DNA of 50,462 nt from Candidatus Moanibacter sp. (lineage in GTDB: Bacteria; Verrucomicrobiota; Verrucomicrobiia; Opitutales; UBA2987): contig CBDCEW010000019.1 in NCBI GenBank assembly GCA_965215885.1, positions 1 through 50,462 of the forward strand. Direction: 5' to 3'. Positions 1-50,462 of the stretch are shown in pieces. The notes under the pieces are model-generated. The model did not search any database. It saw only the letters and a list, made by a program, of their open reading frames with translations, and was not told where the DNA came from. Position 1 is the first letter of the stretch. Each line of letters opens with the position of its first letter. The position numbers and the translations under genes were made by a program.

Positions 1-1065
1 CGATATAATCCTTCCCTTCAATGCGATATTTGCCTCGCTCTCTGGCAATTGTAACGGTGTTCGCACTATCGAGGTCCTCGAAAGAGACGATTTCAGCCCG
101 GATAAAATTCTCCTCAAAGTCAGTGTGTACGAGTCCTGCGCACTGGGGAGCTCTCATTGAGGTGTTGAATGCCCATGCTCTGACTTGCTCATCATTAAAC
201 GTGAAAAATGAAACCAGACCCAGGAGGTCAAAGGTGGAGCGGATGGAGCTCACTTACACCGGAGTTTTCAGCTCCCAACTCCTTCAAGAACTCCCCCCGC
301 TTCCGCATCGGTGAATTCGATGAGATCCTCCTCGAGCCTGGCACACATTAAACAGATCCCGGCATTGTGACGCTCTTTGACATAGCTGCTAACCTCGTTT
401 AGGTAGGAATTACCCTCTGGCGCACTGAGATCGGTTTCCGCCACGTTGCAGGCAAAGAGGACTGGTTTGGCGGAGAGGAGGAAGAGGCGTTGCATGACGG
501 CAGATTCCTCCTCGTTTAGAGGAAGGGTGTGGGCGGACTTTGCGGCGTTCAGATGGGGTTGAAGACGCTCCAGCAGGGAGAGATTATCGGCGGCCTCCTG
601 GTCTCCTCCTCTCGCCTTTTTTGAATTTCTTGCGATCTGATTCTCCACTGACTGAAGATCCGCGAGCACCAGTTCGGCGGAGATTGTCTCTATATCGCGA
701 ACAGGGTCTACCGCACCCATGGTGTGCGCGATATTGGCATCATCGAAGCAGCGAACGATCTCGACGATGGCGTCGACTTCGCGGATTTGAGCGAGAAATC
801 GGTTCCCCAGACCTTCCCCTTTACTGGAGCCAGCAACCAGACCTGCAATATCGACTATTTCGATAGCCGACGGTATGGAGTTTTCGACATTAACGATTTC
901 GACTAATCGTTGCAGACGGCGGTCCGGGATCTGCACGACACCGACGTTCGGTTCAATTGTGCAGAATGGATAGTTGGCTGCGTCAGCTTTTCGAGAGCGA
1001 GTCAGTGCATTGAAAAGGGTGGACTTGCCGACGTTGGGCAATCCAACTATACCTGCTTGCAACAT
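1..1065 (-). CDS. ychF: Redox-regulated/ribosome-binding ATPase YchF; two +1 frameshifts near 293-298 and 245-246; 3' end runs off the window
   Basis: ORF 268..1065 has GIVGLPNVGKST, ANYPFCTIEPN and DIAGLV motifs. The YchF C-terminal part (LLGLVSFFT...VRAW...APQCAGLVHTDFE..FIRAE...RIEGKDYI) continues in shifted frames down to base 1. Confidence 0.93.
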
Positions 1066-1069
1066 GGTT

Positions 1070-1302
1070 TAGTCCGCTTATTTCGGAAAATAAGCGGACT
1101 AGAAAGCGAAACTGATTTGTAATTTGCTGATATTGAAGACATTGAACAATAAGTTTCTTATTCTTCTTACAGTCTAATATCTAACAGTCTGTCGAGATGA
1201 ATTTCCGTAAATCGATCCTTGCGCAAGCTTAATTATTTGATGATCAGTAAATTACAAATCGGTTTCGCCCTTAACCCGTAAATCCGTGAGATTTTCGGGT
1301 TA
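1070..1302. repeat. Composite inverted-repeat element (hairpin, 26-bp IR, spacer, IR, hairpin) between divergent ychF and rpsP
   Basis: Hairpin 1070-1101; IR 1106-1131 matches 1243-1268 at 24/26; hairpin 1272-1302. The first hairpin recurs at 3765-3795. Confidence 0.75.
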
Positions 1303-1533
1303 GCACAATTGAATCGGGAAACCTGCTTGACAAGGATTTCTCGAACCGCTTTTCTCTGCACTTTTCTTTTCGCCGATTCCCGCTGTGAATGTCGTTATAC
1401 AGGAAATTGCAACATCCTCAAGTTCCGGCCGATAACAGGCTGAGTAACAATCTGAATACGGCGTTGCCTTCGAGAAGCAAATGAATTGAAAGTATCTCTC
1501 CATGATTATTAAGGAGACTCTCAAGAAAATCAA

Positions 1534-2376
1534 ATGGCTGTAAAACTACGGTTGCAGCGACGCGGAGCCAGGCATACACCCTTTTATCGTGTCGTGGCGG
1601 CGGATGGGCGGTCTCCTCGCGATGGGAGATTCGTGGAGATACTGGGAACCTATGATCCCTCTGCGAAGAACGCGGGGGACCAATTGAATCTAAAGAGCGA
1701 CCGCGTCGAATATTGGTTGAGTGTAGGGGCGTGCCCTTCCCATACTGTTCGCACTCTCATCCTTCGTGCGAAAAGAGGTGCCTTACGTGAAGCGGAAAGG
1801 GAGGAAGGGGAAGAGCCGGTTGCGGTTGCAGTTGCGGTGCCAGCCGAACAACCTCCAGTCGTTGAAGAGGTGAAAGAGGAGCCGCCGGTCGTTGAAGAGG
1901 CGGCCGAGCCGGTAGTTGAGGAGACCACGGATTCAACCACTGAAGTCGCATCCGAACCGGCTGAAGAGAGCGAGGCGGAGGCGGCAGTCACCGTCCAAGA
2001 CGATGCGGGGGTGGAAGTATTGGAGGAATCTCCCGGTTCCGAAGAGAAGCTGTCCGAGCAGGAAGATGCTGTTGGGTTAGAGGAGGCCGAGGTCTCGATG
2101 GATAGCTCGGATGAAGCCGCCCCCGACACAAAAGAAGGTATCGAGGATGTGATGGAAGCGCAGCCCGATGAATCTGAGGGAGATTCAGCGGCTGAGGAAG
2201 ATCCTGAGGCTGCGGATAAGGCGGTCGCTCAGGTCGAGTCTCCGATCTCCGCAACGAATACCGAGGTGCCGGAAACTGGTGATCCCGAATCCGAGCCGGT
2301 GGAAGAGGTGAGTGAATCCCACCCTTCCGATGAAGCCTCGGATAAGGAAAAGGATTCGACCAGAAACGACACTTGA
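1534..2376 (+). CDS. rpsP: 30S ribosomal protein S16 with a long acidic low-complexity C-terminal extension
   Basis: MAVKLRLQRRG...PFYRVVAADGRSPRDGRFVEILGTYDP...YWLSVGACPS is the S16 core (~85 aa), followed by an E/D/A/P-rich tail. Lies upstream of trmD-rplS. Confidence 0.97.
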   Translation: MAVKLRLQRRGARHTPFYRVVAADGRSPRDGRFVEILGTYDPSAKNAGDQLNLKSDRVEYWLSVGACPSHTVRTLILRAKRGALREAEREEGEEPVAVAVAVPAEQPPVVEEVKEEPPVVEEAAEPVVEETTDSTTEVASEPAEESEAEAAVTVQDDAGVEVLEESPGSEEKLSEQEDAVGLEEAEVSMDSSDEAAPDTKEGIEDVMEAQPDESEGDSAAEEDPEAADKAVAQVESPISATNTEVPETGDPESEPVEEVSESHPSDEASDKEKDSTRNDT

Positions 2377-2423
2377 TTTGGGCACTTCTGAAGAATCTCT
2401 AACCGTGATTAAATTGGGTGAAG

Positions 2424-3122
2424 ATGGCTGCCGCATTGACTATCGATATGCTTACGTTGTTTCCCGGAATGGCTTCGGGGTTTCTCAGCGAAAGCATGCT
2501 CGGACGTGCAGTCGAGGCCGGCATTCTTGATATTCGACTTCGAAATATCCGTGACTGGGCTAAAGACAAGCACCAGGTAACGGATGACCGGCCGTTTGGT
2601 GGAGGGGCCGGTATGGTCCTCAAACCTGAGCCTCTTTATTTGGCAATCGAGGCACTGCGCGCTGAGGAAAGCACGGTAATTTATTTATCGCCGGATGGAG
2701 AACCACTCAGCAGTGGGCTTGCCCGTCAACTTGCCGTGATGGGGCACCTCATCCTGGTGAGCGGCCACTACGAGGGAATCGACCAACGTATCAGGGATAA
2801 ATTGATCGATCGCGAGATCAGTATTGGCGATTATGTCCTCACAAATGGGACCCTCTCGGCGGCCGTTTTGATTGATTGTGTAAGCCGATATGTCCCGGGT
2901 GTTTTAGGAGAGGAAAAATCCTTGACCCAAGATAGCTTTGCGGGCAACTTGCTCTCCTTTCCTCAATACACTCGGCCGGCCGAGTTTCGTGGATTGAGGG
3001 TTCCTGAGATCCTTTTGACGGGAAATCATGTTGCGATTGAACATTGGAGAAATCTTCAGCGAGAGGAAAGAACCAGGCGACTTCGTCCAGATCTGCATTC
3101 AAAGCATACTTCGCAACGATGA
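2424..3122 (+). CDS. trmD: tRNA (guanine-N1)-methyltransferase TrmD
   Basis: [40 protein letters not shown] and YTRP motifs; ATG at 2424 preferred over GTG at 2418. Confidence 0.98.
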
Positions 3123-3484
3123 ATCCACTCATTCGGGAGATTACAAAAGACCAGCTGAAGACTGGTCGGGATGAATTTAAGGTAGGTGATGGTGTCCGCG
3201 TCCATACCAAGGTGAGGGAGGGGGGAAAGGAACGGATTCAGATTTTCGCCGGAATCGTGATTTGTCGCAAAGGGTCGGGAATACATGAGACCTTTACTGT
3301 TCGAAGAATCTCCTACGGAGAAGGCGTCGAACGTGTATTTCCGGTTCATTCTCCGAATATCGAGAAGATCGAGGTCGATCGCGAAAGTGTAGTGAGGAGG
3401 GCCCGGATGTACTACCTGCGAGACCGGGTTGGAAAACGCGCGATCAAAGTTAAGGAAAAGGGGTTCGTGGAACGCGGTAGGTGA
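3119..3484 (+). CDS. rplS: 50S ribosomal protein L19
   Basis: [56 protein letters not shown] overlap with the trmD stop. Confidence 0.98.
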
Positions 3485-3623
3485 GGAATCTGCCGGACCA
3501 GGAATCTGTCGGGTTTAGCCCCTCGACACGCTCGGGACAGGCTTTTCTGAACTCGCCGAGAAAAAGAACCATCTGGGTGCTTTCGTGAAATGCGGAGGGA
3601 TTCGACCTCCGACATATTCCTAA
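3484..3623. repeat. MITE-like element with AGGAATCTGTCGG / CCGACATATTCCT terminal inverted repeats
   Basis: Left ends at 3484-3497 and 3500-3512, right end at 3609-3621. Same TIR family at 26730-26934, 35989-36088, 40840-40900 and ~41831-41925. Confidence 0.7.
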
Positions 3624-3873
3624 TCACTCTGCCGAGCGGCCGAGTGTAGACTAATTCGAATCGGGCGAATGACCTTCCCAGTTCATCTTTTCACGTCTAC
3701 TTTTTTAGTGGAAATCGCTCCTGACTTTCGTCCATGAGCCTGTGGACAGAGACCGACTGGCTCTTAGTCCACTTATTTCAGGAAATAAGCGGACTCAGGA
3801 AATAAGGGAGTTTTGTATTCCGTCAGATTTGTAGTATGATTGGGACGGTCGGTTCCTGGCCCGGTAAATCACC

Positions 3874-6800
3874 ATGAAGAGCTCAAAGCGATTCCTTACT
3901 GTTTTTGGACTTATCTTTGTGTTGTTGGGCGCTCTTGCGGCTTTGGCGTTTCTTCCAGGATTCCAGAAGTTTCTCTTCTTGAATCTTCTCCCAGAGGGCA
4001 ATGGTAGGCGGTACGAGATTGAGACTCTCAAGATCAGACCTGGGACGATAATCGTCGAGAAATTCCTCTACCAGGATGAAGGAATCGGGATTCGCGTCGA
4101 AGAGGTTGACCTGGAAGTCTCCCTTTTGGCAGCTCTGCTCGGTAAGAAAATCCGTTTGTCAAAGGGGGTAATTACGGGCGCGAAGCTGGATTTATCCAAA
4201 TTAATGGTGAAGCCGCCACTCGCTTCTGAGGAGGCCGACTCACTGTCCATGATTCAAGATCACCGGAGAATCAAAGGGCTCTTATCCACATTCGACACTG
4301 ATTATCTTTTTTGGATCGGGGAGATAGCAATTGAAGGAGAGATCATTCTGCCCGGGGAGCGTGGCGTTATTTTAGAGGTCGATGGACATGACATTGCGCC
4401 GGGTCAGACAGGAACTTTGAAATTTGACGGCATCTTTAGCGATACTTCCCCTGACGCCCCGAAATCAAGAACTGGAATCGAGGGGTCGATCCGTGTCACT
4501 CAAGGAGCCGAAACCGGTTTAAGAGAGTTGCGGCTGAACTTGCTGGTCTTAGCGGATGGGCCGGATACTGGTGCCTCTTCCGGGCTCAATTTCGGAATCG
4601 GAGTCAAAAGGGAGGAATATTCCGAAGAGATTCTCGTGGTATTGGAAGATATGGGAATTAATGAGGAACGAAGACAACTGTTGGAAATCGAAGCGGCTCT
4701 CGATTCCGCTTCCGGTGCTGCGACTGGCGAATATTCGGTCAACCTGAGTCGAAGAGACATCTCCTTTCTGAGTGCCCGGCTCCCCCTCCCCGAATTCCGT
4801 GCGCGTGGCTCGGGTAAACTCTCCTACGATTTCAATGCGTTTGAGGGCAGTATATCCAGTGATCTTGAAGTTGTCGTAACGAAACTTTACGAGCTTTTTC
4901 CAGAACTGAGTGAGGTCGGCGAACTCAATATGCAGAGCAGGATGGAACTTGCCGTCGAGGGCGGCATTGTTTCGGTGGAGGTAGTCAGCCTGAGTCTGGG
5001 TGAGGATGGAGGCACAAACTTGCTGAAATGTGACACATTAAAGCCATTTGCTATCGATCTTAGCCAGGACGAGCTGGCAATACCCGAGGTCGAGGGTGAG
5101 CTTCTCTCCTTCAAGTTATCGAATTTTCCGTTTTCCTGGCTGGCTCCCTGGTTTGTTGGCGAGAGTTATTCCCTAACGGCTGACGCGGTCTCCGGGGAGT
5201 TCGTTCTGTCCAATAGAGCGAATAGGATACGACTCGCTCCCCTAGAGAAGCTATCGCTGGAGGGGCTCTCCATATACGGTGCTGAAGAATTGCTGCTTTT
5301 GAGCGAAACCGATGTCAGTCTGACTCCAACTTTCACTTACGGCAGCGGGCAGACGAGCGTTGAGCTGGACGATTTCAAAGTGACCGCGAAGGAGCAAACA
5401 TTGGTTGCGGGTGAGGGGGCATTGGACGTTTCACACAGCGCCGGAGCGAAATCGTTACTCTCTTCGTCGGGTCGATACGTTTTCCACGTCTCGAGTTGGC
5501 GAGATCAACCGGTTGTATCTGCTTTTCGGGAGCGCATACCCGATTCGAAATATTCACTCATGACGGACTTTGAATTCTCTCTCTCGGGTGACAGCCTGTC
5601 ATTAAATTCGCTGCGGGCTACCCTCCGGGATGATGAAAACGGCAACTCGGTGGGGAATTTTGAGTTACTCGATACTCTGAATCTGGATTTGGCGGTTGAG
5701 TGGAATTCATTTCCCGATTTCACCGGGGAGCTCTTGAAGATAGATTTTTGTGAGTTCCCGGTGAATGTCTTGGCGCCATTCATAGACGACGTCTCGTTCG
5801 ATGGTGAGGTTATTGCGGGAAGTTTAATATTGTCGGGAGAGGAAGGAGCACTGCAGATGGACTTTGCGGAGCCGGTCACGGTGTCCGGATTTTCCATGGC
5901 ATTGGGAGAGAAGGAGGTTCTCAGAAAGGTTAACTTCAGCGGACTCCCAAGGGTGGTCTACGGTCAGGATCGAGTGGAGTGTCTCTGGAGGGACTTGAAA
6001 GTGAGTGCGGGAGGAGAGCATGTTATCTCCGGCAGTGGAGAAATATTGGTCACTCCCGGAGTGGAAAACCCTTTGAGGAGAGCGAAATTCGAACTCGAGA
6101 GTAACTTGGGATTGCTCCTGAAGCAGCCGGTGTTTGCACCTTACGGAAATATCAAGTCCGGATTCTTATCGCTTAGTGGTGAAGTCGATTTGGTCGATCG
6201 GAGGAGAGTCTTTGCCAGGTCCCGGATTCGCGATCTGCATACCGGCAGTGATGCAGGCGCTCAGCTTGCGGTAATAGATATGGAACTGGAGGGCCGTCTG
6301 CAGGGGGAGCGTTTTATCGCCGAGATACCGCTGGTCGCGACAGGGGTCGGGGGAAAGACGGATGTCTCATTGATCGCAACGTTTGATCCTGGAGGCGAGG
6401 ACTTGCATTTTGATTTGGAGGCTAGAGGTGGGCGGCTATCGATCGACGATATGCTCACGGTAGCGGAGGCGTTTAGTCTGCGACGGAGGACAGGGGCCAC
6501 GAGTGTCGAGGCGATACCCGGGAGTTCCTCCAATCGGCTGGAGGGAAGCAGCCACGAACCACCTCGCGACGAGAAACCTTTTTGGAGCGGTTATGTGGGT
6601 AGGGCCGTTCTCGATATAGAGAAAGTCAGCCATAAGAGTGTTGGGGAATTTGACGACTTTTCGGCAGTTTTCAACGTTCAGACCGATCGGCTCTCGGTCG
6701 ATCGATTCAGAGGTGAGATAAACGGGAGCCCCTTTGATTTTCGGGGCACAGTCCGATTCGAGCCACGTTCATTGGAGCCTTATTCCCTTGCGGGAGAGTT

Positions 6801-7620
6801 CACCCTGCAGAGGTTTGCCGCGGGTGAGTTTTACAGGAAGACGCGAACCGGCGAGAAGCCGCTGGTTGAGGGGTTGTTTACCTTTCAAGGGCGGACTGAA
6901 GGTGAAGCCTCGACTCTTGCCCAACTGTTTGAGCGAGTGAGAGGTGAGTTCAGTGTTACGAATCACAGGAGTGGACTCTTTCGCGTTCTTGCTTCGGGTG
7001 GAAGTAAGGCAGAATCGGGGGCAGTGCTGGCCGGGATGGCCGGTCTCATTTTGGGGGACAAGGTTCGAGAGTTGAACACTCTAAGCCGGACAACGGCTTA
7101 CCTGAGCGAGGTTCAGTACGATTCTGTTTCGGTGAGCGTTACCCGCGGGCGAGATTTGGACATCGATCTTACCGAATTTGTCGTGCAGGGACCCGAGGTG
7201 TTACTAATCGGCAATGGTGGAATTACCTACCAGGAGGGACTCCAAGTTTTGGAACAACCATTGTACATTAGTGCACAGTTAGGGGCAAAGGAGGAGGCCG
7301 CCTATCTATTTAATGATCTAAGACAGTTGAGGAATATCAAAAATGAAGCCGGCTACTACGCGGGCCCTTCCTTCTCCATTCGAGGTACTCTTCGAAATCC
7401 CGACAGTTCGGAATTGAATCGACTTCTCAGGCAAGCCGCGTTCGGTGCGTTCGGGTTCGGGCGTAAACCGGTGGATCTGGAGGGCGAACAAACGCAGGAT
7501 GACGAAAGCGGTGTTTCCCAAAGTCCGGAGAGAGAGTCTCTTCAAGATGAGAGGGATCGCACGACGGATCCTGATGAGCAAATAATCAGGTCGATATTCG
7601 ATTTGTTTGGCGATGGGTAG
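3874..7620 (+). CDS. Large membrane-anchored AsmA-like (beta-rich, possible lipid-bridge) protein
   Basis: 1248-aa ORF with an N-terminal TM helix and long alternating hydrophobic beta-strand pattern; C-terminal region resembles AsmA-like C-termini. Family call is by inspection only. Confidence 0.55.
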   Translation: MKSSKRFLTVFGLIFVLLGALAALAFLPGFQKFLFLNLLPEGNGRRYEIETLKIRPGTIIVEKFLYQDEGIGIRVEEVDLEVSLLAALLGKKIRLSKGVITGAKLDLSKLMVKPPLASEEADSLSMIQDHRRIKGLLSTFDTDYLFWIGEIAIEGEIILPGERGVILEVDGHDIAPGQTGTLKFDGIFSDTSPDAPKSRTGIEGSIRVTQGAETGLRELRLNLLVLADGPDTGASSGLNFGIGVKREEYSEEILVVLEDMGINEERRQLLEIEAALDSASGAATGEYSVNLSRRDISFLSARLPLPEFRARGSGKLSYDFNAFEGSISSDLEVVVTKLYELFPELSEVGELNMQSRMELAVEGGIVSVEVVSLSLGEDGGTNLLKCDTLKPFAIDLSQDELAIPEVEGELLSFKLSNFPFSWLAPWFVGESYSLTADAVSGEFVLSNRANRIRLAPLEKLSLEGLSIYGAEELLLLSETDVSLTPTFTYGSGQTSVELDDFKVTAKEQTLVAGEGALDVSHSAGAKSLLSSSGRYVFHVSSWRDQPVVSAFRERIPDSKYSLMTDFEFSLSGDSLSLNSLRATLRDDENGNSVGNFELLDTLNLDLAVEWNSFPDFTGELLKIDFCEFPVNVLAPFIDDVSFDGEVIAGSLILSGEEGALQMDFAEPVTVSGFSMALGEKEVLRKVNFSGLPRVVYGQDRVECLWRDLKVSAGGEHVISGSGEILVTPGVENPLRRAKFELESNLGLLLKQPVFAPYGNIKSGFLSLSGEVDLVDRRRVFARSRIRDLHTGSDAGAQLAVIDMELEGRLQGERFIAEIPLVATGVGGKTDVSLIATFDPGGEDLHFDLEARGGRLSIDDMLTVAEAFSLRRRTGATSVEAIPGSSSNRLEGSSHEPPRDEKPFWSGYVGRAVLDIEKVSHKSVGEFDDFSAVFNVQTDRLSVDRFRGEINGSPFDFRGTVRFEPRSLEPYSLAGEFTLQRFAAGEFYRKTRTGEKPLVEGLFTFQGRTEGEASTLAQLFERVRGEFSVTNHRSGLFRVLASGGSKAESGAVLAGMAGLILGDKVRELNTLSRTTAYLSEVQYDSVSVSVTRGRDLDIDLTEFVVQGPEVLLIGNGGITYQEGLQVLEQPLYISAQLGAKEEAAYLFNDLRQLRNIKNEAGYYAGPSFSIRGTLRNPDSSELNRLLRQAAFGAFGFGRKPVDLEGEQTQDDESGVSQSPERESLQDERDRTTDPDEQIIRSIFDLFGDG

Positions 7621-7850
7621 AAAACTTACATTGAGAAGAAGATTTAACAGGAGAAAACAGAGAGAAACGGATCCCGCGGAGCCGGACAGGGAGAAAGAGG
7701 AAAGAATTCTCAGGCAAAGCTCCCGGCATGCCGGGACAAAGGGGGGAGAGGAAGACCCTGCCGGAATGGGAATACGTACTACGATCTTTAAACTTCCTGT
7801 TTTTTAGGAAAGTATTGGGGTAGAAGAGACTGATAATCAGTGTATTGAAG

Positions 7851-8022
7851 TCGACGAGGTTTGCGACGAGGTTCGCGACAAGGTTACCAGGGAAGCCGAA
7901 GTTTCCTTGGACATTTAGACATGATAGTTCTAATCGGTAACGGGTTCGACAGGCTTATTTCAGGCACGTAAAGTGTTCAATGCAGCAAACCTCGTCGCAA
8001 ACCTTGGCGCGAACCTTGTCGA
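7851..8022. repeat. Two inverted arrays of a 12-bp unit (CGACGAGGTTTG-like, three copies each)
   Basis: 7851-7885 tcgacgaggtttgcgacgaggttcgcgacaaggtt and, inverted, 7987-8022 aaacctcgtcgcaaaccttggcgcgaaccttgtcga. The same unit occurs at ~46356-46378. Confidence 0.75.
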
Positions 8023-8231
8023 AGCACCCATCGGCTACGAAGTCGGATTCCATTCCCGGTTCAACTGGTTCCCTATCCGTGGTACTGCGGAGCCATGGGT
8101 GGGTCTACTCTTCCTCTCTTGGGCTTCTCTGTTTCCTCCTGTTCAATTTTCTTCAATTTGGAATGACCTACGAGTTTTGGTTGCGGCGGGAGGCTGCTTT
8201 AGGGTAGGCTATTTGAAAATAGGCCGATAAT

Positions 8232-8810
8232 ATGCCGCTGGATATTTCAGAATTCGGTACCGCTATAGGGGCGTTTCTGGAGGATGTTGATCTTCCTCCG
8301 CTCGATGCAGGAGTGCCGAACGATGCCGCAAGAGCAGATCTTTGCTCTCTCGATGTCGATAACGCTTTCAAGGATTTTGGGGTAATCGACGAAGAAATGG
8401 GACGATGTTGCATCTCCGGATTGCTACTATTGCATGGTTTCTTAGATGAATCTCATCGAATCAGTCAGGGTGTGGGCAGCGCGACCGGCAGTTACTGGCA
8501 CGGAATCATGCATCGACGAGAGGGAGACTTCAGTAATGCGAAATACTGGTTTCGAAACACGGGGAAGCACCCGATTTGGCCGGACTTAGGTGCTAAGGCG
8601 ACTAAACTCGCACAAGAGTCGTTGGGAAATAATGCTCCCGATTTTCTTTATGAACAGGCAGTTTGGGATCCGTTCAAATTTGTCGATCTCTGTGAGGCTT
8701 CAGTTCATCAGGGCGACAGTCTTGAGCAGCTCTGCCGTGAAATTCAAATGAGTGAATGGGAGACACTGTTCAGATTCTCCTTTTGCAAGGCGATCGGAAG
8801 AGACGACTGA
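8232..8810 (+). CDS. Conserved hypothetical protein (YWHGIMHRREGDFSNAKYWF motif)
   Basis: 192-aa ORF with a conserved-looking helical motif; TGATG overlap with the downstream FGE gene. Confidence 0.8.
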   Translation: MPLDISEFGTAIGAFLEDVDLPPLDAGVPNDAARADLCSLDVDNAFKDFGVIDEEMGRCCISGLLLLHGFLDESHRISQGVGSATGSYWHGIMHRREGDFSNAKYWFRNTGKHPIWPDLGAKATKLAQESLGNNAPDFLYEQAVWDPFKFVDLCEASVHQGDSLEQLCREIQMSEWETLFRFSFCKAIGRDD

Positions 8811-9829
8811 TGGAGAATCCAGCTCCCAATGAAGCGTGTTGCGCTCCGCCGCAGGACGCATTGTCAGACCGGAATCGATTGGGAGAGAGTTGCAGCACGG
8901 GTCTGAAGGCTTACCTACCGGAAAGTAGCGGAACAGCGGAGAATATCTCCTTTGCGAACACCGGATCTACAGAGGGCATGATTCGGCTGGAAGGGGGCAA
9001 TTTTCTTATGGGTAGCGAGGATGCGGATGTGTGGCCTGAAGATGGAGAAGGTCCCGTTCGCGAAGTGCAGTTGGCGCCATTTTATCTGGACCGGACTGTC
9101 GTGACCAACGCCCGGTTCGCGGAGTTCGTAAATTCCGCCGGCTACGTGACGGAGGCGGAGTTATTCCGCTGGTCATACGTTTTCAGAGTCTTGTTGCCAA
9201 AATCCAAGCAACGTAAGCTCAAGAACTCGCATACGGTGATGGGATTGCAGTGGTGGTATGCGATCGAAGGTTCTACCTGGCGTAAACCTGAAGGGCCCGG
9301 CTCAAATATTAAAAAGCGGATGGACCATCCTGTAATACACGTTTCATGGAGCGACGCCATTGCCTATTGCAGGTGGGCTGGAAAGCGATTGCCGTCGGAG
9401 GCCGAATGGGAATATGCCGCTCGCGGAGGACTCGCTCAGAGGCGTTTCCCATGGGGTGACGAGTTGACCCCCAACGGCAAACATCAGTGCAATATATGGC
9501 AAGGACAGTTCCCTGACCTAAACACCGTCGAAGACGGTTACCTGGGTACGGCACCAGCGCGATCTTTTAGAAGCAATGGTTTTGGATTCAAAAGCATGTC
9601 GGGAAATGTCTGGGAATGGTGCATGGATTGGTTCAGTCCTAATTGGCACAGGACCGCTTCAAAAGAAAATCCGCGAGGACCGGATTTGGGTGAGCGTAAG
9701 GTGATGAAAGGCGGTTCGTATCTCTGCCACGACAGTTATTGCAATCGCTATCGGGTTGCCGCCCGCACGGGTAACACTCCTGACAGTTCGACGGGGAATT
9801 GCGGCTTTCGATGTGCTCGGGATGTGTAG
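8810..9829 (+). CDS. Formylglycine-generating enzyme (SUMF1/FGE family)
   Basis: HPVIHVSWSDA, KRLPSEAEWEYAARGG, GNVWEW, and KGGSYLCHDSYCNRYRVAAR with the catalytic CxxxxC pair, then GFRC. Confidence 0.93.
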   Translation: MENPAPNEACCAPPQDALSDRNRLGESCSTGLKAYLPESSGTAENISFANTGSTEGMIRLEGGNFLMGSEDADVWPEDGEGPVREVQLAPFYLDRTVVTNARFAEFVNSAGYVTEAELFRWSYVFRVLLPKSKQRKLKNSHTVMGLQWWYAIEGSTWRKPEGPGSNIKKRMDHPVIHVSWSDAIAYCRWAGKRLPSEAEWEYAARGGLAQRRFPWGDELTPNGKHQCNIWQGQFPDLNTVEDGYLGTAPARSFRSNGFGFKSMSGNVWEWCMDWFSPNWHRTASKENPRGPDLGERKVMKGGSYLCHDSYCNRYRVAARTGNTPDSSTGNCGFRCARDV

Positions 9830-9858
9830 TCCGGAAATCTGGTTAGATTTCCGGGTTA
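9827..9858. repeat. Short palindromic element starting at the FGE stop codon (possible terminator role)
   Basis: TAGTCCGGAAATCT-ggtt-AGATTTCCGGGTTA; relatives at 1272-1302, 42083-42111 and 48473-48490. Confidence 0.65.
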
Positions 9859-9981
9859 GTTCATATTATGTAGGGAGGCTGTCATCAGATGGACAGTTTC
9901 GTTCGCGGGATGAGGTAGATAGAGTCGCGGATATTGCCCTAATCGGCTTTCCTCCAATCACTTAGGACGCTAGGCGAAAGT

Positions 9982-9998
9982 CTGGCATATTTCCTGCC
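9982..9998 (+). promoter_or_regulatory. Candidate sigma54 (-24/-12) promoter for the TRAP operon
   Basis: CTGGCATATTTCCTGCC has the GG-N10-GC spacing with a TGGCA -24 box, about 80 bp upstream of the tatT start. Confidence 0.4.
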
Positions 9999-10080
9999 AT
10001 AGCTCGGCTGCGCTGTGGTCTTTCAGTCGGAAACGACGCCGAGGCTACCGGTTGTCAATTGGGAAGGAAAAGGTGAGCCG

Positions 10081-11013
10081 ATGAAATCATTCGTTTGTAA
10101 AAGCTGCGTTCTGTTGTTTTTGGTGTGGGCCACATCCGGCTGCTCCATTCGACAATTCGCGGTTAACAAGGTCGCGGATACACTTTCGCAGGGAGGTTCA
10201 ATTTATGAAAGTGACGATGACATCGAATTAGTGGGAGAGGCTCTTCCTTTTGGGTTGAAGCTCATGGAAAGTCTGCTGGCTGAAGCACTGCAGCACCGCG
10301 GCCTTTTGCAAACGCTCTGTCAAGGGTTCACGATTTATTCCTATCTCAACGTTCAGTATCAGGCCGATCTCGCCGAGGGAGTGGATTTGGCGAAGTATGT
10401 GGAACTTCGCAGTCGAAGCCGCAATCTCTATCTGCGAGGATTCCGGTATGGTATCCGAGGGCTGGAAGTGTCCTACCCGGGAATTGGTGAAAGGCTTTTA
10501 ACGGATGCGGAAGCCGCTCTCTCTGTAACGAAAGAAGAGGATGTAGCGCTGCTTTATTGGACAGCTGCGGCCCTGGGTTCGGCAATATCCGTTTCCAGGG
10601 ACGACGCATCAATGCTCGCCCGTTTGCCGGAGGTGGAGGCTATACTGAATCGTGCACTGATTCTGGACGAGAGTTGGAATGAAGGTGCGCTCCATGAATT
10701 TCTGGTGACTTTGGCCGCCGCCAAGTCCGGTCCTACTGATTACGAGCGGATCAGAGGTGGTTACGAGAGAGCTTTGGAGCTTTCGGACGGCAAGCATGCA
10801 GGCCTGTATGTCGCCTACGCCGAGGCGGCGTCGGTAGCACAGCAGAATCGCGCCGAATTCCGCAGGTTGCTCGAGAAGGCACTGGATGTAGATACGGACG
10901 AATTTGAAGAGGTTCGGCTGGCAAACCTCGTGGCGCAACGTCGCGCGCGGTGGTTGCTTGAGCGAATAGACGGACTTTTTCTAACACCGGAAAATGGCCT
11001 GACACAGAAATAG
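10081..11013 (+). CDS. TRAP transporter TatT (T component) lipoprotein
   Basis: Lipobox-like signal (..WATSG-C); DDIELVGEALPFGLKLMESLL and NLVAQRRARWLL segments typical of TatT; upstream of DctP and DctQM. Confidence 0.85.
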   Translation: MKSFVCKSCVLLFLVWATSGCSIRQFAVNKVADTLSQGGSIYESDDDIELVGEALPFGLKLMESLLAEALQHRGLLQTLCQGFTIYSYLNVQYQADLAEGVDLAKYVELRSRSRNLYLRGFRYGIRGLEVSYPGIGERLLTDAEAALSVTKEEDVALLYWTAAALGSAISVSRDDASMLARLPEVEAILNRALILDESWNEGALHEFLVTLAAAKSGPTDYERIRGGYERALELSDGKHAGLYVAYAEAASVAQQNRAEFRRLLEKALDVDTDEFEEVRLANLVAQRRARWLLERIDGLFLTPENGLTQK

Positions 11014-11026
11014 AAGGAACCCGAAC

Positions 11027-12052
11027 ATGAAAGCACGTTGGATATATCCTATTGCCGTTTGTCTTCTGGTAGTAGCTGCCCAGACGCCGACTTACTCGCA
11101 GGAGCGGATCCTCATCAGGATGGGAACTCTGGCGCCCAAGGGCTCACCGTGGCATGACATTCTACTGCAGATCAGAGAGGACTGGTGGAAGATCTCCCAT
11201 GGTAGTGTGACCATCAAAATCTACAGCGGCGTTTTAGGAGACGAGGCAGAGATGATCCGCAAAATGCGAATCAAGCAGCTACAGGCAGTGATGATCACGG
11301 GTGCGGCCCTCCCTCGAATAGAGCCGGCCATATCCTGCCTCCAGATTCCGCTCATGTTCGAATCCTACGACGAACTCGACTATGTGCGCGATCGTCTCGA
11401 GCCCCGACTCGAGAAGATGGTCGAGGAAATTCACGAATTTAAAGTATTAAACTGGGGTGATGCCGGTTGGGTGCACTTCTTTACGAAAACGCCGGCCCGT
11501 AAACCGGACGACCTGCGTCGGCTGAAGTTGCTTACCTCGGCCGGTGACCCCGATATGGAGCGGCTTTATAAAGATTTCGGACTCCAGGTAGTGCCGCTAC
11601 CTTATACTGAAGTTCTGATGGCGCTGGAGACGGGATTGATCGATGCGGCGCAAGGCCCGCCTTTGTATGCAATGCTGGATCAATGGTTTGGCCTTGCGGA
11701 AAACATGACTGAACTCCGCTGGACGCCCCTGGTAGGCGCCACTGTTCTCCGAAAGGATACCTGGGAGAAGATTCCGCGAAAGTGGCGAGATAAAATGCTC
11801 GAATCGGCCCGGACAGCGGGGCGTCAGCTGAGGGAGAAGATTCGCAAGCTGGGAGAAGATGCGATCCCGGAGATGGAAAAGAGGGGCTTGAATGTTGTCA
11901 CCCTCGATGAGGCGGAGTTGGCTCTATGGCGATCCGAAGCTGAGCGAGCTTACCCCAAGTTGCGTGGGGATTATGCTCCTGCCGATCTCTTCGATGAAGT
12001 CGTGCGGCTGCGCGACGAGTTTCGCGAGACGAAATCCGGCAGGCCGATGTAA
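11027..12052 (+). CDS. dctP: TRAP transporter substrate-binding protein DctP (TatP type)
   Basis: Signal peptide, IRMGTLAPKGSPW, GVLGDEAEMIRKMR, WGDAGWVHFF, ALETGLIDA. Confidence 0.9.
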   Translation: MKARWIYPIAVCLLVVAAQTPTYSQERILIRMGTLAPKGSPWHDILLQIREDWWKISHGSVTIKIYSGVLGDEAEMIRKMRIKQLQAVMITGAALPRIEPAISCLQIPLMFESYDELDYVRDRLEPRLEKMVEEIHEFKVLNWGDAGWVHFFTKTPARKPDDLRRLKLLTSAGDPDMERLYKDFGLQVVPLPYTEVLMALETGLIDAAQGPPLYAMLDQWFGLAENMTELRWTPLVGATVLRKDTWEKIPRKWRDKMLESARTAGRQLREKIRKLGEDAIPEMEKRGLNVVTLDEAELALWRSEAERAYPKLRGDYAPADLFDEVVRLRDEFRETKSGRPM

Positions 12053-12065
12053 TAACAGGCGAACG

Positions 12066-13886
12066 ATGTCGGTTGACAAGGAGAAGGAGACACCAGCGCT
12101 GGTCCGTGCTACCCATAGAATTGAGGACCTCTTTTCGATCATTGTCCTGGCAGTAATGGCACTGCTGCCTTTGATTGAGTTTGCCGGGCACACGACAATC
12201 GGAAAAGGCATAGCCGGGTCGATCCCTCTCGTCGAACACCTCACGCTCTGGATCGCCTTTCTGGGGGCAGCGCTGGCGGCTCGATCTGATCGCCATCTTG
12301 CCCTCTCTTCGGGATCTTTCCTCCCCGACCGGTTACTGGCTTTCGCCCACTTAATGACAGGAATCTTAGGTGCGGCAGTGTCGGCCTCGCTGTTTTGGGC
12401 CGGGGTAGAACTGGTGAAGGTCATGCGGGGGGTCGAAAGCACGGTAGCTTTAGGTGTTCCCGTGTGGTTGGCCATGTGTATCTTACCCGCCGGCTTTGGC
12501 GTCATTGCGGCACGGTTTATCTGGCACACTTCAGATCGCTGGTGGGGCCGCTCAATTGCTACGCTTGGCTTAGCCATCCCAGCCGTTTTTGGACTGGTTC
12601 CCGTCCTTCAGGGTTCAGGAATCCTCCTTCCGGGCATACTCGTGTTGATAGCGGGGTTCCTGCTCGGCCTGCCTATATTTACGGTCATCGGCGGCATGGC
12701 GCTGCTTCTCTTCTGGAATGAAGGAATACCCGTAGCCTCCGTTCCCGATGAGGCCTACCGACTCACAGCTTCGCCGATGTTACCGGCTGTGCCTCTCTTC
12801 GCCCTGGGAGGCTATGTCTTATCTGAAGGCGGCGCAGGTCGGCGCTTAATGCGTTTTTTTACCGCCGTGGTCGGCTGGATGCCTGGCGGCCTCGCTGTGG
12901 CCACCACACTCCTGCTGGCTCTTTTTACGCCTTTGACGGGCGCCTCCGGGATTACCATCCTGACACTAGGGGGCTTACTCTTGCCTCTGCTTCTCCAAGC
13001 CCACTACAAGGAGAATTTCTCTGTCGGTTTAGTGACGGCTTCCGGTTCGATCGGATTACTCTTACCACCCAGCCTGCCGGTGATTCTCTATGGGGTCACG
13101 GCGAATATATCCATTTTGGAACTCTTTGTAGGTGGTCTCTTGCCTGGCATTCTGCTGATTTCCCTGGTGGCCGCATGGGGAATTCGCGCCGGAATCCTTA
13201 ACCGATCCGCTAGAAAGCCCTTCCAAGCTCGAGAAGCCGCTGCCGCGACGTGGGAAGCGAAGTGGGATCTATTTCTGCCGGTGGTAATAATCGGGGGCTA
13301 CTTCGGCGGCTACACTACCTTGGTTGAAGCCTCGGCGGTTTATGCCATCACCATTGAGTGTATCGTCCATAAGCAACTCTCCCTACGCCGTGCGATTTTC
13401 CGGATCCCAGTTGAATGTGCCACCTTGGTGGGTGGGTTCCTCATCATCCTCGGGATGGCGCTTGGTTTCACAAATTACTTGATCCTTGCCGAAATCCCTA
13501 TGCAGGTTCTGGATTTCGTCCAAACCCACGTCCAATCCCCTTTCATCTTCCTTTTGGCGCTGAACTTCTTACTCGTCATCGTGGGCGGCCTTTTGGATAT
13601 TTATTCGGCAATCTTCGTTGTCGTGCCCTTGATCACTCCTTTGGCGGCTGCTTACGGAATCGATCCAGTGCACCTGGGCATCATCTTTCTGGCCAATCTC
13701 GAGTTGGGCTATTTGACCCCACCGATGGGAGAGAATCTGTTCCTCTCCGCCCTCAGCTTCAATCGGCCTCTGACCACTCTCTTTCGTTCAACGGTGCCGT
13801 TCTGGTTAATCCTGCTGGCCGGTGTGCTGCTCATTACCTACGTGCCGGCGATGAGCTTGGGGGCTGTAGAACTCTTCCTGCGATGA
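12066..13886 (+). CDS. TRAP transporter fused small and large permease (DctQ-DctM)
   Basis: Polytopic membrane protein; LWIAFLGAALAARSDRHL (DctQ) and GSIGLLLPPSLPVILYG, IDPVHLGIIFLANLELGYLTPPMGENLF (DctM). ATG at 12066 chosen. Confidence 0.9.
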   Translation: MSVDKEKETPALVRATHRIEDLFSIIVLAVMALLPLIEFAGHTTIGKGIAGSIPLVEHLTLWIAFLGAALAARSDRHLALSSGSFLPDRLLAFAHLMTGILGAAVSASLFWAGVELVKVMRGVESTVALGVPVWLAMCILPAGFGVIAARFIWHTSDRWWGRSIATLGLAIPAVFGLVPVLQGSGILLPGILVLIAGFLLGLPIFTVIGGMALLLFWNEGIPVASVPDEAYRLTASPMLPAVPLFALGGYVLSEGGAGRRLMRFFTAVVGWMPGGLAVATTLLLALFTPLTGASGITILTLGGLLLPLLLQAHYKENFSVGLVTASGSIGLLLPPSLPVILYGVTANISILELFVGGLLPGILLISLVAAWGIRAGILNRSARKPFQAREAAAATWEAKWDLFLPVVIIGGYFGGYTTLVEASAVYAITIECIVHKQLSLRRAIFRIPVECATLVGGFLIILGMALGFTNYLILAEIPMQVLDFVQTHVQSPFIFLLALNFLLVIVGGLLDIYSAIFVVVPLITPLAAAYGIDPVHLGIIFLANLELGYLTPPMGENLFLSALSFNRPLTTLFRSTVPFWLILLAGVLLITYVPAMSLGAVELFLR

Positions 13887-13926
13887 TACAGACTTTTCGC
13901 TCTTGCTGGGGGTAAGAGCGTCTGTA
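13887..13926 (+). terminator. Stem-loop after the TRAP operon
   Basis: TACAGAC..CGCTCTT-loop-AAGAGCG-TCTGTA directly after the stop codon; no U-tract. Confidence 0.35.
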
Positions 13927-13986
13927 ATGCAATTGACATTTTTTGACCGACCCTATTCATTCAATGGCGAATCCTTATAAAGTATC

Positions 13987-15546
13987 GTGAGCCGAGGAAT
14001 CATCCCCAGTAAAGAAAAATCCTTTGTCGAAGCCGTATCGCGCTTGATCTATTGTAATCCGTTTCTGGAGGAGCGCATCGACTTGGAGAAGGAGGCTCTG
14101 CGAGGCGACTACAAAGAAACCGGGCGCGCTTGGAATTTTCTTCCTCCCGGTTACCGCGACGATCCCAATGTGCGTACTCTGATTGAGCGAGTAGCTATCG
14201 TGGCGGAGCAATGCCGATCGAATCTTGTCTCCGGAATATCGATATCCGAGAAGGAATTCCAATACTACGAAAAGCTGGTCCTGTTACAGACCTATTTTGA
14301 TTTCCGAGATGACTATGATCGGATCATCAGACGGGCTCACGAAACAGGGAGCGCGGGGGAGCGCGTGAGTTTTTTTAAACGATTTGAGCGGAAGTTGAAT
14401 CACTTCTTCGAGCCTTGTGCGAATAATCTGCCTCGAGAGTATTCTCCGGAGCATTTGTTTTCCTTTGGTTACCAGGTGAGGCGAGCATTTTTTCACATTT
14501 TCTATTTCATTATTGGCACGTCTCTGGCGGCGAGGCAATTGCGAGCGCGGGTATGGCAATCGATATTTACCCGGAAAATGGCGCTCTACGAACGGTCGCT
14601 ATATAAACATCTGGCCGATATCACGACGCTCATCACCGGACCCTCAGGATCGGGCAAGGAATTAGTGGCGCGAGCCATTGGGTTGTCGCGTTTCATTCCC
14701 TTTAACGAAAGTCACGGGCAGTTCGAGGAAGACTTCATCAACGCTTTTTATCCCCTGAGTCTTTCCGCATTGTCGCCAACCCTAATCGAATCGGAATTGT
14801 TCGGCCTCCGAAAGGGAGCCTATACGGGAGCTTTGCAGGATCGAAAAGGTTACCTCGAAGCCTGTGGGCCCTACGGGTCGGTATTTCTCGATGAAATCGG
14901 AGAGACCGTTCCCGAAATTCAAGTGAAATTGCTGCGTGTGCTGCAAACACGCCAATTTCAGCGCCTCGGAGATCCGGAAGCGCGCCTTTTCGAGGGTAAG
15001 GTGATAGCTGCAACGAACCGCAATCTAGCCGACGAAATGAAAGAGAAGCGTTTTCGAGAGGACTTCTATTATCGTCTGTGTGCCGATCGGATAGAGACTC
15101 CCTCCCTGCGGGAGGTTCTGGACGGTAATCCCGAGGAGTTAAAATTTCTGGTGAAGGAAATTGCGGTGCGAGTCGCGGGTGAGGAGGTGGCCGAGTCGCT
15201 TACCATTGAATCGTGCGACTATATAGAAAAGAAACTTGGGCTCGATTATGACTGGCCGGGAAACTTTCGGGAACTCGAGCAGTGCGCCCGTAATATTCTC
15301 ATACAGGGAGACTATCGGCCGGAGAATCTGAAGAGAAAAGACAGCGATGATGCCACCCTCCCAGACCTTCTTGAATCGGGCGAACTAACCGCGGAGGAAG
15401 TGCTTCGTCATTATATCACTCGCGTGTATTCGAAGACCCGCAACTTCGAGGAGACGGCTCGACGCGTAAAATTGGATCGCCGTACGGTTAAGAAGCATGT
15501 CGATGAAAATCTACTTAGTAGATTATCCCGGAAGAGCTCAGAATGA
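13987..15546 (+). CDS. Sigma54-interacting transcriptional activator (bEBP) with an unrecognised N-terminal domain
   Basis: Walker A GPSGSGKE, ESELFGLRKGAYTGA, Walker B FLDEIGE, QVKLLRVLQ, FREDFYYRL, WPGNFRELE and a C-terminal HTH-like segment. Confidence 0.9.
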   Translation: MSRGIIPSKEKSFVEAVSRLIYCNPFLEERIDLEKEALRGDYKETGRAWNFLPPGYRDDPNVRTLIERVAIVAEQCRSNLVSGISISEKEFQYYEKLVLLQTYFDFRDDYDRIIRRAHETGSAGERVSFFKRFERKLNHFFEPCANNLPREYSPEHLFSFGYQVRRAFFHIFYFIIGTSLAARQLRARVWQSIFTRKMALYERSLYKHLADITTLITGPSGSGKELVARAIGLSRFIPFNESHGQFEEDFINAFYPLSLSALSPTLIESELFGLRKGAYTGALQDRKGYLEACGPYGSVFLDEIGETVPEIQVKLLRVLQTRQFQRLGDPEARLFEGKVIAATNRNLADEMKEKRFREDFYYRLCADRIETPSLREVLDGNPEELKFLVKEIAVRVAGEEVAESLTIESCDYIEKKLGLDYDWPGNFRELEQCARNILIQGDYRPENLKRKDSDDATLPDLLESGELTAEEVLRHYITRVYSKTRNFEETARRVKLDRRTVKKHVDENLLSRLSRKSSE

Positions 15547-17189
15547 CGGATGATTCCCAGAAGATTTTGGATTTGGGTGAGCAGGCTTATAGTGCGAGGG
15601 AAGCGTTCGACGGACACCTTGCCGACGCCTGTTTCAGGTCATTGGCCAGCCGTCCCGGTAAGAAGATTCTGGTGGATCGCGCGGTGGGACGCAAGGAGGT
15701 GACGGCGTCCAAGTTGCTGGCTGTTTCGATTGCTCTTTCGCGTGTATGGTCGGGCGGAATATCGGGAAAAAGAGTGGGGCTTGTATTTCCGCCGGGACTG
15801 GGAGGTTGGATCACCAACCTTTCTCTCGTCCTTTGTGGTAAGATTCCGGTGAATCTGAATTTTACGGCAGGGCGTAGCTCGATAGAATCGAGTATGCGAC
15901 AGGCGGGGATCGAGACGATCATTACTGCTGCGGCTGTGAAGGAAAAGTTGGCCGAATTTCCATGGTTGGAAGATACCCGGGATCTACTTTGGGAAATTAA
16001 GTCCCTCTCGAAGGTAGGCATTGTCGCGATGATTGCCGCCATTTGGATTTTCCCGAAAGGAATACTCTCGCGGCTACTGGGAATTCCAAAATCAGGGGGA
16101 AACGGCGAGGCGGCGCTGCTCTTTAGTAGCGGTAGCACAGCTGAACCTAAAGGAGTTGTACTCACTCACCGAAATATCATGGGTAACTGCCAGCAGATCG
16201 CCGACTGCCAGTTACTTCCGGAAAAGGAAACTCTGCTAGCCTGCCTACCAATTTTCCACAGTTTCGGTTTCACCGTTACGCTTTGGTACCCCTTGTTGTC
16301 GGGGCTCAGAGTTGTGACTCTTCCATCGCCTTTGGATGCCACCCGTATTGCCGCTGCCGTCCATGTAGAGCAGGCAACCGTAATGTTTGGCACTCCGACA
16401 TTTTTCCGCCCCTATTTTAAGAGAGTAAAACCCAAAATACTGAGGAACCTTAAGTATGTTGTGGCTGGAGCGGAAAAGACGCCAGAAGGCTTTAAGGAGA
16501 AATGGGAGGATCATTTCGATGGTCTCTACCTTGAGGGCTATGGGCTTACGGAAACCTCTCCCGTGGTCAGCTGCAATTTGCATGTCAACTTTTTGAATGA
16601 GAGAACGGGGAGAGAGGAGCGTGCCCGGCGCGATGGATCAGTGGGTCGCCTTTTTCCTGGAATGGCTGCCCGCATTGTCAGTCCGGAAACAGGGGAGGAA
16701 CAGGCGTTAACTGAAGTGGGGATGCTGCAGTTGAAAGGCCCCAATATCTTTTCAGGTTATTTGAATAATCCTGAACTCACCGAGGCTTCGTTCCGTGACG
16801 GTTGGTTCGTCACTGGAGATTTGGCTCGTATCGATGAAGATGGATTTCTGTTTATCGAGGGCAGGCTTTCAAGGTTCTCGAAAATCGGTGGCGAAATGGT
16901 GCCGCATGAGACCATCGAGCAGCATGTAGCGAGGGCTTTTGACCTTGAAGGCAGCGATCAAGTCATGGTGGCGGTGACCGGAGTGGCCGATGCGAGCCGA
17001 GGTGAGAGGCTCATCCTCCTTAGTGCCTTCGAAATTTCGATGGATACCCTGCGGAGGCGCCTCAAAGATTCGGGATTGCCAAACTTATGGATACCGCGCC
17101 AGATCATGCGAGTGGATGAGATCCCGTGTTTGGCCTCAGGAAAACTGGATCTCAAGGCCGTGAAACGGATGGCGGAAAAAAGCTTGTGA
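15543..17189 (+). CDS. AMP-binding enzyme, Aas-like acyl-ACP synthetase domain without the acyltransferase domain
   Basis: LFSSGSTAEPKGV, LPIFHSFGFTV, EGYGLTETSPV, TGD, GRLSRFSKIGGEMV, GKLDL. Confidence 0.88.
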   Translation: MTDDSQKILDLGEQAYSAREAFDGHLADACFRSLASRPGKKILVDRAVGRKEVTASKLLAVSIALSRVWSGGISGKRVGLVFPPGLGGWITNLSLVLCGKIPVNLNFTAGRSSIESSMRQAGIETIITAAAVKEKLAEFPWLEDTRDLLWEIKSLSKVGIVAMIAAIWIFPKGILSRLLGIPKSGGNGEAALLFSSGSTAEPKGVVLTHRNIMGNCQQIADCQLLPEKETLLACLPIFHSFGFTVTLWYPLLSGLRVVTLPSPLDATRIAAAVHVEQATVMFGTPTFFRPYFKRVKPKILRNLKYVVAGAEKTPEGFKEKWEDHFDGLYLEGYGLTETSPVVSCNLHVNFLNERTGREERARRDGSVGRLFPGMAARIVSPETGEEQALTEVGMLQLKGPNIFSGYLNNPELTEASFRDGWFVTGDLARIDEDGFLFIEGRLSRFSKIGGEMVPHETIEQHVARAFDLEGSDQVMVAVTGVADASRGERLILLSAFEISMDTLRRRLKDSGLPNLWIPRQIMRVDEIPCLASGKLDLKAVKRMAEKSL

Positions 17190-17196
17190 TTTAGCG

Positions 17197-18180
17197 ATGG
17201 ATCTTCGCACCATCGACGGCCATGTCCATATCGTCGGTGACGGGAGTAGCGGCAGCGGATGCTGGCTAGCGATCGAAGGTGTCTGGGCACGATTTCTAGC
17301 ACGGACAATGATGCGGGAGCTCCGACTTCCGCTATTGGCCTTAAACGATGGTCTTGATCGGCTCTATGTCGACAGGTTGCTTGAGCAAGTTCGTGCCTCT
17401 TCAGTCGACGCACTACTCATTCTCGCGCAGGAACTGCCCCGAGATGAGAACGGCAGAGAATTAGAGGGACTTGGAGCTTTTTACGTGCCGAATAAATATG
17501 TGCTCGAACTCACCAGGCGGCACCGCGAGTTCGTGCCGGCGGTATCGATTCATCCTGCCCGAGCGGATGCTTTGGACGAACTCCAAATGTGCGTCGAGGC
17601 GGGCGCGCGGGTGATGAAGTGCCTGCCTAATTGCCAGAATATCAATTGCAGCGACAAAAGGTATGTGAAGTTTTGGGAATGCATGGCGGGAACGGGAATG
17701 CTGTTGTTGGCACATACCGGAGGGGAAATGACGCTTCCGGTAGTCAGTTCCGAATACGCCGACCCTCGGGTGTTGACCCTTCCCCTGGAATGTGGGGTTA
17801 CCGTAATTGCCGCCCATTGCGCGGGGCGCAGTTGCTTGAGTGACCCGGACTACACGGACGATCTAATTGAGATGTTTGAACAGTATCCGAACCTTTACGG
17901 AGACAACAGCGCCCTTTGCAGCCCAATCCGCAGCCGCACATTGGTTAAGATACTTCAGGCTGGTGTGGTGGATCGAATCATTCATGGAAGCGATTACCCC
18001 ATCCCCGTGTCCGATTTAGGTCCGTGCCTGAGGGGACGTCTCTCCTGGAGGGAGTTCAAAAAGGGGAGAAGAGAGCCGAACGTCATCGAACGCGATTGCA
18101 CGTTGAAACGTGACATGGGTTTTCCGGAGGAGACATTCACGAGGCTCGACGGTCTCATAAATTGTGCAGAAAACTTCTAA
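17197..18180 (+). CDS. Metal-dependent amidohydrolase (TIM barrel)
   Basis: DGHVH, LAHTGGE, IAAHC and HGSDYP metal-ligand motifs. Confidence 0.87.
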   Translation: MDLRTIDGHVHIVGDGSSGSGCWLAIEGVWARFLARTMMRELRLPLLALNDGLDRLYVDRLLEQVRASSVDALLILAQELPRDENGRELEGLGAFYVPNKYVLELTRRHREFVPAVSIHPARADALDELQMCVEAGARVMKCLPNCQNINCSDKRYVKFWECMAGTGMLLLAHTGGEMTLPVVSSEYADPRVLTLPLECGVTVIAAHCAGRSCLSDPDYTDDLIEMFEQYPNLYGDNSALCSPIRSRTLVKILQAGVVDRIIHGSDYPIPVSDLGPCLRGRLSWREFKKGRREPNVIERDCTLKRDMGFPEETFTRLDGLINCAENF

Positions 18181-18207
18181 GAAGCTTCCTGCTTGCGCGT
18201 TATCAGT

Positions 18208-18801
18208 ATGAAAGCCGAGTCTGAAGAGATGGCCGGTGGCAACAGTATGATTGATGAACGCAAGAGCGATCAACAGGAGTGGGCACAGTCAGTGGTGGAT
18301 ACCTATTCTGGTTCCCTTACTCGATATGCGGCGAGTATCACGAGGGATATTGAGAGTGCCCGTGACGTCGTTCAGGAGACTTTTCTGCGATTCTTCAGGG
18401 AAGATAGGGCAAAAATTGCCGATCATTGCGCACCCTGGCTATTTCGCGTGTGCCGCAATCGGGCCATCGATCTGCTTAGAAAGAATGGTCGTATGACGCC
18501 GCTGGCAGATTCGCTTTTGGACACACGGGCAGCTCCTGATCCGCAGCCTTCAATTGCCGCGGAAAGAAAAGAAGCGTCCAGTGTAATACTTAATATCCTC
18601 GAGTCATTGCCGCACAATCAGCAAGAGGTCGTGCGTCTAAAGTTTCAAAACGGACTCAGTTACAAGGAGATTGCCGAAGTTACCAAGTTTTCCGTCTCCA
18701 ATGTCGGGTTTCTCATTCATACAGCGCTCAGGAATCTGCGCCAGAAGGTGAGGAGCGAAACCGATCTCTTGCCGGAAATTGAAGGAGGACCCCAAACATG
18801 A
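18208..18801 (+). CDS. ECF-type RNA polymerase sigma factor (start uncertain: 18208, 18229 or 18247)
   Basis: Region 2 ARDVVQETFLRF...WLFRVCRNRAIDLLRK; region 4 LPHNQQEVVRLKFQNGLSYKEIAEV. Confidence 0.93.
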   Translation: MKAESEEMAGGNSMIDERKSDQQEWAQSVVDTYSGSLTRYAASITRDIESARDVVQETFLRFFREDRAKIADHCAPWLFRVCRNRAIDLLRKNGRMTPLADSLLDTRAAPDPQPSIAAERKEASSVILNILESLPHNQQEVVRLKFQNGLSYKEIAEVTKFSVSNVGFLIHTALRNLRQKVRSETDLLPEIEGGPQT

Positions 18802-21464
18802 ATCAGGACGATCCAAGATTTACCGCTTACGCCCTCGGCGAGGGACAGAACCTTTCTGAGGAGGATATTGCCGAGATTGAGAAGGCATTAGAAGAGAACC
18901 TTGATTTAAGAATCCAATGCGAGGAGATTCGAGCCGTTTCCGGTTTGCTTGAATCAGCCTTTTCCGATGAACCGGAGGAGGATCTGACGAAGGAACAGAA
19001 GCGTTCGATTCTTACGGCGTCGGGCCACGACCGCGATGAGATTGGGTCCACGAATCGCGTAACGCGAATTCCATGGTTGCCGATGCTCGGGATGGCAGCA
19101 TCCGTTTCGCTGATTGTGATTTTGACGAGCGTCTACCTTCGACAGATTTCGCCGACAGAGCCGTCTGTTATCGCGGATGAGAGCGGACCCGACCAAGAAG
19201 GAGTGAAGGCCAAAGCCCTACGTCTTGAGGATGTAAAGAGCGTCCCTGAGAAAGGAGCGGGCGAGACTATTATCGTGGCGGCCAATAAGGAAGTGGGATC
19301 ACGATCCAATAGTGAGATTGATTTGGATGTGGGACAGGGTGAGCAACTAATCGCCGCTAACGAATTTGATGCTGTTCCTAAGATTGAATCCATCGTTGTC
19401 ACGGAAGAAAGTGAGGGGTCAGCTCTTGCCCAGAAACGGCTGGATATGGGAGAGGACATTCCCTCGGTGCTATCGATTGTCTCCGAGCCCGAGAAAAGTC
19501 CTCCTACAGAAGAATTGCCAGTTCTGGCGCCTCTGGAGGCGACTGCGGAATTTCCTGGATCAGAAAAGGCAGAGACTGACACGAGCGATGCGGCAGGTGC
19601 GATTGCGTTAGGAAAAAGTAAGACTGAAGGAGCAACTTTACTCCCATCGAGTTCGTTGGCAGATTCGCAGGAATCTCTCCTGGCTTTCGCAATAGAAGAT
19701 CATCGAGCTGGTGAGAGTAAGGCACAACCGTCACAGGCGCGACGTGGTCTTCAGGCTGGGGAAAGAAAGCGAATCTTCTTGGCAAAGGAATCACCGATGA
19801 TTACGCGAAGTGAAGAGACGAGAAGGCCAGGCGCCGTTTCCGGGTATGCAATCGGTAGTCTCGCCGGTGTCAGTGAAGAGGTGCACATTCTTCCGCATCC
19901 CTACCCCATACCGGAGCCGCCTGGTCCACCATTGCGGTGGCCGATACCCATTCCTCCGCATGGTGATTTCAACACCGAGAGCTATGATTCAATAATGGAT
20001 AATCCGTTTGTGCGACCGGAAAGAGGGAACGCGCTCTCCACTTTCTCGATTGATGTGGACACTGCCAGCTACGCCAACGTGCGTCGTTTCCTCAACGCTG
20101 ACCGCCTTCCACCCAAGGACGCCGTGCGCATTGAGGAGCTGATCAATTATTTCCCGTACGACACTGTCGCGCCCGAAGGGGATAGGCACCCGTTTGCGGT
20201 TCATGTCGAGGTAGCTGCTCCCCCTTGGAAAGCGGATCATCGTCTGGTTCGCATTGCATTGAAAGGGAAGGAGATAGACTGGGAGGATCGCGTCGCAAGT
20301 AATGTCGTCTTTCTTATCGACGTTTCGGGCTCAATGCGACCTCTGAACAAACTCCCCCTGGTGAAGAAGAGCCTCGAAATGCTGACAAGGAGATTTGGTA
20401 AGCGTGATCGTGTGGCAATTGTCACCTATGCGGGCGCTTCAAGGGTGGCGCTACCCTCAACAACGGCAAACAATACCGAGACAATCCTGCACTCCATTCG
20501 GGGTCTGGGAGCCGGTGGGTCTACTCACGCCAGCGCGGGTATCGAAGAGGCCTACGAAATTGCCGGGAAGCATTTCACCAAAGGTGGAAACAACCGCGTC
20601 ATACTCTGCACGGACGGAGATTTCAATGTCGGGGTGACTGACCGGGGTGCGCTGGTTCGATTAGTCGAGGAGAAGGCGCGAAAAGGGATATTCCTTACCA
20701 TTCTCGGTTTCGGGATGGGAAATTTGAAAGAGGCAACTCTTGAAGAGCTCTCAAATCGGGGTAACGGCAATTATGGATATATTGATACACAAAGGGAGGC
20801 GCGAAAGGTATTTGTAGAGCAAGTGGCCGGAACCATGCTTACCATCGCCAAGGATGTAAGGGTTCAGGTCGAATTCAACCCCGCTCGGGTGGAAGCCTAC
20901 CGTCTGATCGGCTATGAGAATCGCAAACTCACCGCTCAGGACTTCAACGACGATACCAAGGATGCCGGGGAGATTGGCGCAGGCCACACTGTGACTGCCC
21001 TCTACGAAGTGGTGCCCTCAGGTGTGGAATTAGATCTTCCGAATATTGACCCGCTCAAGTACCAGAAATCTGCAAAGGCTCCGAGAGTCTCCGCAAGCGA
21101 CGAATTGCTCACGGTAAAACTCCGTTATAAACTGCCCGACGAAAAGAAAAGTAAGCTCCTGGATATACCGGTGATTGATTCGGAAAGTGGGTTTGACGGT
21201 GCTTCCGAGGATTTCCGGTTTGTCTCCTCTGTGGCAATATTCGGTATGATCTTACGCGACTCGCCCTACAAAGGGGAGAGCACCTTTGAGATGGCGCGCT
21301 CCATTGCGGAAAGGACCCAGGGCAATAACCGGGGAGGATATCGCTCCGAATTTCTCCATCTCATCGACCAGGCGGAAATGATCATGGAGAGGGAAAGTAA
21401 GGACAAATCAGTGCCGCCTCCCTCTCCGCTCCCCGAAGAACCGGTTCATCCGCTTCCGCGCTGA
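18798..21464 (+). CDS. Membrane-anchored VWA-domain protein (YfbK-like) with an N-terminal anti-sigma-like segment
   Basis: N-terminal TAYALGE segment, one TM helix, disordered linker, then STFSIDVDTASY, MIDAS FLIDVSGSM, LCTDGDFNVG and YRLIGYENR. ATGA overlap with the ECF sigma gene. Confidence 0.88.
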   Translation: MNQDDPRFTAYALGEGQNLSEEDIAEIEKALEENLDLRIQCEEIRAVSGLLESAFSDEPEEDLTKEQKRSILTASGHDRDEIGSTNRVTRIPWLPMLGMAASVSLIVILTSVYLRQISPTEPSVIADESGPDQEGVKAKALRLEDVKSVPEKGAGETIIVAANKEVGSRSNSEIDLDVGQGEQLIAANEFDAVPKIESIVVTEESEGSALAQKRLDMGEDIPSVLSIVSEPEKSPPTEELPVLAPLEATAEFPGSEKAETDTSDAAGAIALGKSKTEGATLLPSSSLADSQESLLAFAIEDHRAGESKAQPSQARRGLQAGERKRIFLAKESPMITRSEETRRPGAVSGYAIGSLAGVSEEVHILPHPYPIPEPPGPPLRWPIPIPPHGDFNTESYDSIMDNPFVRPERGNALSTFSIDVDTASYANVRRFLNADRLPPKDAVRIEELINYFPYDTVAPEGDRHPFAVHVEVAAPPWKADHRLVRIALKGKEIDWEDRVASNVVFLIDVSGSMRPLNKLPLVKKSLEMLTRRFGKRDRVAIVTYAGASRVALPSTTANNTETILHSIRGLGAGGSTHASAGIEEAYEIAGKHFTKGGNNRVILCTDGDFNVGVTDRGALVRLVEEKARKGIFLTILGFGMGNLKEATLEELSNRGNGNYGYIDTQREARKVFVEQVAGTMLTIAKDVRVQVEFNPARVEAYRLIGYENRKLTAQDFNDDTKDAGEIGAGHTVTALYEVVPSGVELDLPNIDPLKYQKSAKAPRVSASDELLTVKLRYKLPDEKKSKLLDIPVIDSESGFDGASEDFRFVSSVAIFGMILRDSPYKGESTFEMARSIAERTQGNNRGGYRSEFLHLIDQAEMIMERESKDKSVPPPSPLPEEPVHPLPR

Positions 21465-21472
21465 CTTGACCC

Positions 21473-21850
21473 TTGAAGCTTTTCTGTCGATGCCCTTCGA
21501 CTGCGCTCAGGGTAGACTGGGTTTCCGGGCGGTTGGCTAACGTTATGGCAGAGCCGAAACTTTCGGCCGGATGGCGGCACCGACGAAGTCCTCGTGCTCG
21601 TCCTCGTTCTCGGAGCGCAGCGATCTTTATGGAACGATCTATCCGAGAAATCACTCCTACCACCCTCCGATTCACTTTGATCGAGGGTCAACTTTGTATT
21701 TTGGCCTGTTTCGAGGATCCCGCTGAGCGGGAAGAACGAGAACGAGGACGATTTGTAGGAACCTGCCGTACGGCAGAGCGCTCTGACGCGAGTGTCGCCT
21801 GAAGTCGGAGGTCGAGTGTGGGTGGTATCCGCTGTAACCCGCAAATTTCA
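21473..21850 (+). repeat. Modular ~300-400-bp intergenic repeat, copy A (right boundary approximate)
   Basis: Shares gggtttccgggcg..gctaacgttat, (CTCGTC)n and (GACGAG)n arms and the ~100-bp core gaacgatctatccgagaaatcactc...tcaactttgtattttggcctgtttcgagga with copies at 26994-29695 and 44262-44565. Confidence 0.85.
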
Positions 21851-22011
21851 CAAGCCATCTGCTCCAACTGCGGATGTCACAGCGCCTCAAGGACTTCCCT
21901 CGTCCGCCGACTTCCACGTGTGCCAACACGCCGTCACCCGCCGGACTTTGGTAAGCCTTTGATCCGCAGCAACCTCCGCAGTCTCGCTGCGAAGTGTGTG
22001 AAATATGCGGG

Positions 22012-23040
22012 CTATCGCCTGAGGTCGGCTGCGAAGAAGGTGGGAAGGCGGTTGGGGGGTGTGGGGGTGGCGCGGGGTGGGGATGTGTGGTGGATGACCT
22101 GTGGTTGGTGCAAGTTACTACCGCCTCTGGTTATGGTCGTCGTGGTAGAGCGGTGACCATTTACATTGTGATGGACCGTGTTGACGTGACGGACAGTGTG
22201 GTGACGCCCGGAGATCGTGATAGATTGCTCCTGATGGAGGCGCGTACCCGGGCCAACCGAGCGATCGTTGACGGTCTTATGGTGAAAAACATGCTGATTC
22301 GAAGCAGGATTATTGTGGTGGCGTTGGTGGAGATTGGAGCCGTTGTGTGAGCCTCCATGATCGCTGTGCCTGATATACCTGGCAGAGCTTCCGCGGCGAT
22401 AAGGAGAGCGGCGAAAAGAATACCCTCGTGAATAACCTCCGTAATAGGTGGGAAAGCGGTAGTAAGGCCGGTCTCGATCGGACGATCGCGCACGCTCCTC
22501 CGCCCGGCGAGCACGTTCTTCAAGCTCTGCGATACGACGTCCCTGCTCGATGCGCTCCAATTCGGCTTTATATTTACTCTGAGCTTCATTCAATTCCGCG
22601 GATATATCCACTTCAGGGTAGTTGCGCTGAAACTTGCTCCAATAGCGCAAACGGTCTCCCGCGGCGGCGGATAGAAAGAGAGGATCACTCAACTTTTTCC
22701 TCTTTTGTAGTTCGCCCCGCTCGATCCTTTGTTGCCTGCGAATTTCCGCCATTCTCTCGGATTCTTGTCTTGCCCGCTCCTTTTCGACCCGATCTTGCTG
22801 GTGGGCCTCAGCGGTGAGGATGTCCACTTTTACGACCGAACCCCCTTTAAGCACGATTTCTCCGCGGTCGAAAAAGAGGACTTGCTTCCCCCCCATTTCA
22901 ATGACCCCTTGCGGTCTTCCCAGGATGTCGATGACCGTCTGCATAGAATCTCCGGCCCTCACGCGATCGTCGGTTTGGGCCTGGAGGGGGGCGGGCAGAG
23001 AGAGGAACATTGCCACCAATATTGGCAGGATCAGTCGCAT
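22012..23040 (-). CDS. Hypothetical exported protein with coiled-coil middle and His/Arg-rich disordered tail
   Basis: Signal peptide MRLILPILVAMFLSLPAPLQA, small globular domain (ILGRPQG), charged coiled coil, low-complexity C-terminus. Confidence 0.75.
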   Translation of the reverse strand: MRLILPILVAMFLSLPAPLQAQTDDRVRAGDSMQTVIDILGRPQGVIEMGGKQVLFFDRGEIVLKGGSVVKVDILTAEAHQQDRVEKERARQESERMAEIRRQQRIERGELQKRKKLSDPLFLSAAAGDRLRYWSKFQRNYPEVDISAELNEAQSKYKAELERIEQGRRIAELEERARRAEERARSSDRDRPYYRFPTYYGGYSRGYSFRRSPYRRGSSARYIRHSDHGGSHNGSNLHQRHHNNPASNQHVFHHKTVNDRSVGPGTRLHQEQSITISGRHHTVRHVNTVHHNVNGHRSTTTTITRGGSNLHQPQVIHHTSPPRATPTPPNRLPTFFAADLRR

Positions 23041-23085
23041 TCTTCTATAAGAGTATCATCGCACTTATTTTATTTCAACTGTATT

Positions 23086-23365
23086 TAGCCCGCTTTTCTC
23101 ACGCACGTGTTTAGCGTGATGGAAAATGGGCTAGTTCGATGTTTAAAGCAAGGGGTCAAGCCTTAGAAGGGTCTGTTTTTCGGGGTCAGCCGCCTTAGCA
23201 AATTGCCTGTAGCCTGCGAAGGGCGATTTGCAAGGCCTGACCCCTTTCAGCGAAGCAGAAAAACAGCCACTTCTCAAGGGCATGACCCCGAACTTCGAAC
23301 AATCCTGCAAGAACTTTAAGACCATAAGTCATCACGCTAAACACGTGCGTGAAAAAAGCGGGCTA
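23086..23365. repeat. MITE-like element with 36-bp terminal inverted repeats
   Basis: 23086-23121 matches 23330-23365 at 35/36 inverted; internal inverted pair aggggtcaagcctt / aaggcctgacccct. The right end supplies the TAG stop of the DUF445-like gene. Confidence 0.85.
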
Positions 23366-23977
23366 GGCGAGACTACCCGTCGCCCAGAGAATGAGTAGCT
23401 GGATCGTTCCTACAAGAAATCCAAGAACTCCACCCATGAGTTCGATAGTTCGAAATTCGTTACTGGCGACCTGGTTGACTACGCTTTCCAATTTATCCAG
23501 ATCGAATCCCGAGACCTGCTCTTCGATATAGGATTTAATGTTTAGCCTACTCTCGGCTTCGTCGGCCAGTTTCTCGACAAACCCAGGGGCGGCTTTGGTC
23601 ATCTCGTCGACAGCTTTTGTTTTAAGAGTAGCGAGCGTTGAATCATTTACGAAGGAGCCAACGAGAGGTATCTGCTTAAGCTGTTCTCCGACGCCCTGCT
23701 CAATAAGGCGGGAGATGAGATCGCTCAGATGCGGTCTGAGGTCTATGCCCCTGATATTGTCCCGCAGAAGGTGTTGCCCAAGAATTTCCCGTTCTACAAT
23801 TTCCCCGGTGCGGGTCGCAATTTCAGCCTGACGTCGAGGGATAAGTCCCTGCCATCTCCAACCGAGAATTTTAACCGGCCTCCTGGGTCGGAAGAGCATC
23901 TTGACGGCCACTTTGTTGGTGAGCCAGCCAATAAATGCTGTGATCAGGGGAATAGAAAGCACGAACCAAACATTCAT
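23363..23977 (-). CDS. DUF445-like membrane protein
   Basis: AFIGWLTNKVAVKMLFRP...QGLIPRRQ at the N-terminus and EFRTIELMGGVLGFLVGTIQ at the C-terminus. Confidence 0.87.
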   Translation of the reverse strand: MNVWFVLSIPLITAFIGWLTNKVAVKMLFRPRRPVKILGWRWQGLIPRRQAEIATRTGEIVEREILGQHLLRDNIRGIDLRPHLSDLISRLIEQGVGEQLKQIPLVGSFVNDSTLATLKTKAVDEMTKAAPGFVEKLADEAESRLNIKSYIEEQVSGFDLDKLESVVNQVASNEFRTIELMGGVLGFLVGTIQLLILWATGSLA

Positions 23978-24124
23978 AGCGGCGGAGAGTTAAGATATAG
24001 AGGGCCCGGTATCAATTGAAATCTCATCTGATTTTTCGTAGAATCTACGCTGAATATTCTTTCAATTTCAAATCGTCGGAAATTAGAGCTTTCCTCTACC
24101 AGAATTTCCGGACTGCATTAATCG

Positions 24125-25135
24125 ATGTTTCAGACTGCGCCGCTCGTCCGTAGCACGCCCAAAGGCCTCTATTGTGAAGCCGGGGATTTCTATATCGATC
24201 CATTCAGATCGGTTGCGCGCGCCGTCATCACTCATGCTCACAGCGATCATGCCCGGCCCGGATCAGAGGCATATCTCTGCGCGAGCCCAGGGATGGGCCT
24301 GCTTGGGGAACGAGTCGGTCTTGAGGCGAACATTGAGGGGCTGGCATTTGGCGTAATTCGCCGCATCAACAGCGTTCAGCTTTCCCTCCACCCAGCAGGG
24401 CACATACTGGGATCCGCCCAGGTTCGAATCGAACATGGTGGGGAAGTCTGGGTTGTAAGTGGTGATTACAAACGGCAGCCCGACCGCTCCTGTGAGTCAT
24501 TCGAGTTGGTGGAATGTGATACCTTTATTACGGAGTGCACCTTCGGGCTTCCGGTCTATCACTGGCCATCAGTGGATGTTGTCTTTGAAGAGATCAATGC
24601 CTGGTGGCGCTCAAACCAGCAATTGGATCTTACGAGCGTTCTATTTGCCTACGCTCTCGGAAAAGCGCAGCGTGTCCTGGCCGGCGTTGACCCGGAAATC
24701 GGGCCGATAGGGATACATGGGGCAGTGGCGCGCTTTCTGCCCTACTATGCCAGGGAGGGGTTTTTGCTGAATCCTGCTCGGCATGTTGAGTCGAATGCGA
24801 TCGCGGAGTTGAAGGGCAGAGGGCTTATCATCGCCCCGTCCTCCGCTCAAGGTTCAACCTGGCTGCGAAAATTCGGGAAGTCCTCGACCGCTTTCGCATC
24901 GGGCTGGATGCGCATTCGAGGGGCCCGTCGCCGTCGCGCCCTCGATCGCGGTTTCATTGTGAGCGATCACGTGGATTGGGATGGCCTGATCAACACGATT
25001 CGTGAAACGAGAGCGCAAAGCATCGGCGTGACACATGGCTATTCCTCCCCCCTCGTCCGCTGGCTCTCTGAAAATGGTTGGAATGCCTTCGAAGTCTCTC
25101 CGGAGCTAGCCGGTGAGGAGGGAGCGGACGAGTAG
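24125..25135 (+). CDS. Ligase-associated DNA damage response exonuclease (metallo-beta-lactamase fold)
   Basis: GLYCEAGDFYIDP, ITHAHSDHA, PAGHILGSAQ, VSGDYK, ECTFGLP, YALGKAQR, SDHVDW; directly upstream of an ATP-dependent ligase. Confidence 0.93.
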   Translation: MFQTAPLVRSTPKGLYCEAGDFYIDPFRSVARAVITHAHSDHARPGSEAYLCASPGMGLLGERVGLEANIEGLAFGVIRRINSVQLSLHPAGHILGSAQVRIEHGGEVWVVSGDYKRQPDRSCESFELVECDTFITECTFGLPVYHWPSVDVVFEEINAWWRSNQQLDLTSVLFAYALGKAQRVLAGVDPEIGPIGIHGAVARFLPYYAREGFLLNPARHVESNAIAELKGRGLIIAPSSAQGSTWLRKFGKSSTAFASGWMRIRGARRRRALDRGFIVSDHVDWDGLINTIRETRAQSIGVTHGYSSPLVRWLSENGWNAFEVSPELAGEEGADE

Positions 25136-25139
25136 ATCG

Positions 25140-26732
25140 ATGCGTCGGTTTACAAAGTTGTTTTCGGAATTGGATGAGACCAATCGCACGAATTTCAAAG
25201 TTGCGGCTCTGGAACGCTATTTCCGCGCCGTCGATTCTGCCGACGGCGCCTGGGCGGTATACTTTTTGAGCGGTAACCGGCTGCGAAATAGAATAAAGTC
25301 AGCTCTTCTGCGAGAGAGTGTGAGTGCGGTCAGTGAGCACCCGCTTTGGATGATAGAAGAATGCTATGACCGGGTGGGCGATCTCGCCGAGACGGTCGCG
25401 CTGCTGTTACCGGAGAGGAAAGTCGGTACGTCGCTGACCCTTCACGAGATTGTCGAGGAACGGATCCTGCCATTAAAGGACTCGGATGAACGAGAGCGAA
25501 TTGAATGTTTGACGAAAACCTGGAGCGAGTTGAACGGGATAGAGCGTTTCGTCTATAACAAGCTTCTCGCGGGCGGGTTTCGTGTAGGAGTGCAGAAGAC
25601 TCTTGTATTGAGAGCGTTGGCGTCGGTGGCGGGACTCGAACCTGCGGTCCTGGCGCATCGCATGGCGGGAACGTGGCAGCCGGTCCCCGGAGCCTTTGAG
25701 AACCTTCTGGCGCATGAGAGGGGTAATGACGACATCGCGCGTCCTTACCCTTTCTACCTGGCGTACCCGCTGGAGAAAGATCCTGCCAAATCGTTGGGGC
25801 GGGTAGAAGAGTGGATAATCGAGTGGAAATGGGATGGAATACGCGCACAGCTCATCAAACGATCGGGACAAATCATGTTGTGGTCTCGCGGAGAGGAGAT
25901 GATTTCCGATCGGTTTCCCGAAATTCTGACGGCGAGTGCATTATTATCCGAAGGGATCGTTCTGGATGGTGAGGTGCTGGCTTGGGAGGAGGGGAGGCCG
26001 CTACCCTTTGGGTCTCTTCAGAAACGCATCGGCCGCAAGAATATCACAGCCAGAATCCTGAAAGAGATTCCGACCGTCTTTATGGCCTACGATTGCCTGG
26101 AGTTTGAAGGGAACAATCTGTGTGATCAGCCCCTGGTGAATCGTCGATTGAGCCTTTTATCTGCTCTCGAGGGTCGGGGGCAGGATTTTCCGATTCTGCC
26201 TTCACCGTTAGTTGAGGAAAATTCCTGGAGCCGGCTTGAAGAGATCCGCGAAGAGTCGCGAAGCCGTGGAGTGGAGGGTTTCATGTTAAAGCGCTCGAAT
26301 TCGCCTTACCGTGTCGGTCGGGTGAAGGGAGACTGGTGGAAATGGAAAGTCGATCCCTTCACGATCGATGCGGTCCTCGTATACGCCCAGAGTGGGCACG
26401 GTCGCCGGGCTGGACTCTTTACTGATTACACTTTTGCGGTTTGGAGAGGGGAGCAGTTGCTCCCGTTTGCGAAGGCCTATTCCGGTCTCACGGATGAGGA
26501 GATCAGTCAGGTCGACCGGTTCGTGCGTCAGAATACGCTTGAGCGATTCGGTCCGGTTCGGGTTGTAAAACCCGAGTTGGTATTCGAAATCGCATTCGAC
26601 GGGCTTCAGCGATCTAAGCGGCACAAGTCAGGTGTCGCTGTGCGCTTTCCGCGGATTTCGCGCTGGAGGACAGACAAAGAGCCGAGTGAGGCCGATACGT
26701 TGGAGATTGTTGAAGCACTGTTGCCCGGCTAG
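25140..26732 (+). CDS. ATP-dependent DNA ligase
   Basis: Motif I EWKWDGIRAQ, LDGEV, EGFMLK, WWKWK and the OB-fold VAVRFPRI. Confidence 0.95.
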   Translation: MRRFTKLFSELDETNRTNFKVAALERYFRAVDSADGAWAVYFLSGNRLRNRIKSALLRESVSAVSEHPLWMIEECYDRVGDLAETVALLLPERKVGTSLTLHEIVEERILPLKDSDERERIECLTKTWSELNGIERFVYNKLLAGGFRVGVQKTLVLRALASVAGLEPAVLAHRMAGTWQPVPGAFENLLAHERGNDDIARPYPFYLAYPLEKDPAKSLGRVEEWIIEWKWDGIRAQLIKRSGQIMLWSRGEEMISDRFPEILTASALLSEGIVLDGEVLAWEEGRPLPFGSLQKRIGRKNITARILKEIPTVFMAYDCLEFEGNNLCDQPLVNRRLSLLSALEGRGQDFPILPSPLVEENSWSRLEEIREESRSRGVEGFMLKRSNSPYRVGRVKGDWWKWKVDPFTIDAVLVYAQSGHGRRAGLFTDYTFAVWRGEQLLPFAKAYSGLTDEEISQVDRFVRQNTLERFGPVRVVKPELVFEIAFDGLQRSKRHKSGVAVRFPRISRWRTDKEPSEADTLEIVEALLPG

Positions 26733-26934
26733 AAATCTGTCGGATTTCGATCTCGTGAAGTAGTATATGATCCCGTTCGACTGGACGAGATTTGCCATTC
26801 GGCATACTCTGGCAATCCAGCGTGCTGGTTGATTGGAATACTGGATTGCTTCGTCGTTCCTCCTCGCAATGACAATATTGTGGGGTTGTTTCATGACTTG
26901 CGGTTGATCCGCCGTAAGTCCGACAGAATCCTAA
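26730..26934. repeat. MITE-like element starting at the ligase stop codon, with a nested 34-bp REP-like unit
   Basis: TAGAAATCTGTCGGA ... TCCGACAGAATCCTA; internal ctggattgcttcgtcgttcctcctcgcaatgaca (26841-26874) also occurs at 36205-36238 and 38753-38786. Confidence 0.75.
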
Positions 26935-26940
26935 CCCGAA

Positions 26941-26963
26941 GTAGGAGCGGGTTTATCCCGCGA
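26941..26963 (+). repeat. GTAG-type REP-like hairpin
   Basis: GTAG-GA-GCGGG-TTTAT-CCCGC-GA; a second GTAG hairpin lies on the minus strand at 32084-32107. Confidence 0.55.
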
Positions 26964-27126
26964 TCGAACAAGCACGTATCGAGGCAAAACTTTCCGGATC
27001 AATCGAGGGTGAAACTAAGAGCGCATTGGTATGGGACTGCTCCCTTACCGGAGGCTATCCCAACTCGTCCTCGTCCTCGTTCTTCTCGCTCAGCGGGATC
27101 CTCGAAACAGGCCGAAAGACAAAGTT

Positions 27127-29500
27127 CAGAACTCGCTATCATGCGGGTTGGCGGGCAGGGGGCAATCGCAGATACAATTCCCGGCTTTTAAGAGCTAAAG
27201 AAAACGGTAGGCTTCATCTTCGAACCATCAAATTCGAAGAAAAATGGAGAAACCTACCGTCAAAGAAGAGACCTTCTTACAGTGCATCCTTGGAGTGGAC
27301 AAGGGTAATCCCTCGATCACGGTCTATCGGGATCTGAGCGAAGGCAAACTGCACGTCTATTACGGGCATGAGCTTTTTGAAGTCGTAGAGGACGATCGGG
27401 AGCAAGTTGAATTCAAGCTATTGGTGGGGCGCCTCTACAATGCGGGGTTGAAGAAAGGGCGCTTAGAGAAGCAATTTGAGGTTGACCCCAAAACGATGAA
27501 GCGGTGGGGGGAGGCGCTTCAAAGCGGAGATGCCGAGACCTTAGCGCGAGTGCTGGCGGGACGCAGCGCTCATCGCAAATTGACGAGGGAAATCCGGAGT
27601 TTTGGGCGGGTGCGCTTCGGGCAGATCTATGGGGAGAGTCGGTATGGCTACAGCAAGAAGATACGGGGGGAGATCGAGGAGGTGTTCGGAGTTAACCTCA
27701 GTGGGGAAACTTTGCGCCCTGTCTTTAAGGAGCTTAAAGAGGCCCGGGCAAAGGAGGCCGAAGCCGAGAGGGCGCAAAATCGGGAGACTCCCTGGGATTG
27801 CCCGGAGGACTCGGGGAGGGACGAACAGGAGCAAGAAGCAGAAAATAGCCCCGAAAGCGAAGGGGACAATCGCAAGGAGTCTCCCGATTTTTCGAGGGAG
27901 AGCTCCGAAGCGGTGCAATGGTATCGGCACCTGGGAGTACTTCTGTTCAGTGCCGCGCTCAGAGAAGTCGCTCAGATTGATCGCGAAGAGGGCTGGCTTT
28001 TGAAACAATGGGTGGCTTGCGGGTTGTTGGCCGCGGTCAATATCGAGCAGAGCAAACTGCTCGATCTCGAAGACCTGCAAAAACTCATCGGGCGAGTCCT
28101 GTATACCCCCTATCTGCAACGCCAAAGCCTTAGCGCCCTGGCCGATGAAGGGCTTTTAAGAGAGATCCTCAGAGTGAACGCGAGGGGCCTGAATGCTTCG
28201 GATGAAGAGAGCTTTTATTATGATCCGCACACCAAACATTACACCGGAATGAGCAAGGTGCTGGCGGGATGGTGTCCGGGTATCCGTCTGGCCGACAAAG
28301 CGCTCCACAGCGATTTTATTCATACCCTCAAGGGCTATCCGATCTATTTTGCGAGTACCGACAACTATGAGGATATAAGGGAACGGTTCATCCCCAACTG
28401 CGAAGCGATGCTCGAGCTGGTGCAGTTGCCGGCTGATAAGAAGGTGAGCATTTACGTGGACCGGGCGATCGCCGCGGAGTGGTTTTACGAAGCCATCGTG
28501 GAGCACCCTCAACTCGAAATCATTACCTGGGAAAAAGGTTACAAGGCCAGCGCCCAGCCCCTCCAACGGATCGACGGGCAGTTGCGCCTGCAGCGCGCGC
28601 GCAACCATGCCGAAGATCTCCAGGAGTATCATCTTCGCTATCAGCGGGGCCCCTGGAAGAAAAATCCTCAACTGGTGCAGTGGATCGTGGAGGCGACCAA
28701 TCCAAAAAATCGAACCATTACCGTGAGCATCCTGGCGACCGATCAGCAGGCCCGAAATGAAGAGGTAATCAAAGGGATGTTCAGTCGCTGGATTCAGGAG
28801 AATGACTTCAAATACCTCGATAAGCACTTTGGGATTAATCAGATCACCTCTTATCGCACCGTCCACTACAAGCGATTAGCCCAACACCTTGAGGACAAGC
28901 AGGAGAAAAGCGGTGCCGCCAAAGCCCTCCTGAAGCAAAAACAGCAATGCACCGAAGAATTGAAAAGACTGCTCCTGGCCGAGCATGCCCACCCGGGCAA
29001 AAGCGCCTCAAGGGGCGAAAAGATCCGTCGACTCGATCAGGCCCTCAAAGCCCTCCAACTCGAACTGGAGCAAATCGACACCGAATGCTCGAGGCTGCAG
29101 CGCCTCATTGATGAAAACTATGTCCGCCTGGACACCGCTAACAAGTCCCTCATGGATGCCTTGAAAATCTTCGCCCGTAACAGCTTCTACAAGCAGCTCG
29201 AACCCTTTAAAGCTCGCTACAACAACTATCGTGACGACCACGATCTGTTTCGCAATTTGACTCACAGTGACGGCGTTCTTATAGAGAGGGGCTGTGCGGT
29301 CGAAGCGCATTTATTCCCCACCGCAACTTATCCCCCTCGGGTGCAGGCGGTGGTGCTTGAGTATCTGCAAACTCTCAATGAGAAGCCCTTACTGATGCCC
29401 GACGGTTCAGGCCGAAGAATCATCTTCCGACTGGGCAAAAAATCGGGATTTAAACTTGCGATTGCATAGTGCCTTTAGAGGGGCAATATAGTGAGGTCTG
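27127..29500 (+). mobile_element. Complete 2374-bp insertion sequence with a 5-bp target duplication
   Basis: TIRs CAGAACTCGCTAT (27127-27139) and ATAGTGAGGTCTG (29488-29500) match at 11/13. AAGTT is duplicated at 27122-27126 and 29501-29505. Empty sites are visible in repeat copies A and C. Confidence 0.9.
27244..29469 (+). CDS. Large DDE transposase (IS4-superfamily-like, family unassigned)
   Basis: 741 aa; candidate triad in FYYDPH, YVDRA and RWIQENDFK (YREK-like); fills the element between the TIRs. Confidence 0.82.
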   Translation: MEKPTVKEETFLQCILGVDKGNPSITVYRDLSEGKLHVYYGHELFEVVEDDREQVEFKLLVGRLYNAGLKKGRLEKQFEVDPKTMKRWGEALQSGDAETLARVLAGRSAHRKLTREIRSFGRVRFGQIYGESRYGYSKKIRGEIEEVFGVNLSGETLRPVFKELKEARAKEAEAERAQNRETPWDCPEDSGRDEQEQEAENSPESEGDNRKESPDFSRESSEAVQWYRHLGVLLFSAALREVAQIDREEGWLLKQWVACGLLAAVNIEQSKLLDLEDLQKLIGRVLYTPYLQRQSLSALADEGLLREILRVNARGLNASDEESFYYDPHTKHYTGMSKVLAGWCPGIRLADKALHSDFIHTLKGYPIYFASTDNYEDIRERFIPNCEAMLELVQLPADKKVSIYVDRAIAAEWFYEAIVEHPQLEIITWEKGYKASAQPLQRIDGQLRLQRARNHAEDLQEYHLRYQRGPWKKNPQLVQWIVEATNPKNRTITVSILATDQQARNEEVIKGMFSRWIQENDFKYLDKHFGINQITSYRTVHYKRLAQHLEDKQEKSGAAKALLKQKQQCTEELKRLLLAEHAHPGKSASRGEKIRRLDQALKALQLELEQIDTECSRLQRLIDENYVRLDTANKSLMDALKIFARNSFYKQLEPFKARYNNYRDDHDLFRNLTHSDGVLIERGCAVEAHLFPTATYPPRVQAVVLEYLQTLNEKPLLMPDGSGRRIIFRLGKKSGFKLAIA

Positions 29501-29981
29501 AAGTTGACGCTCGATCAAAGTGAATCGGAGAGTGCTAGGAGTGATTTCTCGGATAGATCGTTCCATAAAGATCGCTGCGCTCCGAGGACGAGGAGGAGAG
29601 GACGAGGACGAGGACGACATTTGCCGTTTTCGCTATTGAAACGCCTGAAAGTATCGCCCGCAAAGCCGCTCTGCCGTACGGCAGAGAAGTTTCAAGTCAG
29701 TGCGGCCCCCGGCGGGCAGCGGGTTCGACAGGCTCACCACAGGCCGGATCAAACGGATGTGAAACTTTCGGCAGTGTCTCCCGCCACCCGAGACCTCCTC
29801 CTCGTCCTCATTCCTCGTTCTCGTCCTCGATTCCTCGCTCACACTTCAGAACGTCTTGCTATGATATCGCGTCGCTCCGAGGACGATAACTTCGTCGGCA
29901 CTGCGATCCGGTCGAAAGTTGCTGCTCTGCGATAACGTTAGCCAATCGCCCGGAAACCCGCATGAGCATTGAAGTTTCAGG

Positions 29982-30776
29982 CTAAAGACGCTGGAGGGTG
30001 GTGCCGCCGTCGACGAGAATGACTTGACCGGTGGAGTAGGGAAAATCGCCTCGGGCGAGAGCCGCCGCCGCTTTACCGACGTCTTCGGGGAAAGCCCAGC
30101 GTTTCTGGACGGTGAGTCCATCCGCAATGAGCTTATCGTACTTTTCGCGAACGGCGGGCGCGGCTGTCATGTCCGTGTGCGTGACGCCCGGTCTTATTTC
30201 GTAAACCGGTATATCGAATTCGCCGAGGCGGGCGGCGAAGAGCTGCGTGGCCATGCTGAGACCGGCCTTTGCAACACAATATTCACCCCGATTGACTGAG
30301 ACGACGGTAGCGGAGATAGAAGTGACATTAATGATACTGGCCTGAAAGTGGGGGTCCTTTGCTTTCTGTTCCACCATCCAGTTTGCCGAAGCCTGGGTAA
30401 GAAAGTAGGCGCCTTTGAGGTTTACGTTGAGGACGCTGTCGAAACTCTCTTCACTCGCCTCGAGTATGTCCTTACGCTCTCGAGGCGCTATCGCGGCGTT
30501 ATTTATCAGGACGTTTAACTTGCCGAAATGGTCTCTGACACTCTCCAGGATTACCCCTCTGTCTTCAGGAGAACCGATGTCGCCCCGACAGTAAATCACA
30601 TCGACGCCAAGTGATCGCAGTTCATCCAATGCATCCGCAATCTTCTCATCCGACCGGACGCCATTGACGCCCAGATTATATCCTTCACGGGCCAGGCTAC
30701 AGGCGCAGCCAAACCCGATACCTCGAGTGCCACCGGTGATAAGGGCGACGGGACGCTGACAGTTGTTATTCGACAT
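29982..30776 (-). CDS. Short-chain dehydrogenase/reductase (3-ketoacyl-ACP reductase-like, likely sugar oxidoreductase)
   Basis: TGGTRGIG, NNAA, YCVAK (YxxxK), VDGG. Confidence 0.92.
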   Translation of the reverse strand: MSNNNCQRPVALITGGTRGIGFGCACSLAREGYNLGVNGVRSDEKIADALDELRSLGVDVIYCRGDIGSPEDRGVILESVRDHFGKLNVLINNAAIAPRERKDILEASEESFDSVLNVNLKGAYFLTQASANWMVEQKAKDPHFQASIINVTSISATVVSVNRGEYCVAKAGLSMATQLFAARLGEFDIPVYEIRPGVTHTDMTAAPAVREKYDKLIADGLTVQKRWAFPEDVGKAAAALARGDFPYSTGQVILVDGGTTLQRL

Positions 30777-30845
30777 TCGATAATGGGAAATTGTTAATGG
30801 GCCCTGCTCTTTGCGGTCTTATATCGAGTATAAGTTTCGGCTGGT

Positions 30846-31991
30846 CTACAATTCTCCTACTCTGACCCAAGAGCGCCTCTTCCAGCTTTCGAGTCCCAGC
30901 TCGGCCAGTTGGACCCCCTTGGCACCTTCTTTCAGGTTCCAGGGAAAGGGATCGTCTCGCACTACATGTTTGAGGAAGAGTTCCCATTGCGCTTTAAAAG
31001 CATTCTGATAGGCCTCCTGAGCGGAGTACCTGTTCCAACTGTCAATAAACTTGATGGGCTGTTCGATATCGGGATTCCACACCGGTCTGGGGGTATTCTC
31101 GTAATTCTGTACCCAACACTCTCGAAGCCCCACCACGGCGGATCCTTTCGTTCCATCAACGTGAATGGTGAGGAGATCGTCCCGGCGAACACGAGTGACC
31201 CAGGAAGAGTTGAATTGTGCGATTACCTCCCCCTCCAACTCAAAAGTCGCATAGGCGGCATCATCGGCGGTGCAGAGGTAAGGTTTGCCGTCTTCATCGA
31301 TACGTTCCGGAATGTGCGTAACCCCACAGCAGGAGACAGCCTCAACAGCGCCGAAAAGACTATCGAATACATATCGCCAGTGGCAAAGCATATCCATAGT
31401 AATTCCGCCTCCATCTTCGCTTCGATAGTTCCATGAGGGGCGCTGGGACGGTATGCTGTGGCCCTCGAATACCCAGTAGCCGAATTCGCCTCTTATCGCG
31501 AGCAGCCGGCCAAAAAAACCGTCATCAATGAGACACTTCAATTTAAGAAGACCCGGAAGCCAGAGCTTATCCTGGACCACGCCGTTCTTTAGTCCGGCCT
31601 TTTCACAGAGGGTAAAGAGTTCCATGGCCGTTGCCGTGTCAGTTGCGGTAGGTTTCTCACAATAGATGTGTTTTCCGGCGGCAACAGCCTTTCGAACAGA
31701 TTCGGCGCGCAACAACGTCGTTTGGGCATCAAAGTAAATGGTAGCATAACCATCCGCCAGCGCTTCATCGAGATCCGTAGTCGTCTTTTCAATCCCCGAC
31801 ATGTCGCTCAATTTGGCGAGTTTATCTGGATTTCGCCCGACGAGAATTGGGTCGGGCATGATAGTCTCATCGTCGCTTAACACAACGCCGCCTTGTCTAA
31901 TGATTTCCACGATGGAGCGCATCAGGTGCTGATTCGTCCCCATGCGTCCGGTGACGCCGTTCATGATGATTCCAATTCTCGTCGTCTTCAT
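30846..31991 (-). CDS. Gfo/Idh/MocA family oxidoreductase
   Basis: IIMNGVTGRMG, KHIYCEKP, GGGITMDMLCHW. Confidence 0.92.
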   Translation of the reverse strand: MKTTRIGIIMNGVTGRMGTNQHLMRSIVEIIRQGGVVLSDDETIMPDPILVGRNPDKLAKLSDMSGIEKTTTDLDEALADGYATIYFDAQTTLLRAESVRKAVAAGKHIYCEKPTATDTATAMELFTLCEKAGLKNGVVQDKLWLPGLLKLKCLIDDGFFGRLLAIRGEFGYWVFEGHSIPSQRPSWNYRSEDGGGITMDMLCHWRYVFDSLFGAVEAVSCCGVTHIPERIDEDGKPYLCTADDAAYATFELEGEVIAQFNSSWVTRVRRDDLLTIHVDGTKGSAVVGLRECWVQNYENTPRPVWNPDIEQPIKFIDSWNRYSAQEAYQNAFKAQWELFLKHVVRDDPFPWNLKEGAKGVQLAELGLESWKRRSWVRVGEL

Positions 31992-32207
31992 TTTCTTAAT
32001 TGGACATTCAAGCAATTGTTATAAATCACGTCAACGCAGAGGGAAGGGTCGATTAGCAAAATGATCTACAGGGGTGGAAACTCCCGCGTTCTTGCGAACG
32101 CGGCTACAACGTTCCGTAGGTCGTAGATGTTTATAGCCGTCCTGCTCAGCGGGAGGAGAAAGTGGTCGTGGTGTTCGATACAACGACTTTATCGCCAGAA
32201 TCGTCAT

Positions 32208-33596
32208 TTAGACCGGTGAAGGCGCCCCCCCAAAAAACGTATAGTAGGGTTCGTCTCGAATGACTCGTTGAAGATAAAGGGCCGCTTCGCGGGCATGATA
32301 GTCTCCCCACATGCTCGCCTCCCCGTTTGGTATCACACTCCCTTCCGGGATATGGTCCCAACCATTCGGACGGTGATAAATGGAATGCAGAATCAGGCCG
32401 TGATGGTCGAGGTTGGAGCTGAGATATGGTTGATCAAAGAGGTTGCACAGCACGGTAAGGCCTGCACACCAGTATCGATCGGCGTCTTTTTCGTCCCGGT
32501 TCTTTAGAAAGCGGCCGAGGCGCAGCAATCCCTGGACACCAATGGCGGCCGCGGAACTGTCGATTGGTTCAAACTCGTTGAACGGATTGGAGGGCCGGCG
32601 GAGACAGTCCTCCATTTTGGATATGCCTGGAGCTCCGGTATCCCAAAAGGGAATTCCATCTGTGGGCGAATACTCGATATAGAAGTCGCAGGTCGCTCGA
32701 GCCGCTCGAAGCATAAACGATTCGATCTCGGTCCTCCCTCCAAAGTCCTCCAGTTCACCGTCGGATACAGTTTCAAAAAACTCCAGCTCTTCCGCGAATC
32801 CAAGCATCGCCCAGGCAAGTCCACGGGTCCAGGTCGTGTATCCGGAATAGCCCTGTTGCGCGTTGGGGCAGCGGTAGTTTCCGTCCTTCGTATTAAAAAC
32901 ACTTTCATGGGCGGTCCGGCCCCATACATCGTAACTGTCGCGACCATCTCCGTAATAGATGGAGTACCGGGCGGTGGCGCGAGCATGGAGGAGGGCGCGT
33001 TCCAGAAGGTTGTGGCTTTTGTCGTTTTCCCCCATGAGCGTGTGTCCCAACCGATGACTCAGGACGAGCGCGCGCAGGGTACGGATCGTATCCACGAAGA
33101 GGGAATGCGGACCGTTGAAAGAATGGATGAATCCTCCATCGGAAAGAGGCGTCCAGCGGGCCGCTTGCACTGCCCCGGAAGCCTTGAGCGCCAGCTCATT
33201 GAAATCCCTCTCCCATTCATTTGCGGGGATTTTACCCTCGCGCTGAAGCCTCAGTAAACTTCCATAGGTGCTGACATTATTGAAGCCGTGATCGTGCACA
33301 CCGATGTGGCTCACATGGGGCGCCATCAGCTCCACAGTCTTGTTCCGCCCGATATTCAGAAACTCTTCGTCACCGGTAGCATCGAATTGGAGGAGAGCCG
33401 ATCCATATTGAAATCCCTGCGTCCATTCCGTCCAACCCCGAGTGGTATACTTTCCCGCTACGGTGTAGACGGGCGAGCCTTGCGCGGTGTCGTATTCCCT
33501 TTCAATAAGTCTGATCTTCTCCCCGGATAGCGCCCAGAAGTGCTCCAACCTGGATGTCAGGTTCTCAGGTCTGAGGTCATTTCGGATGTCTATCAT
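32208..33596 (-). CDS. Glycoside hydrolase, GH88/unsaturated glucuronyl hydrolase-like
   Basis: WTEWTQGF, HDHGF, TWTRGLAWAMLGF, DSSAAAI and WGDY motifs of an (alpha/alpha)6 GH88-like fold; ATG at 33596 chosen. Confidence 0.78.
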   Translation of the reverse strand: MIDIRNDLRPENLTSRLEHFWALSGEKIRLIEREYDTAQGSPVYTVAGKYTTRGWTEWTQGFQYGSALLQFDATGDEEFLNIGRNKTVELMAPHVSHIGVHDHGFNNVSTYGSLLRLQREGKIPANEWERDFNELALKASGAVQAARWTPLSDGGFIHSFNGPHSLFVDTIRTLRALVLSHRLGHTLMGENDKSHNLLERALLHARATARYSIYYGDGRDSYDVWGRTAHESVFNTKDGNYRCPNAQQGYSGYTTWTRGLAWAMLGFAEELEFFETVSDGELEDFGGRTEIESFMLRAARATCDFYIEYSPTDGIPFWDTGAPGISKMEDCLRRPSNPFNEFEPIDSSAAAIGVQGLLRLGRFLKNRDEKDADRYWCAGLTVLCNLFDQPYLSSNLDHHGLILHSIYHRPNGWDHIPEGSVIPNGEASMWGDYHAREAALYLQRVIRDEPYYTFFGGAPSPV

Positions 33597-33674
33597 AGAG
33601 AGAGATTCACCTTCCTTACTATGGTGCTTGTGTAGCGTGATGGCCGACGGCAAAGTTCGATCTTTGTATGTCAG

Positions 33675-34637
33675 CTACTCAAACACCTCCGGGTTAACGG
33701 CATGCCTGGGTCTTCCTCCGTTAAGGATGGCAGCCATATCCTCAGCCATCTGTCTAAAAATCCTCGACATTCCGCGTTTCGTCATTCCGAGCGCATGCGG
33801 GGAAGTCAGGCAGTTTTCGCGCGCGAAGATAGGGTGGCTTACATCCGGAGGTTCCGGGGCGAAGACATCGAGTCCGACAGCCGCCAATCGGTTCTCGTCG
33901 AGAGCATCCTCGAGAACATCCAGACTTTCGATAAGCTCGCCCCGTGCCAGATTAAGGAGAATGGCGCCGCGTTTTACGAGTTGCAGGCTCTTCCGGTTGA
34001 TAAGTCCGCGCGTCTCTTCGTTGAGGATCGCGTGGAGGCAAATGTAATTGGCCTCTCTCATTAAGGCGTCAAATCCGGTCAGTTCTACTCCGAGAGATTC
34101 AGCTCGTTTCACATCGACGTAGGGGTCGTAGGCGAGCATACGCATTCTGAATGGTTGAGCCAGCTCCGCCAGGATCTGGCCAATGCTCCCGAAACCGACG
34201 ATCCCCAGAGTTGCGCCGTCCATATCCATGGTAGAGAAATTGTTTCGGCTCGACCAGTTTCCCGACTTCAGCTGCCTGTCCCAGTAGACAACCCGTTTAC
34301 ACGCAGCGAGAAGCAGGGCGATGGACGCTTCCGCTACAACTCGGGCGTTGGCGCCCGGCGTGAAAACTACGGGTATCTTCCTTTCCGTGGCCGCTTCAAT
34401 GTCGATATTGTTGTAGCCTACTCCCGTCCTACCGATCACTTTCAATGGCTTTGCCCGCTCGATAATTTTGCGACTGGCAACACCCTCTCCTCGCACAACC
34501 AATGCTATGGCATCGTCAACGAGAGGCAGAAGCGATTCCTCTCTACCGTCCGGTGCGACGACGATTCTGCCGAAGGGAGCGAGAATTTCGCTGGCTGCCT
34601 GGCCAAACGTTCCTGTTGCGACGATGGTTGGATGCAC
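33675..34637 (-). CDS. D-isomer-specific 2-hydroxyacid dehydrogenase (SerA-like)
   Basis: RTGVGYNNID, GIVGFGSIG, NLARGELI, GLDVFAPEPP, SPH. GTG at 34637 inferred as start because the longer ORF overlaps the divergent gene. Confidence 0.9.
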   Translation of the reverse strand: MHPTIVATGTFGQAASEILAPFGRIVVAPDGREESLLPLVDDAIALVVRGEGVASRKIIERAKPLKVIGRTGVGYNNIDIEAATERKIPVVFTPGANARVVAEASIALLLAACKRVVYWDRQLKSGNWSSRNNFSTMDMDGATLGIVGFGSIGQILAELAQPFRMRMLAYDPYVDVKRAESLGVELTGFDALMREANYICLHAILNEETRGLINRKSLQLVKRGAILLNLARGELIESLDVLEDALDENRLAAVGLDVFAPEPPDVSHPIFARENCLTSPHALGMTKRGMSRIFRQMAEDMAAILNGGRPRHAVNPEVFE

Positions 34638-34778
34638 AGCCCGAGACTTGAAATAAAACCTTGAGCGACTCAAGCTTGAATGTATCGGCGGATTCTTTTC
34701 AGCAACCTCCTTAATGTCGGGGATTGTCAGATTTGCTCGGGCCGAAGTTATCTCTCTTCCGAAAACGGCCTCAAAAAG

Positions 34779-35991
34779 ATGAAATGTAGATCCTGTCACA
34801 GCGAATCGGTTGAGCTGATCGTTTCTCTTGGTGAGACGACGATTGCCGATCGACTGCTTACTGAGGATCAATTGAAGGAAGTTGAGCCAAAGGCGCCCCT
34901 CGATCTTTTCTTTTGTGGCAAGTGCGCTCTGGTTCAAATCGAACACACCATAGCTCCTGATGAGATTTTTGATGAACGCTATCCTTATTTCTCATCGGTG
35001 ATACCCGCGCTCGTTGAACATGCTCGAGTGAATGTGAAGGAGCTTATAAGAAGCAGGAATTTGAATTGCGGCAGTTTCGTTTTGGAAATCGGTAGTAACG
35101 ACGGCTACCTTTTGAGACACTTTGTCGAAGATGGTATCGAGGTTCTCGGTATCGATCCCTGTCAAGGCCCAGCGGGTGAAGCTGTGCGGTCGGGAGTGCC
35201 CACACGCGTCAATTTCTTCGACCGAGAACTGGCGGCGAGATTAGTGCAGGAAGGGAAGCGTGCGGATGTTGTGATCGCAAACAATGTTCTGGCCCACGTG
35301 CCCGATTTGAACGGATTTGTTGAGGGGATCAAGCTGATCATGAAACCCGAAGGTGTCGTCGTAATTGAGGTGCCGCATGGTGCCGCTGATAGAAAATTGC
35401 GAGTTCGATACTATCTATCATCAACATCTCTGCTACTTCTCCGTGACTTCGCTGGAGGTGCTTTTTAGCCGGTTCGGCTTATATCTCCATGAGGTAAAGG
35501 AAATTCGAATTCACGGAGGTTCCCTGCGTCTATATTTGCAGCAAAAGGGACAAATGGGGACCTCGGTAGAGGAGCTTCTGAAGCGGGAACGGGAGTTTGG
35601 GGTTGACCGTTTTGACTATTATGAAGACTTCTCACAGACGGTTGAGAATCAGAAGCAAGCGCTTCTATTCCTTCTCAATGAACTTAAGCGAAAAGGAAAG
35701 CGTATTGCCGGATATGGAGCGGCTGCCAAAGGAAGTGTTCGCATGTCCTGTTGCGGCATCGATCGAAAGCATCTCGACTATATTGTGGACATCAGCCCGT
35801 TCAAACAAGGGCTCTTCATGAATGGTAATCACTTGCCCATTTATGCACCACAGAAGCTTCTCGAGGATATGCCCGATTATCTTCTGTTGTTCCCCTGGAA
35901 TTTCGCCGATGAAATTCTAGGTCAACAGAAGAAGTACCGAGAAATGGGAGGAAGGTTTATAATTCCTGTTCCCGAACCGGTCATCATCTAG
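34779..35991 (+). pseudogene. Class I SAM-dependent C-methyltransferase (NDP-hexose C-methyltransferase-like), frameshifted at ~35379
   Basis: CxxC...CxxC zinc site, LEIGSNDG, NNVLAHVPD and IEVPH in one frame; [27 protein letters not shown] and PWNFADEI in the next frame. Confidence 0.85.
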
Positions 35992-36249
35992 GAATCTGTC
36001 GGAGTTAGCTTTCGGAATTCGCGGAAACAATCCATCTTCCTGATGTGATTGTGCACCGCGGCGGATTCCACCACCGACATATTCCTAACGTACAAAAGCG
36101 CTTCTTCGCCCAGGAATCTGTCGGTCTTTGACTCCGAGAGGAAGAATGCGAGCTCATAGGCCCAGGAATCCACCGTTCCCGCTGAGCGGAACGAGGCCGG
36201 ATGGCTGGATTGCTTCGTCGCTCTTCCTCGCAATGACAGCTCAGCGGGA
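35989..36249. repeat. Cluster of MITE-like and REP-like repeats after the methyltransferase stop
   Basis: TAGGAATCTGTCGG..CCGACATATTCCTA (35989-36087), another AGGAATCTGTCGG at ~36113, micro-palindrome 36177-36191, REP-like unit 36205-36238. Confidence 0.75.
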
Positions 36250-36256
36250 CTAGGTA

Positions 36257-38255
36257 GACCCCATTCGAAAAGCCTTTCGCGCGGACGGTTTCAGGTTTTC
36301 CGCCACAGGCGGACCAGCCTATGGCTGGCAGGCGTCGGGTTTCAGGCTGCCGACGCTGCCGATGAGCAGGTATTGAGCGGCCATCGGCGTGGCTTGCTGC
36401 ACAATACGCATATTTGCCGCTGTTTGGAGGCATACTCATCCCGTGGTGCTTTTTTCTCCGAGCTGCAAAGCGGTCAGATTCAGGCCGCCTGTTCCAGTTC
36501 CTCCCGTCGTCGTTTCTTCATCAGTATGATGCGGCAGAAGTTGTAGGCCAGAACCTTCTCGAGCAGTTCATCGCCTACCGCATCGATGCCGCGGCGGCCG
36601 AGTTCGCCAAAGGCAAATCCATCTTTAATCGTGAACATCAGCGACTCCACTGCGGAGCGATTGCGGCGTGCCTCGCGATACGCCTCGCTCTCCCGGTCCT
36701 CGGGGGTGGTCAACTTCTTGCCCTTCGCCCCACTGATACTGATCTGCTTTACCCCCATGCCCAGCACCTCCTTGCGCCCCTTCGCCGAAGCATATCCGTC
36801 ATCGGTGCTGATCAGTTCAGCAATGACACCGGTGCGCTTGATCGAATCGCCGATGGCCGGCGCCAGCTCAATGGAGTCTGCCGCATTGCCTTGCGGTACG
36901 ATCAGGCTGGTGACAAAACCGTTTTCGCTGCGAACCAGTTGTGGCTTGTACCCGATCACTGGATTGCGGCTGCCCTTCTTGATGTAGGCCGCCGATCCGT
37001 CCGACAGGCTCAGGACCTTCTGCGTGGACGGTAGCTTCTTTTCGTGAAACACCCGATCATGAGCATACTCAACAACCCGCTTGGCGTCGGCAATATCGCG
37101 CCTGATCTGGCTCAATACCCGCTTCAGAAGCTCCCGGCGAGTGGGAGGCAGTGAATCCATCGACAGGCCCTCTTCAAGATGGCTCAGTTCCCCCGTTAGT
37201 GAGTCGGCCGCCTTGCGGCCCCGCTTGAGCAACCGCCGGTAGTGTTTCTTCAGCTTGCCCTTCGACTTCGGTTTGCCCGCGGCCAGACAAATCTGAAACT
37301 CCAGCTTGTCCATCTCCTGCAGCCAACGCCCAACCCATCCCTTGCGAAAATCCTCCAGCCCGAATATATGCAACTTCTGACCCAAACGATTGGCCCGCAT
37401 CAAAAGACCGCTCAGAATCCTCCCATCGGTGGGCCAGCAGCTGTTTGCTTTCACCGAGGTGCTGTCGATCGTCAGCTTCCCGAAATCGTCCCATTGCTCC
37501 TGGAGGATAAACCCAATCTGTTTATCAAAGATCAGCTCGCGGGTCCTATGGCTGACCAGGTTCACGTTCTCCAGAATCGTCGTCACCGCCGGCATCCTCA
37601 GTCCCCGCCTCTGAAGAAATCCGTACAAGCTCATCGACTCGCGCAGAAACCGCCGTGCCGGTTTCGTGGTCAACGAACCGAGAAACCCACGAATCATCAC
37701 GAACACGTATACCGCATAAGCCGGCATCCGCGGCCGGCCTACCGCAAGATTCAATTCAGCAGCCAGAATATTCTCCTCCTCGATGTCCAGCTCCGGCAGC
37801 TCCGCTGTGCGCCCTTCAAAGAACCTTCGATCTTCCAATCGAAGTTTCTTCTTCTCACGCGCATGGGCGTCCAGATCCTTCTCGATCGCCTCGATGATTT
37901 GCGCCGCGAACCCGGCCAATTCTTCAACTTCATCCAGAAAATCACGAAAATCCGTGTCTGGAACCGGCAGAATGAGGTTGCTAAGGGGCGTCTTGTCGCT
38001 TTTGTTCTCCTCTGTCGCACATGTTGGCATGTTTAATCGCTCCGGGTTCAATTCCCCGAAGCTTGCTTCGTACCTTCAATTTTGAGATCTGGAAACTCAA
38101 ATGCCTCGGGGCTTGCCCCGAGGATCTTTACTTAAGTTGTTAAACACTAGTATGTTACGACACTTTTTATCAAGCCGAAAAACTGATTTTTCTCAAGTTT
38201 TTCTTGCGCCTTTTGCGCCTCTTTGCGGCCAATCAGTAGCTTTTCGGATAAGGTC
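36257..38255 (-). mobile_element. Complete ~2.0-kb insertion sequence (IS5/ISNCY-like)
   Basis: TIRs GACCCCATTCGAAAAGC (36257-36273) and GCTTTTCGGATAAGGTC (38239-38255) match at 14/17; TAGGTA is repeated at 36251-36256 and 38256-38261. Confidence 0.85.
36480..38051 (-). CDS. DDE transposase (IS5/ISNCY-like); start may be ATG at 38030
   Basis: IDSTSVKANSCWPTD, STDDGYAS and RNRSAVESLMFTIK; lies between the TIRs. Confidence 0.88.
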   Translation of the reverse strand: MNPERLNMPTCATEENKSDKTPLSNLILPVPDTDFRDFLDEVEELAGFAAQIIEAIEKDLDAHAREKKKLRLEDRRFFEGRTAELPELDIEEENILAAELNLAVGRPRMPAYAVYVFVMIRGFLGSLTTKPARRFLRESMSLYGFLQRRGLRMPAVTTILENVNLVSHRTRELIFDKQIGFILQEQWDDFGKLTIDSTSVKANSCWPTDGRILSGLLMRANRLGQKLHIFGLEDFRKGWVGRWLQEMDKLEFQICLAAGKPKSKGKLKKHYRRLLKRGRKAADSLTGELSHLEEGLSMDSLPPTRRELLKRVLSQIRRDIADAKRVVEYAHDRVFHEKKLPSTQKVLSLSDGSAAYIKKGSRNPVIGYKPQLVRSENGFVTSLIVPQGNAADSIELAPAIGDSIKRTGVIAELISTDDGYASAKGRKEVLGMGVKQISISGAKGKKLTTPEDRESEAYREARRNRSAVESLMFTIKDGFAFGELGRRGIDAVGDELLEKVLAYNFCRIILMKKRRREELEQAA

Positions 38256-38813
38256 TAGGTAGAATGGCTAGATCCGTCTTCATCCCTCCGAGTGGGATTT
38301 CGCCGACCCAGGTTGCTTTGTAGAGCCTTCGCAGCCAGAGGCTTTGCTTCGGCGTAGTAGGCTCATTCTTCCTCGTCCCGCTCGCCGCATGGGCGTGAAC
38401 TTGACGCGCAAAGAGATAGCCCTCTGATGCAGTAGCCATACCACTGTTCCTTACGGTTATCGACGGATGAAGGACGAAAGCTCAACACAGTCTCTATTCG
38501 ATCAGGGTAGTGAGGGTCACTGACAAGCACAGAGGGATGGGGCGAAGCCCACCGTGGGAAAATCGTAAAAAAGAGTCCTTAAGCGTTAACTTCGCTCCAA
38601 ATTTCGCCCTGGGTCTGCGATGGGCATGAGGTGCAGTCGCTTTGAATCGGCTCAGTGCAGGCAGTGGGAGTATCGTCCAAGCATGTTCACGTTTCCGATC
38701 CTGCTCGGTAGGTGAAGGCGGTTAGGCGGGCCAGCGGGAAAAGGCCGGGTGGCTGGATTGCTTCGTCGTTCCTCCTCGCAATGACAGATTAAACATTTTG
38801 GGGCGGTCGACTG

Positions 38814-39734
38814 CTACGTTGGGTTCAAGCGAATCCAAGCCTCGTCGAGTGTCCTCTTGGCATTGGCTATGACGATGTCGGGGTCGTCACCCTCCATCGG
38901 CTTTACTTCGAAACAGACGTATGGGGGTTCCTCTTCGTTGAGAAAACCACAATTCAGAAGAACCTGCAGAAACTCGGTCAGCTGTTCGACGCTGTTTTCG
39001 CTCCCGGGGTAGTTGAACCACGGGTGATGGTCGCCGTAGCGCGGGGAGTTCTTATTGGAGAGCAGACAATTTCCGATGTCGACGGCGGCAAGGTAATCCC
39101 GTACCGGTAAGATCGCTTCTTCAGGAGTCTCACCGATGATTGGGGTATGGCTGAGGTCGACAACCAGACCGAAGTTGTCGAAGTCCGGCGCGATCGCTTC
39201 CGCATACTGGAGGGCGAGGGGAGCGGGCCCGATTAGAGCCTTCTTGTCGACCTCGTGGTCGAAAACTTCCAGAAGAATCTTGAGATTTCCCCTGGCTCGG
39301 GCGTATTGGCAGAGTTCCCGCGTCGTAGCGATAAGTTTCTCCATGGCCTCCTCCATTTGGGAAGGTAGATACCTGCCGCTGAGAAATACGAGGCTCTCCG
39401 CTTCGATTTCATAGGCTTCGTCAATGCCTTTCTTCAGCTCTGCGACCGCACGTTGACGGCCCGTTTCTTCGAGGTCGTTGGGATTCAAACTCTGAGTCAG
39501 GAGAGCGGGGTGTGCGCCATAGACAACGTGCATCTTTGCCATCTTGAGCATTTCGCCCGCCTTTTTTCGTATGGTGGAGTCTTTTATCCAACTGATGGCG
39601 ACAACATCGAAATACTCATCGACTGCCACTTTCTTGAGCGTTTCAAGAATCGGGCCATCACCTTTCATGGTTTCCGGATACGCCATGAAATGAATCAGTC
39701 CCACGTGCATGAATTTCCGCATTGGTTTGTTCAT
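38814..39734 (-). CDS. Sugar phosphate isomerase/epimerase (xylose-isomerase-like TIM barrel)
   Basis: LLEVFD, VVDLSH, GDHHP and FEVKP metal-ligand pattern. Confidence 0.85.
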   Translation of the reverse strand: MNKPMRKFMHVGLIHFMAYPETMKGDGPILETLKKVAVDEYFDVVAISWIKDSTIRKKAGEMLKMAKMHVVYGAHPALLTQSLNPNDLEETGRQRAVAELKKGIDEAYEIEAESLVFLSGRYLPSQMEEAMEKLIATTRELCQYARARGNLKILLEVFDHEVDKKALIGPAPLALQYAEAIAPDFDNFGLVVDLSHTPIIGETPEEAILPVRDYLAAVDIGNCLLSNKNSPRYGDHHPWFNYPGSENSVEQLTEFLQVLLNCGFLNEEEPPYVCFEVKPMEGDDPDIVIANAKRTLDEAWIRLNPT

Positions 39735-40002
39735 GATATGAATCTCTTATGTCTCCTCTTTTGCAAAAAGACCGCACCGCTGTTGTATGCGTGGAACACA
39801 ATTGCATCAGTGCTGATCGAGGAGCGATCTTGCAAAGAGAAAAACGCGAAAACCGGGCGGGAAGTCAATTCATACAGAGCATACGCCTCTTCCGGGAGTT
39901 CACCTTGGGGAAGCGCCCTTCTACCCTGGCGCCGTATCAGGGAACCCCGAACGTGGCAAAACCTTGACCGGAGTTATTAAAATGATAGATAAGAAGGGAG
40001 AG

Positions 40003-40827
40003 ATGAGAAGAGTATTCATTCTGTTGTGTCTTGGATTCGCGTTTTTCGCGAACCCGCTGCCAGGCGCGAGCAAGCCACACTTCGGACCGTTCATTCCGTT
40101 GACTTTAAACGAGGAAGTTGTGGAGGAAGTATTCGCCCACCAGGGAAAAATCCTCGTCCTATTGAAACCTGAGTTTGGTGCGCGCGAGATCAGGGTAAGA
40201 GCTTCCGATGCCGAAAGTTCACAGTACCGCAAATGGGATGATGGCGGCCTCGAATTAACTCTGCCCCGAGAACTCCCGTTGGAGGAGGAGGGCGAAGCCG
40301 ATTGGGTCGAAACGACAGCGAAATATGTAGAATATTGGGTGGATGAGGATTTGATCTTACATCTCGAACGAGTCCGCTTGTCGCCCAATCGACCAGTGCC
40401 TAAAGAGAAGCAGTTGGCAGAAGTCGGGGGTTTGGGTGGCACCGATCGCGAGCCGGTGGTTTCCAAGGAGAAGGTGAAAGGGGAGGTAGAAGGGGCAACC
40501 GACGAAGATGAGAAGAACCGAATTGGTCCCTATGTCGCGTTGGTTATGAACCGAGAGATAGTCACGGACGTAAGGGTGGATGAGGAGTTGAATACTTATA
40601 TCAAGTTGAATCCTGAACACCGTTTTAAGGAAATCAGGGTGAAACTCTCGAATTTTGACAAGGCCGGTTATCGGGAATGGGTATACGGGGGACATGAGCT
40701 GGTTTCACCGGCCAACGCGGGACGTCCACCGAATGGATGGACAGACTGGATCCAGGTTCAAGCCAGGTATGTGGAATACTGGATGGAGGATGAGTTGTTT
40801 CTCCATCTCAAAAGAACGGATATTTAG
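40003..40827 (+). CDS. Hypothetical exported protein made of two tandem copies of an uncharacterised ~100-aa domain
   Basis: Signal peptide; the two halves share GP..L..N.E.V, EIRV..S, YR.W..GG.EL..P and DW....A.YVEYW....L.LHL.R. Confidence 0.8.
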   Translation: MRRVFILLCLGFAFFANPLPGASKPHFGPFIPLTLNEEVVEEVFAHQGKILVLLKPEFGAREIRVRASDAESSQYRKWDDGGLELTLPRELPLEEEGEADWVETTAKYVEYWVDEDLILHLERVRLSPNRPVPKEKQLAEVGGLGGTDREPVVSKEKVKGEVEGATDEDEKNRIGPYVALVMNREIVTDVRVDEELNTYIKLNPEHRFKEIRVKLSNFDKAGYREWVYGGHELVSPANAGRPPNGWTDWIQVQARYVEYWMEDELFLHLKRTDI

Positions 40828-40839
40828 TCTTAGGGCCGC

Positions 40840-41057
40840 TAGCAGCCTGTCGGATTTATATTTCTTTCGAAAAAATCGTTCGAATTCATTCCGACAGGCT
40901 AAAAAATAAAAGGGCACAGAAGCTATTGAATCCAAGAATGTTATACAGTTTTTTAGAAGGTTGGATAGCCCGCTTTTTATGACCGGCCGGAAGCAGCGCT
41001 TTGGGAAGAGCATCTTGCCGCATCACTCTCCTTGAGAATTTGTGAAAAAAGCGGGCT
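40840..41057. repeat. Two adjacent MITE-like inverted-repeat units
   Basis: AGCCTGTCGGA..TCCGACAGGCT (40840-40900) and TAGCCCGCTTTTT..AAAAAGCGGGCT (40966-41057). Confidence 0.65.
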
Positions 41058-41058
41058 C

Positions 41059-41829
41059 GTGAGATTGAAAGATCGAAAACTCCTAACCTTTGGCATTGCT
41101 GGAGTTTTTTGCGGTCTCATAGCCGCAATCCTGTTCTTGATGCTTCTGAAGCGGGAACCGGCTCCGGAGCCACTTCCGGATTTCGCATCCTACACGAACG
41201 TTAAGGAGAAAAAGGAGGCCTTTTTCTCATATATTCTTCCCTTTGTGGAAGAGGAGAATCGCGATATCCTCGCTGAAAGGGAGCGGATCGAGAAACTTCA
41301 TAGTCGATTTTCAAGAGGGAAGAGGATCTCCCGCCGAAATCGAAAGTGGCTCAATAAGATTGGTGAAGAGTATGATCTCGCTTCCGTAGAAAAACCGACT
41401 GAGGAATTCCTCTCGCAACTTCTTGAACGCGTTGATGTCATTCCCCCCTCCCTGGCTTTGGCGCAAGCGGCTAACGAGTCGGGCTGGGGAACTTCGCGAT
41501 TCGCGAAAGAGGGAAGAAATCTCTTCGGAATCTGGTGTTACACTCCAGGCTGTGGTATCGTTCCACGCCGAAGAGCCTCCGGGGCAACCCATGAAGTGAA
41601 GAGCTATGATAGTGTGGGTGGTTGCGTGGAAGACTATATCAGCAATTTAAACAGCAATACCGCATACAGTCAGTTGAGATCGATAAGGGCAGGTTTACGT
41701 AGTGAGGGAGAGAAAATTTCGGGGAAGAGATTAGCCAATGGGCTTGTGAAATATTCTTCTCGCGGATACGCCTATATCAGTGATATCCAGTCGATGATTC
41801 GGGTGAATAAGCTCCAGAATCTGGACTGA
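41059..41829 (+). CDS. Glucosaminidase-domain (GH73/Bax-like) membrane-anchored protein
   Basis: N-terminal TM helix; LLERVDVIPPSLALAQAANESGWGTSRFAKEGRNLFG, NLNSNTAY..LR, YSSRG..Y. Confidence 0.88.
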   Translation: MRLKDRKLLTFGIAGVFCGLIAAILFLMLLKREPAPEPLPDFASYTNVKEKKEAFFSYILPFVEEENRDILAERERIEKLHSRFSRGKRISRRNRKWLNKIGEEYDLASVEKPTEEFLSQLLERVDVIPPSLALAQAANESGWGTSRFAKEGRNLFGIWCYTPGCGIVPRRRASGATHEVKSYDSVGGCVEDYISNLNSNTAYSQLRSIRAGLRSEGEKISGKRLANGLVKYSSRGYAYISDIQSMIRVNKLQNLD

Positions 41830-42138
41830 CCAGGAAGCTGTCGGAACTCGCTTTTCGATTTCGCGGCGGAGTTGGAATATTTGGCGTCTACGTGTATCGC
41901 GGCCGATTCCACCATCGACCGCTTATTCTTGGCAGAAACGGACTGATCACATCCGGGCGCTATCTCGCGACAGCGGTGAACACGCGTATGCACTCGGTTG
42001 GTAACGAATTGTCTAGCAATATCCCGACTGACCCGCTTATCTCACAGACTTTAGTCGGAGTAACTTTCAAAGATAAGCGGGTTAGTCTGGAAATCTGTGA
42101 GATTTCCAGACCGAGCTTAAAAATGGGAATCAGGTGAA

Positions 42139-43206
42139 GTGAGTATATCGACACAGGAGTCCTCGCAGATTCTTTCAACGGCGGAAGAGGATACAGTCCT
42201 TCGGATTGAGGATCTGAAAACCTACTATTACACGGAAGAAGGAGAAATACCGGCGGTTGATGGGGTAACCCTTTCCCTCAAGCGTGGCAAAGTGCTGGCG
42301 ATAGTGGGAGAGAGCGGTTGCGGAAAGAGCGTCACGGCCTTTTCAATACTGCGGTTAATACAGAAGCCGGGAAAGATACTGAGCGGAAGCATAGTTTTGC
42401 ATCCGCGCGAGGGTGAGGCAATCGATATCACTGCACTGGACGAAAAATCGGATGCCCTCTACGATGTGCGTGGAGGGAAAATCAGCATGATTTTTCAAGA
42501 GCCGATGACGGCTTTGAGTCCGGTCCATTCGATCGGGAATCAGATTTGCGAAGCGATATTAATACATCAGGAGGTCTCAAAGGAAGAGGCGCGGAAACGG
42601 GCGGTAGAGATGCTGGGAAAAGTCGGCATACCGGGGCCGGAAGGACGTCTTAACCAGTACCCACATGAAATGAGTGGTGGCATGCGGCAGCGTGTGGTTA
42701 TCGCGATGGCTCTGGTTTGCAAGCCGGAGGTATTGATAGCGGATGAGCCGACAACAGCTCTGGATGTGACCATCCAGGCACAGATTCTGAAGCTCATAAA
42801 GGAGCTGCAGGCGGAAATTGGCACGTCCGTCATTTTTATTACCCACGATTTAGCTGTTGTCGCGCAAATGGCCGATGAAGTGGCCGTGATGTATTTAGGA
42901 AAAATCGTTGAAAAGGCGTCGGTAAGGAGAGTTTTGAAAGCCCCGCGTCATCCTTACACCTCTTGTTTACTGGAGTCGCTTCCTCGCATGGATAAGCGAA
43001 AAGATCGGCTGCCTGCCATTAAAGGAAGTGTACCTTCGCTTTCGCAGATTCCTTTGGGCTGTCCGTTTCATCCTCGATGTCCCTATATGGAGCCCGGTAT
43101 ATGCGATGTGGGGGAACCTCCCGAGCTCAGACCGTTCCAAAATGACTATGAGGTCGCTTGCGTAAGGGCAGAGGAGATACATCGGAAGGTCGAGGATGAA
43201 GGGTAA
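42139..43206 (+). CDS. Oligopeptide/dipeptide ABC transporter ATP-binding subunit (OppD/DppD-like)
   Basis: GESGCGKS, IFQEPMTAL, MSGGMRQR, IADEPTTALD, HPYT, GCPFHPRC. Confidence 0.95.
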   Translation: MSISTQESSQILSTAEEDTVLRIEDLKTYYYTEEGEIPAVDGVTLSLKRGKVLAIVGESGCGKSVTAFSILRLIQKPGKILSGSIVLHPREGEAIDITALDEKSDALYDVRGGKISMIFQEPMTALSPVHSIGNQICEAILIHQEVSKEEARKRAVEMLGKVGIPGPEGRLNQYPHEMSGGMRQRVVIAMALVCKPEVLIADEPTTALDVTIQAQILKLIKELQAEIGTSVIFITHDLAVVAQMADEVAVMYLGKIVEKASVRRVLKAPRHPYTSCLLESLPRMDKRKDRLPAIKGSVPSLSQIPLGCPFHPRCPYMEPGICDVGEPPELRPFQNDYEVACVRAEEIHRKVEDEG

Positions 43207-43246
43207 TTGAGGAGGAAATTCAGGGGGTAGCATCGAAAAGGAAGCG

Positions 43247-44260
43247 ATGAAGGAAGTAAGCATTGAAGAGAAAGGAGGGGAGCCGTTGCTGAGGGTTCGG
43301 AATCTCTGCAAACATTTTCCCATTTACAGTCAAGGGTTCTTCAAGAAGCTGATCGGCGCGGTTAAGGCGGTAGATGAGATGAGTTTTGATTTGCTACCGG
43401 GTGAAACGCTTGGGCTTGTGGGAGAGAGCGGTTCTGGAAAGACAACTTGTGCACGCACCATACTTCGCGCACTGACGCCAACAAGGGGAGAGGTATACTT
43501 TCGGGCTAACGGTAAGAGTATCGAAATTGGATCACTCAAAGAGCGAGACCTGAAACCACTGCGACCGAAGATGCAGATGATTTTTCAAGATCCATTCTCT
43601 TCCTTAAATCCGCGAATGACGGTCGGGGCTATTGTAAGAGAACCATTGGTTATCCATAAAATGGCCAAGGGTACCGCACTGGAGGACAGGGTAGTTGATA
43701 TGTTGAGGAAGGTGGGACTGAGACCGGAACATCGTCAGCGGTATCCCCACGCCTTTAGTGGGGGGCAGCGTCAACGAATAGGTATTGCCCGGGCACTTAT
43801 AATGAATCCGCTCCTGGTTGTTGCCGATGAAGCGGTTTCAGCTCTAGATGTATCGGTGCAGGCCCAAGTGATAAACTTGTTGGAGGACTTGCAGGAAGAA
43901 TTCCAGTTGACCTATATCGTTGTGGCACACGATTTGAGTGTGGTGCGACACATCTGTGACAGAGTGGCGGTTATGTATGCTGGAAAGATAATCGAATTGG
44001 CGGAAACGGAGGAGATATTCAATGATCCGAAACATCCCTATACTCGAGCACTTCTGTCCGCGGTGCCGCTTCCGGATCCGGACATACAGATGAATTTCAG
44101 CATGAGCGGTGAGGTAGCGGATCCGGGTAATCTTCCCCCAGGCTGCAGCTTTCATCCGAGATGTCCGGATTGCTTTGATCGCTGTGATAAGGAAATCCCC
44201 GGGTTCCTCGAGATCGGCGAGGCCCGAAAAGTAGCCTGTCACCTCTACGACGAGAATTGA
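43247..44260 (+). CDS. Oligopeptide/dipeptide ABC transporter ATP-binding subunit (OppF/DppF-like)
   Basis: GESGSGKT, FQDPFSSLNPR, FSGGQRQR, DEAVSALD, HPYT, GCSFHPRC. Confidence 0.95.
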   Translation: MKEVSIEEKGGEPLLRVRNLCKHFPIYSQGFFKKLIGAVKAVDEMSFDLLPGETLGLVGESGSGKTTCARTILRALTPTRGEVYFRANGKSIEIGSLKERDLKPLRPKMQMIFQDPFSSLNPRMTVGAIVREPLVIHKMAKGTALEDRVVDMLRKVGLRPEHRQRYPHAFSGGQRQRIGIARALIMNPLLVVADEAVSALDVSVQAQVINLLEDLQEEFQLTYIVVAHDLSVVRHICDRVAVMYAGKIIELAETEEIFNDPKHPYTRALLSAVPLPDPDIQMNFSMSGEVADPGNLPPGCSFHPRCPDCFDRCDKEIPGFLEIGEARKVACHLYDEN

Positions 44261-44261
44261 T

Positions 44262-44565
44262 TTGAGACTTCTCTGCCGTACGGCAGAGCGGGTTTCCGGG
44301 CGATGGGCTAACGTTATCGCAGAGCAGCAACTTTCTGGCCGGATCGCGGCGCCGACGAAGTTATCGTGCTCGTCCTCGTCCTCGGAGTGAAGCGATATTT
44401 ATCGAACGATCTATCCGAGAAATCACTCGTACCACTCTCCGATTTACTTTGATCGAGCGTCAACTTTGTATTTTGGCCTGTTTCGAGGACGAGGACGAGG
44501 ACGAGCACGATTGGACCGCTGGGCCGCGCGAAAACGCAGCAAGTTTCACCTCTGTTTGATCCGGC
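44262..44565 (+). repeat. Modular intergenic repeat, copy C
   Basis: Bounded by TTGAGACT and AGTTTCA..TTTGATCCGG; same core as copies A and B2; carries the empty AACTT site at 44462-44466. Confidence 0.85.
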
Positions 44566-44570
44566 AAAGG

Positions 44571-45911
44571 TCAGCGCGCCCGTGGGCTACGCTGCTCTTC
44601 ATCTTCCAGATCCCATGGACTCTGCAAGTTGCCGGCAGAGGAAAAAGTCAACGGCACCTCCTGGACGAGGCTGAGCCTGGGATGCTCTTCAACGAAAGGC
44701 TGGAGATTGGGGCTCACCCAGAGCCGGTCGAGGGTAAGGGTGTCTCGAATGAAAACGAGGCGTGCGGAATCTAACGAGTGACCGCAATTGCGGGCCGAAA
44801 TCTGCAGGGCGGCTCGATCGTCGTTCATGGTGATTGGCAGGCTGGTGCGTTGCATGCCCAATATGCCGGCTGTAAGGGCGTTCGTATAGGTTGCCTGCCA
44901 GTCTATCTTGCGCGCGGCGCGTGATGATATGACATTGGCCAAACCGATCCCGTTGGCGTTGCCGCCGGTTGCCTCAGTGAGATCGAGAACTGTGATTATA
45001 GCGATATCGGGACCGCCGAAGTTCTCGGGCTGCCGGGGTATCATGAGACGGCCGATGATATTCGGATCCATACCGGTACCGCTGATGTTCTTACCGACCT
45101 GGCGTACCACCAGTACCTCAATCTCGGGAAAAGGCAGGCTGGCCATCAGGTCTTTGGCTCGGGTGAGCAGATGAGATTCTCTGACTTCCCCGATTTCGGA
45201 AGCGGACAGTCCGACAATATCCGCCGTTTCGTCGCAGGCGTTTTCCAGAATCGCCAACCCGCCAACCACATTTGTGTTCTCTTCGTAGATCCGGGCTGCC
45301 GGGGCAAGGAACTGCTGGAACGCGGGAATGCCCAAATTGTGCATGAGGGAGGCCCCGCGTTGTTTCCCCAACCCGAGCACTTCCATTTTTGCCAGGCCGC
45401 TTTCGAGCGTCCCCCGAAAGGCGGTGTGCGGCTTGATTCGATTTACGAGAAAGGTATGGTCGGCTTCCGCGGAGGATACTCCCTGGAAGAGGGGTGGCCC
45501 ATCCGGTATGCTTCCGATCTCTATCACGTCCATGGAAGCTCGAATGTCCGCGCCGATTGCTTGGGAGGTGATGCCGAGATGGGCCAGAATCTCCAGTTGG
45601 CCGTCGGCGGTGGCGCCACCATGGCTTCCCATAGCGGGAACTACGAATGGTTTGAGCTCTCTCCCTTTGAGGGAGTCGATGACCGTCTTTACTATCTCCA
45701 CCAGATTCCTGATCCCACGACTCCCAACTGCCACTGCAACGGAGTTTCCCGGAGACATTCGATCCAGGATACCGCTCTCTTGCAGGGCGAGGCGAGCAGC
45801 AACGGAAGGGTCGGAGACTCTTGGAGCGTCGAACCGATGGCTGATTTCCAGGAGCGTAGGAGGCAGGGATCCGGGAAAATCCAGGTTTCTGATTTGTTCG
45901 AGCAACCGCAT
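44571..45911 (-). CDS. Lactate racemase (LarA)-like / DUF362-related protein
   Basis: VAVGSRGI, PAMGSHGGATADGQ, NRIKPHTAF, ESGLAKM..LGLGK, GKNISGTGMDPNIIGR. Confidence 0.75.
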   Translation of the reverse strand: MRLLEQIRNLDFPGSLPPTLLEISHRFDAPRVSDPSVAARLALQESGILDRMSPGNSVAVAVGSRGIRNLVEIVKTVIDSLKGRELKPFVVPAMGSHGGATADGQLEILAHLGITSQAIGADIRASMDVIEIGSIPDGPPLFQGVSSAEADHTFLVNRIKPHTAFRGTLESGLAKMEVLGLGKQRGASLMHNLGIPAFQQFLAPAARIYEENTNVVGGLAILENACDETADIVGLSASEIGEVRESHLLTRAKDLMASLPFPEIEVLVVRQVGKNISGTGMDPNIIGRLMIPRQPENFGGPDIAIITVLDLTEATGGNANGIGLANVISSRAARKIDWQATYTNALTAGILGMQRTSLPITMNDDRAALQISARNCGHSLDSARLVFIRDTLTLDRLWVSPNLQPFVEEHPRLSLVQEVPLTFSSAGNLQSPWDLEDEEQRSPRAR

Positions 45912-46267
45912 TTTATGAGAATTCTACGAAGTTCGTGTATTTGAGTTGGCAATCGCTGAGTGGGCAAGCCCTCGGTGGAAAAGAAATCGCGAAGAAGAGA
46001 ACCGCGAATGAACGCAAATGGACGCGAATGCATAGGGAAGCGCCGCTGATTCGAGAAAACCGCGGATTGATTGAAAAGGGATTGCCCGCTAAAGACGCGA
46101 AAGTGCGCGAAATGATTTAACTTCCAACAACGAATTAGTTTCAAACCCGCTGGGTCCCGCTGAGCGGGATTGGATGTAGAAATACACAATACATTGATTA
46201 TCAGCCTCTTCTCCCCGCAAGGACCTTCCAGTTTGGTTGCGGCCAACGGCTGCCTTAAGAGAAGAAA

Positions 46268-47094
46268 AGTATACCCAAGGATGGCTCCGCAGTACCACTG
46301 ATGGGAAACCAATTGAACTTAGGTTGGAAGCCAACCTTGCTCCCTTCGTGTATTACGACAAGGTTCGGGACGAGGTTTCTCCGATTGAAACCGGAGTAGG
46401 TAGCGGCACAGTTGGGTTGGGAAACTTGCCGCACCCCACTTTCGGCAGAAGCCTCTGACGGGATTAAGAGGGTGGACAGGATACCTGGATTCCTCTACCT
46501 ATCTCGAAAGGAGGTATGAAGTGTCCGCGACGATTCCTGAAGAATTCCGTGATTTATTTGAGAAAAAGGGATTTGCACATCTGGCGACCCTGATGCCGGA
46601 TGGAAGACCGCAGGTGACACCGGTGTGGTGCGATTTTGACGGCGATCACGTGTTGATCAATTCGGCCAGAGGCCGAGTTAAAGATCGAAACATTCGGCGG
46701 GATCCGCGTGTAACCGCCACCATTCAAGATCCGGATAATCCATATCGGTATCTGGAAGTGCGGGGACGGGTAATCAAAATTGAGGAGGAGGGAGCAGATG
46801 AACACATCGATAAGCTGGCCAAGAAATACATGGGTGTAGACACCTATCCTCTCCGCAGCGAAGGGGAAGTGCGCGTGATTTATCGAATTGAACCGGAGCG
46901 CATTAGCTCAATGGGTTGAGTCGTCTGCCGGTGTGCACCGGACGGGAGAAGGCAGTTTCTACGGGTTAGGCCCTTAGGTCCTTACGTGGAGAAGAGAATT
47001 GAATCCCGGCGCGCCGGGAGAAACAGAGAAAAACGGAGAGGAATAAAAGAGGGAGAGTGTGCCCACGGATGGCTCCGCAGTACCACGGATGGAA
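46268..47094 (+). repeat. ~39-bp direct repeats flanking the PPOX gene
   Basis: Identical 20-bp core ggatggctccgcagtaccac at 46279-46298 and 47067-47086. Confidence 0.7.
46521..46919 (+). CDS. PPOX-class (split beta-barrel) putative F420-dependent oxidoreductase
   Basis: AHLATLMPDGRPQVTPVW, KDRNIRRDPRV, NPYRYLEVRG, HIDKLAKKY; strong RBS AAGGAGGT upstream. Confidence 0.88.
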   Translation: MSATIPEEFRDLFEKKGFAHLATLMPDGRPQVTPVWCDFDGDHVLINSARGRVKDRNIRRDPRVTATIQDPDNPYRYLEVRGRVIKIEEEGADEHIDKLAKKYMGVDTYPLRSEGEVRVIYRIEPERISSMG

Positions 47095-47323
47095 AGAGTG
47101 AAAGTGGAAAGGGAGAGGGAGCAACGAATTGGGACTGTGAGAGCATTGAAAGCACAATCTTTTGACTATCAGCTTGTTACAATCTGAGTTAGGAAAAAAC
47201 GTGTTCAAAAAAACAAGAATTGGATGGATTGTAGCACGGAGGACCCCGGAGAATGTTACTTGGAAAGGTAGAAAGTTGGGAGGAGTTCATTTCGCCTGCT
47301 CTGCCATACGGCAGAGTGGAAAA

Positions 47324-47401
47324 CGGTCAGAGAAGTATTGACGAGAGCGTTTTCTCTTGGCTCAAAGTCAGATCGCGCTCTCGTCAATACTTCTCTGACC
47401 G
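47324..47401. repeat. Perfect 26-bp inverted repeat with a 26-nt spacer
   Basis: cggtcagagaagtattgacgagagcg (47324-47349) and its exact reverse complement at 47376-47401. Confidence 0.85.
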
Positions 47402-47971
47402 CTTGAACCGCGCTCCGCGCGAGGCGAAGTCGACTCCTCCCAATTTTCTACCCCGTCAGGAAACTTCGGATTCTTCTGATCCATTGTTATCGATGCAGCG
47501 GTCGGTGCGGAGTGGGTGTCACCAGGGCTTGAGCGACGCCCCCGAAGCAGAGCAAGATCGTAAATTCGCCTTGCCATTATCCACCCAAGGCGCCTCTGTG
47601 TGCCTCTGTGGTTCTCTGTGGCCCTCTGTGACCCCTCTTCTGTCTTATCAACCTTCCACTTTGGTTGCGTCCGTATGCTGCCTTAGGGATCGGCGAGGTG
47701 CCTAGTTGCGTTGAAACATCTGCCCGCATATTTCAGCGCTTTGGCGCAAACGGATTTAATCGGATGATGAAGAAATGGTTGCGATTTTGGGGAGAGATAC
47801 GCCGTGCCTTCGCTGGAGTTTACGCCAAAGCTCACATCCACAAGCGCGGCGTGGCTGCGTTCTCGCGGAAATTCCGCGCGGTTACGCATCCCGGCACGCC
47901 GGGACGCCCGCACGGAATTTCGCTCGGGCCTTGCCATCCACGCTTCTGAAAAGTGTGAAATCACCGGACTA

Positions 47972-48475
47972 ATGACTACGCGGGAAGAGAAAATACGGCC
48001 GGTCTTGATCGTTTCCGCCTTGAATGGCTGGAGCGTGATCCTGTTGGCCGGCCTCTGTGCGATCGCGGCGCTTTTTCTGGGTAGCTGGTATGGATTTATA
48101 GTAGGGGCGGCGATCACAGCGTCCGGAGGGATGGAGGTTATTGGCCGCCAGAAATTGAAGGGCGGAAGCATCGCAGCAGGGAAATGGTTATGTGGGAGCC
48201 AGATCTGGCTTTTCGTCGTTATTGTATGCTATGTCACGTTTGAACTGTGGACGTTTGACTCAACGCGGGCGTTGAATCGGTTGCCCACGGAACTGGTTGA
48301 GACTTATCGCCTGATGGTAGGAGTGGATTCCGCTACATTCACCAGGATGATGGGCGCAATCTTTCGGACCATTTACGTGGCGGTGCTGGTTATCTCGTTC
48401 ATCTATCAGGGAGGACTCTGGTTTTTCTATCGGAAGTGTTGTAAGGGTCTTGAGATGAGTCCGGACAAGGCTTAG
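47972..48475 (+). CDS. Hypothetical membrane protein (about 4 TM helices)
   Basis: From ATG 47972 (MTTREEK) there are several hydrophobic helices; the upstream ORF extension lies in repeat DNA. Confidence 0.75.
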   Translation: MTTREEKIRPVLIVSALNGWSVILLAGLCAIAALFLGSWYGFIVGAAITASGGMEVIGRQKLKGGSIAAGKWLCGSQIWLFVVIVCYVTFELWTFDSTRALNRLPTELVETYRLMVGVDSATFTRMMGAIFRTIYVAVLVISFIYQGGLWFFYRKCCKGLEMSPDKA

Positions 48476-48500
48476 CCTGGAAATCTGCGAGAAAAGCGGG

Positions 48501-48618
48501 CTAGGATTCCGAAATTGGGAAATCCAGCGGACTCGCGACTTCCTTGATGGAGTGGCTCTCAACGGTGTGCTTATAAATTATGGTGGTCCGCACATCGCTG
48601 TGCCCAAGGAGCTGCTGA
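48501..48618 (-). pseudogene. intI: 3' remnant of an integron integrase (tyrosine recombinase)
   Basis: QQLLGHSDVRTTIIYKHTVESHSIKEVASPLDF matches the IntI C-terminal pattern QELLGHxDVxTTMIYTH...SPLD; oriented away from the attC array. Confidence 0.78.
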
Positions 48619-49151
48619 TTAGACTGAGCTTTCCCGACACCCTGAGCGAAGTCTCCTTTCGGGATCAGCTCAATATGGCCGCCTCGAAGCGCTGGAATGT
48701 GTATGCGAAACGGCCCTTCGCCGGCGTCGACTCGATCATCGTCTACATGGGGCGCTACACGCATCGGGTAGCGATCAGTCTGAAGCGAATCACGGCAGTC
48801 GGGCAAAGCGGTGTAACCTTCGATTATAAAAACTATCGTGAGGGCGTCGATTGCCAGGCAAGCGAGATGGAGGGGGTCGAGTTCGTGCGGCGCTTCCTTC
48901 GCCATGTCCTGCCCAGGGGTTTTCAGCGCATCCGCTACTACGGCTGTTGCCGGGCCGAGGCGGTGAAACAGATCGGCCAGGGATTGAGCGAACAATGGCT
49001 GAAGCTGGCCCGCCGTATCGAGGCGCTGGCGGCGGTGCTCTTGCAGTTGCCCCCGCCCGAAGAGTCTGTCGGACTGCCCTGTCCCCGCTGCCACGAAGCC
49101 ATCCTGCAACCAGCCGGCTTTTGTCTCTTTGCGCCCTGGGATACCTCCTGA
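48619..49151 (+). pseudogene. IS91-family (Y2 rolling-circle) transposase, C-terminal fragment
   Basis: WNVYAKRPF, YMGRYTHRVAIS (YxxxY), VTFDYK.YR, EFVRRFLRHVLPRGFQRIRYYG, CPRC; N-terminal zinc-binding and HUH parts absent. Confidence 0.87.
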
Positions 49152-49159
49152 GCAAATAA

Positions 49160-49396
49160 GGCTTACTTGACAGCCGTTATTACCACACCTTGGCGAAGAG
49201 CGTCGCTAAGGCGCACAATGGCATTGCCCGGATAGGAAAAATTTACGAAGATGGACTCGAAAAGATGACAGATTTCAACGCTCTTACCCGCAACTACTTC
49301 AAGAAAGATAAAATTCACAGTGACAATATCGCTCCCGCACTCTTGATCCCCGAAGCAAAAGGCAGAGCAAAACCCAATACCCGCGGGATCATTTAA
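49160..49396 (+). pseudogene. Probably 5'-truncated gene of the first visible integron cassette
   Basis: Open frame 49160-49396 without a convincing start; its TAA lies in the R'' box (ATTTAAC) of the attC site. Confidence 0.5.
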
Positions 49397-49494
49397 CGAG
49401 GCGTTGGAGCGAACGCGGCGACATTCATGGAGGCTTCTTATAGCACACAGGACTTCGTCGCTCTCGGGCTGCGTCGCTGAACTTAACGTTATGC
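49391..49494 (+). mobile_element. Integron attC site 1
   Basis: R'' ATTTAAC, L'' TTGGAGC, imperfect inner stem, L' GCTGAA, R' GTTATGC; 104 bp. Confidence 0.82.
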
Positions 49495-49590
49495 AGGATT
49501 GACGAGCAAGAACATCAATTGGCTTGTCAGTAGAATGAAGTCTCACATTTCCAAAACTACAACCACACTTTCATCGGAACCAATTTTACT

Positions 49591-50016
49591 ATGAATCCCA
49601 TCGCAAGGAACATTTTGGCGGTAATTGTCGGTTTTGTCATTGGCAGCGTGGTCAATCTTGGATTGGTCAATATTGGTATGTCAGTGGTTCCTCTTCCCGA
49701 GGGCGCTGACGTCTCCACAATGGAAGGCCTCCGCGAGAGCATGAGGTTGTTTACGCCGGCAAACTTCATATTTCCGTTCCTGGCCCACGCGCTCGGAACG
49801 CTCACCGGTGCTTTCGCCGCTGCCAAGCTCGCGGCCAGCCACCACATGAAGTTTGCAATTGGCATTGGCGTTAGTTTTCTGATCGGCGGTATTACGATTG
49901 TCTTCATGTGCGGTGGTCCCGTGTGGTTCATCGCATCCGACCTATTACTGGCGTACATTCCAATGGGATTTCTTGGAGGCCTCCTTGCCCGCGGGAAGAG
50001 ACCTCAAACTGCATAA
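49591..50016 (+). CDS. Integron cassette gene: small 4-TM hypothetical membrane protein
   Basis: 141-aa hydrophobic ORF between two attC sites; stop codon inside R'' (GCATAAC). Confidence 0.85.
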   Translation: MNPIARNILAVIVGFVIGSVVNLGLVNIGMSVVPLPEGADVSTMEGLRESMRLFTPANFIFPFLAHALGTLTGAFAAAKLAASHHMKFAIGIGVSFLIGGITIVFMCGGPVWFIASDLLLAYIPMGFLGGLLARGKRPQTA

Positions 50017-50111
50017 CATTCATTGCAGCCGACGTGGATTGGCCGTCGGCGCTAGTCATGAAATCGATGTCAACTGCGGCCAATCCACGCGGCTGAATTC
50101 GATCGTTAGGC
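50011..50111 (+). mobile_element. Integron attC site 2
   Basis: R'' GCATAAC is the exact complement of the GTTATGC core opening this cassette. L'' TTGCAGC pairs with L' GCTGAA leaving one extrahelical base; stem cg(a)cgtggattggccg / cggccaatccacgcg; R' GTTAGGC. Confidence 0.93.
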
Positions 50112-50133
50112 ACTAAACGTCGCAGATTTTACC

Positions 50134-50462
50134 ATGGACGCTAAAGCATCCCGAAAAATCGTGCTTGTTTCAGGTGCCCAGGGGGCCGGGAAAACAACGC
50201 TTGCTGGGCCGCTTGCAGACGCGCTGGGATTTGCTCTTATTTCGAAGGATCACATCAAAGAAGCGCTGTTTGACGCGCTAGATGGATCTCCTGGAGATCT
50301 CGCTTTTTCAAGGAAGGTTGGAGGTGCCTCAATGGAACTACTATGGGTGCTTGCAAACCACTGTCCGAACGTTGTCCTTGAAGCGAACTTCAGGTATCGA
50401 AGCGACTACGAAAGGACTCGTATCAGTGCGCTTCAGGGAATATTGACGGAGGTATATTGTGA
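50134..50462 (+). CDS. Integron cassette gene: P-loop kinase/AAA-family ATPase (partial, runs off the window)
   Basis: Manual translation MDAKASRKIVLVSGAQGAGKTTLA...ISKDHIKEALFD...VVLEANF; starts 23 bp after attC2; absent from the ORF track because it has no stop in the window. Confidence 0.85.
   Translation, partial: MDAKASRKIVLVSGAQGAGKTTLAGPLADALGFALISKDHIKEALFDALDGSPGDLAFSRKVGGASMELLWVLANHCPNVVLEANFRYRSDYERTRISALQGILTEVYC

Follow-up and report, generated by a model that had tools for sequence, protein, structure and literature searches.

Clusters of attC sites that adjoin an intI pseudogene are known, though not common. In PMC4889954, intI pseudogenes are placed near 15 of 279 CALINs and an insertion sequence (IS) next to 38%. 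Other mobile elements exploit integron arrays: PMC9229058 describes IS1111-attC elements and group IIC-attC introns as targeting attC and mentions ISShvi3, next to an attC in a Shewanella integron, in passing as a new cassette structure. The IS1111-attC and intron insertions interrupt the attC, mostly backwards. ISShvi3 we take to be a two-gene element with a recombinase. The IS91 family (IS91, IS801 and IS1294) and the ISCR elements, the latter treated in PMC8876359, have Y2/HUH transposases, and ISCR1 also occurs in integrons. There it follows the 3′ conserved segment without being a cassette. In IS91, oriIS and terIS are marked by the tetranucleotides GTTC and CTTG.

Here, we analyze a stretch of 50,462 nucleotides (the window), which is the entire contig C19 of the 6.36-Mb draft genome of a Candidatus Moanibacter sp. 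(105 contigs, 90.3% complete, 5.5% contamination). In the reading that we prefer, and to which we give a probability of roughly 0.7, its 3′ end is what is left of a chromosomal integron after a deletion that likely extended from intI, of which the last 38 codons survive, into the middle of an IS91 transposase gene, itself probably a cassette with the first attC site (attC1) as its end. The locus is a fossil of a known type. What it adds is a probable recombinase-less IS91 clade packaged as cassettes, a little-described variant. Our search, mostly of open papers, found no study of recombinase-less IS91 cassettes, and supplements may hold cases; the accessible text of PMC7923331, PMC8527097, PMC9345347 and PMC11023631 contains nothing on them.

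The comparison with described systems brings out both likenesses and differences. The locus resembles a CALIN next to an intI pseudogene, as described in PMC4889954, in having two attC sites on the same strand (attC1 sub-significant and in register), a divergent intI remnant, which as a 38-codon tip is the only intI on the contig, and an intact intI elsewhere in the genome. It differs in that the first "cassette" is a broken IS91 unit, in that one attC is weak and in that the contig end, which is also the window end, truncates the array. With IS91 and ISCR elements the unit shares the Y2/HUH transposase (PF04986, NF033538); however, in our reading its ends are an integron core and an attC, with no clear oriIS or terIS tetranucleotide to mark the end, and, unlike ISCR1, the unit is a cassette. 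ISShvi3 differs from it in two respects: the window's clade is without a recombinase, and complementarity between R′ and R″ is exact in several genomes. In contrast to the attC-targeting parasites, the unit has its own attC, sits forward at the crossover point and leaves the array functional.

At the window end, none of the assembly contigs searched overlaps, and contigs from two public runs reach ∼0.3 and 1.3 kb past it. No Rfam family matched anywhere in the window. Upstream of the integron remnant lie an F420-dependent PPOX-class oxidoreductase gene (46521-46919; TIGR03618 above cut-off) and three dispersed non-coding repeat families (47233-47690, a long palindrome; 47722-47961; and 47020-47095), which have 65, 18 and 36 blast matches in the genome, with 8, 9 and 27 of these spanning at least 60% of the length. 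The repeats are MITE- or REP-like. A 28-bp stretch at 48479-48506, which extends over the intI stop, has a second copy at C104:284682-284709, following a housekeeping gene, and may be an old integron border.

The remnant begins with the 3′ tip of a long-type integron integrase gene (48501..48618, minus strand). Its 38 codons (48617-48504) and stop (48503-48501) read QQLLGH...IIYKH...SPLDF and retain the last catalytic His and the Tyr, while the remaining catalytic set and the IntI-specific insertion are deleted; the tip is a pseudogene fragment. The best NCBIfam model is TIGR02249, integron integrase (E 5.9e-8), ahead of XerD (1.8e-4) and XerC (1e-3). Among 25 candidate proteins, 24 were longer relatives of the tip, mostly of the long IntI type (399-483 aa). 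The best of them, P0121, is 86% identical over 36 aa and scores 383 bits on TIGR02249 (cut-off 265), a cut-off passed by all seven full-length relatives tested (367-395 bits). The nearest named homolog comes from a Verrucomicrobiota genome. At the DNA level, an intI remnant in another genome, G006, is 80% identical to the tip over 96 bp, and because this match stops at 48618, the break point is fixed there. The G006 remnant (L018 1100-1620) is a long-type intI with a large internal deletion and sits within a truncated gene that is presumably racemase-like. Two public runs, X1 and X3, have common substitutions at 48553 and 47980; since the variant at 48553 gives the residue of intact IntI relatives, the window allele has either drifted further or contains an error.

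Across the break, the plus strand (48621..49151) retains 176 C-terminal codons of an IS91-family transposase gene (Y2/HUH), which appear in the ORF list as a 199-aa frame. The fragment matches PF04986 (E 1.7e-28) and positions 209-354 of the 356 of NF033538 with 117.9 bits, just below the cut-off of 125 because it is incomplete, and it is 50% identical to residues 209-372 of the transposase P0001 (389 aa). It keeps YMGRY (YxxxY) and the C-terminal CxxC, whereas the HUH motif and the N-terminal zinc domain, which exist in full-length relatives, are gone. The intI and transposase genes, on opposite strands, are both without 5′ ends at a single joint, 48618..48621, where intI homology ends and transposase homology starts. 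Neither clear microhomology nor an intact GTT core was found at this junction, and an IntI event at a secondary site was considered as its origin, but GATTAGA is not an intact core and the microhomology is unclear. The assembly yielded no intact IS91 transposase, a set of 40 relatives no undeleted orthologous locus, and the genome contigs searched with the transposase fragment alone no locus. On another contig, a second decayed IS91 transposase piece lies at G000:C3:14428-14571, and a separate element end (26 bits on the element-end model) lies on the other strand at G000:C3:16684-16761.

The preliminary description had recognized the last ∼38 codons of an IntI-like gene and proposed a chromosomal integron stripped of Pc, attI and the 5′ part of intI, with a CALIN-like array left behind. 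The tip and its grouping with true IntI as opposed to XerC/D are borne out, an intact intI does exist elsewhere in the genome, and the reading as a remnant is supported. What the description overlooked is that the 530 bp between tip and array are a transposase fragment; the break runs into this gene, and the first attC is most likely part of the transposase unit and does not close an ordinary cassette.

Behind this unit, cassette 2 (49489..50105, plus strand, 617 bp) is delimited exactly, as had been stated, by GTTATGC at its opening (49488-49494) and GCATAAC at its closing (50011-50017), which are exact complements. Its ORF (49591-50016) encodes a 141-aa hydrophobic protein from a large unnamed family, with at least 7906 of 8000 scored candidates at E ≤ 0.001 and the closest others 92% identical among the matches listed; no Pfam, NCBIfam or PADLOC family matched it. 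attC2 (50011..50111, plus strand; crossover G|TT at 50105/50106) has R″ and R′ cores, paired L boxes, an extrahelical G and an R″-L″ spacer of 4 nt instead of the usual 5. The attC2 bottom strand folds at z −4.5, with none of 200 shuffles as good. Cassette 3 (50106..50462, plus strand) is cut by the contig end and has an ORF from 50134 for a P-loop kinase-like AAA_33 protein (PF13671, E 3.1e-6). A promoter scan returned three sites where 1.5 would be expected, and the cassette strand had none of them.

Both attC sites were scored with two covariance models that exclude the window's sites and rest on MAFFT alignments and short calibration: R1, built on 18 sites of class 1 integrons, and R2, which combines 15 of those or similar sites with 20 from other contigs of this genome. 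attC2 is the top match of the window in both (27.3 and 28.8 bits, E 1.9e-4). In both, the runner-up among distinct sites across the 50-kb window is attC1 (49391..49494, plus strand; R″ 49391-97, L″ 49403-10, L′ 49476-82, R′ 49488-94, crossover G|TT at 49488/49489), which keeps the register of cassette 2. However, its scores of 9.7 and 12.7 bits (E 2.9 and 0.85) are not significant, and its fold has z −0.36, with 72 of 200 shuffles as good. Its cores and spacing are canonical (5 nt, L″ with an extra G), with one mismatch between the L boxes. On the element-end model R3, attC1 ranks second in the window with 10.2 bits and attC2 is not listed; this is the direction to be expected if attC1 is an element end, but the score is not significant (E 0.8). 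Thus, of the two well-formed attC sites claimed previously, home-built covariance models and folding uphold attC2, while attC1 falls below significance. As to simpler tools, a strict attC pattern scanner missed attC2 and a loose one was noisy (93 matches).

Comparison with relatives of the transposase nevertheless indicates that attC1 most likely closes the transposase unit. In a tree of 33 transposases (327 columns, omitting the long or partial G337, G434, G213, G230, G521, G661 and G695a and several near-duplicates), the window falls in a clade of nine rows (SH-aLRT 96, UFBoot 99), and a quick tree of 49 rows agrees on this clade (support 97). All three clade members with known DNA context (G232, G063c and G375) lack an upstream recombinase; the evidence on DNA context comes from these three members, not from the closest proteins, P0001, P0002 and P0006. 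Each lies in a cassette-like unit. The G063c cassette runs from GTTAAAT to ATTTAAC (1671 bp) and that of G375 from GTTATAT to ATATAAC (1546 bp), while the core of the 1415-bp G232 cassette is complementary to its R″ at six of seven bases; in G063c, G375 and G448, a recombinase-less cassette of another lineage, core and R″ are exactly complementary. The distance from stop to R″ is 239 bp in the window, 243 bp in G375 and ∼300 bp in G063c, with ∼200-300 bp overall for the three relatives. More broadly, an R″-type box follows the stop at a distance of 195-320 bp in 28 of 37 related elements (39 minus two with too little downstream DNA; some are close kin); control intervals gave 8/37, 5/37 and 3/24. 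The 195-320 bp interval was picked after the data were viewed.

attC1 and the G063c transposase cassette have the same R″ and L″ boxes, and this 15-base box pattern occurs in none of 400 other genomes of the phylum sample and is absent from the viral contigs searched. The local alignment score between the 3′ regions of the window and G063c was matched by 1 of 500 shuffles with the boxes and by 105 of 500 without them; outside the boxes, the 3′ region has no significant likeness to that of G063c, G375, G232 or G448. The 12 nt upstream of attC1, a profile window picked after the data were viewed, score 6.3 bits on an element-end profile, a value reached by none of 28 other attC sites of the genome and by 0.2% of random sequences, and attC2 scores −9.0. 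The motif is missing in G063c and G375 (−5.0 and −3.5).

The copies of these elements in other genomes end in a similar manner. In G063, 12 of 31 matched copies were examined, and in every one of them divergence sets in immediately past an attC-shaped end that closes in GTT; copies in G146, G448, G232, G389 and G020 diverge at or a few bases from G|TT or G|AT. In relatives' copies, an attC-like hairpin thus precedes a terminal G|TT or G|AT, and the window's clade follows no clear tetranucleotide rule. In G232, an intI above cut-off is followed by ∼270 bp, an A-rich attI-like site, a cassette for a 385-aa transposase and a second copy behind an attC, and this order is the unbroken analogue of the window layout. 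All five genomes tested that hold cassette-like elements have an IntI above cut-off. In G448, the recombinase-less transposase cassette, which is from outside the window's clade, accounts for six of the 46 segments of cassette size, always with a host attC in front of it, and other cassettes occur at most twice. The positions of transposase cassettes, at an attI-like site and following attC sites, are compatible with excision and integration by IntI, as judged from sequence, without proving it. At 159 loci of distant IS91 relatives (38-49% identical to P0001; largely Alphaproteobacteria by title), no canonical attC was found at E < 0.1, and because the model may miss non-canonical ends, this result bears on canonical sites; the link of IS91 units to arrays is therefore not general. 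A hairpin heuristic for element ends was discarded, as it was positive for 25 of 36 elements but also for 15 of 36 reverse-strand controls.

Several further observations concern these relatives. In G152 (L292 15588-15648), the left end of a two-gene IS91 element is the R″ of an opposite-strand attC, i.e., the element is inserted backwards, and three IS91 copies stand in a row next to intI. Tandem partial repeats of the element right end follow some copies (L027, L030, L036 and L037 in G063; L255 in G448) and are possibly scars of rolling-circle copying or repeated excision. The attC of the transposase cassette is interrupted in G375 (L285 7780-9240) and G063 (L220 18190-18610), presumably, to go by motifs, by an IS110-like gene and a HicAB-like pair, respectively. 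Many of the closest transposases (P0001, P0002 and cluster members; P0013) are on contigs of 1.5-1.7 kb, the size of a recombinase-less cassette, and many two-gene elements are on contigs of 2.52-2.54 kb; both observations are circumstantial.

Between the transposase stop and attC1 lies the 239-bp 3′ region of the unit (49152..49390, plus strand), which contains an open frame of 78 codons that terminates at a TAA within the attC1 R″. This frame is probably not a gene. It matches no Pfam, NCBIfam or PADLOC family, the ESM Atlas gave no named family for it or for the cassette 2 protein, and among 1.84 billion representatives it has one close singleton and one repeat-driven match; relatives have incidental open frames of 53-71 codons at the same position. 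A short hairpin at 49155-49182 was considered as the element end and dropped, as the relatives' ends lie 300-350 bp behind the stop.

How the transposase and attC1 came to lie together could be explained differently. An unrelated IS91 element might have landed near attI in the integron of the preliminary description, with 49177-49488 as an independent small cassette that opens with GTTATTA and carries a gene for 42-68 aa. There is a GTT core at 49176, the 78-codon frame stops inside R″ and has one called homolog (51 aa, 76% identical, ending on the same residues), and breakage of integrons by IS is common, in keeping with the share of CALINs adjoining IS in PMC4889954. However, GTTATTA agrees with only four of the seven bases of the complement of ATTTAAC, the frame is without a protein family and is of the kind that relatives carry incidentally, and both the boxes common with G063c and the 239-bp distance would be coincidence; we therefore think this account improbable. 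Hardly better placed, and in our judgment also unlikely, is the idea that the lost unit was of the two-gene form, a tyrosine recombinase plus transposase of ∼2.5 kb that uses its own recombinase to insert at integron core sites, and that the recombinase gene was deleted too. A recombinase does lie upstream in 24 of 34 loci of relatives in the phylum, several of the other ten being cut by contig ends; the ends of such elements are attC-like hairpins located at G|TT or G|AT, and the motif upstream of attC1 resembles theirs. Against this, the three members that could be read within the clade of the window are without a recombinase. The spacing of attC1, moreover, is canonical, as at the ends of the G448 and G063c cassettes, which have no recombinase, whereas many ends of two-gene elements combine shorter spacers with perfect stems.

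Two other alternatives question the joint or the tip, and we regard both as very improbable. That the joint is an assembly chimera could be suspected from the draft state and contamination of the assembly and from the fact that one of the four runs examined bridges it: run X3 shows a gap over 48612-48820 (depth 2), and neither X5 nor X7 covers the joint. Yet a contig of run X1 runs unbroken through 47932-50462 with two substitutions relative to the window, and since X3, from another study, has the same two differences, X1 is unlikely to be the source assembly; the public run contigs report neither an alternative joint nor an alternative allele. Least credible of all is an origin of the tip from XerC/D or an IS91-associated recombinase. 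The tip is short, lacks the IntI-specific insertion and gives weak matches to Xer models, and 10.1101/542381 names IS91 recombinases as the closest homologs of IntI. But the proteins to which the tip is 78-86% identical score above the TIGR02249 cut-off and have the same C-terminal motif, the single IS91-associated recombinase that was tested reaches 170 bits and is without this motif, and IS recombinases share the strand of their transposase, whereas the tip is on the opposite one. The relatives' identity, their TIGR02249 scores and the motif largely refute this origin.

We therefore return to a deletion that joined intI and a transposase cassette, and suggest the following scenario. The original order would have been intI (minus strand), Pc and attI, possibly other cassettes, the transposase cassette, cassette 2 and cassette 3. 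Because the 5′ end of the transposase cassette is deleted in the window, we infer its start and its lack of a recombinase from relatives: it would have measured ∼1.5-1.7 kb, beginning with G|TTAAAT and continuing through tnp and 239 bp to attC1, and would have entered at a G|TT core via IntI. A later illegitimate deletion of at least ∼2.0-2.4 kb would then have taken ∼90% of intI (∼1.0-1.25 kb), Pc and attI (∼0.27 kb, judging by G232) and the 5′ half of the cassette (0.76-0.84 kb, judging by G375 and G063c). As a consequence, the locus would no longer be able to capture cassettes or to make integrase or transposase. Cassette 2 may still be excisable in trans, by recombination of attC1 with attC2, if the IntI encoded on contig C100 is expressed and the weak attC1 folds.

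The genome that harbors the locus is full of broken integrons. Its intact intI (C100:128290-129222) scores 432 bits, has the catalytic residues and encodes a protein ∼40% identical to the IntI type of the tip; more intI fragments are present on C105 and C100. Model R2 found at least 25 matches on nine contigs (150 of 602 candidates scored), many of which are its own training sites. At C100:110000-129222, the intact intI adjoins an IS-riddled array, and the further intI fragments and many attC clusters lie on C100, C105:320000-327938, C4:1-14000, C49, C80, C90 and C91. One 124-bp attC is identical on C4 and C100, and another identical attC is found on C49 and C90.

Tentatively, the clade could consist of selfish, self-amplifying cassettes: IS91-type elements that dropped their own recombinase, are copied into single-stranded DNA circles by the HUH transposase, and whose joined ends fold into an attC that the host IntI pastes into attI or attC. 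We consider this possible, although we would not bet on it. It is chiefly the six copies in G448 that suggest amplification of a cassette by its own transposase, and repeated integration by IntI could also explain them.

The wider interest of the locus is that it points to intact elements, in G232 and G448, that package an IS91 transposase like a cassette without a recombinase; in G375, the transposase gene is intact and the attC interrupted. If the transposase is needed for spread, these would be self-copying cassettes linking two single-strand DNA mobility systems. If the self-amplifying reading is true, rolling-circle transposition and integron recombination would be combined in one cycle, hinting at how cassettes are born. 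The finding thereby bears on two open questions, the origin of cassettes and the breakup of arrays into CALINs.
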